From IMG/VR virus record IMGVR_UViG_3300045988_016855: DNA of 37,207 nt; one strand, written 5' to 3'. Shown in pieces: positions 1 through 37,207 of this stretch. Made by a program: the position numbers and the translations under genes. Position 1 is the first letter of the stretch. Every line of letters starts with the position of its first letter. The DNA comes from a virus. The notes beneath the pieces are model-generated. The model saw only the letters and a program-made list of their open reading frames with translations. It did no database searches and was not told where the DNA came from.

Positions 1-25
1 ATGATATAATCATGGTAGGTGTAAG
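1..25. repeat. Terminal direct repeat copy 1 (ATGATATAATCATGGTAGGTGTAAG), identical to 37183..37207
   Basis: Exact 25/25 identity between the first and last 25 nt, read directly. Consistent with circular-contig overlap or terminal redundancy. Confidence 0.9.
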
Positions 26-104
26 GGGCTTTCGCCCCGACCTACCAGAGCCTTACTTGAACCGCTTTGCTTTGCTCGGCTTGCGTTCTTTTGGCTCTTT
101 TTTT
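17..104 (+). ncRNA. Putative cis-antisense small RNA (type I antitoxin-like), convergent with the 43-aa peptide gene
   Basis: An extended -10 (TGaTATAAT) lies inside the terminal repeat at 2-10 / 37184-37192. The stem GGTAGGT/ACCTACC encloses the hairpin GGGGC-TTTC-GCCCC (17-46). A long imperfect hairpin (AGAGCC...GGCTCT) is followed by a 7-T run at 98-104. No good -35 box; ends are inferred. Confidence 0.3.
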
Positions 105-184
105 ATTGCTATGATAACACTTGCGATCCCTGTTAATAAGGTTCCAGTTGCCACCATTAGTTCAGCAATCTCTGATATTTTCAT
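53..184 (-). CDS. 43-aa small membrane peptide MKISEIAELMVATGTLLTGIASVIIAIKKEPKERKPSKAKRFK (type I toxin-like / holin-like toxin-like)
   Basis: Hand-translated; it is below the ORF-track size cutoff. RBS AAAGGAGGA lies 4-5 nt upstream of the ATG. The peptide has one hydrophobic helix and a strongly basic tail, and is driven by a near-consensus promoter. Confidence 0.55.
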   Translation of the reverse strand: MKISEIAELMVATGTLLTGIASVIIAIKKEPKERKPSKAKRFK

Positions 185-205
185 ATCTTCCTCCTTTCTG
201 ATTAT

Positions 206-234
206 ATTATATCACGGTATGCCGTGACTGTCAA
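206..234 (-). promoter_or_regulatory. Near-consensus sigma-A promoter TTGACA-17 nt-TATAAT with TG extension; spacer contains the palindrome TCACGG-N4-CCGTGA (212-227)
   Basis: On the minus strand: TTGACAgtcacggcataccgtgaTATAAT. An A/T-rich UP-like tract lies upstream, and it sits directly upstream of the 43-aa ORF. Confidence 0.6.
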
Positions 235-290
235 CACTTTTTATAAAAATAATTAGAGATTTTTTAATCTGGAACTAGTTTCAGAGCAAA

Positions 291-317
291 ATAAAAAACC
301 CTCCCGAATTGGGAGGG
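291..317 (-). terminator. Rho-independent terminator after the RBP-like gene
   Basis: On the minus strand, CCCTCCC-AATTC-GGGAGGG followed by TTTTTTATTTT, immediately after the stop at 326. Confidence 0.8.
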
Positions 318-325
318 TGTGTGTC

Positions 326-1222
326 TTATGGTAGATTTTCCGGCCACGGTTCGTCTGTCGTGTATGACATAGTGGTAAATCGTAAATCTCCGATGTCTCG
401 GTCGGTAGGCACGGGATCATCAAATTGCAAACGCAAATGATTATAATCACCTTGCCCACCCAGATAAAAAGTTCCCAAACGTTGGCCCTTGTCGTTGGTC
501 ATAATGCCCAGTTTTGAGTTTGTAGAACGAAAACCGACGGGAACACCGCCGTTGCTTAAAATAAACACGTTTCGATCACGGTCTGACCCTTGCGCAACAT
601 AACCCTGTGCGCCTCTACGTTTGATACCAAACCAGCCCCACGATAGACCGCCAAAACTAATTTCTACTGTTGAGTTTATGCGTCTAAATTCTACGTACGC
701 ATTAGGTAGAGTTGAGCTGATATTTTTCGGTTTAAATTTGACATCGCCAAACAAAACAGACCAAGCACCGGAGCCAGTTCCGGGGCCTTTTTTAATCCAT
801 TTAACTGCCCCATTTTTAGCAGTCGTATCGGTATATATCGTACCAATATCTGCATTGAGAGCATACGGGAAACCTTGCCCCTTTAATTCTGTGCTCGCAC
901 TGCCTCCAGTATTGTTGGCTGAAATTTTTCGTTTTAGCTCTTCGAACTCATTTTTGCTGACTAGCTGGCTTGTATCCATTGTAGGTAGCTTGGATGTTGT
1001 GACAAATGGATCACCGCCATTTTGCAACTTAGTGTCAATCAGAGCATCCAAGCCAAGCTCTAAATGTTTGTCTTTTATGTTGCTTGTCATTTGCGCCTGC
1101 AGCGTGGAATAGGTCGGAAAGAGTTCATAGGCCTTTGACTGTGGCAATAAAGACGCTTGTTGACCTTCGATGTTGCCGATATCACGACCGATCTGTTGGA
1201 TCGCTTCTTTTAATTTGTCCAT
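326..1222 (-). CDS. Tail-fibre / receptor-binding-protein-like protein (298 aa)
   Basis: ORF track. N-terminal coiled-coil-like region, then the motif GFPYALNADIGTIYTDTTAKNGAVKWIKKGPGTGSGAW, which I recognise from C-terminal heads of phage fibres. Family assignment is from memory. Confidence 0.5.
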   Translation of the reverse strand: MDKLKEAIQQIGRDIGNIEGQQASLLPQSKAYELFPTYSTLQAQMTSNIKDKHLELGLDALIDTKLQNGGDPFVTTSKLPTMDTSQLVSKNEFEELKRKISANNTGGSASTELKGQGFPYALNADIGTIYTDTTAKNGAVKWIKKGPGTGSGAWSVLFGDVKFKPKNISSTLPNAYVEFRRINSTVEISFGGLSWGWFGIKRRGAQGYVAQGSDRDRNVFILSNGGVPVGFRSTNSKLGIMTNDKGQRLGTFYLGGQGDYNHLRLQFDDPVPTDRDIGDLRFTTMSYTTDEPWPENLP

Positions 1223-1235
1223 CTAGCGCCTCCTT

Positions 1236-1583
1236 TTAGAGACTGTTCTTTGCTGCTGTATAAACCTGTACGAAGTCGGTATTTTCGAGATCCGTGATTT
1301 TTTGGCCAAGTTCAGTCATTTTTGAGACAATAGCCCCATCAGAGCTACTTCCATCAGAGATTTTCTCAGCAATCTCTTTTAATGTATCTAACTCCTCTGG
1401 CACACCTTCACCTAAGATGGATGTTTTGACACCTTGAATTGCAGTGTCCAACTGTTCTTTTGTGATCCCACCTTGGCCGATCTCGCTCTTTTCCGCTTTA
1501 TTCGCAAGTTGTGTCTTGATATCTTTGATATCTGTCCCGACCGCTTGAGCAAAAGATGTTAGTTTCTCTGTATTTAAAGTCAT
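1236..1583 (-). CDS. Tail-fibre shaft-like protein (115 aa from the ATG at 1583)
   Basis: ORF track 1236..1598, trimmed to the Met preceded by AAAGGAAG. The motif PEELDTLKEIAEKI resembles the phage tail-fibre repeat (xLDTLxELAxxl). Confidence 0.5.
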   Translation of the reverse strand: MTLNTEKLTSFAQAVGTDIKDIKTQLANKAEKSEIGQGGITKEQLDTAIQGVKTSILGEGVPEELDTLKEIAEKISDGSSSDGAIVSKMTELGQKITDLENTDFVQVYTAAKNSL

Positions 1584-1594
1584 AATTCTTCCTT

Positions 1595-2062
1595 TCAAAT
1601 TTTAGCTAAATTGTAAAGTGTTGTTAAATCTGGCAATTCTTCTGTGTTTGGCCCATTTGGGTGTGCTGCGATATACTTATCGATTTCTGTTTTAACATCG
1701 TTTTTTACAAGCGATAAGACTTCCTCAGTCGTGAATTCTTCCGCAGATTTCGTAACCTCTAGCCGAGCGCTTCTGTCACTTGGAAAAATGTATCCATCAC
1801 AAACAACTTCAACAAGATATGACCCTATCGGCAATGCCTTTTCGATTTTGAAAGTAACTCTGGACTTATCCACTGTACTCTCAAATGTGGCCTTTCCTTT
1901 TTGATTGAAGATCCTGATTGTAGCATTTTTGCCATTCAGTTCTCTGATCGGTCGCATGTTTTCGTCCAGTAGCTCATAGCCAAAAAGAGAGGCAGAGTCG
2001 CCTTGTTTGACGACAGCCCCTCCTTCAAATTGCTTTAGATTCGTAGAATTTAATAATGTCAT
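1595..2062 (-). CDS. BppU-N-like (baseplate upper protein Ig-like domain) protein, 155 aa
   Basis: ORF track. RBS AAGGAGGA upstream. N-terminal pattern (VKQGDSAS...FPSD) resembles the BppU N-terminal domain. Co-transcribed just after the lysin. Confidence 0.45.
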   Translation of the reverse strand: MTLLNSTNLKQFEGGAVVKQGDSASLFGYELLDENMRPIRELNGKNATIRIFNQKGKATFESTVDKSRVTFKIEKALPIGSYLVEVVCDGYIFPSDRSARLEVTKSAEEFTTEEVLSLVKNDVKTEIDKYIAAHPNGPNTEELPDLTTLYNLAKI

Positions 2063-2077
2063 TAAATCCTCCTTGTT

Positions 2078-2830
2078 TTAAGAGAATGAGCCGAAGTCTG
2101 TAATCCGTTGCCCATTCTCTGATTGACCGACTGCCACATAGCGACGATTACCGGATGCACCGATGTAAGTGATCCAGATATAGCCATCGTTATCTAACCA
2201 GCCGTCGTAATTGATTTCCATTCCAGCAGTATAGACTGCCACAATTTCGCCAGCAAGACCAGCAGAAGACCGTACATTAAGAGCCGATACTTCAACTATG
2301 AATGTACCTGTCTCTGGGTTGAATCCATTAGAGTCAACTGTAAGAGGCTCTGATGGTGTGATAGGCTCTACTTGTGCAGGCTTACCGTCAACTGGGAAAT
2401 AAAACCAGCCAACAATAGCAGTAAAATCACGGGTATTATATCGTGCCGGGCCACCTACATATAGACTATCTTCGTTGCCATCAATATTCTGCTCGATAGT
2501 ACGCATGGTATACCCATCACTATCCTCGATCACTAGACCAGTATGACCGTATGAATGACCGAACAAGTAAGTAGTTTCTTGTACAAACACAGCCCCAGCT
2601 CGTGGTTTGCTGTCCGCATTGCCCTCTTGGTTATATTCCACCTCATAACCTAAATCACGGGCAGAATTGAGTAGATCAATAGCATTGCCCCAGAGAGTTT
2701 TGCCGAAAAAGTAAGTAGAGATTGCATTAGGTAGTGCAGCGCATTGCATCCCCCATTGGCTCATAGATACACCAGTGCCAGCATCTGCTAACCCTTCTGC
2801 ATATCCCAAAATATCATTTAAAGTAGCCAT
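2078..2830 (-). CDS. Endolysin, CHAP amidase/peptidase domain plus C-terminal SH3b (PlySs2-like architecture)
   Basis: ORF track. Catalytic Cys context (QWGMQCAALP) and His (GHTGLV). The C-terminal ALNVRSSAGLAGEIVAVY...GYIWITYIG...RYVAVG is SH3_5-like. Located after the holins. Confidence 0.85.
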   Translation of the reverse strand: MATLNDILGYAEGLADAGTGVSMSQWGMQCAALPNAISTYFFGKTLWGNAIDLLNSARDLGYEVEYNQEGNADSKPRAGAVFVQETTYLFGHSYGHTGLVIEDSDGYTMRTIEQNIDGNEDSLYVGGPARYNTRDFTAIVGWFYFPVDGKPAQVEPITPSEPLTVDSNGFNPETGTFIVEVSALNVRSSAGLAGEIVAVYTAGMEINYDGWLDNDGYIWITYIGASGNRRYVAVGQSENGQRITDFGSFS

Positions 2831-2847
2831 TATTACTGCTCCTTTCT

Positions 2848-2883
2848 AAAATCAAAAGCTACTATCCAAAAATAGATAGTAGC
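2848..2883 (-). terminator. Terminator-like hairpin between holin and endolysin
   Basis: On the minus strand, GCTACTATC-N8-GATAGTAGC followed by TTTTGATTTT; the lysin RBS follows. Confidence 0.45.
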
Positions 2884-2896
2884 CAGTAAAAATATA

Positions 2897-3160
2897 TTAA
2901 TCTTCGCTAGGTTCTTCATAGCCTAACGCACGTTCTGAGTCGCTTAGTCCAGCAGTAGTTGGATCGTTAACAACTCCGACCAAAACGAAGAATGCAAACA
3001 ATACATTGACGAATACCAAGATTTTATCAATGGTTTGCCCAAATTCTAGCTTGATGCCAAAGATATCGGCAAACGCTTGGAATAGCAATGCAAGCGCTGG
3101 AACGATTGCGAGCCAGAAATTTTTGTTACGTAAACGTACAGACCAGTTAATTTTATTCAT
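2897..3160 (-). CDS. Holin (phi LC3 / LL-H-like family)
   Basis: ORF track. MNKINWSVRLRNKNFW..., two TM segments, and the motif NDPTTAGLSDSERAL typical of this holin family. Confidence 0.8.
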   Translation of the reverse strand: MNKINWSVRLRNKNFWLAIVPALALLFQAFADIFGIKLEFGQTIDKILVFVNVLFAFFVLVGVVNDPTTAGLSDSERALGYEEPSED

Positions 3161-3172
3161 AATAGTTACCTC

Positions 3173-3457
3173 TTAATTATTTTTGTTCTGAATTAATGCT
3201 TTAAGCTCCTTCATATCCTCGCTCAAGGCTTTGACCTGCTCTGCGAGGATCAATAGAGACTTATTCTGTTCATCGTGGTTGTCGAGTCGTCTAACAGCCG
3301 TAAGACGGAAATCACGCATGTTTTCGATATCTTTTTCGATCACGACCATGCGTTTCTCTTGTGCCACGACACTTCCTTTAAAATTTCCATATATTCCAAG
3401 TAAGATCCCGACAAATCCGACCATCATCGAGATATCTTCTGGTGTAAAGTGGATCAT
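3173..3457 (-). CDS. Small membrane protein (N-terminal TM plus coiled coil), lysis-module accessory / holin-like
   Basis: ORF track. One TM helix (MMVGFVGILLGIYGNF). Immediately upstream of the holin. Confidence 0.55.
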   Translation of the reverse strand: MIHFTPEDISMMVGFVGILLGIYGNFKGSVVAQEKRMVVIEKDIENMRDFRLTAVRRLDNHDEQNKSLLILAEQVKALSEDMKELKALIQNKNN

Positions 3458-3476
3458 AGATCACGCCCCTCTCTCA

Positions 3477-4166
3477 TTAAATTACTGGTTGTGGTGTAGC
3501 TGTCGCAACTGGTTGAGTTTCAAGATTTCCACTTGGTTGTGCTGGCTTCTCTTCCTTCTCTTCTTTCGGTTTAACCCACTTCCAGATGCCGATTTTACCA
3601 TTTTGATAGAGGTTATCCAATTGCTCCAAAGTTTCCCCTTGATAAGTAAATGGCTCATTTACTTGGATCATGATGCGCTTACCTTCTCCAAATGCTTCAG
3701 TATGATTTGGATCTTCGATAGTAAAGATCTCTTGTGGTTGGTAAGTCTTACCAGATTGACCAAGGTCTACCAACTCAAGACCACGTTTAAATACAGTCGG
3801 ATCAAGTGGATTGTCAATATCGGTCACACGGGCCAAAACGTTCCATTCTGCCACTTCTTTGATCTTCTGGATTTGGTTTGCTTTTTCTTCGTTGTCCTTG
3901 GTCAACTCCTGAATTTTAGCGATAGCTTCTTTGTTGGCCTCAACAGACTTGTCAAGCTCTTTCTTGATTGCCACTACTGCGCCAGATGTGTCCAATTCCA
4001 TGCGGACGATGTTCAGTACTGCTTCAACCAGTGTCGCATCGTCTTCGTTTGTGCGATTGTTTGGCAAAGATTCTTCGAATACACGATAAGGAAAATTTTG
4101 CTTGATTGCTACTTTCGTAGTGTTGGCTACTGCATCGTATGATTTAAATTGTACTTTATAATCCAT
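3477..4166 (-). CDS. Conserved streptococcal-phage protein (DUF1366-like), 229 aa
   Basis: ORF track. Located between the tail-tip genes and the lysis cassette. Domain assignment is from memory only. Confidence 0.5.
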   Translation of the reverse strand: MDYKVQFKSYDAVANTTKVAIKQNFPYRVFEESLPNNRTNEDDATLVEAVLNIVRMELDTSGAVVAIKKELDKSVEANKEAIAKIQELTKDNEEKANQIQKIKEVAEWNVLARVTDIDNPLDPTVFKRGLELVDLGQSGKTYQPQEIFTIEDPNHTEAFGEGKRIMIQVNEPFTYQGETLEQLDNLYQNGKIGIWKWVKPKEEKEEKPAQPSGNLETQPVATATPQPVI

Positions 4167-4387
4167 TAGTTTGTTACCTCGTTTTTATTCTTAATTTCTT
4201 CAAAAAGATCCTTCAAGTCCTTATCGGACTCTAGGACAGAGCGATAGCTTTCAACTTCTTGAGCAAGTTGTGCTACATGTTCCTGAGTTTCAGTAAGACG
4301 GGCCTTAAATTCAGCTTCATTGATTGTCTTATTCGCCAATTGGTCGGCTAAATCAGCGATAATTGCTACGTATGTGTTTTCGTTCAT
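4166..4387 (-). CDS. Small coiled-coil protein (73 aa), unknown function
   Basis: ORF track. Its stop overlaps the next start (coupled). Confidence 0.55.
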   Translation of the reverse strand: MNENTYVAIIADLADQLANKTINEAEFKARLTETQEHVAQLAQEVESYRSVLESDKDLKDLFEEIKNKNEVTN

Positions 4388-4401
4388 TTTGTCACCTCTT
4401 A

Positions 4402-7400
4402 TTAGATATAGTGGTCAAACGGAATTGTTTGATCAGAATTGATATTGTAGAATGGGAAGCTGTATACATTAAGTCCCCATGAAGGATTTTTTTTGCGTAT
4501 TATTTCAAAATTCTGTCTAAAATGTTCAAGTAGTACGCCTAAATTCCATGCTCCGGCATGTCCACCTTCACCATGTGAGGGAACTGTAAATCCGGTAGTT
4601 TGAAATTGTAGTCCACCATTTTGATGCACAGAGTGTCTAAATTGGATTCGGTCTCCGACTAATTCCACCCTGTCGTAAGGAGTTTCACGACTATCACGAA
4701 ATATTCTGATACCGGCGAAAGATCCATCCGCTCCAGCATCTGACGGGTTGTCCGTCATTTCATTGATCCATTTATGAGATGTATTTCCTAAAGTGGTCGC
4801 AACACCGCCATGTATGGAATCTTTAAACATCAATGCTCCGATAGTGTTGTGCTTCTTCTGAGGATGTGTGCGTTGTCTAAAGAGTACATTTTTACCAGAT
4901 TTAAATTCAATTCGAGCGTTTTCGTTAAAATCAATTTCTGAGTTATCTAGGTCAATTTTCATCGCTCCCTTATTAGATAAAATCCTACCGCCGCTAATTC
5001 GTTCAGCAGAAACATCAATCGATGCCAATTGAGTAATAAAAGCCTTCTGTGAAGTCAACTCCCTAATAAATGCTTGATTAGCAAGCAATTTTTGGATCAA
5101 GGCATAGTCAACTTGTAGTTTATCTGCTGTTACTGCGTTGGAAGCAAGAATCTGTGTTGTGACAGAGCCGGACTCCATGTGACCGGTTCGAACACTTTGA
5201 GAAGCTAGATGACGGCTTGTGATAGATCCATCGACTACCATGTCACCTTTCACCTTGATCAGTTGAGCGATCAAAGCGATGGATTCTGGTTCTTGCACCA
5301 ACAAGGAACTGATGGTTCGTCCGTTGATAGTCTTACCTGTACCAAAAGAGATTTGGCCATCTGTGATATTGATGTCTGTTTTTTTCAAAACTCCATCAAA
5401 TTGGCTGATGATCGTTGCCACTTGCCCATCCACTGTCTGCTTGTATTCGGCAATCTTGGAAGATATAACTTGGTCATTATTTTGCTTTAAATCTTCAAGT
5501 CTTCTTGTGATTCCAGCTACATCTTCATCATACTTAGATTTCGCTATATAGCCTTGTCCCAAAATCTGTCTGGTTGCTTTTACAGCTTCCAAAGCAGCCT
5601 TCTCAGAGTAAGTCAGCATGCGCTGTTCAAGTTCACCATTTGGGCCGGTTTTTGTCTCTAATTTAGTTAATTGAGTAGATAGGCCTTGAACTGACTTTTC
5701 AAAAGTGGCTTGTGCTTGCTTCACTAGATAATTTTGATCTTCTGGAGCAGGCCCTGCATCTGTTCTGGTAGTGCTTTGTGTAACTTCTACTTTCTTAAAG
5801 GAAATTGATCCAATTCCATCACAGCCAATAATGATCCGCCAGAAATCAAACTCTTCACTTTTTTCTAGTGCAGGGGCAGAAACTTGGTATAGTTGCCATT
5901 CGTCTGTTAATTGAAAATGAGCCGAGATCCTTTCTTGATTGCCTCTAGATTTTCTATTTTCACGCAAAGAAGTCCATATTGTAGCAGAACCACTATTTCT
6001 TTTAGCATAAAATGAAATAGTGTAAGGCTCGCCTTTTTCCAGATAATCCAGAGCAGTTGTTTTTGAAGTAGCCCAACTTGGGGCTGTGCTAGAAAATATC
6101 TGTGCTTGTTTCCAAGTGTTAGTGTCGCCTGAAATAGTATAGATACCATTTTCTGCTGTACCAGTTGAATTGCTTGAATCACCCTTAGAAAAGAACCATA
6201 GACCACGGGTGAAATCATAATCTTCAGCGTAGTTTCTTGACCCAACTTTTAGACTTGTGAACTCTTCTTTGATGCCATTCACTGTCTGTTCAACATAAGA
6301 CCGGTCTGCTTTTCCATTGGCAACATTGGTCAAGTCAGAGATGGCTTTTTCAGTCGTCTGCTCAAAGCGTGATTGTGCGCCTTGGATTCCAGAAAATTGG
6401 CTTTGTGTCTGAGCTTTGAAGTCATTGACCAGCTTCTTGATGTCCACATCACTAGTTTTCAACTGGTCGGTAGTAGACTTTAACTCTTCCATCTTGACAG
6501 TGATGTCGCCATATTGTGCGCTGAACTCTTGTGTAATTTCGTTCTTTGCTTTTTGGCTTGCTGCATTGATCTTGTCAGTGACTTGCGCTGAGATTTCTTG
6601 CTTAACCACTTCAGCTTGTGCTTTGGCTTGCTCAATCCCGTCCGAGATTTTATGTTCCAGCTCTTTTGCTTGCTTGTCATACTCAGCATTAGCATTGTCT
6701 ACAAGCTTCTGCACTTTCGCTTCGTATTCAGCATCATAAGACTTCATTTTCTTATCAACGGAGTCATTGACCATACCTGAGATAGAGTCTGCTAAAGTTT
6801 TTGTTACTTCACCAAATCCGATACTGACAAGCTTGATGCTCATTGGATTGAACTTGTATTTTGTGATCTTTTTTCGCAAATCGACATCATAGTCCTCGTG
6901 TAAGATGCTCACGATATCAAACATGTGTGCTGGTTGATCTGCCTGGCCTACAACATCAATCTCAAGGCTTTCTTCAATCATGTCGCAAAGAGTTTCTCGG
7001 AAATAGCGCTTGCCGTATTCTTCAAGTGTTTTTTGATCCACTACATCCTGATCTTGTACTTCCATATCCGCTTCGTAGATATGCTTGTATTTATTAATCA
7101 GTGGGCTATCAATGGTCACGGTTAAGATCTGATCTTTCTTTCCTTCCTCGTGGGCTTCGATAACCTTTTTAAAATGGATCCGTGTTCTCAACTCTTTAGT
7201 GGATTTTGATTCCTGAAACGATTTCATGTTTTTCTTATAGGTAAACAATGATTCGTTTTCGATTCCGCCATGCTCCAGCAATCGAACGCTGTACTTATCA
7301 CGGACGAGATCACCACCCCACTGCCCAACGATAGAGTGCTTGTCTTTTGCCAAGGCTTCCATCGCTGAGACATCTTTAAGATTGAGGGTGTGTTTTGACA

Positions 7401-7764
7401 TCACATCGGAAAAAAACGTAAATGGTGTTTCTCGTTTGAACCCGGCAACAAGCGCATTCATTACGGTTGCTCCATTCACTCGATCGACATTGATCTTGTT
7501 GATGGAATATCCATTAAGTAATGTTGCTACTTGATTGGCATATACAGTGACATATCCGTGTTGCTTTTCAACTTCAAAGATAGTAAAGTACTGCTCTCCA
7601 TGTAAATCGTCAGCAACTAATTCTGTTTCCGGAATTAACAATGCCCATTTTGGATCTGAGGTTGGAAATTTAAAGGTAAGCTGATAGGTGCTGTTAGCTT
7701 CCTGGACGATTTCGGAGCTAAAAGCTTCGTTAAGAGGGAAGTTTCCCTCTTGTAGATAAATCAT
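4402..7764 (-). CDS. Tail-associated protein (Tal) fused to a host-specificity/antireceptor region, 1120 aa
   Basis: ORF track. N-terminus resembles prophage tail endopeptidase/Tal. It continues with a long coiled coil, a jelly-roll CBM-like segment, and gp58-like C-terminal repeats (ITSRHLASQSV...VTADKLQVD). Confidence 0.75.
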   Translation of the reverse strand: MIYLQEGNFPLNEAFSSEIVQEANSTYQLTFKFPTSDPKWALLIPETELVADDLHGEQYFTIFEVEKQHGYVTVYANQVATLLNGYSINKINVDRVNGATVMNALVAGFKRETPFTFFSDVMSKHTLNLKDVSAMEALAKDKHSIVGQWGGDLVRDKYSVRLLEHGGIENESLFTYKKNMKSFQESKSTKELRTRIHFKKVIEAHEEGKKDQILTVTIDSPLINKYKHIYEADMEVQDQDVVDQKTLEEYGKRYFRETLCDMIEESLEIDVVGQADQPAHMFDIVSILHEDYDVDLRKKITKYKFNPMSIKLVSIGFGEVTKTLADSISGMVNDSVDKKMKSYDAEYEAKVQKLVDNANAEYDKQAKELEHKISDGIEQAKAQAEVVKQEISAQVTDKINAASQKAKNEITQEFSAQYGDITVKMEELKSTTDQLKTSDVDIKKLVNDFKAQTQSQFSGIQGAQSRFEQTTEKAISDLTNVANGKADRSYVEQTVNGIKEEFTSLKVGSRNYAEDYDFTRGLWFFSKGDSSNSTGTAENGIYTISGDTNTWKQAQIFSSTAPSWATSKTTALDYLEKGEPYTISFYAKRNSGSATIWTSLRENRKSRGNQERISAHFQLTDEWQLYQVSAPALEKSEEFDFWRIIIGCDGIGSISFKKVEVTQSTTRTDAGPAPEDQNYLVKQAQATFEKSVQGLSTQLTKLETKTGPNGELEQRMLTYSEKAALEAVKATRQILGQGYIAKSKYDEDVAGITRRLEDLKQNNDQVISSKIAEYKQTVDGQVATIISQFDGVLKKTDINITDGQISFGTGKTINGRTISSLLVQEPESIALIAQLIKVKGDMVVDGSITSRHLASQSVRTGHMESGSVTTQILASNAVTADKLQVDYALIQKLLANQAFIRELTSQKAFITQLASIDVSAERISGGRILSNKGAMKIDLDNSEIDFNENARIEFKSGKNVLFRQRTHPQKKHNTIGALMFKDSIHGGVATTLGNTSHKWINEMTDNPSDAGADGSFAGIRIFRDSRETPYDRVELVGDRIQFRHSVHQNGGLQFQTTGFTVPSHGEGGHAGAWNLGVLLEHFRQNFEIIRKKNPSWGLNVYSFPFYNINSDQTIPFDHYI

Positions 7765-8456
7765 ACTTTATACCTCCAATTCCCTTTTATTGTGATTTTT
7801 GAGACGGTACCTGAAACTGCAATACCGGATGTACCTGGAGCAATCTCAAAGAAACCACCTCTTTTTCTCAAGGTGTTTTTCAAATTTCCATTTTTGTCAT
7901 AGACATTTTGTTTTTTATGACGGCAGTCAATTGTTGCTTTTGTATCAATCGTGAGTTGCATGGTTTGCTTACCAATCGTAAGCGTTACATCCCCACTTCC
8001 CTCAACTATGATGACCGGTTCAGAATAGACCGTGCCAGGGTTCGTCACAGTGCCATTACTTGTCAACACGACTTCCGTATTGTTTTTCTGATAGCGGAAA
8101 GGATGCATCTTGAGCTTGATTTCTAGTGACCAAGCATGGATGCCGTTTTGTCTAAAACTTGAGCCAGCATAGTCAGCATAAAAAATAGAGCCTGGTCGAT
8201 GCCCAAACTCTACTACATTATTCTGCTGGTTGAATTGCTCAAGGATTTTCTGGACCTCCTCTTCCTTTACAACATACAGACTAACAGTCTTATCATAGCC
8301 ATCATATGCTCCATCGTAGATAGGATAGTCTCCATTAGCCCCGTAAATCGTATTATTGTCAAAACGTGGCTGAGCCATTTGCTCCTCACCGTAATCGGTG
8401 ACATAGCAGTTTGGGATTGTTCCAGTGTCAAACCCATTAATAATCATGTTAAACAT
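7761..8456 (-). CDS. Distal tail protein (Dit)
   Basis: ORF track. 231 aa, directly after the tape measure, with overlapping start and stop codons. Confidence 0.7.
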   Translation of the reverse strand: MFNMIINGFDTGTIPNCYVTDYGEEQMAQPRFDNNTIYGANGDYPIYDGAYDGYDKTVSLYVVKEEEVQKILEQFNQQNNVVEFGHRPGSIFYADYAGSSFRQNGIHAWSLEIKLKMHPFRYQKNNTEVVLTSNGTVTNPGTVYSEPVIIVEGSGDVTLTIGKQTMQLTIDTKATIDCRHKKQNVYDKNGNLKNTLRKRGGFFEIAPGTSGIAVSGTVSKITIKGNWRYKV

Positions 8457-11400
8457 TAGATTCCCTCCCTTGCCATGATTTTAGAATAGCGTTGGTAGCT
8501 ATTTTGCGCCAAAACATTGCCATCTAGATAGGTTTCTGATGGTTTCTCAAGGATAGCAGTCAATAACTTTTCTAAACTTGACCTCAGAAACGCAATCTCA
8601 GCAACGACATTTTGACCATCGTACTCATTGCCACCTTTATTATCGATTAGCACGATTTCCCGATTGGCTTTTTCCATCTCTTTCAGAAATTTCGCATCCT
8701 CTGGAATACCGATACCGGACGCATACTTAGGAATTCCGAGTTTTTGCATCAAACGTCTGGTCTTATCCGCACGCAAGACCTTGGATCCACGAGGCAGTGG
8801 CATGATGACATCTCGACCTTCCGGGATGAAGCTCCGTCCATCTGGTAACGTGACCATCTCACGATAGACCGCATTGCGCTGGTCGTTGACCATAGCAAGT
8901 CCACCTGGGTGATAATCTGTACCATCTTTGTGCCCGAATAATCTTCCGACGGTATTCACCACACGATTGACTACTTCTGTAGCTGTGATGGTAGTATGCC
9001 AACTTGTAGGGATTGATTGAATAGCCCCGCTTGCAGAGTTCGCAGCATTAATTGCACTATTAGCATCACCAGTCATATACTTCGTAGGACTATAGAGGGC
9101 GTTCCATTCATTCTGCTTGTTGATAGCAGATTGTCCCGCATTTACTGCACTACTAGCATCCCCAACCTGTGGCTTAGTTGGCGATGGAGTTGCGTTCCAT
9201 TCATTCTGCTTGTTAATGGCAGATTGCCCTGCGTTGACGGCATTGCTTGCGTCTGCAGTGATTGGCTTCGTAGGTACTTGATAGTTGTTGACTGCTCCAT
9301 AAGCCTCAACGGCTTGATTCTTGCCGGCTACAGCACCACTTGCATCCGCATTGATGTTGGTGTTTGTCTCCTTCGGAATGTTCAGGATATCGTTCATTAC
9401 CTGGGAGATAACTTTGCTGGAATTGTCTTTCGCATTGATTGGGATATTAGGATTCATACCGACAAGCAAGTTAAGGGCTTGCTGGATTTTAGTAACCTCA
9501 CCAGTTGCTAAATCTTTAGCAATAAGCTCTTTCTGCTCAGGACTCAACTGATTCCATTTCTGCAAGGTAGAGATAGCAAGGTTCCCAGAGTTGAGGAATG
9601 CCTCGTTCTTCATCAGGAGTTCTTTGACTTCTGCTGGAAGGGCGTTCCATTGAGCGAGTGCCTCCTTGTTTTCAAGGATAGCCTGCATACCTTTGTGGCC
9701 GTCTAAAACAAGTTCTTTCTGTTCCAGAGTTAGCTCATTCCATTTACCAGTCTCGACCAAGGTCTCACCAATCAGCATCTTAGCGTTGGACTCAAGGTTG
9801 GCATTTTTCAAGATGAATTCAATCGAATTCCAACCATTTTCAGCTTCTAACACCTTGGAAATTTCTTCCTTGGCATTCGTCTTGACTTCGCCCTTTTTAT
9901 CATCAAATACGATTGAGTTCCAGACCATGTTAGCCTCAGAAGTTTCCTTGCTCATGTTAGCCATGGACTTCGCAACGATCCCAGATGATGTCGTGACAGT
10001 ATCAGCAGCAGAACGCATATACTCTTCGAATTGCTTCACATCGAGGCCTAATGCGCCCATACGAGATTTAGCGCCTCCTATGGCTTCTTTAGTCCATCTA
10101 CCATTATAATTGTCTAGGAAGTTCTTTTCTAATTCAAAATATTTCTGTTGGTAAGCTTCTTTTCTGGCAAGATGCTCTGCTTCCAGCTCATCTAACTTCT
10201 GATTACGTTCTTGAATTCCTTTTGCGGAGCCATCGTTTTTGTATGCCTCTTTGATAGCTTGCTTGCGCTTTTCGTAGACCTTCTCTTCTTCCAGAATCCA
10301 ATCTGTGACCACTTTCAACGCATCTTGACGCTGAGTTTCATTCATGGATTTGACATCGCCATTCATAGCTTGCATAATAGCATGTTTCTTATCCTTAGAA
10401 ATATTCAGCAAGTCTAATTCCTGGCTGATCATTTGGTTTTGGATGTTTGAGACGATAGCTTTCTCTTCAAGAGTCAGGTCTCTGTGCTGGTCCTTAGCGT
10501 TTTGATAGATACGACCAACCTCTTCGGTCATATTCCGGACATTTACTTTGGTTTGTTCGAGTTGCTCTTCTTGGTTCTTACGAACCTCCTCACTCATACC
10601 GACTTCTTTAGCGAGAGCTTGCAACTTCTCTTTCTTCTCATCGATCAGCTTGTCAATCTCACTGTTGAGTTTTTCAAAAGAAGCCTTGACATTATCGACA
10701 TTTCCAGCAGTTGCTCCAAAATCGACGATAGCCTTGTTTGCTTCATCAACCTTGGATTTGAAACCGCTCAGTTGTTCATCTTGAACCTTGCTGACGGACG
10801 TCCCCCAGCGCTGTGTCCTATTCTCAGCTTCTGCCATCTTCTCAGCTATATAAGACAAGCTAACTAATGCAGCTCCTCCCAAAAGGACTCCCCATGTAAC
10901 CGGGTTCCCAAGCAGTGTAATTCCTTTGGCAAGTGTGCCAGTGCTTGCAGCAGCCCCTTCAGCAGCAATCCCTGTTGAAGCCATTCCAGCGCTTGCTGTT
11001 TTAAAAGCTTCTGTCAGGCTACTTCCTTGTTTAAAGAGCTGGAAGGTTTTACTGAGAAGTGATAGTCCTCCTCCTACCTTACCGATTCCTTGTGTGAGAA
11101 AACCGATGCCTTTTGTGACTCCTCCGATTACTCCGATTCCTTTACCGAGAATTGATAGGGCTGGGCCAGCCCCAGCGGCAAGCAATCCCCATTTGATGAT
11201 ATTTTGCTGTTGTTCCGTACTCATTTCACTAAAAGCCTTAGCCATATCGGCTAACTTCTGAATCCACGGTTTAGCAGCTTGCAAACCAGAGTTCATCGCT
11301 TTTATGAGAGGACCACCAAATTCAATCGCTAAATCTGTAATCTGATTTTTAAAGATTTTAAGTTGAGATTCTGTTGTTTCGTATCGTTTTTTTGCCTCGG

Positions 11401-12742
11401 TAGTAAGTGCATTATTTTCCTTCCATGCCCCATTGGCAGTTTTCAGCGCCCGAGACAAGAGATCTCCTGCACCAGCCATACGTTGCATAGTGTCAATTTC
11501 TTGAGTTGATTTAATCCCAAGTTGTTTTAATGTTTGGGTCACATCCCCACCAGATGCCTTGACTTTTTTCAACCCATCCAAAAACGCAAGCATAGCGATT
11601 TGTGGCTCTGTCTTCCATGATTTAGCAAAATTTTCGGCGCTCATGCCGGCGACTTTTGCAAATTTGTCGAGTTTGTCCCCTCCTGAAAGAACCTGTGTGT
11701 TAATTTTTTGCATGACACGGGAGAAAGAACTACCCCCAGCCTCGGCATTAATACCTACAGAAGTCATAGCTGTTGCTAGAGCGAGAATTTGTGGTTCTGT
11801 TAACCCAACAAGATGCCCAGTCCCGGCAAGTCGTAGAGACATTTCGACGATTTCCGATTCAGTCGTTGCAAAGTTGTTTCCTAAGTCAACGATTGTTGAT
11901 CCTAGTCGTCTGAATTCTGACTGAGGCATTTGAGTGATATTGGCCAAACGAGCGAGAGAGATCGCCGCCTCATCTGCAGTCATGTTGGTCGATTCACCAA
12001 GGTCAATCATAGTTTTTGAAAAGTCTACGATATTCTTCTTCTTGATACCAAGTTGTCCGGCTGATTCTGCTACTTTTGCGATTTCTACTGCGCTTGCCGG
12101 CATCACTTTTGATGCTTCGCGAATTGCACTAGACATCTTTTTGTATTCACCTTCTGTAGCATCTACGGTCTTTCTTACACCGGCGAAAGCTGATTCATAA
12201 TCGACTGCCGCCTTGACTGCAAATCCAGCACTAGCGACAAGTGGTGCAGTAATCCCCTTTGTTAGCGTCCCACCGAAGTCAGATACTTTCTTACCAAAGT
12301 TCTGGATGTGCTCTCCGCTTTTAACAAGATTCTTCCCTAAAGCTTCCATTTTACCTGAGAAGCTATTCTCACGCCCTACAGCTTTTAAGGCTTGTTCAAC
12401 TTTGTACAATTGGCCTTCCATTGCTGCCAACTTCGCATTCTCACGCTCAATATCAGCAGCGGCTTTATCAAATTTAGCAGACCCTGGATCAAGCTTATCA
12501 AAGTTCTGCTTCATCTGATCGAGTACATTTTTTTGTGCTTGAATGGCTTGGCCTAAAGACTTATATTTAGCTTTAAGCAATTCTGTACTCTTGCCATTAC
12601 TTTTTAAAGTGCTGTCGAGTGCCTTGACGTTGTTTTGGAAATACTTCACTGCATTCTTTGCACTTGTTAAGCTAGGATTGAACTTTGACACGTCCAGCCC
12701 TAGTTCTATATACATTTGTCCTAGTGGCGTTCCACCTGCCAT
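8456..12742 (-). CDS. Tail tape measure protein (1428 aa)
   Basis: ORF track. Supported by size, coiled-coil and Gly/Ala-rich TM-like central segment, and position after the frameshifted chaperones. Confidence 0.9.
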   Translation of the reverse strand: MAGGTPLGQMYIELGLDVSKFNPSLTSAKNAVKYFQNNVKALDSTLKSNGKSTELLKAKYKSLGQAIQAQKNVLDQMKQNFDKLDPGSAKFDKAAADIERENAKLAAMEGQLYKVEQALKAVGRENSFSGKMEALGKNLVKSGEHIQNFGKKVSDFGGTLTKGITAPLVASAGFAVKAAVDYESAFAGVRKTVDATEGEYKKMSSAIREASKVMPASAVEIAKVAESAGQLGIKKKNIVDFSKTMIDLGESTNMTADEAAISLARLANITQMPQSEFRRLGSTIVDLGNNFATTESEIVEMSLRLAGTGHLVGLTEPQILALATAMTSVGINAEAGGSSFSRVMQKINTQVLSGGDKLDKFAKVAGMSAENFAKSWKTEPQIAMLAFLDGLKKVKASGGDVTQTLKQLGIKSTQEIDTMQRMAGAGDLLSRALKTANGAWKENNALTTEAKKRYETTESQLKIFKNQITDLAIEFGGPLIKAMNSGLQAAKPWIQKLADMAKAFSEMSTEQQQNIIKWGLLAAGAGPALSILGKGIGVIGGVTKGIGFLTQGIGKVGGGLSLLSKTFQLFKQGSSLTEAFKTASAGMASTGIAAEGAAASTGTLAKGITLLGNPVTWGVLLGGAALVSLSYIAEKMAEAENRTQRWGTSVSKVQDEQLSGFKSKVDEANKAIVDFGATAGNVDNVKASFEKLNSEIDKLIDEKKEKLQALAKEVGMSEEVRKNQEEQLEQTKVNVRNMTEEVGRIYQNAKDQHRDLTLEEKAIVSNIQNQMISQELDLLNISKDKKHAIMQAMNGDVKSMNETQRQDALKVVTDWILEEEKVYEKRKQAIKEAYKNDGSAKGIQERNQKLDELEAEHLARKEAYQQKYFELEKNFLDNYNGRWTKEAIGGAKSRMGALGLDVKQFEEYMRSAADTVTTSSGIVAKSMANMSKETSEANMVWNSIVFDDKKGEVKTNAKEEISKVLEAENGWNSIEFILKNANLESNAKMLIGETLVETGKWNELTLEQKELVLDGHKGMQAILENKEALAQWNALPAEVKELLMKNEAFLNSGNLAISTLQKWNQLSPEQKELIAKDLATGEVTKIQQALNLLVGMNPNIPINAKDNSSKVISQVMNDILNIPKETNTNINADASGAVAGKNQAVEAYGAVNNYQVPTKPITADASNAVNAGQSAINKQNEWNATPSPTKPQVGDASSAVNAGQSAINKQNEWNALYSPTKYMTGDANSAINAANSASGAIQSIPTSWHTTITATEVVNRVVNTVGRLFGHKDGTDYHPGGLAMVNDQRNAVYREMVTLPDGRSFIPEGRDVIMPLPRGSKVLRADKTRRLMQKLGIPKYASGIGIPEDAKFLKEMEKANREIVLIDNKGGNEYDGQNVVAEIAFLRSSLEKLLTAILEKPSETYLDGNVLAQNSYQRYSKIMAREGI
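9101..9286. repeat. Two tandem 93-bp (31-aa) units inside the tape measure gene, with a further partial unit to the left
   Basis: GTTCCATTCATTCTGCTTGTT recurs at 9101 and 9194. The protein repeat is DAS(N/S)AVNAGQSAINKQNEWNA... Confidence 0.8.
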
Positions 12743-12760
12743 TTTTCCTCCTTCGAAATA

Positions 12761-12783
12761 AAAAAAGCCTTTAATAAGGCTTT
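12761..12783 (-). terminator. Weak hairpin plus T-run just upstream of the tape measure RBS
   Basis: On the minus strand, AAAGCCTT-ATTA-AAGGCTTT followed by TTTTT. The stem is short and AT-rich, so this may only attenuate. Confidence 0.3.
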
Positions 12784-12786
12784 ACT

Positions 12787-13265
12787 TTATATCCCGTCAA
12801 ATATGTCTGCAATATCTAGCGGAGTTTCGTCTTCCGGGTCGCTACTTGTATCGACGATACCGATTAAGTCATCCCAACTAATATCCATAACCTCATTGAT
12901 ACTCATATTGTACGGACCATTAGAGACATTTTTGACAAATTTATAAAAATGCTTTAAAGCATCTTTGGGATCTATTGTTTCCCCTTTGGGTCCACATCAC
13001 CTACCAGATGAGCGTAGATGTCCATAAATACTTCAATGATTTTCGCAAAGTCTGTGTGCTCCAGCAATTGTTCAACTGTAACATTTTCAAAAAGCGAAGC
13101 GATAAAGTTTAACTGTTGATCCAATTTTTCAACTTCTGACTTTTCAGACGTGAGCGAGTCATTGAGCACAAGATAGTCACGATAGTCACGAGTAGTGATT
13201 TCTTTACTGGAGTATAGGACATCTTCGCCTTTCTCGTTCTTCATAGTGAATGTAATTTTAGCCAT
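12787..13265 (-). CDS. Tail assembly chaperone, -1 frameshift fusion product (gpGT-like)
   Basis: The -1 frame stays open from the slippery site to a TAA at 12787-12789. The extension reads ...KGETIDPKDALKHFYKFVKNVSNGPYNMSINEVMDISWDDLIGIVDTSSDPEDETPLDIADIFDGI. Position is canonical, between the major tail and tape measure genes. Confidence 0.65.
12972..13265 (-). CDS. Tail assembly chaperone (gpG-like, zero-frame product, 97 aa)
   Basis: ORF track; position upstream of the tape measure gene. Confidence 0.75.
   Translation of the reverse strand: MAKITFTMKNEKGEDVLYSSKEITTRDYRDYLVLNDSLTSEKSEVEKLDQQLNFIASLFENVTVEQLLEHTDFAKIIEVFMDIYAHLVGDVDPKGKQ
12981..12987 (-). promoter_or_regulatory. Slippery heptamer A_AAG_GGG for programmed -1 ribosomal frameshifting
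   Basis: The minus strand reads cca aag ggg aaa caa tag, which matches the X_XXY_YYZ pattern three codons before the stop. Confidence 0.6.
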
Positions 13266-13283
13266 TTTGTTTTCCCTTCTAAA

Positions 13284-13308
13284 TTAAAAAGCACCTTGCG
13301 GTGCCTTC
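13284..13308 (-). terminator. Rho-independent terminator after the moron gene
   Basis: On the minus strand, AAGGCACC-GCAA-GGTGCTT followed by TTTTAATTT. Confidence 0.7.
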
Positions 13309-13310
13309 TT

Positions 13311-13946
13311 TTATTTCGTCCAGTTATTTTTCCCGAATTCGACCTTTGTGACATCCTTAGACGCATTACTTTGCTTCATCGCAAAAATGATAGTCACATG
13401 ACCTTCCTTGCCAGCCTGGAAGACGACGCTGGAATCCGAATTGATAGCTACAGTATTGTCATTTGAAACTACCGAGTCAAATCCAAGATATTCCCCATCT
13501 TCGTCACTCGCAAAGAATTTTCTAGGGTTTAATTCAACATTTGATGTATCCTTGTTATTGATTGTCAGGGTGACGGTGACAGCTTTGTACTCATTTTTAT
13601 CATGTTCCATAGCGAGTAACCCTGAAGTGTCTTTTTTCGGTTCCCCAACTGTTATTTCAGTCTGATTAAACAGGACCGGTTCCCCGAACTGATAGCGATA
13701 TTCTCCTTCGCTTAATGTAAAATCAATAGCCTCAGAAGCAAGCGTATGATCTACTGCGAAGACGTAAGTAAAGAATCTAGATTTGATATTTTCAATCTGT
13801 TCCTTGTCTTCTTTGAGACTCTCATATTTCTTTTCTAGCTTGGATTTCTCACTCATCGCAGAGAATAACAGCCCTGACATCGTTACTAGACCGATACCAA
13901 ATGCAATAGTTAATAAAATCAAAATCGAATGTTTATTCTTTTTCAT
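13311..13946 (-). CDS. Membrane-anchored moron protein (211 aa from the Met at 13946) with a beta-sandwich (DUF4352-like) ectodomain
   Basis: ORF track 13311..13961, trimmed to MKKNKHSILILLTIAFGIGLV, which is preceded by GGAGG. N-terminal signal-anchor, coiled coil, then a beta-rich domain. Domain call is from memory. Confidence 0.7.
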   Translation of the reverse strand: MKKNKHSILILLTIAFGIGLVTMSGLLFSAMSEKSKLEKKYESLKEDKEQIENIKSRFFTYVFAVDHTLASEAIDFTLSEGEYRYQFGEPVLFNQTEITVGEPKKDTSGLLAMEHDKNEYKAVTVTLTINNKDTSNVELNPRKFFASDEDGEYLGFDSVVSNDNTVAINSDSSVVFQAGKEGHVTIIFAMKQSNASKDVTKVEFGKNNWTK

Positions 13947-13965
13947 CGCAAACCTCCACAATCTT

Positions 13966-13994
13966 ATTTTACCAAAACTTGAAAAGGTTTACAA
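13966..13994 (-). promoter_or_regulatory. Sigma-A promoter TTGTAA-17 nt-TAAAAT with TGn extension, driving the moron
   Basis: The minus strand reads TTGTAAaccttttcaagttttggTAAAAT; it lies between two terminators inside the tail operon. Confidence 0.6.
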
Positions 13995-14007
13995 TATTAA
14001 GATAATA

Positions 14008-14031
14008 AAACAAAGGGGCTAGATGCCCCCG
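14008..14031 (-). terminator. Rho-independent terminator after the major tail protein gene
   Basis: On the minus strand, GGGGC-ATCTA-GCCCC followed by TTTGTTTT. Confidence 0.7.
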
Positions 14032-14038
14032 TTTCATT

Positions 14039-14641
14039 TTATCCGCCTGCTACGATACCAAGTTTAGTTTTAAGTTTTTGTACCTTAGTATCATCCTTAC
14101 CGAAGTACATAGCTCCGTACTTGTCTTTTGAGTCTTCTGCAGTAGAAGCCCCAGCTGTGAAGGTTACGTTGGTGGTCGCAAGTTCGTCCGCTTTGTCCTT
14201 GATCGTGTTCAAGTCGATGGCATCCATTGAGAGATTCCCTTTGTAGAATCCGTAAAGGGCAAGCTCTCCGCTTGCTGTACTTGATTCAAGCAAGATAGAT
14301 ACATCCGCTGATACAGTGTCAGCACCAAATTCAAGAATATCATCTGTATCAGTGTATCCAAGAGCTTTAGCGTACAATGCAACTGGGATGTCCAAGAGTC
14401 CCAACTCAACCTTCAAGTCACCCACACCACGATTATTTACGTGGTAAGCGATGTTGCTACCAAATGTCTTGGTAGGGTCATTTGCAAGACCAGTGATTTT
14501 AGCAGTTTGTGTAGCACCTTCTCCTTTTTTACCTTGGATAGTAAAGACGTTAGTGCCTTCGGTTGGTGTTCCGCCATCTAAGATGCGAACTGTCAAACTC
14601 TTAAAGCCGACTGTTGCTGTACCTTGTTTTTCTTTTCCCAT
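14039..14641 (-). CDS. Major tail protein
   Basis: ORF track. 200 aa, Gly/Thr-rich beta protein, in the canonical position upstream of the chaperones. Confidence 0.75.
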   Translation of the reverse strand: MGKEKQGTATVGFKSLTVRILDGGTPTEGTNVFTIQGKKGEGATQTAKITGLANDPTKTFGSNIAYHVNNRGVGDLKVELGLLDIPVALYAKALGYTDTDDILEFGADTVSADVSILLESSTASGELALYGFYKGNLSMDAIDLNTIKDKADELATTNVTFTAGASTAEDSKDKYGAMYFGKDDTKVQKLKTKLGIVAGG

Positions 14642-14657
14642 TATTTAAAATTCCTTT

Positions 14658-15038
14658 CTAATAGTCGTCATACAGAGAGCTTTTTCCTCTGTATGTCCGA
14701 GCATCTGCATAACGTTTAATTTCTGGGATCCATGTATCTAGACCCCCGTCCGTTTGGTAGAAGCCTTCTGACTCCATGATTTTCTCAACAGCACCTTGCA
14801 ATTCCTTGCATTTGATGCGATCAGCAGACTCTACGTTGATTTGATAGAGAAAAGTCTTTGACAGACTTGTATTGCTCCCACGGTCGCTTTGAAGAGGAGG
14901 GCCGACCGGAATGATGACAATGCTCGGCTCCTTCTCAGAAAGCGTCTCAGGACGTTTAAACGACTTGATACAAATCCCAGAAAGATTTTCATCGCTTTTT
15001 AAGGCGTTGTAAATTTCGGTCAATTTATCTTTAATCAT
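14658..15038 (-). CDS. Tail completion / tail terminator-like protein
   Basis: ORF track; position between the gp10-like gene and the major tail protein. Confidence 0.5.
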   Translation of the reverse strand: MIKDKLTEIYNALKSDENLSGICIKSFKRPETLSEKEPSIVIIPVGPPLQSDRGSNTSLSKTFLYQINVESADRIKCKELQGAVEKIMESEGFYQTDGGLDTWIPEIKRYADARTYRGKSSLYDDY

Positions 15039-15448
15039 CCAAGTCCCTCCGCTTTTAGTTTAGAAGCCAGTCTGTATTTAAACTTCTCTTTGTTCGCCTC
15101 TGAAAATCTTCGAATTATGCCAAATCCTCGAGGATGTGCCTTCTTCGCATAGCCAAATTCACTCAAGTGGACCAAGCGCCATCGTGAACCGGCACCAAAT
15201 CCAAGCTTAACCATTGGGACACCTTCAAAGCTTCCAGTGACATTTCCGACAGTCGCACTTGCGATTGTCTCACCAGTATCTTTGTAGACTCCCAAGGCAC
15301 CCTTAAAATCTTCCAAGGTCTCGGTCGCAGCACCTTTCAGTGCCTTGTTGGCTGACCGTCTCACCTTTTCGTCTCCGAGCTTGGCTTCTAGATTCCGGAT
15401 CACTTCCTCGAATCCGACCAGTGTCGCACCACTACTCATCCCGACCAC
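15035..15448 (-). CDS. HK97 gp10-like head-tail joining protein
   Basis: ORF track; gene order and size; overlapping stop/start with neighbours. Confidence 0.55.
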   Translation of the reverse strand: MVGMSSGATLVGFEEVIRNLEAKLGDEKVRRSANKALKGAATETLEDFKGALGVYKDTGETIASATVGNVTGSFEGVPMVKLGFGAGSRWRLVHLSEFGYAKKAHPRGFGIIRRFSEANKEKFKYRLASKLKAEGLG

Positions 15449-15809
15449 CTCCGATAATGACGATTAAGAAATCACGATTATCATAATCAGGACGAACATC
15501 TATGATGTTCCAGTGTTTACCTTGTAAACGCTGGTCCATCACTTCCACAAAGTGCCGAACATCTGGCTGATAGCTAGTCAGTGGGTCCCGAATTTTCAGA
15601 GTCATTTTGGCAACCATGGATTTACCAGTGGAGATTTCAATATCCTTCATGCTAGGTGAGTAGGCTTTCGCAAAAGTGAAAAATGCCTTCTCAAAGCTAA
15701 CATCACGACCATCCAAACTATCCTCCACCTTAGAAGTATAGAAGGTGACAGGCGTTCTTAGGTCCCCATTGGTTGCTTCCGGTTGCTTGTATTTAAAGTT
15801 AGGCTTCAA
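15432..15809 (-). CDS. Head closure / head-tail adaptor protein
   Basis: ORF track; gene order. Confidence 0.55.
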   Translation of the reverse strand: MKPNFKYKQPEATNGDLRTPVTFYTSKVEDSLDGRDVSFEKAFFTFAKAYSPSMKDIEISTGKSMVAKMTLKIRDPLTSYQPDVRHFVEVMDQRLQGKHWNIIDVRPDYDNRDFLIVIIGGGRDE

Positions 15810-15990
15810 TGCCCTGTGTTGCTACTTCTTCTGTTGTCGTTTTAGGAGCAGTCCCGACCACTGGATTGATGAAACCAGGTAGTTTTTCCATCAGTTCCTT
15901 TTGTCGAGCTTCATCCGTTTCAAATGTGGTTCCGACTTTGCGGAGCACATTTTCTTTTAAATCGAAAAATTCTTTTAAAACTTCGACCAT
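15799..15990 (-). CDS. Small head-module protein (63 aa), unknown
   Basis: ORF track; tightly packed within the operon. Confidence 0.45.
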   Translation of the reverse strand: MVEVLKEFFDLKENVLRKVGTTFETDEARQKELMEKLPGFINPVVGTAPKTTTEEVATQGIEA

Positions 15991-15998
15991 GTTCCCTC

Positions 15999-16271
15999 CT
16001 ACTGATAATTATTAAGAGACAGTTCCAAAATCTCACCCTGGAAATTCGCATAGAAAAACTCAACCTGGTCATTATAGAGATATCTCGAACGCTCAAGGAT
16101 TAATTCTTCCACACGGCTATCGCTGGCATCAAATGAATCCGTAAGGTCCAGAATCGCTCTTTCTGACGAAGTGAGCATGCGTGAGAGATTGGCATCCTCT
16201 GCATCATGAAAGATTTTCATCCGCTCCTTGAATGCTCCTAGAAGCGGATGAAGTTGTTTAGTTTCTTCCAT
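15999..16271 (-). CDS. gp6-like head-tail connector protein
   Basis: ORF track; directly downstream of the major capsid gene. Confidence 0.5.
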   Translation of the reverse strand: MEETKQLHPLLGAFKERMKIFHDAEDANLSRMLTSSERAILDLTDSFDASDSRVEELILERSRYLYNDQVEFFYANFQGEILELSLNNYQ

Positions 16272-16287
16272 TCGGTGTCACCACCTA

Positions 16288-17400
16288 TTATTTAATTTTC
16301 AATTCCCAAACAGCAGCAGTCTTCTCATCGTGAGCCTTACCATAAGCAAATTGCTTAGCAGTGTAGAGGTTCAAATCTTCGAGAGCGTAAGTCTCAGTGA
16401 AGCGACCAAACTCGATTCCACCACCTACGAATGCATCATAGCGCCCTTTAACAAATGTAGTCACTTTACCAGCAGTCTGAGCAACTGACTCAACCAAGAT
16501 CAAGTTGTACGGCATTGCAGTCACATACGCTCCTTGAGCGTTCAAGGAAGTGTATTGTTTCTTGACATCCCATGCATCTGCTGGGTTGACCACCATCACG
16601 ACATTCCCTTCAACTGCCACTGGATTGCCGTCAGACTTAACAGAGTGATGTTTGTACACCGCAGTCAATTCTTTGACAACAGTTGCAGAGTCAGCAAATG
16701 TAAGCTTTGCAGTTTCAACAGCTTTTTCTGCATAAGTTGTTTTACCACCAGACGCAGTTCCAGTGAGGGTACGAGATAGACCAATAGGTTTGTCGTCTCC
16801 GTCACCGTTCAAGAAAGCAGCTTCCAAAGCAGCAGCAAACGCTTCTGTGATTTGAGCAGAAACGAATGATTGCAACCAAGCAGGTCCAAATTTTTCAGAG
16901 TCTTTAGGAATGACTACAAAGGCAGTCAATTTATTTTGAATAGTTTCTTCTTCGTTGAAGGCTTGTTTCAATTGACCTTGAATTTCCCCGTTGATCTTGC
17001 CCCAAACAGCTTGTCCAGTTTGAGTTGATTTGAGGAATTTAAGGCGGATGCCAGCATTGCGCAATCCAAGATGTTGCAAGAGCGGGCGAGATTTCACCAT
17101 ATCATCAAAGATACGGTCGATTGTTTCTTGTGGGAAGAGTTTTTCTACTCCCACAGGAGCAGTCTTGTCGATGTCGTTGAAGAACTCACGAGCTTCTGCA
17201 GTCAATTTAGCATCATAAGGATTCATTGCTGAAACTTCCTCATGAGCAGCATGACGAGCTTGTTCCATCATTTCGTTAGTCATCGACTCGATCATTTCAT
17301 TGTAGAGTTTCGCTTGTTCTTCTTGAGGTGCACCATTTGATACAGCGTTCAAAAAGTTCTGACGAATTTTATTGAATTTGTTTGATAATTGCATTGGCAT
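16288..17400 (-). CDS. Major capsid protein, HK97 family
   Basis: ORF track. 370 aa, follows the ClpP-like prohead protease, and has a typical N-terminal delta-domain-like helical region. Confidence 0.85.
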   Translation of the reverse strand: MPMQLSNKFNKIRQNFLNAVSNGAPQEEQAKLYNEMIESMTNEMMEQARHAAHEEVSAMNPYDAKLTAEAREFFNDIDKTAPVGVEKLFPQETIDRIFDDMVKSRPLLQHLGLRNAGIRLKFLKSTQTGQAVWGKINGEIQGQLKQAFNEEETIQNKLTAFVVIPKDSEKFGPAWLQSFVSAQITEAFAAALEAAFLNGDGDDKPIGLSRTLTGTASGGKTTYAEKAVETAKLTFADSATVVKELTAVYKHHSVKSDGNPVAVEGNVVMVVNPADAWDVKKQYTSLNAQGAYVTAMPYNLILVESVAQTAGKVTTFVKGRYDAFVGGGIEFGRFTETYALEDLNLYTAKQFAYGKAHDEKTAAVWELKIK

Positions 17401-17414
17401 TAGTATTTTCCTTT

Positions 17415-18185
17415 CTAAAATGCAAAAAGACCGAACCCTTTCGGTACAGTCTCGTTTGTGTTATTTTCTGGACTTTCTGGAATATTGAATTTTTTCTGTA
17501 CAAATTCGCTATTTTCAAAAGTCTCTTGTGCGATTTGTCGAGCCTCTAGTTTATTAGCTACCAGCTCAGCGATTTTATCAACATCAGGAGTCATTGCTGA
17601 TTTCATCTTGTCAATAAAGTCATGCGGGATCATTGGAGTTTCGCTTGCAGCAAACGTAGGAGCAATTTCTCCGCTAAACATGACACGGTCAGCAAAACCT
17701 TCCTTGACTGCTGTTTTAGCATCGAACCAGGTAGTCTTGTTCATCAAATCCAATAAATCATCCAGCGCCTTACCTGTCTTATCGACATAAGCATTAGCGA
17801 TTGATTTGTTGAATCCTTCAAGAACCCCAGCTTCATGCAGTAGAGTGTTGTGGTCTCCGTCAACTCGTGATGACACGTTATGGATCATGATTTGAGCAGT
17901 CGGGCTAATTTCTACCACGTCACCAGCCATAGCAATGACGCTTGCTGCACTTGCAGCAATGCCCACGATCTTAACAACTACTTTCCCTGAATAGGACCGC
18001 AAAGCGGTATAGATTTCGCTACCAGCATACACATCACCACCGCCCGAATTGATATGGACTTCAATGTCCTCACCAGTTTCAGGAAGTACAACGTTTTTAG
18101 GAGCAGTACAGTCCCAACCGAACCAATCGTACATCCAAACATCATCGTTTGAAACAATGGTTCCCTTAATCGGAATCACTTTCAT
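17415..18185 (-). CDS. Prohead (head maturation) protease, ClpP/S14-like
   Basis: ORF track 17415..18197 begins at a GTG that overlaps the RBS, so I trimmed to the ATG at 18185. Motifs INSGGGDVYAGSEIYTAL and IAASAASVIAMAGD are ClpP-like. Confidence 0.8.
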   Translation of the reverse strand: MKVIPIKGTIVSNDDVWMYDWFGWDCTAPKNVVLPETGEDIEVHINSGGGDVYAGSEIYTALRSYSGKVVVKIVGIAASAASVIAMAGDVVEISPTAQIMIHNVSSRVDGDHNTLLHEAGVLEGFNKSIANAYVDKTGKALDDLLDLMNKTTWFDAKTAVKEGFADRVMFSGEIAPTFAASETPMIPHDFIDKMKSAMTPDVDKIAELVANKLEARQIAQETFENSEFVQKKFNIPESPENNTNETVPKGFGLFAF

Positions 18186-19317
18186 CTTCTTTCTCACCTC
18201 CCTTCTCTACATCCTCACCAAGTTGATAGTTCTTAGTGATCAGAGGCTTGTCGCCCCACGGTACAGCTTCAAGACCAAGTTCCTCACGGACTTCATTGAT
18301 AAGCATAGATCCAGAAGAAATCAGCTTGTCAATACTTTGAGCAAGTGAGAATTTATCCCTTTGACCTTCACCGACAATGACAAGACGATTGTTATCCCTA
18401 TACTCGCTTTTACTTAGCAAAGCGAAGTTCAGGCCGTCACTCATCTTCTTCACGAGCGACTGATAGCAATAGCTATTGAACATCTTCTGGCTATTCTCAA
18501 GGTTTGCCATATCCCCATGCATCAGCGCAGTAGGAATTCCCAAGATGTCAGCCACTTCATCATCAAACTGCCGACGAAGCTTTTTGAGCTCATCCACAGA
18601 CAGATTAGAAGTCCCTGTGGTATTAGTCAGCTCAGAATATTCCATCCCTTCTTGAGCTGGTACAATCGCAACCGTTTTAGTTGTAAACGACTTAAAGAGA
18701 CCATCAGCATATTTCTGCATCTTCTCACGCTTCTTATCGTCGAAGCTTGCATTTGTCCTTGTACTAAGAACCCCACGGATTTGATTATTCCGTGCCAGCG
18801 CTTCGACTAGCCGAGTGTGTAGTTTCTCATAATCGTTAAACAACTGAGTGAAATACTCTTGTAGCCGATTGTTGTTGTACTGCAAGAAAATGACTTCGTC
18901 CATCTTGAATGGTTTTTGGAAAGTGTAATTCTGACAAGTCACAGACGTGAATGTATCATCATACACAGCATACTTTTGACGAATGTACGAGTCAGCTATT
19001 AATAGCTGATCATCACTCGACAGAAAGATTAGGACTTCATTCTTGGTCAATAAGCGATAAATAGCTTTTTGCCAAAACTCAGAAGCAGACTCGTTCTTGT
19101 TGGGTCTTACATTTAGCAGATAATCCCAATCAGTAGCCTTCTTCTTCCCGTTCTCAATGAACTTGAACTCAGACCTTGCAAATATGCGGGCCACAAATTC
19201 AGCAGCCTTATCAATCGACAAGCTCTTTAGTTGCAGATTTCCAAAAATCCGCTCCAGCTCATCAAATTCAAAGCTTGGTTCCGGAACTTCACGCTTGAAT
19301 AAATTTAGCCATCCCAA
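18166..19317 (-). CDS. Portal protein, HK97 family
   Basis: ORF track 18166..19353 opens with GTG. AAAGGAGGAGG precedes an in-frame TTG at 19317, which I take as the likelier start. Size and position are typical of a portal. Confidence 0.75.
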   Translation of the reverse strand: MGWLNLFKREVPEPSFEFDELERIFGNLQLKSLSIDKAAEFVARIFARSEFKFIENGKKKATDWDYLLNVRPNKNESASEFWQKAIYRLLTKNEVLIFLSSDDQLLIADSYIRQKYAVYDDTFTSVTCQNYTFQKPFKMDEVIFLQYNNNRLQEYFTQLFNDYEKLHTRLVEALARNNQIRGVLSTRTNASFDDKKREKMQKYADGLFKSFTTKTVAIVPAQEGMEYSELTNTTGTSNLSVDELKKLRRQFDDEVADILGIPTALMHGDMANLENSQKMFNSYCYQSLVKKMSDGLNFALLSKSEYRDNNRLVIVGEGQRDKFSLAQSIDKLISSGSMLINEVREELGLEAVPWGDKPLITKNYQLGEDVEKGGEKEDESDSD

Positions 19318-19372
19318 GGCACCTCCTCCTTTCTTAAATTTTATGCCAACCACCCACCCGGGACCTTATCCC

Positions 19373-19630
19373 TTATCGTTTAAAAAACGGCTTCTTCGAG
19401 CGCTTCATATCTTGCCTGATAGCTTCGAACTCTTTGTTTGTCTGCTCGATATTCTCACTGCAAGCATCTTCATGGCGCTTCAAGGCTTGACTTATAGTAT
19501 TCAACTCGGATTTGAGATCACCGACTTTACTTATTATGTGCATGTTTTCCGCACTTAATGCAACCAACTCACATTCGAGCTCATGAATTTTTCGTTCGAG
19601 CATTTGTTTCTTTTTCATTCGTTTGTTCAT
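19373..19630 (-). CDS. Small coiled-coil protein between terminase and portal (85 aa)
   Basis: ORF track 19373..19663, trimmed to the Met after GAAAGGAAA, which avoids overlap with TerL. Confidence 0.5.
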   Translation of the reverse strand: MNKRMKKKQMLERKIHELECELVALSAENMHIISKVGDLKSELNTISQALKRHEDACSENIEQTNKEFEAIRQDMKRSKKPFFKR

Positions 19631-19643
19631 TTGGTTTTCCTTT

Positions 19644-21284
19644 CTAAAAATCCCAATCTTCAATCACATCAAGGAATTCACCAACAGTGCTTTCCTGGAT
19701 GATTTCTCTCTTGTAGAGAGCAGCAATAAAAGCGTGGAAGCCATCGGTCTTGCGTCTCACAGGCTCTTTCTTCAAAAACCTCTTGTTTCCGTCCTTGTCT
19801 TCCTTCACGAAGGTGTTATCTGTGTACCACAGCATCGACCTATCATTTCCAAAATTGAATCTCTCATTCGCAAACCCGTCCTCGATGATTGGTGCCACCT
19901 TGGATTGGATAGCCCCTGGATTGCGAAGAAATTCAAACTCAAAACCAGCTTCTTCCAGTAACGGTTTCAGCAAGTCCATCCGAAAACCATCGGCACAGAC
20001 TAGTTCGATATTGTATAGCTTGCGCCATTCATTCAGCTTAGCGACCAGCAACCGTGGATCAATACTCGGACCATCCACAACAGTAAAGATCCCTTGCTCC
20101 TGCCACTCACGGATTGGAGCCTTGATTTTAAACGCATCAAGGAAAGTCTTCCGAGCAAAGCTGTGTTGCCTCCAGATAAAATCATCGCCATCTTTAAACA
20201 GCAATCCCACCGAAGTAAAATCTCGGATGCTTGCGTAGTCAAATCCAGCCACACACGACCTTCCAACAAGTTCAATGTCAGCGTCCCTCAAAGTAGCAAG
20301 CAACTTATCACGAGTCGTCACATCTTTCTCGAGGTCCGCTTCTGGAAGGTTCATCCGCTTGGTCATAAACTCTTGTCTGCCTGATGGCTCAAGTTCCAAG
20401 TCATCATAGTCAGCTTTCGTTCTAGCAAGCAGACGCTTAGCGTAAGGAGTTGTCTCATCCAGCATAGGATTCGCTTTTGGCCAGTTGCTCATATCGTCCA
20501 CTTCTTCTGGATCATCCAACTTGCAGATAAACGGAAATAAGCGGAACTCATCAAGTTCACCATTCAAGATTTTCATTGATTTTTCAATCAGCTTGTCGTA
20601 GAAACCTTCACGGACGTGCCCGTTGGTACCATTGTAGAAGGTACGAGCATGGGCAATCTTACCAAGCCCTGACCGCTGGATTTTAACGGCAGAATCATTC
20701 TCGAACTGGTGAATTTCATCAAATTCAAGACAACCATCACGAGCCGAGTCCATTGTCTTTGGATTATTCGTCCGATAAGAAAAGACCGAGTTATTCCCTC
20801 GGCCTGTAATAGACATCTTTGTCAAATAGTAATGGTCTTCCAGTCCTCTTCGCTGGACAGTTTCATAAACTTCCTCAAACGAGACCTTCCCCTGTTTCTC
20901 AGAGTTGGCTGTGATGGTCACATCGTAATCCCTGACAGGATAGAGAGGGCTGATGAAGAATGCGGACCTACTGGACATAAAACCATTCTTCCCTCCCCCA
21001 CGGGCCAGAGTTAGCAATATTTCATCAAATTGAGGTTCACCATCCTCTTTCCTAAACAGGAAAATGAATGGTGTGATAAATTTTTGATACTTTGCCAGTG
21101 GGAAGAAATTCTTCTCAGTGAACTGGATATATTTCTCAATCAAAATATTGTCAAAATACAAATCATCCCTTGGATAGATTTTTTCTTTGATGATCTTGAA
21201 TAAGAGTGAGCGTTCTTTGTTGACTTTGATTTTTCCTGATTCAGCAAGTTCAATATATTCATCAATCAGAGGATGCGAAATCAC
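19644..21284 (-). CDS. terL: Terminase large subunit (Terminase_1 type)
   Basis: ORF track. 546 aa with a Walker A-like motif LARGGGKNG, followed by the portal gene. Confidence 0.9.
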   Translation of the reverse strand: MISHPLIDEYIELAESGKIKVNKERSLLFKIIKEKIYPRDDLYFDNILIEKYIQFTEKNFFPLAKYQKFITPFIFLFRKEDGEPQFDEILLTLARGGGKNGFMSSRSAFFISPLYPVRDYDVTITANSEKQGKVSFEEVYETVQRRGLEDHYYLTKMSITGRGNNSVFSYRTNNPKTMDSARDGCLEFDEIHQFENDSAVKIQRSGLGKIAHARTFYNGTNGHVREGFYDKLIEKSMKILNGELDEFRLFPFICKLDDPEEVDDMSNWPKANPMLDETTPYAKRLLARTKADYDDLELEPSGRQEFMTKRMNLPEADLEKDVTTRDKLLATLRDADIELVGRSCVAGFDYASIRDFTSVGLLFKDGDDFIWRQHSFARKTFLDAFKIKAPIREWQEQGIFTVVDGPSIDPRLLVAKLNEWRKLYNIELVCADGFRMDLLKPLLEEAGFEFEFLRNPGAIQSKVAPIIEDGFANERFNFGNDRSMLWYTDNTFVKEDKDGNKRFLKKEPVRRKTDGFHAFIAALYKREIIQESTVGEFLDVIEDWDF

Positions 21285-21625
21285 AATAGATCACTTCCAT
21301 CCGATGATGGTTTCTTCTCGACTGGCGAATTTTCAATCTCAAAGTCAAAAGATCGCTCGATGGCCAAAAGCTGATTGCTGGTAGTGTTGATTTCCTTAAT
21401 CAGCGAGTTTGCTTTTTGGAATCGTTGTTGACCATTATGCACAGTGATGACCAGGCCGTCTTGATGAAGCCTCTCTTTTAACTCATAAAGCAGTCGGACA
21501 AGATAAATATATCGATGGACTTTCTCATACTGGACAGCGTCCTTTTTTCGTGTACTGAAATTCCCGATTTTAGAAAGTAACTGGTTTTCTAAATCTTTTA
21601 TATTTTTTTCTGTGTATTCTTCCAT
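21281..21625 (-). CDS. terS: Terminase small subunit (P27-like)
   Basis: ORF track. 114 aa, its stop overlaps the terL start, and it follows HNH plus cos. Confidence 0.6.
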   Translation of the reverse strand: MEEYTEKNIKDLENQLLSKIGNFSTRKKDAVQYEKVHRYIYLVRLLYELKERLHQDGLVITVHNGQQRFQKANSLIKEINTTSNQLLAIERSFDFEIENSPVEKKPSSDGSDLL

Positions 21626-21753
21626 TAGCCCCCACCCCCTTCATTTTTTTGATAAATATTTGGATAATCAACCCCTCCCACCGGTTCCCTGGCGCTTGAT
21701 TTTTTCGATTTTTTTCGACCGGGGGGTCTTAAAATTTTTTCGTTTGACAAATT
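21626..21753. other. Probable cos / terminase recognition region
   Basis: Non-coding 128 bp between HNH and terS. It has repeated G-runs on the minus strand (GGTGGGGGTG, GACCCCCCGGTC, GGTGGGAGGGG, GGGGGTGGGGG) separated by A/T tracts. Confidence 0.5.
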
Positions 21754-22080
21754 TCACCCCCACCACTCATCAGTTCGGAAATTTTTGTTTTCCATTCTGG
21801 AAGACTTGCGGAATTGGAATCGATTGTGTCTTTTGTTATGGCATTCCTTGCAAAGAGTCCGAAGGTTATCTAGATCGAATGCATGTTCTGGATAATACTC
21901 GAGCTCTTTGATGTGGTCAACTTCAAGAAGAGTTCTTGTCACTCTTCCCTCATCTCGACACCAGACACATTCGTGATGATCTCTATTCAATGCTTCGAGT
22001 CTTAACTTCCTCCACTGATCTGAGTTGTAAAATTCTGCTCGAGTTTGTTTTGTGCTTACGTCTATTTCTTTTCCGTTCAT
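21754..22080 (-). CDS. HNH endonuclease (cos-packaging associated)
   Basis: ORF track. Motifs CVWCRDEG...VDHIKE...LRTLCKECHNKRH. Adjacent to the terminase genes. The N-terminus is uncertain (see findings). Confidence 0.85.
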   Translation of the reverse strand: MNGKEIDVSTKQTRAEFYNSDQWRKLRLEALNRDHHECVWCRDEGRVTRTLLEVDHIKELEYYPEHAFDLDNLRTLCKECHNKRHNRFQFRKSSRMENKNFRTDEWWG

Positions 22081-22368
22081 TTTCGATATATTCTTTTCTG
22101 AATTTATCCCACTCGGTTTTAGATCTTTCCCATTCGATTAACGATGGGAATCTAACAGCGAATCTGATTTTATTTGCATTTGTTTTCATGATTGCCTTTC
22201 TGAAATTATTCATCTATTCATTGAAAATACTTCTGTTTTTCTCTTCTGAATTAGACATATCTTATATTCTGTCTGATTCGCACCACTATTTAAAAGCTAG
22301 TAAAATAAATGGACCACGGAGATTTGATGAAACAAATTAGCGTTTTCCTCGTTATGTCTAATTATTAA

Positions 22369-22911
22369 CTATAAATCAAAATTAGACATTGCTTTATCTC
22401 GTTGATCTTGTCTAATCCCGATATATCGAAGTGTAATCGCAGGAGATGAATGATTGAATAAATCCATGAGCATTGCCACATCCTTGGTCTTCTTGTAGTA
22501 GTGATAGCCGAATGTCTTTCTCATCGAGTGCGTCCCGATGTTTTCAATTCCGCATTCGATTGCAGCAGTCTTCAATATCCAATCAACTGTTCGTCTGTCG
22601 AGTGGCTTGTTCTTCCCTATCCGACTTTGGAATAGATAATGATGCAGTGGTTTGTCTTTGATGTACTCTCTGATTTCTTTTTTCAAAGTCTTTGTCATCT
22701 TGAGTTGCTTCCGCTTCCCAGTCTTCTGCTCTTTGACTTTGATGTACCACCCTTGTACATCCTTAACTCTCACTTGTAAGATATCACCTACACGCAAACC
22801 AGAATTTATTCCAAACAAAAAGAGCAGATAATTTCTTTCGTTCCACTCTCTCAGATATTCCTTCATCGCTTGGATATCATCCTTGTCTCTGATTGGGTCC
22901 ACAATGTTCAT
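22369..22911 (-). CDS. Short tyrosine recombinase-like protein, catalytic domain only (180 aa)
   Basis: ORF track 22369..22929, trimmed to the Met after GAAAGGAGGTGA. Motifs GLRVGD (Arg I), THSMRKTF (H-x-x-R) and LRYIG (Tyr). There is no N-terminal core-binding or arm-binding domain. Confidence 0.7.
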   Translation of the reverse strand: MNIVDPIRDKDDIQAMKEYLREWNERNYLLFLFGINSGLRVGDILQVRVKDVQGWYIKVKEQKTGKRKQLKMTKTLKKEIREYIKDKPLHHYLFQSRIGKNKPLDRRTVDWILKTAAIECGIENIGTHSMRKTFGYHYYKKTKDVAMLMDLFNHSSPAITLRYIGIRQDQRDKAMSNFDL

Positions 22912-22969
22912 TGACTCACCTCCTTTCAAGGTAAAAATAAAAAGCCAGCTTGTGCTGACTTGGCTGATA

Positions 22970-23042
22970 TTAGGAGTACAGGATTCGAACCTGTGACACG
23001 AAGATTAAAAATCAACTGCTCTACCAACTGAGCTAACTCCCA
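22970..23042 (-). tRNA. tRNA-like gene, anticodon UUU (Lys) by manual folding, with a mismatched anticodon stem
   Basis: The minus strand reads TGGGAGT-TA-GCTC-AGTTGGTA-GAGC-A-GTTGA-TTTTTAA-TCTTC-GTGTC-ACAGG-TTCGAAT-CCTGT-ACTCCTA-A. D and T arms are canonical. The acceptor stem has one G-U pair. The anticodon stem has two U-U mismatches. No CCA is encoded. A hairpin plus T-run follows. Confidence 0.6.
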
Positions 23043-23136
23043 ACCCGTTTCATAAGGAGACCTCTCTTCGGTTTTACCCGATAATACAATTTTAGCACCT
23101 TTATTTTGAAATTTTTCCACGATTTCAGTCGAATTT

Positions 23137-23586
23137 TTAACTTTTTTCCAAATTTATTTTAAATTTGCTGTTGGCCGACAATTCAAAGATCTTCTTTTCG
23201 AGTTTGTTGAAGAATGGTTCGATGACCTCTTTGTAGGTCAGCGACTTGCTACAATGCAAGTATTTGATTGATGCTCCCTCAACTGTCAGAGTTCCGTCGA
23301 TGTAGATCGCTTTGATTGCAGTCCATTCGTTTTCTGGAGTTAAAACCTTGACTGAAGAAATAGCTTCTTTCATCAATTCGAGTCGATGCAATTCTGGATC
23401 TGACTCTTTCTTGATGATGTCTGATAAAGCTTTTGGAGTCACAGTCTTGTTACTCTTGATGCCCGTGTTAGGATCAGATGGTTTCCAAGGTACTTCAATT
23501 TCTTCAATTCGGTCCTTGATTTCTTTATCAAATGGATATTGTTTCAGTGCCAGGATAAGATATCCATAGCGACTTCGTAGGTTCAT
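23137..23586 (-). CDS. Putative late-gene transcriptional activator (ArpU/RinA/DUF1492-like)
   Basis: ORF track. It is the last gene of the early region, immediately upstream of the packaging module. The family call is positional and from memory. Confidence 0.4.
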   Translation of the reverse strand: MNLRSRYGYLILALKQYPFDKEIKDRIEEIEVPWKPSDPNTGIKSNKTVTPKALSDIIKKESDPELHRLELMKEAISSVKVLTPENEWTAIKAIYIDGTLTVEGASIKYLHCSKSLTYKEVIEPFFNKLEKKIFELSANSKFKINLEKS

Positions 23587-23744
23587 TCAATCACCTCTCT
23601 TTTGAATATTTCAATCATGCCTGTCAGTGTAGCTCTGTATGCCAAGGCTTCATGCAGTGTTTCGAACTCTGTATCATTCGCTCTCGCTGGATGAGTCCCT
23701 TCCCACATGCAGTGGCCTTCGTACTGTCTTACAACATATGTCAT
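23583..23744 (-). CDS. Small ORF (53 aa) MTYVVRQYEGHCMWEGTHPARANDTEFETLHEALAYRATLTGMIEIFKREVIE
   Basis: Hand-translated; below the ORF-track cutoff. ATGA overlaps occur at both ends (coupled to the upstream MazG-like gene and the downstream gene). An AGGAGG RBS is present. Confidence 0.55.
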   Translation of the reverse strand: MTYVVRQYEGHCMWEGTHPARANDTEFETLHEALAYRATLTGMIEIFKREVIE

Positions 23745-24235
23745 TTGATGTCCTCCTGTTTAACGAAGACACCATTGACCATTTCCCCTTTCCGGTCCTT
23801 AATTTCTTCGTAAGCAGCTTGAAGACATTCTTCTACCGTTAAATCGTAAGCCCCCCCAACATTTGCGATGCTATCCGTGATAGCTGCCAAATCTAATTCC
23901 GGCCAGAATCTCGGACGGTCTGCAAGCTGGCTGATGTGGCGCAGTGTGAATTTAAGACAGCTATCAACGTCTTTCAAATGCCATTCGTTGAATAGTCCAG
24001 TAGGTGTTCTGTTCAGAGCATCTTCGATTTTAATATTCTCTTGCTGGCAAAAGATAATCATGACAACCATCATATCGCCGATTGAGTCTTTGATTTGATC
24101 AACATTGTTTTTTAGATGGCCTTGGACCAATTCCCCGAATTCCTCAACCAATTTCAAGATTTGCTTGCCACTATCTTGGTTATTTAACCCACGATCAATT
24201 GACCAAATTTCAATTCTTTTGATTAGTTCGTCCAT
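23741..24235 (-). CDS. MazG-like nucleotide pyrophosphohydrolase
   Basis: ORF track. Motifs KLVEEFGELVQG and IGDMMVVMI, with C-terminal AYEEIKDRKGEMVNGVFVK typical of all-alpha NTP-PPases. Confidence 0.7.
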   Translation of the reverse strand: MDELIKRIEIWSIDRGLNNQDSGKQILKLVEEFGELVQGHLKNNVDQIKDSIGDMMVVMIIFCQQENIKIEDALNRTPTGLFNEWHLKDVDSCLKFTLRHISQLADRPRFWPELDLAAITDSIANVGGAYDLTVEECLQAAYEEIKDRKGEMVNGVFVKQEDIK

Positions 24236-24630
24236 TATTTTACCTCGAAATATTCTAGTAGTTCATTTTTTAATTCTTCTAGACTTCCGCATCTTTCGAT
24301 CATATCAGATACATCACAGACTACATCAGACTTATTTAATGTGTTTTCTGCAACTGCATCAGCTACCCATTTTGGATGTGTGCCAGCGTAAGAAAACTCA
24401 TCCTGTGGCAACGATTCAAGCAACACTTCATAACGTTCTTCAAGAGCGATTAGAGCACCAAATGTATCGATGTAATCACTGTCTAACTTTTTACGTTCAA
24501 AAACTTCTGGTTGATTTTGTTTAACGATCTCAGCATAAATAGCAGACCATTCTTCGGCTGAAAAACGTGATTTCTCGATCAATGCACCATACTCTATTTC
24601 TTTATCGTTTACTGTTATTTTGTAATTCAT
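24235..24630 (-). CDS. Acidic early protein (131 aa), unknown
   Basis: ORF track. Asp/Glu-rich; its stop overlaps the next start. Confidence 0.6.
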   Translation of the reverse strand: MNYKITVNDKEIEYGALIEKSRFSAEEWSAIYAEIVKQNQPEVFERKKLDSDYIDTFGALIALEERYEVLLESLPQDEFSYAGTHPKWVADAVAENTLNKSDVVCDVSDMIERCGSLEELKNELLEYFEVK

Positions 24631-24760
24631 TTTTAACCTCTCTTGTAATTCTATTTCTTTCCACTCTCCATTTAAGACTAATATTACTGTCAGAACATAC
24701 TAGCGTTATTTCTTCTTCCCACTGACATCTTGTATACGGATATCTATTTGGTCGTTTCAT
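24602..24760 (-). CDS. Small ORF (52 aa) MKRPNRYPYTRCQWEEEITLVCSD...
   Basis: Hand-translated. AAAGGAG lies 7 nt upstream of the ATG. It overlaps the next gene by 29 nt. Confidence 0.4.
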   Translation of the reverse strand: MKRPNRYPYTRCQWEEEITLVCSDSNISLKWRVERNRITREVKNELQNNSKR

Positions 24761-24773
24761 TCTGTTACTCCTT

Positions 24774-25109
24774 TTATTTTTCTAACGTTTTGATTACATT
24801 TTCAATTTGTTCTTTCTTCTTCTGCAACTCTTCCAAACTTTTGACTTCTAATGCTTTTTTAATAATTTCAAGTTGTTCAATTTCTTTTTTAAACTTTATA
24901 AGTTCGTCAACTTTATGAGCATAATCCCTAAAATTATTTGCCCAATCATATTCATCCCAACCGAAAACTCTTATAATTTCGTGTTTTAAGTCATTGTATT
25001 TTCTTTCCAAATCTCTATTGACCATCGCTTGAGAATGCATAATGTAGAATGTCATAGCTGAAATCAGCAAACAAGCAATGAACATCCCCCAAAACATTAA
25101 ATCTTTCAT
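24774..25109 (-). CDS. Membrane protein (N-terminal TM plus coiled coil), 111 aa
   Basis: ORF track. TM segment FWGMFIACLLISAMTFYIM. Confidence 0.6.
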   Translation of the reverse strand: MKDLMFWGMFIACLLISAMTFYIMHSQAMVNRDLERKYNDLKHEIIRVFGWDEYDWANNFRDYAHKVDELIKFKKEIEQLEIIKKALEVKSLEELQKKKEQIENVIKTLEK

Positions 25110-25510
25110 TTTGTTACCTCCAACAATTCTGGATTTTCGTGAATGTTGCCAACGATTTCATAGTAATTTCTCATGTGCTCATAAAGATTAAAGATTTCTG
25201 TGGTAAGCTTCTTATCAAGTAAACCTAACATAGGTGAGTTTGCAACCCTCACCACTTGAAACATCCCAATCTGTCGCCTATCTCTAGGATTTCGCATTCT
25301 AACTACATCCCCCTCAAAGATTTCCTTGCCGTTTTTGTCGTGCAAGCCCGCTGATTGCATGATGACTAAATGTTCGACAAAAACATAATCTGGAGTGCTT
25401 GTTACAAACTCTTGTTCAACCACTACGACTTGCCCACTTTCTGTTATTGCGAAAGTATCTTTAAACATTTCTTTCTTTACGCTATCCCACGCTCTAAATT
25501 TTGGAATCAT
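25106..25510 (-). CDS. YopX family protein (paralog 2)
   Basis: ORF track 25106..25525, trimmed to MIPKFRAW after GAGGAGG. Motifs DKNGKEIFEGDVV and IVGNIHENPELLE. Confidence 0.75.
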   Translation of the reverse strand: MIPKFRAWDSVKKEMFKDTFAITESGQVVVVEQEFVTSTPDYVFVEHLVIMQSAGLHDKNGKEIFEGDVVRMRNPRDRRQIGMFQVVRVANSPMLGLLDKKLTTEIFNLYEHMRNYYEIVGNIHENPELLEVTK

Positions 25511-25982
25511 CTTGCACCTCCTCAAACTTTACAAATGCCATCCAGTGGGTTGTTCCTCTTTGTTGTCCAAACAAGGGTTTAAATGGAATGACCTTTAGTA
25601 TTTCTTTTACATTTACCTGGCAATCAGACCACTTAAAGATTAACGTTCCCCCTGTTTTTAAGACCCGCATGCACTCTTCAAAACCTTTAGCCAAATCTTC
25701 AGACCAAGTTTTTTTATCAAGTTGGCCATACTGGGCTTTCATTATCGAATTAGGCCCAGCCCATTTTAAATGAGGTGGATCGAAAACAACCAAATTAAAA
25801 GTATTATTTTCAAATGGCATATTACGAAAATCGCCGACGATATCAGGATCTACGTTGACCTTTTTGCCATGTATCTCAAATTTTTCTTGCCTTATGTCCA
25901 TGAAGGTTGTGTGGCTCTCATTTTTATCAAACCAAAACATACGACTACCACAACAAGCGTCTAGTATTTTAATTTCTTCCAT
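25494..25982 (-). CDS. Small SAM-dependent (N6-adenine-type) DNA methyltransferase, orphan
   Basis: ORF track. Motif I-like ILDACCGS and motif IV VVFDPPH. No adjacent endonuclease gene. Confidence 0.65.
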   Translation of the reverse strand: MEEIKILDACCGSRMFWFDKNESHTTFMDIRQEKFEIHGKKVNVDPDIVGDFRNMPFENNTFNLVVFDPPHLKWAGPNSIMKAQYGQLDKKTWSEDLAKGFEECMRVLKTGGTLIFKWSDCQVNVKEILKVIPFKPLFGQQRGTTHWMAFVKFEEVQDDSKI

Positions 25983-26512
25983 CCTTCCACCTCCTCAATC
26001 TCAATCCCTGGGCTATCAAACACCCAGCTAAAGCCGGCTTGTTCCAACTCTTTGCGGGTGTGGGTACTTGATGAAGCACACATTTGCACTTCATTTCCAA
26101 AAAAGTATTCTTTTGTGATGTCATCACGTTTTAACGTTGACGAATAACTATGTATATTCTTCATCTTCACAATATACCTAGGTTCTTTCTTGACCGTGTA
26201 GCCGTCAAGCCATGCACGGGCGAAAATCTCTTGATTTCCTTCGACCTCAAAAAAATCTTTTAGTTTTAAATCGTCTTTTTGATTTGCATAATTGCAAAAA
26301 TATAGATCACCCATCTCTAGAGCGTGATACAGATCAACACCAGTTCCTTTGCAATACTTAATCCAACTCGCAACAAACTGCGGGATTGTGACTTTCTGCG
26401 GTTCGTCTAGTTGCTGTAAATCTTCCAAGACTCTGATGATTGCAACAACAGGAAAAATATGAAGCTTTTTAGACAGATCCTCGTAATGTTCAATCAATTC
26501 TTTTTTATTCAT
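25961..26512 (-). CDS. DUF1642-like protein (paralog B)
   Basis: ORF track 25961..26566, trimmed to MNKKELIEHY after GGAGGTGGAAG. It shares QLDExQKVTxPQFVA, RAWLDGY and GFxWVFxxPGIEIEEVE with the neighbouring gene. Confidence 0.65.
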   Translation of the reverse strand: MNKKELIEHYEDLSKKLHIFPVVAIIRVLEDLQQLDEPQKVTIPQFVASWIKYCKGTGVDLYHALEMGDLYFCNYANQKDDLKLKDFFEVEGNQEIFARAWLDGYTVKKEPRYIVKMKNIHSYSSTLKRDDITKEYFFGNEVQMCASSSTHTRKELEQAGFSWVFDSPGIEIEEVEGWKKLKY

Positions 26513-26984
26513 CTTCCACCTCCTCAATCTCAATCCCCGGACATTCAAACACCCAGCCAAAACCAAGACTGTCTAATTCTTTCTTGGTAAATTTAGATCT
26601 TAGTTTGCTTTGTAAAAAACCTAGGAAATTTTCATCTGTAGCCTTTACAAGGTACTGATCTGAAGCTGTAATCTTCACTAAATACCGCTTTTCTTTCTCG
26701 ACCTCGTAGCCGTCAAGCCAAGCACGGACAAAAGTTTCAATGTTGCCTTCGTAAAACCACTCTTGGACTCTCTTATCATGATGATCTTCAATCACTCTCA
26801 TCGCCCCATAAACATGAAAATCGTATGTTTTTTTAAAATCTATATAGTCCGCCACAAACTGCGGCACTGTGACTTTCTGTCGTTCATCGAGTTGTTTTAG
26901 TTTGTCTATCACACTTTTTGTTTTTACTGTTTCAACAAAATTGCTGACTCGTTCATACTCTGCGATCAACTCTTGTTTTTTCAT
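26505..26984 (-). CDS. DUF1642-like protein (paralog A)
   Basis: ORF track 26505..27026, trimmed to MKKQELIAEY after GGAGGA. Confidence 0.65.
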   Translation of the reverse strand: MKKQELIAEYERVSNFVETVKTKSVIDKLKQLDERQKVTVPQFVADYIDFKKTYDFHVYGAMRVIEDHHDKRVQEWFYEGNIETFVRAWLDGYEVEKEKRYLVKITASDQYLVKATDENFLGFLQSKLRSKFTKKELDSLGFGWVFECPGIEIEEVEDE

Positions 26985-27375
26985 CCCATTCCTCCAATAA
27001 ATATTCATTTTCGTAGACGTTTCCAATAACTTTGCAAAGATAATTTAGTTCAGAGTCGAGTGAAAACGTCCGCTCTTCATCTTCGTGCCTTGTTTCAAAG
27101 TAGAACCCTGTGCTATAAATTTTATAGCCAAGACTGTCGTTTTCTATATATTGTCCAAATCTAACAACTAATAGCCCTTCGTTACAATCCCTTGAAATAA
27201 TATCTCCTTCAAAGATTGTTTCCCCATCCTTGTCCTTACCGCCAGTGGCTAGCATCAAGTCCCAAAAGTCATCATCTGGATATAATCCTAAGAAGAATTC
27301 ACCTAATTCCCAATGGTCATCAAACGTTAGCATCATTTCTTCTTCTTTGTTCCAAGCTCTATATTTCGGAATCAA
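26953..27375 (-). CDS. YopX family protein (paralog 1), TTG start
   Basis: ORF track. MIPKYRAW..., DKDGETIFEGDII, VIGNVYENEYLLE. GAGGAGGTG precedes the TTG, and a TTGA overlap links it to the upstream stop. Confidence 0.7.
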   Translation of the reverse strand: MIPKYRAWNKEEEMMLTFDDHWELGEFFLGLYPDDDFWDLMLATGGKDKDGETIFEGDIISRDCNEGLLVVRFGQYIENDSLGYKIYSTGFYFETRHEDEERTFSLDSELNYLCKVIGNVYENEYLLEEWDEKTRVDRRV

Positions 27376-27890
27376 CTTGACACCTCCTCAATTCTTGCTA
27401 GCGGGTTATTTCTAAGCCATCCGAGACCATGCCGTTCGATCTCGTCGATCGTGAACGTCTGCGTAAATTCGATAGTATAGCGAGTCTCGTCTTTGATCTC
27501 TACGAGGTAAGTCTTCCATCCGTCCTTGGGATTCTTCGACTTGGACAATAGGCTCCGCAAGCTCTCTATCTTCGCCCCGGTCTGATCTGCTATCTCTTGT
27601 AGCGTTCCCGTTGCCGTGAGCTTGCCTTTGTGATAATAGGCAAACGTCCGGAGCTTGACGGGCGAACCTAGAAGATCTGTCTCGGTTATTCCAAAGAACG
27701 AGCATAGGTCCTCGATTGCATCTTGGTTCGGCATACGTGCGCCCCGTTCCCAAGCCGTAATCGTATTATAGGCCCACCCCAAGCGTCGAGCGAGCTTATT
27801 CTTTGATAAGCCTCGCTCTTTTCGAAGGCGGTCTAAATTCTTCGGGAATCGTTGACGCTGATCGCTGTCGTATTTCACTAATTCAACCAT
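27372..27890 (-). CDS. XRE-family HTH protein with a C-terminal extension, compositionally GC-rich
   Basis: ORF track 27372..27905, trimmed to MVELVKYD after GAGGTG. HTH segment LSKNKLARRLGWAYNTITAWERG. Visibly higher GC than its flanks. C-terminus GLGWLRNNPLARIEEV echoes the DUF1642 paralogs. Confidence 0.65.
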   Translation of the reverse strand: MVELVKYDSDQRQRFPKNLDRLRKERGLSKNKLARRLGWAYNTITAWERGARMPNQDAIEDLCSFFGITETDLLGSPVKLRTFAYYHKGKLTATGTLQEIADQTGAKIESLRSLLSKSKNPKDGWKTYLVEIKDETRYTIEFTQTFTIDEIERHGLGWLRNNPLARIEEVSS

Positions 27891-27901
27891 AGCGCACCTC
27901 A

Positions 27902-28687
27902 TCAAAAATGCTTTCTTCGCATGCTGGACATTCCATCGAACTTAAAACCATGGTCCTTATCAACACCCTTGCATGCACGATCCATGATGGCTTGATTGTA
28001 GACCGACTCAATATCAGCGCTACTCTCAAGATTACTTGTGATAATCGTGCAGTTGCGGTTGTCTAAGATTGAAAATAGAATGCTCTTGGACCAGTCACTA
28101 ATCTTCTCTTGTCCTAAGTCGTCCAGAACAAGAAACGGAACTTTTGAAAGCCGAGCAATCCACTTCTGCTCCGTCTGTTCCTCGTTGCCAAAATCATTTC
28201 TGATTTTAGCCAACAGCTCAGGCAATTTGATAAACATTGCATGCTTCTTCGTCCGATTCGACACGTCCTTGATGATCCCGTAGGCAAGATGACTCTTACC
28301 AACACCAGCCGGACCGAGAAATAGCACATTGTTGGTAGCTCCCTTGCAATATTCATCCACTATCCTGTTAGCAGCAGATAGCATTTCTTTCTGCCTAGTG
28401 GTTGTTGCTTCGAAGTTCCCAAGAGTAGCATTTCTCAATTCAGCATTAACGATAGACGAATTAAACAACACATCCAATCGTTTAGCTTCTGTTCGCTTGT
28501 CTTCTAGCTTCCAGTATTCCAGCTGTGTCTTCTGCTCGTCACGTTCGATAGACTCTTTACCACAAGCTTGACACACCTCGACTTGATTGGGTCCGACCGC
28601 ATACATCTGTTCACCATGTTTCGGGCATACCTTGTCAATTTTCGTCATGGCCCATCGGCCAAATACAATTACGTCTTTATCCTGCAT
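27902..28687 (-). CDS. DnaC/IstB-like AAA+ helicase loader with an N-terminal zinc ribbon
   Basis: ORF track 27902..28702, trimmed to MQDKD after GAGGTG. Walker A GPAGVGKSH, Walker B LVLDDLG, and CPKHG...CQACG. Confidence 0.8.
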   Translation of the reverse strand: MQDKDVIVFGRWAMTKIDKVCPKHGEQMYAVGPNQVEVCQACGKESIERDEQKTQLEYWKLEDKRTEAKRLDVLFNSSIVNAELRNATLGNFEATTTRQKEMLSAANRIVDEYCKGATNNVLFLGPAGVGKSHLAYGIIKDVSNRTKKHAMFIKLPELLAKIRNDFGNEEQTEQKWIARLSKVPFLVLDDLGQEKISDWSKSILFSILDNRNCTIITSNLESSADIESVYNQAIMDRACKGVDKDHGFKFDGMSSMRRKHF

Positions 28688-28835
28688 GGCCACACCTCGC
28701 ACAATCCATAAGGTGGGCCAGTTTGCCCAGCACAGCCTTTGGATTAGGATGAGATAACATGCGTTCTTTCATCGAATCACTGAGAGGATAAAATTCCTTC
28801 TCAAATGCTTCAATGACATCTGCTAATGTAATCAT
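28677..28835 (-). CDS. Small ORF (52 aa) MITLADVIEAFEKEFYPLSDSMKERMLSHPNPKAVLGKLAHLMDCARCGHAG
   Basis: Hand-translated. It starts 1 nt after the replisome-organizer stop and ends overlapping the loader start, filling an otherwise empty 134-bp gap. Confidence 0.45.
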   Translation of the reverse strand: MITLADVIEAFEKEFYPLSDSMKERMLSHPNPKAVLGKLAHLMDCARCGHAG

Positions 28836-28836
28836 G

Positions 28837-29586
28837 TTAAACTCCTATGTCATTTCTACTGTTTCGATTAGAGCGAGGACCTTCGTTTAAGTACGTTTCA
28901 AACTTAGTCCCAAACAAAGTTTCTGGCCTCAAATACTTATTCATATCTTTATTCTTCAGCCAGTCCCGGCTCTTGGTATCGATCACCTTTTTAAAATCAT
29001 CCAACCTAAAACCATCATTCCATCTAGCACGAATCAACTTACGAGTGGATTTCCCTGTGTGGGTATATCCTTTTCCGCATGTGTTATTAAGATGCTCGAC
29101 GATTTCTTGGTAAGGGATAGGTTCCTCGTGTGATTCGTCAGAATCAGCACTATAGGTAGTTAACCTATCCTTATCTAACCTATCCTTACCTAACCTATCC
29201 TGTGGCTCCGTAATGGATACATCATGTATACATTTTTTTTCAGCGTTAAAATTAGCCACTTTTGACTGATCATATTCCAAGTGAGATTTCTCATCCTGGT
29301 AAATAGTTGTTTGGAATCGGTCAGATTGGATGTAGTTGTGGATTCGCCAGTGCCGAATGACAACCACACCACTTTCGAACGGAATCAGAAACCCTTTTGC
29401 AATAAGGATTTTCATATCATCATCGCTGGCTCTGATAGTCCGCTGAATCGTTCGAGCACGGTCGATGAAGCCTTCGTCATCGGCTCCCATGTTCAGATGG
29501 AAGTAGAGTGCTTGTGCAGATAGAGGCATCTCAAGAAAATGGTCTGTGTCAGTGATTTTTTTACTGAACATTCGTCTTTGTGCCAT
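28837..29586 (-). CDS. Phage replisome organizer (N-terminal Phage_rep_org_N-like plus conserved phage C-terminus)
   Basis: ORF track. MAQRRMFSKKITDTDHFLEMPLSAQALYFHL... is characteristic. The gene contains internal iterons. Confidence 0.75.
   Translation of the reverse strand: MAQRRMFSKKITDTDHFLEMPLSAQALYFHLNMGADDEGFIDRARTIQRTIRASDDDMKILIAKGFLIPFESGVVVIRHWRIHNYIQSDRFQTTIYQDEKSHLEYDQSKVANFNAEKKCIHDVSITEPQDRLGKDRLDKDRLTTYSADSDESHEEPIPYQEIVEHLNNTCGKGYTHTGKSTRKLIRARWNDGFRLDDFKKVIDTKSRDWLKNKDMNKYLRPETLFGTKFETYLNEGPRSNRNSRNDIGV
29161..29201. repeat. Three 15-bp-spaced direct repeats TAACCTATCCT(TA): candidate origin iterons inside the replisome organizer gene
   Basis: Copies start at 29161, 29176 and 29191. 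They encode the linker GKDRLDKDRL. Confidence 0.6.
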
Positions 29587-29597
29587 TTCGTCACCTC

Positions 29598-30011
29598 CTA
29601 AAATGGTAAATCGTCATCCTTGATATCCATTGGATCTCCTGCAAATGAAGGAGGCATCTGCTCGGCCATGGAACTCTGATTTGCAGAATTATCACGCTTT
29701 TCAAGGAGTTGGAAGCTTTCAGCAACAACTTCTGTCACATAGACACGCTTACCATCTGTACCTTCATAATTTCTAGTCTGGATGCGACCGGTGATGCCAA
29801 CAAGATTGCCTTTCTTGACCCAATTCGCAAAATTTTCAGCTTGTTGACGCCACATCACGCAATTGATGAAGTCTGCATCGTACTCGCCATTTTGATTTTT
29901 AAAATTCCGATTACAAACAAGATTAAATTGGGTTGCAGCAACATTCGTTGGAGTGTAGCGTAATTCTGGATCACGAGTCAGACGACCGATTAGTACAACA
30001 TTATTGATCAT
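29598..30011 (-). CDS. ssb: Single-stranded DNA-binding protein
   Basis: ORF track 29598..30026, trimmed to [21 protein letters not shown]-fold motifs and an acidic tail DDDLPF. Confidence 0.9.
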
Positions 30012-30312
30012 TGTTACCTCCAACAAATGCCTTTGTCTTTTTCAATGCCTCTAACTTTGAGTCTACTTCTTTCAATACCTCTTGCTGTAGAAGCATAACT
30101 TTTTCTTTTTCAATCAGCCAGTCCATGTGCACCTTGGCTTTTTCCAAGTCCTCGATGCCATTTTTCTTACGATAACGAAGCAGATACTTAAGTAGATTAC
30201 CTAAATGGTATCCAGTCAACTGTTCATCATTCATAAAGTTACGATGGACATCAATGGCCTCAAGACCATTCCGCCCCTGGTAGTGTTTTGGATTGTGTAC
30301 GTTGTCGCTCAT
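30001..30312 (-). CDS. DUF3310-like protein
   Basis: ORF track. NPKHYQ...EAIDV...[22 protein letters not shown] pattern. Confidence 0.6.
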
Positions 30313-30518
30313 GCTGTCATCATTCCTTTCACGCTATTCTTTTTGTGGATCTCTGTCGCACGTTTATTAAGTAGTTCCCGCTGATACTTAGCGGATTTAT
30401 AATATTTCATTTTTGCTTTTTGTTTCTTGATGATTTCACGCAATACAAAAATTGCGAACCCTGAAAGTGCTGCATATGTAGCAAACGCTACTGCTAAGAA
30501 AATTTCAATAGTTGTCAT
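30309..30518 (-). CDS. Small membrane protein (69 aa)
   Basis: ORF track. TM segment IEIFLAVAFATYAALSGFAIFVL. Confidence 0.55.
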   Translation of the reverse strand: MTTIEIFLAVAFATYAALSGFAIFVLREIIKKQKAKMKYYKSAKYQRELLNKRATEIHKKNSVKGMMTA

Positions 30519-30786
30519 TAGTTTCTACCTCTACTTCAGTTGGCTTTTCTGGGAATAGTTCCCGATTGAATTTGTTGATCATAAAATCTTGGGCCTTGTT
30601 GGCTTCTTCCATTCGTCCGACAATCTCGGCCCAGCGTCCAATGCTTCTAGAGTGCGACTGCTCCCGTCGCTCCAATTCTTCAATTTTCTGTTGCTGGTCA
30701 TATGAAACCTTAATCATCACAACCGCAAACAACGAGAAGAAAAACAGAAGCATCATTGTCATATATCTTAGTTTTCTAAGGCTCAT
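30505..30786 (-). CDS. Small membrane protein (93 aa)
   Basis: ORF track. TM segment MMLLFFFSLFAVVMIKV followed by a coiled coil. Confidence 0.55.
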   Translation of the reverse strand: MSLRKLRYMTMMLLFFFSLFAVVMIKVSYDQQQKIEELERREQSHSRSIGRWAEIVGRMEEANKAQDFMINKFNRELFPEKPTEVEVETNDNY

Positions 30787-30950
30787 ATTCGAATCACCCC
30801 GTCATTCTTGAAATCTACAGCCATTTGATGCAACTGCTCTTCAAAATCACTATCAGAAAGCTTCATCAATTCGGCTTTTTCTTCGACCTTTAGCGGACGA
30901 TTGGCGTCTTGCCAATCCATTAACGCTAATAATTTGTTGATAGGTGTCAT
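30783..30950 (-). CDS. Small acidic protein (55 aa)
   Basis: ORF track 30783..31079, trimmed to the Met at 30950, which is preceded by AAAGGAG. The longer form would overlap the upstream gene. Confidence 0.5.
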   Translation of the reverse strand: MTPINKLLALMDWQDANRPLKVEEKAELMKLSDSDFEEQLHQMAVDFKNDGVIRI

Positions 30951-31017
30951 TGCTTCTCCTTTTGTGTTATAATTATTCTGTAATTCTTTGAAAAGTGCCT
31001 TTTCCCAAAGGTGCTTT

Positions 31018-31296
31018 TTATTTTTGTAAAGTTCGACAAAATCTGAGGGCATCTTCCAAATTATAGAGATACTTCCCACCTTTGCCAGATTGTTGAAATT
31101 GGAATTTCCCTTGGTCTCTCCATTCTTCTAGCTTAGTTCGTCCCCAGCCAGTAGCCTCTTGCAGTGCCTTAATAGGTACCCATGTGATTTGCTTGCTGGC
31201 TCTTCTTTTGGCTTCTTCCATGGCTTTGATGTTGAGAGTTACAAGTTCTTCGAAAAGTTTGTCTTTAAATTCTGGTCCAAATAATTCTAGAACCAT
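31018..31296 (-). CDS. Putative DNA-binding protein (excisionase/MerR-like HTH)
   Basis: ORF track. GGGAGG RBS. The segment WVPIKALQEATGWGRTKLEEW resembles an excisionase-type HTH. Function uncertain. Confidence 0.4.
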   Translation of the reverse strand: MVLELFGPEFKDKLFEELVTLNIKAMEEAKRRASKQITWVPIKALQEATGWGRTKLEEWRDQGKFQFQQSGKGGKYLYNLEDALRFCRTLQK

Positions 31297-31306
31297 GTGA
31301 GCCTCC

Positions 31307-31729
31307 CTACCCGACCAAACTCATCTGTCCGTTCCGGGCTTTAATTTCTAACTTAGTATTTGCTGATGGCTCCCAGCTATTCCAGTAGTCAAAGGCTTGC
31401 TCCTCGTCCTTACGCTTCAACAAATCATAGCGAGGGATTCGGAAGTAGTCCTTGAAGTCTTTAGCAGCCTGAGAAAATACAGATTGTGCAAAGTGTCGGT
31501 CACGGTATGCTTGGCTGTCTTTACCACCGAGCAAGGCCACAACTTTCTTCTTGCGTAGCTTTTCCAATGCTAGGCAGACCGAAGGGTTGACTGGTTGCTC
31601 ATTTTTCAAATAATCGACATCAGCTGATAAGATGGATTGTCCTTCTTTCAGCTTTTTCAATTCCTGGAGTGCATGGATTATTGCATCTTCTACCACTAAC
31701 TCGGTAGGTTGAGTTGTCACTTCATTCAT
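31307..31729 (-). CDS. ORF6C-domain-like early protein
   Basis: ORF track. C-terminal pattern AAKDFKDYFRIPRYDLLKRKDEEQAFDYWNSW. Assignment is from memory. Confidence 0.45.
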   Translation of the reverse strand: MNEVTTQPTELVVEDAIIHALQELKKLKEGQSILSADVDYLKNEQPVNPSVCLALEKLRKKKVVALLGGKDSQAYRDRHFAQSVFSQAAKDFKDYFRIPRYDLLKRKDEEQAFDYWNSWEPSANTKLEIKARNGQMSLVG

Positions 31730-32637
31730 TATTCAAATTCTCCTTCTAAAATGTTGCTTTCTTTGCGGATATCGTTTAAGTCATTGAAGAAACGAAGACC
31801 ACGGTTGATGAAGCTATCAAATTCGTTTCGGATGATTCCGTCTGCTTTGAGGACTTTCTCCTCGTCTGCGTAGATTAGACCGCCCATACTTGCCAAGAAG
31901 TCATTTCCTTTTTGAAGTAGGCTTGTGATGTTCTTGTAAGCTGAGATTTGCTTCTGTACGCTATTCAGTTGCCCTTGCGATTCTTCAATCGCTCGTGTCA
32001 ATTCATCGTACTGAGCAGATTTCTTATCGACCTCTTCACGCTGGGCCAGTGTCTCAGCAAGTTGCTTTTCGATAAATTCGGAGCGTTCTTCTATTGCCTT
32101 GACAGTTTTAGATAGTTCCTTGTTCTTTTCTAGCAATTGCTTGTTAAGGTCCTGTGTGGCCTTGTAATCGTCCGGGACGACTTCCTTGATAGTTTCCTTT
32201 ATTTCTACCTTGGAAGACTTGATTTTCTCATTTTCATTCCTTAGAAGTTCATTTGCTTGTTGACTGAGTTTGAGTTTTCTCTTAACTTCCTGTAGCTCTC
32301 GCACTGTCGGAGTGTCTCCGTCTTCGATGCGTTGGATCTGCTCCTCTTTATCTTCTTCTGGAAGAGTTGCGATCAGATGAAGTGCTGTGGTTCCTAAATG
32401 TTGCAACGTTGCAACATTTGGAAGTTCTTCTGCAACCTTCATCATTCTATGAGCTTCTGTTCGCTCGATGTTCATCTTCGTCAGCCATTCCAAAAACTGA
32501 CCATGTGCCAAGTCATTTTCTTTCACATGGTTCAATCGTCTGCCAATTTCCCAAATCGACTGGCCAGCTATTTGCTTGTGGTGACTGATTTCTAGTTCTA
32601 TCTGAGACAGATTGTTCGATAAACTAATTTCGTTCAT
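31729..32637 (-). CDS. DUF3102-like protein with a long coiled coil (302 aa)
   Basis: ORF track. N-terminus HHKQIAGQSIWEIGRRLNHVKENDLAHGQFLEWL resembles DUF3102. Confidence 0.5.
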   Translation of the reverse strand: MNEISLSNNLSQIELEISHHKQIAGQSIWEIGRRLNHVKENDLAHGQFLEWLTKMNIERTEAHRMMKVAEELPNVATLQHLGTTALHLIATLPEEDKEEQIQRIEDGDTPTVRELQEVKRKLKLSQQANELLRNENEKIKSSKVEIKETIKEVVPDDYKATQDLNKQLLEKNKELSKTVKAIEERSEFIEKQLAETLAQREEVDKKSAQYDELTRAIEESQGQLNSVQKQISAYKNITSLLQKGNDFLASMGGLIYADEEKVLKADGIIRNEFDSFINRGLRFFNDLNDIRKESNILEGEFE

Positions 32638-32640
32638 TTC

Positions 32641-32850
32641 CTACTCCTCAAATTTCTCCCATGACTCGTTGATTCGCAATTTTTTGTTAATGCGAAGTTT
32701 TAAGTCATCACTACCTTTTCCATCTTTGAAAAGTTGTGTGATAGCTGATGGACTAACACCCACAACAATGGCCAAGTCCGTCTGTGACCATCCACGTTTT
32801 TCAATTCGCTCTTTAACAAGCTCGATCCATTTGCGATGTTGTTGGCTCAT
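32641..32850 (-). CDS. Cro-like XRE HTH regulator
   Basis: ORF track. WSQTDLAIVVGVSPSAITQL. It is the first gene of the leftward early operon, divergent from the repressor. Confidence 0.75.
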   Translation of the reverse strand: MSQQHRKWIELVKERIEKRGWSQTDLAIVVGVSPSAITQLFKDGKGSDDLKLRINKKLRINESWEKFEE

Positions 32851-33147
32851 GTTTCTCCTCCTTTATTTTTTTATAGAGTTAAAGAGTTAGTAAATTATTT
32901 TATAAAATACTTGACAACTTTTACACTAATGTGTAAAATGAAAGCATAATTAAAAACCTTGATAAAATACTATATCTATCAACTAATTTGCTCGCCAAAG
33001 CTATTTATTTTTTTAGATAAGTTTTAACTTTGTTTTTTACTAACTCATTAACTTACAAAAACTATTTTACACTTAAGTATTATTTTTGTCAACAGAAAAT
33101 AACACTTTTTTATAAAATATTTTTTGTCGTGTCTTTAAAAAGGTGAT
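32851..33147. promoter_or_regulatory. Genetic switch region with divergent promoters and operator-like palindromes
   Basis: Plus-strand promoter TTGACA (32911-16)-17 nt-TAAAAT (32934-39), overlapped by the perfect inverted repeat TTTTACAC-taat-GTGTAAAA (32919-32938). Half-site TTTTACAC recurs at 33065. TTTTATAAAATA appears at 32898 and 33108. TTGTCA at 33086 lies upstream of the repressor gene. Confidence 0.6.
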
Positions 33148-33501
33148 ATGACAATGTTTTCTACACTTGAAAAAATTAAAGAGCTTGCTATGAAGCGAGG
33201 GATTAGTCTTCAAAAAGTTGCCGAAGATTTAGGTTATAGTATAAATTACCTCTATACTCTAAAAGAAAAAACTCCTAAATCTGATCGCCTGCAAGAGATC
33301 GCAGACTATTTTAACGTGTCCACCGACTACTTATTAGGACGCACAGACAATCCACATATTGCGAAAGATGGTGATGCTTCTGCACCATTAGACCTCAGAG
33401 ACATTGCTGCTCAATCAATGTTATTCGATGGTAAACCACTTACTGAAGAAGATATTGACTTTATTACAGCGGTCTTGGAGGCACACTTAAAAAATAAATA
33501 G
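33148..33501 (+). CDS. CI-like / ImmR-like XRE repressor
   Basis: ORF track. HTH ISLQKVAEDLGYSINYLYTLK. Followed by an ImmA-like protease. The start may instead be the ATG at 33154. Confidence 0.8.
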   Translation: MTMFSTLEKIKELAMKRGISLQKVAEDLGYSINYLYTLKEKTPKSDRLQEIADYFNVSTDYLLGRTDNPHIAKDGDASAPLDLRDIAAQSMLFDGKPLTEEDIDFITAVLEAHLKNK

Positions 33502-33511
33502 AGGTGCATTT

Positions 33512-33901
33512 ATGACTGTAAGAGAGCTTTGCGCCATTGAGGGTGTAAGTTTATGCTATTTTGACGGGAGCGAATGGCACAGCCCAGGCTTCTTCAATCC
33601 AGCATTAAAGGTTCTCGCTCTAGATATTAATTTATCTGAAAAAGACCAAAAACAAGTGGCACTACACGAGTTAGGCCACAAGGACCACACACAGACTCAA
33701 TACGAATTAAATAGAGAATTGTGTGAATTACAAGCTGACCGCAACATGATCCATCATCTGCTGGAAGAAGAATTGAAAACTATGGATGATGTGTCAGAAT
33801 TTAATTACATCCATTTTATGGAACGCTATAATTTAAAAACCATCGCTAACGAAACGATGGTTAAAGATGAGTATAAAACTTTCATTAAAAGGAGAAAATA
33901 A
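33512..33901 (+). CDS. ImmA/IrrE-like zinc metalloprotease (anti-repressor protease)
   Basis: ORF track. HEXXH motif HELGH. Immediately downstream of the XRE repressor. Confidence 0.7.
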   Translation: MTVRELCAIEGVSLCYFDGSEWHSPGFFNPALKVLALDINLSEKDQKQVALHELGHKDHTQTQYELNRELCELQADRNMIHHLLEEELKTMDDVSEFNYIHFMERYNLKTIANETMVKDEYKTFIKRRK

Positions 33902-34275
33902 TGGCTATTGCAAAAGTTATCCGTATTCTAGATCAATATACAGTTATGATAGATAAAGGGTATGACTCTAAATCAATTCATGTTGATACAAAAATAAGTA
34001 TTTATGAACCAGGCCCTGAGATTACAGATATAGACGGTAACTCTCTTGGCAGATATGATTTTCTAAAAGGAGATCTAATTATCACTGAAGTCTATCCTAA
34101 ATTTTCAATTGCACAAAGTTTCAAGGAGAATACTACGTTCTCTGTATCTAGTTTTTTGAATGGTGGGAAACAGATAGTTAAGAGCGCTCTTGATGTAAAT
34201 GAAAAAGACATTAATCCACTAAAAGCAAAAAATCCAAAGATTCAAGTTGGTGATTTAGTTAAATTGAAATTATAA
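33901..34275 (+). CDS. Unknown small beta-rich protein (124 aa), translationally coupled to the ImmA-like gene
   Basis: ORF track. TAATG stop/start overlap. No TM segment and no motif that I recognise. Confidence 0.65.
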   Translation: MAIAKVIRILDQYTVMIDKGYDSKSIHVDTKISIYEPGPEITDIDGNSLGRYDFLKGDLIITEVYPKFSIAQSFKENTTFSVSSFLNGGKQIVKSALDVNEKDINPLKAKNPKIQVGDLVKLKL

Positions 34276-34279
34276 TGAC

Positions 34280-34308
34280 TTGACGCTATCATAGAATAAT
34301 GATAAGAT
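34280..34308 (+). promoter_or_regulatory. Promoter TTGACG-17 nt-TAAGAT with TGn extension, upstream of the Abi_2 gene
   Basis: Read directly as TTGACGctatcatagaataatgaTAAGAT, located in the 46-bp gap. Confidence 0.5.
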
Positions 34309-34321
34309 AGAAGGGAATTAA

Positions 34322-35380
34322 ATGGCTACGGATGTGGCTAGGAATACCTTCTATCTCCCAGATAGGAGGTTTTCTTTTTTGTCTACTAATAAACCTTTTC
34401 TAACATACAATCAACAAATTGCATTAATGAGAAATAAGAGAATCGTTATCGAAAATGAGATTTTTACAAAAGAAGTCCTTCAAAGTATTTCTTATTATGG
34501 AATTGTGAATGGCTATAAAGATATATTCGGGACTTTTTTTAATAATGAATTAAACATCGAACAATTTAATGAGCCTGTTTCGTTTACTTCATTACATCGA
34601 ATTTTTCTGATAGACCAAGCGCTTAACAATTTATTGTTCAAATATATAATCTATATTGAAAAATCCTTAAAAACTAAACTATCCTACAAAATTGCTCAAA
34701 AAATTGGAGTTTCTATGTTGGAATATTTGGATTTTGAAAAGTACAAATCTAATGGCGAGCTTGATCGAAAAGCAGAAATTAGTAATATAAAAAATCAAAT
34801 TGATAACAATAAGAACAGTGCTTCGATTCAGCATTACAGGATAAAACATGGCGATATTCCGCCTTGGGTCGCTACTGGTGGTATTTATTTTGGGACTACA
34901 ATTAATTGGTACAAAATTTGTAGAGAAGATATAAAAATTGATATAGCAAAACAATTCTTCGAATATTTCGAACTAGATGGAGAAAGTGCCAAGGAGCTAC
35001 TTCTTTCTATACTATCTTTATTACAAGAATATAGAAATAATATAGCACACGGTAATAGAACTTTTTTATCGAATGTGACAAATGAATTGACCAAAGTCCT
35101 TCTTCTTTCGGTGCTTTCAAAAGAAGTTCTAACTGAAAAAGAATATCTTAGTGGAATCGGGAAAAAAGATTTGTTTGCTGTAATGCTTTCTATTGCTGTG
35201 TTAATTAATGACCCTATTGTATTCAGACAGTATTTATATGATTTTGGTGCTTTATTTACAAATGATGAATTCAATCCTAGAGTCAACTATTCTCCAAGGG
35301 GAGATATATATGCAACGCTAAATATACCAGAAGACTTTTTAAAACGGATAGCTGAAATATATAAAATAAAATTTGAATAA
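34322..35380 (+). CDS. Abi_2 family (AbiD/AbiD1/AbiF-like) abortive-infection protein with a HEPN R-x4-H motif
   Basis: ORF track. 352 aa, the same size class as AbiD1/AbiF. Motifs ISYYGIVNGYKDIF, GDIPPWV and YRNNIAHGNR (R238-x4-H243, about 35033-35050). Confidence 0.7.
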   Translation: MATDVARNTFYLPDRRFSFLSTNKPFLTYNQQIALMRNKRIVIENEIFTKEVLQSISYYGIVNGYKDIFGTFFNNELNIEQFNEPVSFTSLHRIFLIDQALNNLLFKYIIYIEKSLKTKLSYKIAQKIGVSMLEYLDFEKYKSNGELDRKAEISNIKNQIDNNKNSASIQHYRIKHGDIPPWVATGGIYFGTTINWYKICREDIKIDIAKQFFEYFELDGESAKELLLSILSLLQEYRNNIAHGNRTFLSNVTNELTKVLLLSVLSKEVLTEKEYLSGIGKKDLFAVMLSIAVLINDPIVFRQYLYDFGALFTNDEFNPRVNYSPRGDIYATLNIPEDFLKRIAEIYKIKFE

Positions 35381-35495
35381 AAAATCCCCACACTCTCCTT
35401 CGCCAAAAATTGAGTGTGAGGAACACAATATAAGAAAAGCCATTAAAAAGGTCTTTTTCTTATACCCATTTTACCAAGAATTGAGGTGAATTACA

Positions 35496-36578
35496 ATGGA
35501 AATTAAATCTTACAAAAAGAAAAATGGCGACACAGCCTACAAATTCAGGGTCTATGTCGGTAAGGAAAATGGAAAAGACAAGTATGTAAAGCGTCAAGGC
35601 TTCCCAACAAAAGCCAAGGCGAGAGCAGCACTTCTCCAACTTCAAGATGACCTCGAAAATAGCGAGGAGAAAAAGAAAGAAATCACTGTCAAGGAAGTCG
35701 CCGAAAAATGGCTCAAGGAATACGCTGACACAGTACAAGATAGTACCTATATCAAGACCGAACGGAATATAAAAAATCATATCTATCCGACATTGGGAGA
35801 TCAAAAAATTTCTACTCTCACTCCTCTTCAACTCCAGGAGCAAGTCAATGCATGGTCCAAGAAATTGGTCTATGGCCGTAAGATGAAAGGATTGGTGAAT
35901 AACATATGTAAGTACGCTATCAGACATGGTTATATCTTAACAAATCCGGTTGAGAGTGTGACGACACTTGTCAGAAAGCAAGTAGATACAGATAGCGATT
36001 TTTACGACAAAAATGAGCTAAAATCTTTCCTCAAGTTAGTAGATCAAACCGATGAACTGAGGAAGAAAGTCCTCTTTCGCCTTCTAGCCTTCACAGGAGC
36101 CCGAAAAGGGGAGGTTTTAGCCCTCAAATGGGAAGACTGGACCAATAACACTCTGAGCATAAACAAAGCCATTACGAGAGGGTTTGACGGGGAATCCGTC
36201 GGCGCTACAAAAAATAAAAGTAGTAACCGATTGATTAGCTTGGACAAAAAGACAAGTGATCTTCTCACGGAGTGGAGAGAAATGAATCCTACTACTACTT
36301 TTATTTTTGAAAATGAATACGGAAAACCAATACCAGGGACACTCCCACGGAAATGGCTACAACAAATTGTCAAAGATTCGGATATGCGTCCAATTAGGAT
36401 CCACGGGTTCCGACACACACATGCCAGCCTATGCTTCGAAGCTGGAATGACACTCAAGCAGGTCCAGTATAGACTTGGACACTCAGATTTAAAAACAACC
36501 ATGAACATCTATACGCACATCACCAGAGAGGCTAAGGATGACATTGGTGAGAAATTCGCAAGCTATATTGACTTTTAA
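35496..36578 (+). CDS. int: Tyrosine integrase
   Basis: ORF track. 360 aa with an N-terminal arm-binding-like domain. Catalytic motifs TGARKGE, HGFRHTH and NIYTH. Confidence 0.9.
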   Translation: MEIKSYKKKNGDTAYKFRVYVGKENGKDKYVKRQGFPTKAKARAALLQLQDDLENSEEKKKEITVKEVAEKWLKEYADTVQDSTYIKTERNIKNHIYPTLGDQKISTLTPLQLQEQVNAWSKKLVYGRKMKGLVNNICKYAIRHGYILTNPVESVTTLVRKQVDTDSDFYDKNELKSFLKLVDQTDELRKKVLFRLLAFTGARKGEVLALKWEDWTNNTLSINKAITRGFDGESVGATKNKSSNRLISLDKKTSDLLTEWREMNPTTTFIFENEYGKPIPGTLPRKWLQQIVKDSDMRPIRIHGFRHTHASLCFEAGMTLKQVQYRLGHSDLKTTMNIYTHITREAKDDIGEKFASYIDF

Positions 36579-36590
36579 TTAAATAACATA

Positions 36591-36625
36591 AAACAGACCC
36601 TTTGGATAAAAAAGGGTCTGTTTTT
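36591..36625 (+). terminator. Terminator after int
   Basis: AAACAGACCCTT-N8-AAGGGTCTGTTT followed by a T-run. Confidence 0.7.
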
Positions 36626-36632
36626 GGGTCTG
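36614..36632. repeat. GGGTCTGTTTTTGGGTCTG, copy 1 (candidate integrase arm-type sites)
   Basis: An exact 19-bp copy recurs at 36786-36804. An inverted GGGTCTG lies at 36594-36600. Confidence 0.6.
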
Positions 36633-36674
36633 CCAGTTTCAAAAAGGTTCAAAAAGGAATAGAAAGTATAAAAC

Positions 36675-36700
36675 AAAAAACGTTGTTTTTACAACGTTTT
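36675..36700. terminator. Bidirectional hairpin AAAACGTTGT-TTT-ACAACGTTTT
   Basis: Perfect inverted repeat flanked by A and T runs. On the minus strand it lies just downstream of the tRNA/tmRNA-3'-end-like core. Confidence 0.55.
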
Positions 36701-36732
36701 AGAAAGTTTTAGAAAACTTTAGAAAGTATATA

Positions 36733-36749
36733 TGGAGCCGGTGGGAGTC
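36733..36749 (-). other. Candidate attP core: the minus strand GACTCCCACCGGCTCCA resembles the T-arm/acceptor 3' end of a tRNA or tmRNA gene
   Basis: It parses as T-loop end (GACT), T-stem CCCAC, acceptor CGGCTCC and discriminator A. It is flanked by the GGGTCTG repeat pairs, by TAGAAAGT repeats (36662, 36702, 36720) and by TTCAAAAAGG x2 (36638-36657). Confidence 0.45.
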
Positions 36750-36785
36750 TGACAAAAGTTTATTTATCAACTTATATCATGTTTT

Positions 36786-36804
36786 GGGTCTGTTTTTGGG
36801 TCTG
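36786..36804. repeat. GGGTCTGTTTTTGGGTCTG, copy 2 (candidate integrase arm-type sites)
   Basis: Exact match to 36614-36632. Confidence 0.6.
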
Positions 36805-36844
36805 ATTGTCAAATTTTAATGAATAAATGGAACTTTCTAATTTC

Positions 36845-36890
36845 TTTCTATTATAATAGACAATTTTTCGAATGTCTATTATAACAGACA
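36845..36890 (-). promoter_or_regulatory. Two near-perfect 18-bp palindromes (TtTCTATTATAATAGACA at 36845-62, TGTCTATTATAAcAGACA at 36873-90) that together form a minus-strand promoter TAGACA-17 nt-TATAAT
   Basis: The minus strand reads TAGACAttcgaaaaattgtctatTATAAT. The -35 (36873-78) lies in palindrome 2 and the -10 (36850-55) in palindrome 1. It points toward the candidate attP core. Confidence 0.5.
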
Positions 36891-36902
36891 AAATTGGAAA
36901 AT

Positions 36903-37085
36903 TTATTTTATTTTTAATTCTTCCGCAAAATCATATAATTTTTCAGCTGTAAGTAGGGCCATTTTATCCATACTAGTTTTTCCTTTTCTAAGGTCAGATA
37001 CTGTAGACCAAGGGACGCCTGCGCCTTTGGCAATTGCGCTTGTGCTTATCTCGCTGTTTAATAAGTTTTCTATTTGTTCTCTCAT
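36903..37085 (-). CDS. Small HTH DNA-binding protein (60 aa)
   Basis: ORF track. ISTSAIAKGAGVPWSTVSDLRKG is HTH-like. AAGAGGG RBS. Confidence 0.6.
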   Translation of the reverse strand: MREQIENLLNSEISTSAIAKGAGVPWSTVSDLRKGKTSMDKMALLTAEKLYDFAEELKIK

Positions 37086-37182
37086 TTAATAACCCTCTTA
37101 TTTCCGTCTATCTTTTAAAATCAGCAGAAATATAAAAAATACGATTGTGAAGATTGGTAAATATTTCATTTTATTGACCGAT

Positions 37183-37207
37183 ATGATATAATCATGGTAG
37201 GTGTAAG
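37183..37207. repeat. Terminal direct repeat copy 2, identical to 1..25
   Basis: Exact identity, read directly. Confidence 0.9.

Follow-up and report, generated by a model that had tools for sequence, protein, structure and literature searches.

A conserved mini-operon at the right end of a temperate Streptococcus phage encodes two tiny membrane peptides: a candidate type I toxin–antitoxin-like module with an added autorepressor

What does a temperate Streptococcus phage encode at the point where the two ends of its genome sequence meet? For the window, i.e. the whole stretch of 37,207 nucleotides that was analysed here (IMG/VR record IMGVR_UViG_3300045988_016855), the original prediction had proposed a type I toxin-like locus with a minus-strand promoter, a 43-aa membrane peptide and a convergent antisense RNA. 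At the right end of the phage, the locus forms a mini-operon that encodes two tiny membrane peptides and is conserved and, by its sequence features, tightly regulated. As far as sequence comparison can tell, it is on balance probably a new type I toxin–antitoxin-like module with an added autorepressor. The type I-like reading is supported by a real peptide gene, a conserved antisense promoter, a covarying terminator and the 3' overlap, but not by homology to a toxin family.

Layout of the cassette and its genomic setting

The minus-strand operon spans the window junction in the order promoter with operator, peptide 1, GC hairpin, peptide 2 and gene 3, which encodes a helix-turn-helix (HTH) protein (Table 1). 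It is larger than the single-peptide locus that had been proposed: peptide 1 is the first gene of an operon that adds a peptide of 21–23 aa and a putative Aca-like HTH autorepressor. The window is circular, its first 25 nucleotides being identical to its last 25 (a 25-bp terminal overlap). That the locus is intact only on circular DNA had been anticipated; since contiguous homologues carry the exact junction sequence, the cassette is intact on the circular or integrated genome.

Table 1. Features of the cassette and its surroundings in the window (HTH, helix-turn-helix).
Feature	Position	Strand	Description	Basis or remark
Promoter P1	206..234	-	TTGACA 234..229, 17-nt spacer, TATAAT 211..206, TG 214..213	
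Operator palindrome	212..227		TCACGG-N4-CCGTGA, within P1 spacer	Presumed binding site of the HTH protein
Shine-Dalgarno of peptide 1	190..197	-	AAAGGAGG	Direct reading; conserved in alignment
Peptide 1	53..184	-	43 aa, MKISEIAELMVATGTLLTGIASVIIAIKKEPKERKPSKAKRFK	phrog_3399; presumed toxin
Start-codon helix, 5' strand	181..187	-	GAUAUGA, includes AUG of peptide 1	Covariation, partition function
Start-codon helix, 3' strand	37186..37180	-	UCAUAUC, just past the hairpin	Shares 13-mer with antisense promoter
Nested GC hairpin	14..46		Outer stem 14-20/40-46, inner stem 25-29/34-38	GAAA loop on sense strand
Antisense promoter	37180..37192	+	GATATGATATAAT (TRTGnTATAAT)	-10 at 37187-37192 = 5-10
Predicted cis-antisense RNA	17..107	+	About 90 nt, presumed antitoxin	-10 position and fold
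Antisense RNA 3' domain	47..98	+	Basal stem AGAGCC (47-52)/GGCUCU (93-98), irregular hairpin inside	Before U-run
U7 tract, predicted antisense terminator	98..104	+	GCAATAAAAAAAGA	A7 on sense strand
Peptide 2	37098..37169	-	23 aa, MKYLPIFTIVFFIFLLILKDRRK	Hydrophobic, charged end, no Shine-Dalgarno
Gene 3	36903..37085	-	60-aa HTH protein	PDB 8jfr_B, E 3.7e-10; phrog_1529, E 1.5e-25
Intrinsic terminator of fibre-like gene	298..318	-	8-bp stem with 6 GC pairs, then TTTTTATTTT	Gene at 326..1222
Endolysin	2078..2830			
Holin gene	3173..3457			Upstream of endolysin

The near-perfect sigma-A promoter with its TG, the palindrome in its spacer and the 43-aa ORF with its strong ribosome-binding site are all present as predicted. 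P1 scores 12/12 against the consensus and is the sole such site in positions 1..1500; a consensus or near-consensus P1 is found in all lineages. About 30 loci with the same HTH protein have retained the operator arms, with one single-base arm variant (locus L005), and the central four nucleotides vary among them. In lineages with another third gene the palindrome differs, i.e. the operator co-varies with gene 3. The third-gene slot is always occupied by a small DNA-binding protein (HTH, RHH or MerR/Xis-like) or by a PanA antitoxin. Further exact copies of the palindrome, which could delineate a wider regulon, were sought in the window and not found.

On the upstream side, the intrinsic terminator of the fibre-like gene insulates the cassette from late transcription. 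This gene had been taken for the last structural gene, but it is not clearly so, because it lies after the endolysin gene and is a fibre-like gene without assigned function. The cassette resides in a variable accessory region adjoining attR, and in group B Streptococcus (GBS) adjoining paratox; the neighbourhood of paratox and the attachment site is the place of lysogenic-conversion genes. It is best explained as a self-contained accessory ('moron') element.

The layout is kept in about 80 related loci from streptococcal prophages and metagenomes, the former including prophages of the S. parasanguinis group, the anginosus group, S. agalactiae, S. bovimastitidis and S. pluranimalium, and it recurs at peptide identities as low as 35%. 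Among the lysogens with the cassette are S. agalactiae A909 and 2603V/R, which harbour Javan7 and Javan5, and the S. anginosus host of Javan73. The distant locus L082 has a Panacea (PF13274, PanA) protein after its two peptides, a link that stems from one metagenomic contig of 1.1 kb. PanA neutralises membrane-depolarising small toxins (PMC8832971), and the L082 peptides resemble the PanA–PanT pair in adjoining a Panacea protein, unlike those of the window; the domain is absent from the window and from all streptococcal prophage copies, and gene 3 of the window is HTH only.

The two peptides and a possible role in lysis

Peptide 1 consists of one transmembrane helix with invariant G14 and G19, followed by a Lys/Arg-rich tail, and its 32 representative relatives comprise 33–91 aa, mostly 33–50 aa. 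The substitution pattern (pN/pS 0.07–0.47) marks the 43-aa ORF as a genuine gene on which purifying selection acts. It thereby has the hallmarks of a type I toxin: a hydrophobic peptide of fewer than 60 aa with a single helix and a charged tail, kept by purifying selection. Disruption of the ORF in relatives, which had been named as an argument against the proposed locus, does occur, since the A7 run that encodes Lys-Lys codons on the sense strand is a frameshift hot spot and related sequences often have a shifted frame in the basic tail, but the membrane helix is never disrupted. The frequent frameshifts suggest that the exact basic tail is dispensable.

The frame of peptide 2 is the sole one that is open in all lineages, and its pN/pS is mostly 0.24–0.69. 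This second hydrophobic peptide is conserved at 21–23 aa, with relatives also present in loci L081–L087, and in L078 its MKYL is encoded by different codons (atgaagtactta). By direct reading, a sense-strand promoter for peptide 2 within the 13-mer of the antisense promoter was rejected, as the candidate TATCAT has neither a usable -35 nor a TG. The long plus-strand ORF at 12..227 (71 aa) was likewise discarded, because it is broken in four distant lineages and the minus-strand frame is the one under purifying selection. The counterpart of this plus-strand ORF is annotated as a 94-aa protein in phage LF1. Most of the peptide genes either lack an annotation in public records or have one on the wrong strand.

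The proposed likeness to TxpA and similar toxins did not extend to detectable homology, be it with TxpA/Hol-Tox, with Fst or with another toxin family. When both peptides and 29 family members were scanned against Pfam, NCBIfam and PADLOC, nothing meaningful was returned; neither peptide has a significant HMM match among Fst/Ldr and other curated small-toxin families (Pfam, NCBIfam), a match to holin families, or similarity to known Acr or defence-related models. The peptide-family profile has no match among PDB sequences, and a full-text literature search with the peptide sequences found no paper. Membership of TxpA/Hol-Tox was rejected on the results of HMMER and hhalign: none of the 29 family members matches PF16935 at E<=10, a domain that TxpA itself carries (control), and hhalign of the peptide family against TxpA gives a probability of 0.8%.

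These values speak against a role as lysis accessory, in which peptide 1 would be a holin-like or antiholin 'holtox' peptide of the TxpA/Hol-Tox family. Wiafe-Kwakye et al. 2024 reported from GBS prophages a 'holtox' gene that carries PF16935 and is divergent from prx, and gave no function, RNA or regulation for it (PMC11357604). The peptide-1 homologue, also a small single-pass peptide, is located at this very position, divergent from prx, and in Javan73 the cassette comes directly after the lysin gene. The published PF16935 membership was, however, not reproduced for the cassette peptides, and the GBS cassette is inverted relative to the lysin gene, with its own promoter and terminator. Moreover, the window has a separate holin gene, at the place where the related phage Javan370 has two. 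A lysis role is very improbable. Fozo et al. 2010 reportedly contains a 'TxpA-like' entry for S. agalactiae 2603V/R; the gene meant there may be a separate one on the chromosome, for a holin-like toxin such as that of GBS_RS11205 in NEM316.

RNA elements within the operon

On the opposite strand, the extended -10 in the 25-bp terminal repeat is present at both window ends, with the plus-strand TGATATAAT at 2–10 repeated at 37184–37192, and TRTGNTATAAT occurs just twice in the window when both strands are counted. The 13-mer is invariant across about 70 loci, save for TATAAT versus TATACT. TGnTATA(A/C)T is retained in 12 of 13 lineages, distant ones included, and TRTGnTATA(A/C)T is nearly invariant whereas its flanks diverge. 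The RNA predicted to start here would be antisense to peptide 1 over its final 18 codons and its 3' UTR; this 3'-overlap geometry matches that of RatA, SR4, SR5 and SR6, as had been noted for the first three. With a length of 91 nt, it folds at -31.3 kcal/mol (z = -3.3; z = -4.9 for the GBS homologue), and predicted antisense RNAs of 85–92 nt with the same architecture are found in 8 of 11 lineages. Together with the rarity of the -10 motif and the recurrence of the arrangement in lineages with as little as 35% peptide identity, this fold indicates that the features exceed chance. In Rfam searches, the cassette had no family match at E<=5 in three homologous loci, and the window has no match at the gathering score.

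The nested GC hairpin was found with the predicted architecture. On one strand it is part of the peptide-1 3' UTR, on the other it lies at the 5' end of the predicted antisense RNA, and its outer stem covaries. Its stability favours the sense strand on average and the antisense strand in GBS variants; in L082 the hairpin is followed by a T-run and constitutes a true sense terminator, and in Javan73 it was scored as terminator-like. The predicted 7-T run is also present, after GGCTC (93–97), which pairs with 47–52, and GCAATAAAAAAAGA is invariant in all lineages retrieved. Five stem sequences occur across the lineages, each abutting the U-run, with 93.8% of cells paired and four pairs changed on both sides; none of 500 shuffles reaches the observed covariation score in this alignment, which was anchored by hand; two of the covariation alignments were anchored in this way. 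In 26 of 28 variants, the antisense strand gives the more stable 3' domain. Its terminator loop is unusually large, about 40 nt, and a simple terminator scan does not call a terminator. Even the promoterless remnants L006 and L009 have an intact antisense promoter, hairpin and terminator. Thus, of the convergent antisense RNA that had been proposed, the promoter is conserved and the terminator stem covaries, as would be expected of a type I system with an overlapping cis-antisense RNA, and the RNA itself is predicted from the position of the -10 element and the fold.

The mRNA contains a further element, a long-range helix between the start codon of peptide 1 and a strand beyond the hairpin, which the original prediction had missed. 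In this AUG:CAU helix, 95.6% of cells are paired, compared to 11–54% in slid controls, all four variable pairs are compensatory with both sides changed, and the observed covariation score is reached by none of 500 shuffles. Natural variants of the GAU before the start codon and of its partner are GAC/GUC, AAC/GUU and GGU/ACC. By the partition function, the pairing has a probability of 0.5 in the window, and 10 of 12 lineages reach at least 0.89. Covariation and folding support this mRNA-folding step, and the predicted toxin-mRNA fold would occlude the translation start, in the manner of hok and aapA1. Part of the conservation of the antisense promoter has a second explanation, since 'TG' and 'CAU' are also required by the long-range helix.

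This dual demand on the 13-mer is exploited by a type II-like alternative, in which the gene 3 product would be the antitoxin, either by direct binding or purely by repression of P1, the antisense promoter would be non-functional, and the conserved 13-mer would merely be the 3' strand of the mRNA helix. The helix does account for UCAU and the next three nucleotides, the third slot always holds a small DNA-binding protein or PanA, and the promoter palindromes co-vary with the third gene. However, the helix leaves unexplained why an invariant TATA(A/C)T stands at a distance of exactly 1 nt from the TG in 12 of 13 lineages, and why a covarying stem always abuts the antisense U-run. A protein of 60 aa with only an HTH is an unlikely direct neutraliser of a membrane peptide, and the remnants that lost P1 have kept all three antisense elements. 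This makes the type II-like alternative quite unlikely. For the type I-like module, the antisense -10, the stem at the U-run, the start-codon helix and the co-change of operator and gene 3 support control at the RNA level.

The autorepressor and the relation to known systems

As judged by its alignment, gene 3 is a stand-alone homologue of the N-terminal (Aca-like) autorepressor domain of AcrIIA13-15, with residues 1–58 aligned to the AcrIIA15 N-terminal domain in PDB 8jfr_B. This domain of AcrIIA15 represses a TTGACA-N17-TATAAT promoter via inverted repeats (PMC7104187, PMC10901769). The cassette shares with the acr–aca operons of AcrIIA13-15 (PDB 8JFR, 8JFO) the full-length alignment of its last gene with this domain, the TTGACA-N17-TATAAT promoter and an inverted repeat between -35 and -10 that overlaps this strong promoter. 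Repression of its own operon by the regulator, known for acr–aca, is likely for the cassette as well, on the grounds of the operator/regulator co-variation and of the homology to the AcrIIA15 domain. Unlike AcrIIA13-15, the 60-aa HTH protein stands alone without an inhibitor domain, and its DNA specificity would differ, because the base-contacting S25, Q26 and K31 of the AcrIIA15-type domain are P, W and D in gene 3. The cargo also differs, consisting of two membrane peptides instead of a soluble Cas inhibitor, which suggests that the AcrIIA13-15 autorepressor domain is used for cargo other than anti-CRISPRs and bears on guilt-by-association searches that find anti-defence genes via Aca-like genes. 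To our knowledge, neither an antisense RNA nor an mRNA lock has been described for an acr operon.

The layout with an Aca-like or RHH repressor fits anti-defence and type II toxin–antitoxin operons too. The cassette could hence be an Aca-controlled early or accessory operon instead of a toxin–antitoxin module, its peptides being non-lethal and serving superinfection exclusion, anti-defence or host modification at the membrane level; they would be made in a burst at genome entry and then shut off by the HTH protein, with the antisense RNA and the mRNA fold only trimming the dose. The homology of gene 3, the regulator in last position with an inverted repeat between -35 and -10 as in acr–aca operons (PMC7104187, PMC10901769), the fusion of the HTH to an extra acidic C-terminal domain in some relatives such as L027, and the accessory position by attR or, in GBS, by paratox are all compatible with this view. 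Yet known Acr proteins are soluble, and the peptides resemble no Acr or defence-related family. Three stacked layers of repression are, moreover, characteristic of toxic peptides, and the same peptide core is also paired with RHH, XRE and PanA partners that are typical of toxin–antitoxin modules. An Aca-controlled operon is conceivable, though rather unlikely, and the type I-like module is the reading preferred here.

Its closest counterparts in organisation are the Bacillus subtilis systems yonT-yoyJ/SR6, bsrG/SR4, bsrE/SR5 and txpA/RatA, which are likewise prophage-borne and have a strong promoter for the toxin mRNA. In yonT-yoyJ/SR6 of prophage SPbeta, a second small toxin gene follows downstream on a polycistronic mRNA (PMC5848175), and the cassette geometry equals this arrangement, including the second small peptide gene. 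For the cassette as for these systems, the 3' duplex is presumed to be cleaved by RNase III. Unlike in yonT-yoyJ/SR6, the antisense promoter of the cassette lies between the peptide genes and does not overlap peptide 2. In contrast to the B. subtilis systems in general, the peptide has no similarity to TxpA or Pfam toxins and the RNA no Rfam match, the operon ends in a dedicated autorepressor, and the 5'–3' helix sequesters the start codon rather than the Shine-Dalgarno sequence.

The hok mRNA is locked by the same 5'–3' device (fbi/tac). In the full-length aapA1 mRNA, the start region pairs with the 3' end, which renders the mRNA untranslatable (PMC5416894). Pairing of the start region with a 3' element is thus common to hok/sok, aapA1/IsoA1 and the cassette, whose helix covaries; organisms and peptides are unrelated. 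In hok/sok and aapA1/IsoA1, the antisense RNA targets the 5' region of a processed, active mRNA, whereas that of the cassette would overlap the 3' third, and unlike in these systems no evidence of 3' processing was found for the cassette mRNA.

In the preferred type I-like module, control would operate in three layers. P1 would be used by sigma-A polymerase to transcribe peptide 1, peptide 2 and the HTH protein, a dimer of which would bind the palindrome in the P1 spacer and shut off its own operon. In a second layer, GAUAUGA would pair with UCAUAUC past the 3' hairpin, leaving the transcript closed and poorly translated. In a third, a constitutive extended -10 on the opposite strand, overlapping the same 3' element, would produce the RNA of about 90 nt, with the GC hairpin at its 5' end and a 3' terminator whose U-tract is complementary to the Lys-Lys codons. 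Over about 90 bp, this RNA would pair with the final 18 codons and the 3' UTR, with RNase III cleavage or translational silencing as the outcome. The same RNA, paired beside the long-range helix, could also open this helix instead of strengthening it. Peptide 1, and perhaps peptide 2, would be a single-pass membrane peptide with a polybasic cytoplasmic tail; upon escape from control, triggered by prophage loss or by transcription shut-off during superinfection, it may damage or depolarise the membrane. Hints of such toxicity are indirect and come from the stacked repression and, in L082, from the PanA neighbour.

If this is true, prophages of oral, pyogenic and group B streptococci would share a new and widespread family of type I toxins, and in streptococcal lysogens such modules could play a part in prophage maintenance, abortive infection or membrane damage under stress. 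The reading comes with concrete RNA elements, namely a predicted start near position 17, a U7 terminator, a 7-bp start-codon lock and natural compensatory variants of it. More tentatively, and on present evidence unlikely, the combination of an Aca-type autorepressor, a start-codon lock and a cis-antisense RNA gating two membrane peptides may be a hybrid circuit undescribed before, neither classical type I nor type II, i.e. a membrane effector of an 'entry-burst / loss-of-repression' type, with superinfection exclusion, abortive infection or anti-defence as examples of its use. The control elements would be physically interleaved, with the same 13 nt serving both as antisense promoter and as 3' strand of the lock, and the strand that is transcribed would decide in such a circuit between lock and antisense RNA.

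Reading of the locus and its parts

Across about 80 related loci, gathered from all searches combined (BLASTN against phage records, two protein word searches, a profile search and pattern-based locus retrieval, with contig look-ups for distant members), sequence comparison favours, at slightly better than even confidence, a type I toxin-antitoxin-like module that also includes an Aca-type autorepressor, because the combination of features matches a silenced toxic membrane peptide. In such a module, a very strong promoter would be held by autorepression, a locked mRNA would keep the membrane peptide (peptide 1) silent, and a convergent antisense RNA would cover the 3' third of its ORF. The presumed toxin would cross the membrane once and end in a polybasic tail, and the location at the prophage end would also fit a silenced toxic membrane peptide. 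The consensus promoter (P1) and its spacer palindrome, the strong RBS, the unlisted 43-aa ORF and, on the plus strand, the extended -10, nested GC hairpin and 7-T terminator of the original prediction were all recovered. Its locus was drawn too small, as a second peptide (peptide 2) and an HTH gene (gene 3) follow across the window junction.

Positions of features in the window
Feature	Position	Strand	Remark
P1 promoter	234..206	minus	12/12 match, with TG
P1 spacer palindrome	212-227		TCACGG-N4-CCGTGA; sole exact copy in window
Start-codon helix, 5' side	187..181	minus	GAUAUGA, includes AUG
Peptide 1	184..53	minus	43 codons; SD AAAGGAGG
Peptide 2	37169..37098	minus	23-codon hydrophobic ORF MKYLPIFTIVFFIFLLILKDRRK; after hairpin, without Shine-Dalgarno
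Gene 3	37085..36903	minus	60-codon HTH gene with SD
Antisense extended -10	2-10	plus	TGATATAAT, in terminal repeat; equal to 37184-37192
GC hairpin	14-46	plus	nested
Predicted antisense terminator	93-104	plus	GGCTC, then seven T
A7 run	98-104	minus	in peptide 1
ORF opposite peptide 1	12-227	plus	probable mis-annotation
Cassette-flanking terminator	318..298		parts fibre-like genes from cassette
Three fibre- or neck-like genes	326-2062	minus	phrog_6487, phrog_4757, phrog_21909
Endolysin	2078..2830		upstream of cassette
Holin gene	3173..3457		upstream of cassette
tRNA gene	22970-23042	minus	Rfam RF00005, 61 bits
Integrase and attP-like region	35.5-36.85 kb
Terminator-like hairpins	36700..36677; 36624..36590
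Direct repeat GGGTCTGTTTTTGGGTCTG	36614-36632; 36786-36804		may be an integrase arm site
Reverse complement of GACTCCCACCGGCTCCA	36733-36749		possible attP core
Two copies of TCTATTATAA(T/C)AGACAA	36847-36891; 36850-36878	minus	jointly promoter-like, TAGACA-17-TATAAT (11/12)

Peptide genes and the proposed autorepressor

Peptide 1 falls in the functionally unassigned family phrog_3399 (E 2e-8 to 5e-20). A profile search covering 1.84 billion representatives gave 32 representatives at the 50% level, mostly of 33-50 aa, with G14 and G19 invariant and a basic tail; a few relatives reach up to 91 aa through frameshifts or an N-terminal extension, and a 523-aa match was spurious. Both peptides are real genes judging from their sequences, because pN/pS is low (0.07-0.47 between lineages for codons 1-31 of peptide 1, with pS 0.4-0.8, and mostly 0.24-0.69 for peptide 2), the peptide 2 frame is the sole open frame in each lineage, and its conserved MKYL is spelled with different codons in the distant lineage L078. 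Most Javan and GBS (S. agalactiae) records leave the peptide genes unannotated. The public annotation of phage LF1 has a 94-aa ORF opposite peptide 1 (L002 2452-2736, AYJ74886.1), probably a mis-annotation since its frame is broken in four distant lineages. The A7 run is prone to frameshifts, with A6 or A8 in about 13 of the 29 90%-identity clusters and in several isolate-derived loci, including L071 and L072. These frameshifts change only the basic tail to another, often still basic, sequence and never hit the transmembrane part; they could reflect phase variation, relaxed tail constraint or toxin attenuation.

The P1 palindrome follows the identity of the third gene. About 30 loci share this HTH protein and keep the arms TCACGG/CCGTGA around four variable central bases (one arm of L005 has a single-base change), and loci with a different third gene carry a different palindrome at this position (AGTACATGTACT in GBS, TATATAACATATGTTATATA in L011, TATAGTATATATACTATA in L070, GCACGTGC in L085 and GTGTTCCA..TGGAACAC in L083). 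L021 (2781-3170) has a truncated HTH gene and has lost the palindrome as well; the gene is followed by new, small acidic ORFs under a promoter of their own. Residues 1-58 of gene 3 align with the N-terminal domain of AcrIIA15 (PDB 8jfr_B, E 3.7e-10), which dimerises and represses its own TTGACA-N17-TATAAT promoter via inverted repeats, one of them between -35 and -10 (PMC7104187, PMC10901769). The base-contacting residues of gene 3 differ from those of AcrIIA15, which would fit its different operator. In L027, gene 3 encodes 122 aa, with an extra acidic C-terminal domain lacking a PDB sequence match, and such HTH relatives could be fusions of Acr and Aca like AcrIIA13-15. This kinship is shared ground with the main rival, an Aca-controlled effector operon without lethal toxicity, which we regard as possible though distinctly less probable than the toxin-antitoxin-like module, whose predicted mRNA lock and antisense RNA are discussed below.

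Across lineages the third-gene slot holds the phrog_1529 HTH, phrog_2277, RHH proteins, an XRE HTH or a MerR/Xis-like protein. A Panacea (PanA) antitoxin occupies it once only; PanA neutralises small membrane toxins (PMC8832971). An antitoxin acting purely as protein would draw on this case, and is improbable for the cassette. Between P1 and the SD, the distant lineages L078, L081, L082, L083 and L085 keep a 5' UTR hairpin (gtaagg...ccttac); the window lineage, where the leader is just about 20 nt long, lacks it.

Predicted antisense RNA and start-codon helix

All streptococcal prophage copies continue from the GC hairpin straight into ATTATATCATATC (AGTATATCATATC in GBS). The opposite strand, GATATGATATA(A/C)T, matches the Gram-positive extended -10 (TRTGnTATAAT) perfectly; on its two strands together (2 x 37 kb), the window has only two occurrences of this motif. 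Distant lineages retain TGnTATA(A/C)T at the same site in wholly different surroundings, with only the fifth position of the hexamer varying. The predicted RNA, from about position 17, would have two parts, the GC hairpin at the 5' end and then a long hairpin of irregular shape; the basal stem of the latter (47-52/93-98) stands right before the U-run. In the window the RNA folds at -31.3 kcal/mol (z = -3.3; z = -4.9 for the GBS homologue). The stem, made of the codons right after Lys-Lys and the nucleotides right after the stop codon, abuts the U-run in all of its five forms: AGAGCC/GGCUCU, AGAACC/GGUUCU, AGCCU/AGGCU, AGAACAGC/GCUGUUCU (L081 variant AGAACAAUC/GGUUGUUCU) and AGCUA/UAGCU. In an alignment that leans towards structure because it was anchored by hand, 93.8% of cells are paired, four pairs are changed on both sides and zero shuffles equal the covariation score. 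GCAATAAAAAAAGA does not vary even at synonymous sites, and the rare Ile codon ATA is kept too, just what a U-rich terminator tail on the opposite strand would demand. In the 3' domain the antisense strand is the more stable in 26 of 28 variants; the predicted terminator has an unusually large loop. These patterns make an antisense RNA of about 90 nt very likely.

The original prediction overlooked a probable lock on the start codon. In the MFE fold of the sense RNA, GAUAUGA pairs with the element after the hairpin, and the three positions before AUG covary with their partners across 13 lineages (GAU/AUC, GGU/ACC, GGU/AUC with one G-U pair, GUU/AAU, GAC/GUC and AAC/GUU). In a high-GC relative, the +4 position and its partner are both changed (A:U to G:C). 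In all, 95.6% of cells are paired (slid controls, 11-54%) and four of four variable pairs show two-sided changes. The covariation score was reached by 0 of 500 shuffles. Shuffle statistics overstate significance here because the related sequences have common ancestry, and two of the alignments (A5 and A6) were anchored by hand. In partition-function folding, 10 of 12 lineages form the helix with a probability of at least 0.89; the values are 0.5 for the window and 0.15 for L070. The predicted antisense promoter occupies the same 13 nt as the 3' strand of the helix; the helix accounts for UCAU and the next three bases, and only the promoter for the TATA(A/C)T hexamer. In some lineages, the GC hairpin may be a leaky terminator of the sense transcript. 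Closure of the mRNA likewise hides the start site of hok, and the closure predicted here would be the same device. It is also that of aapA1, as described in PMC5416894.

[quoted passage not shown] The likeness to TxpA and holin-like toxins was not upheld: membership of TxpA/Hol-Tox, Fst or other curated families failed on direct test, Rfam gave zero family matches for the cassette, and full-text search did not find the peptide sequences in the papers covered. One paper lists a 'holtox' gene at the equivalent site of GBS prophages, giving neither function nor regulation for it (PMC11357604); its PF16935 assignment was not reproduced, and a lysis-accessory or Hol-Tox role is very unlikely.

Genome setting

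The window represents the genome of a temperate Streptococcus phage in circularly permuted form, with the same terminal 25 nt at both ends and late genes on the minus strand; its nearest relatives are S. parasanguinis prophages (about 80% identity). Intactness of the locus had been made conditional on circularity, and since homologous loci run unbroken across the junction sequence, the cassette is intact in the real molecule. Another gene occupies the equivalent position in Javan370, and in S. agalactiae prophages the cassette is oriented opposite to the lysin and adjoins paratox; therefore, it is an autonomous accessory ('moron') unit. The fibre-like genes lie downstream, not upstream, of the endolysin, in the same order as in Javan370. 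The TAGACA-17-TATAAT site lies just 3' of the HTH gene and is directed into the attP region, where the candidate core resembles the 3' end of a tRNA gene. In GBS phage LF1, a member of Spy779816, an sRNA family of S. pyogenes (Rfam RF02589, 76.9 bits), lies beside the integrase (L002 678-761, minus strand).
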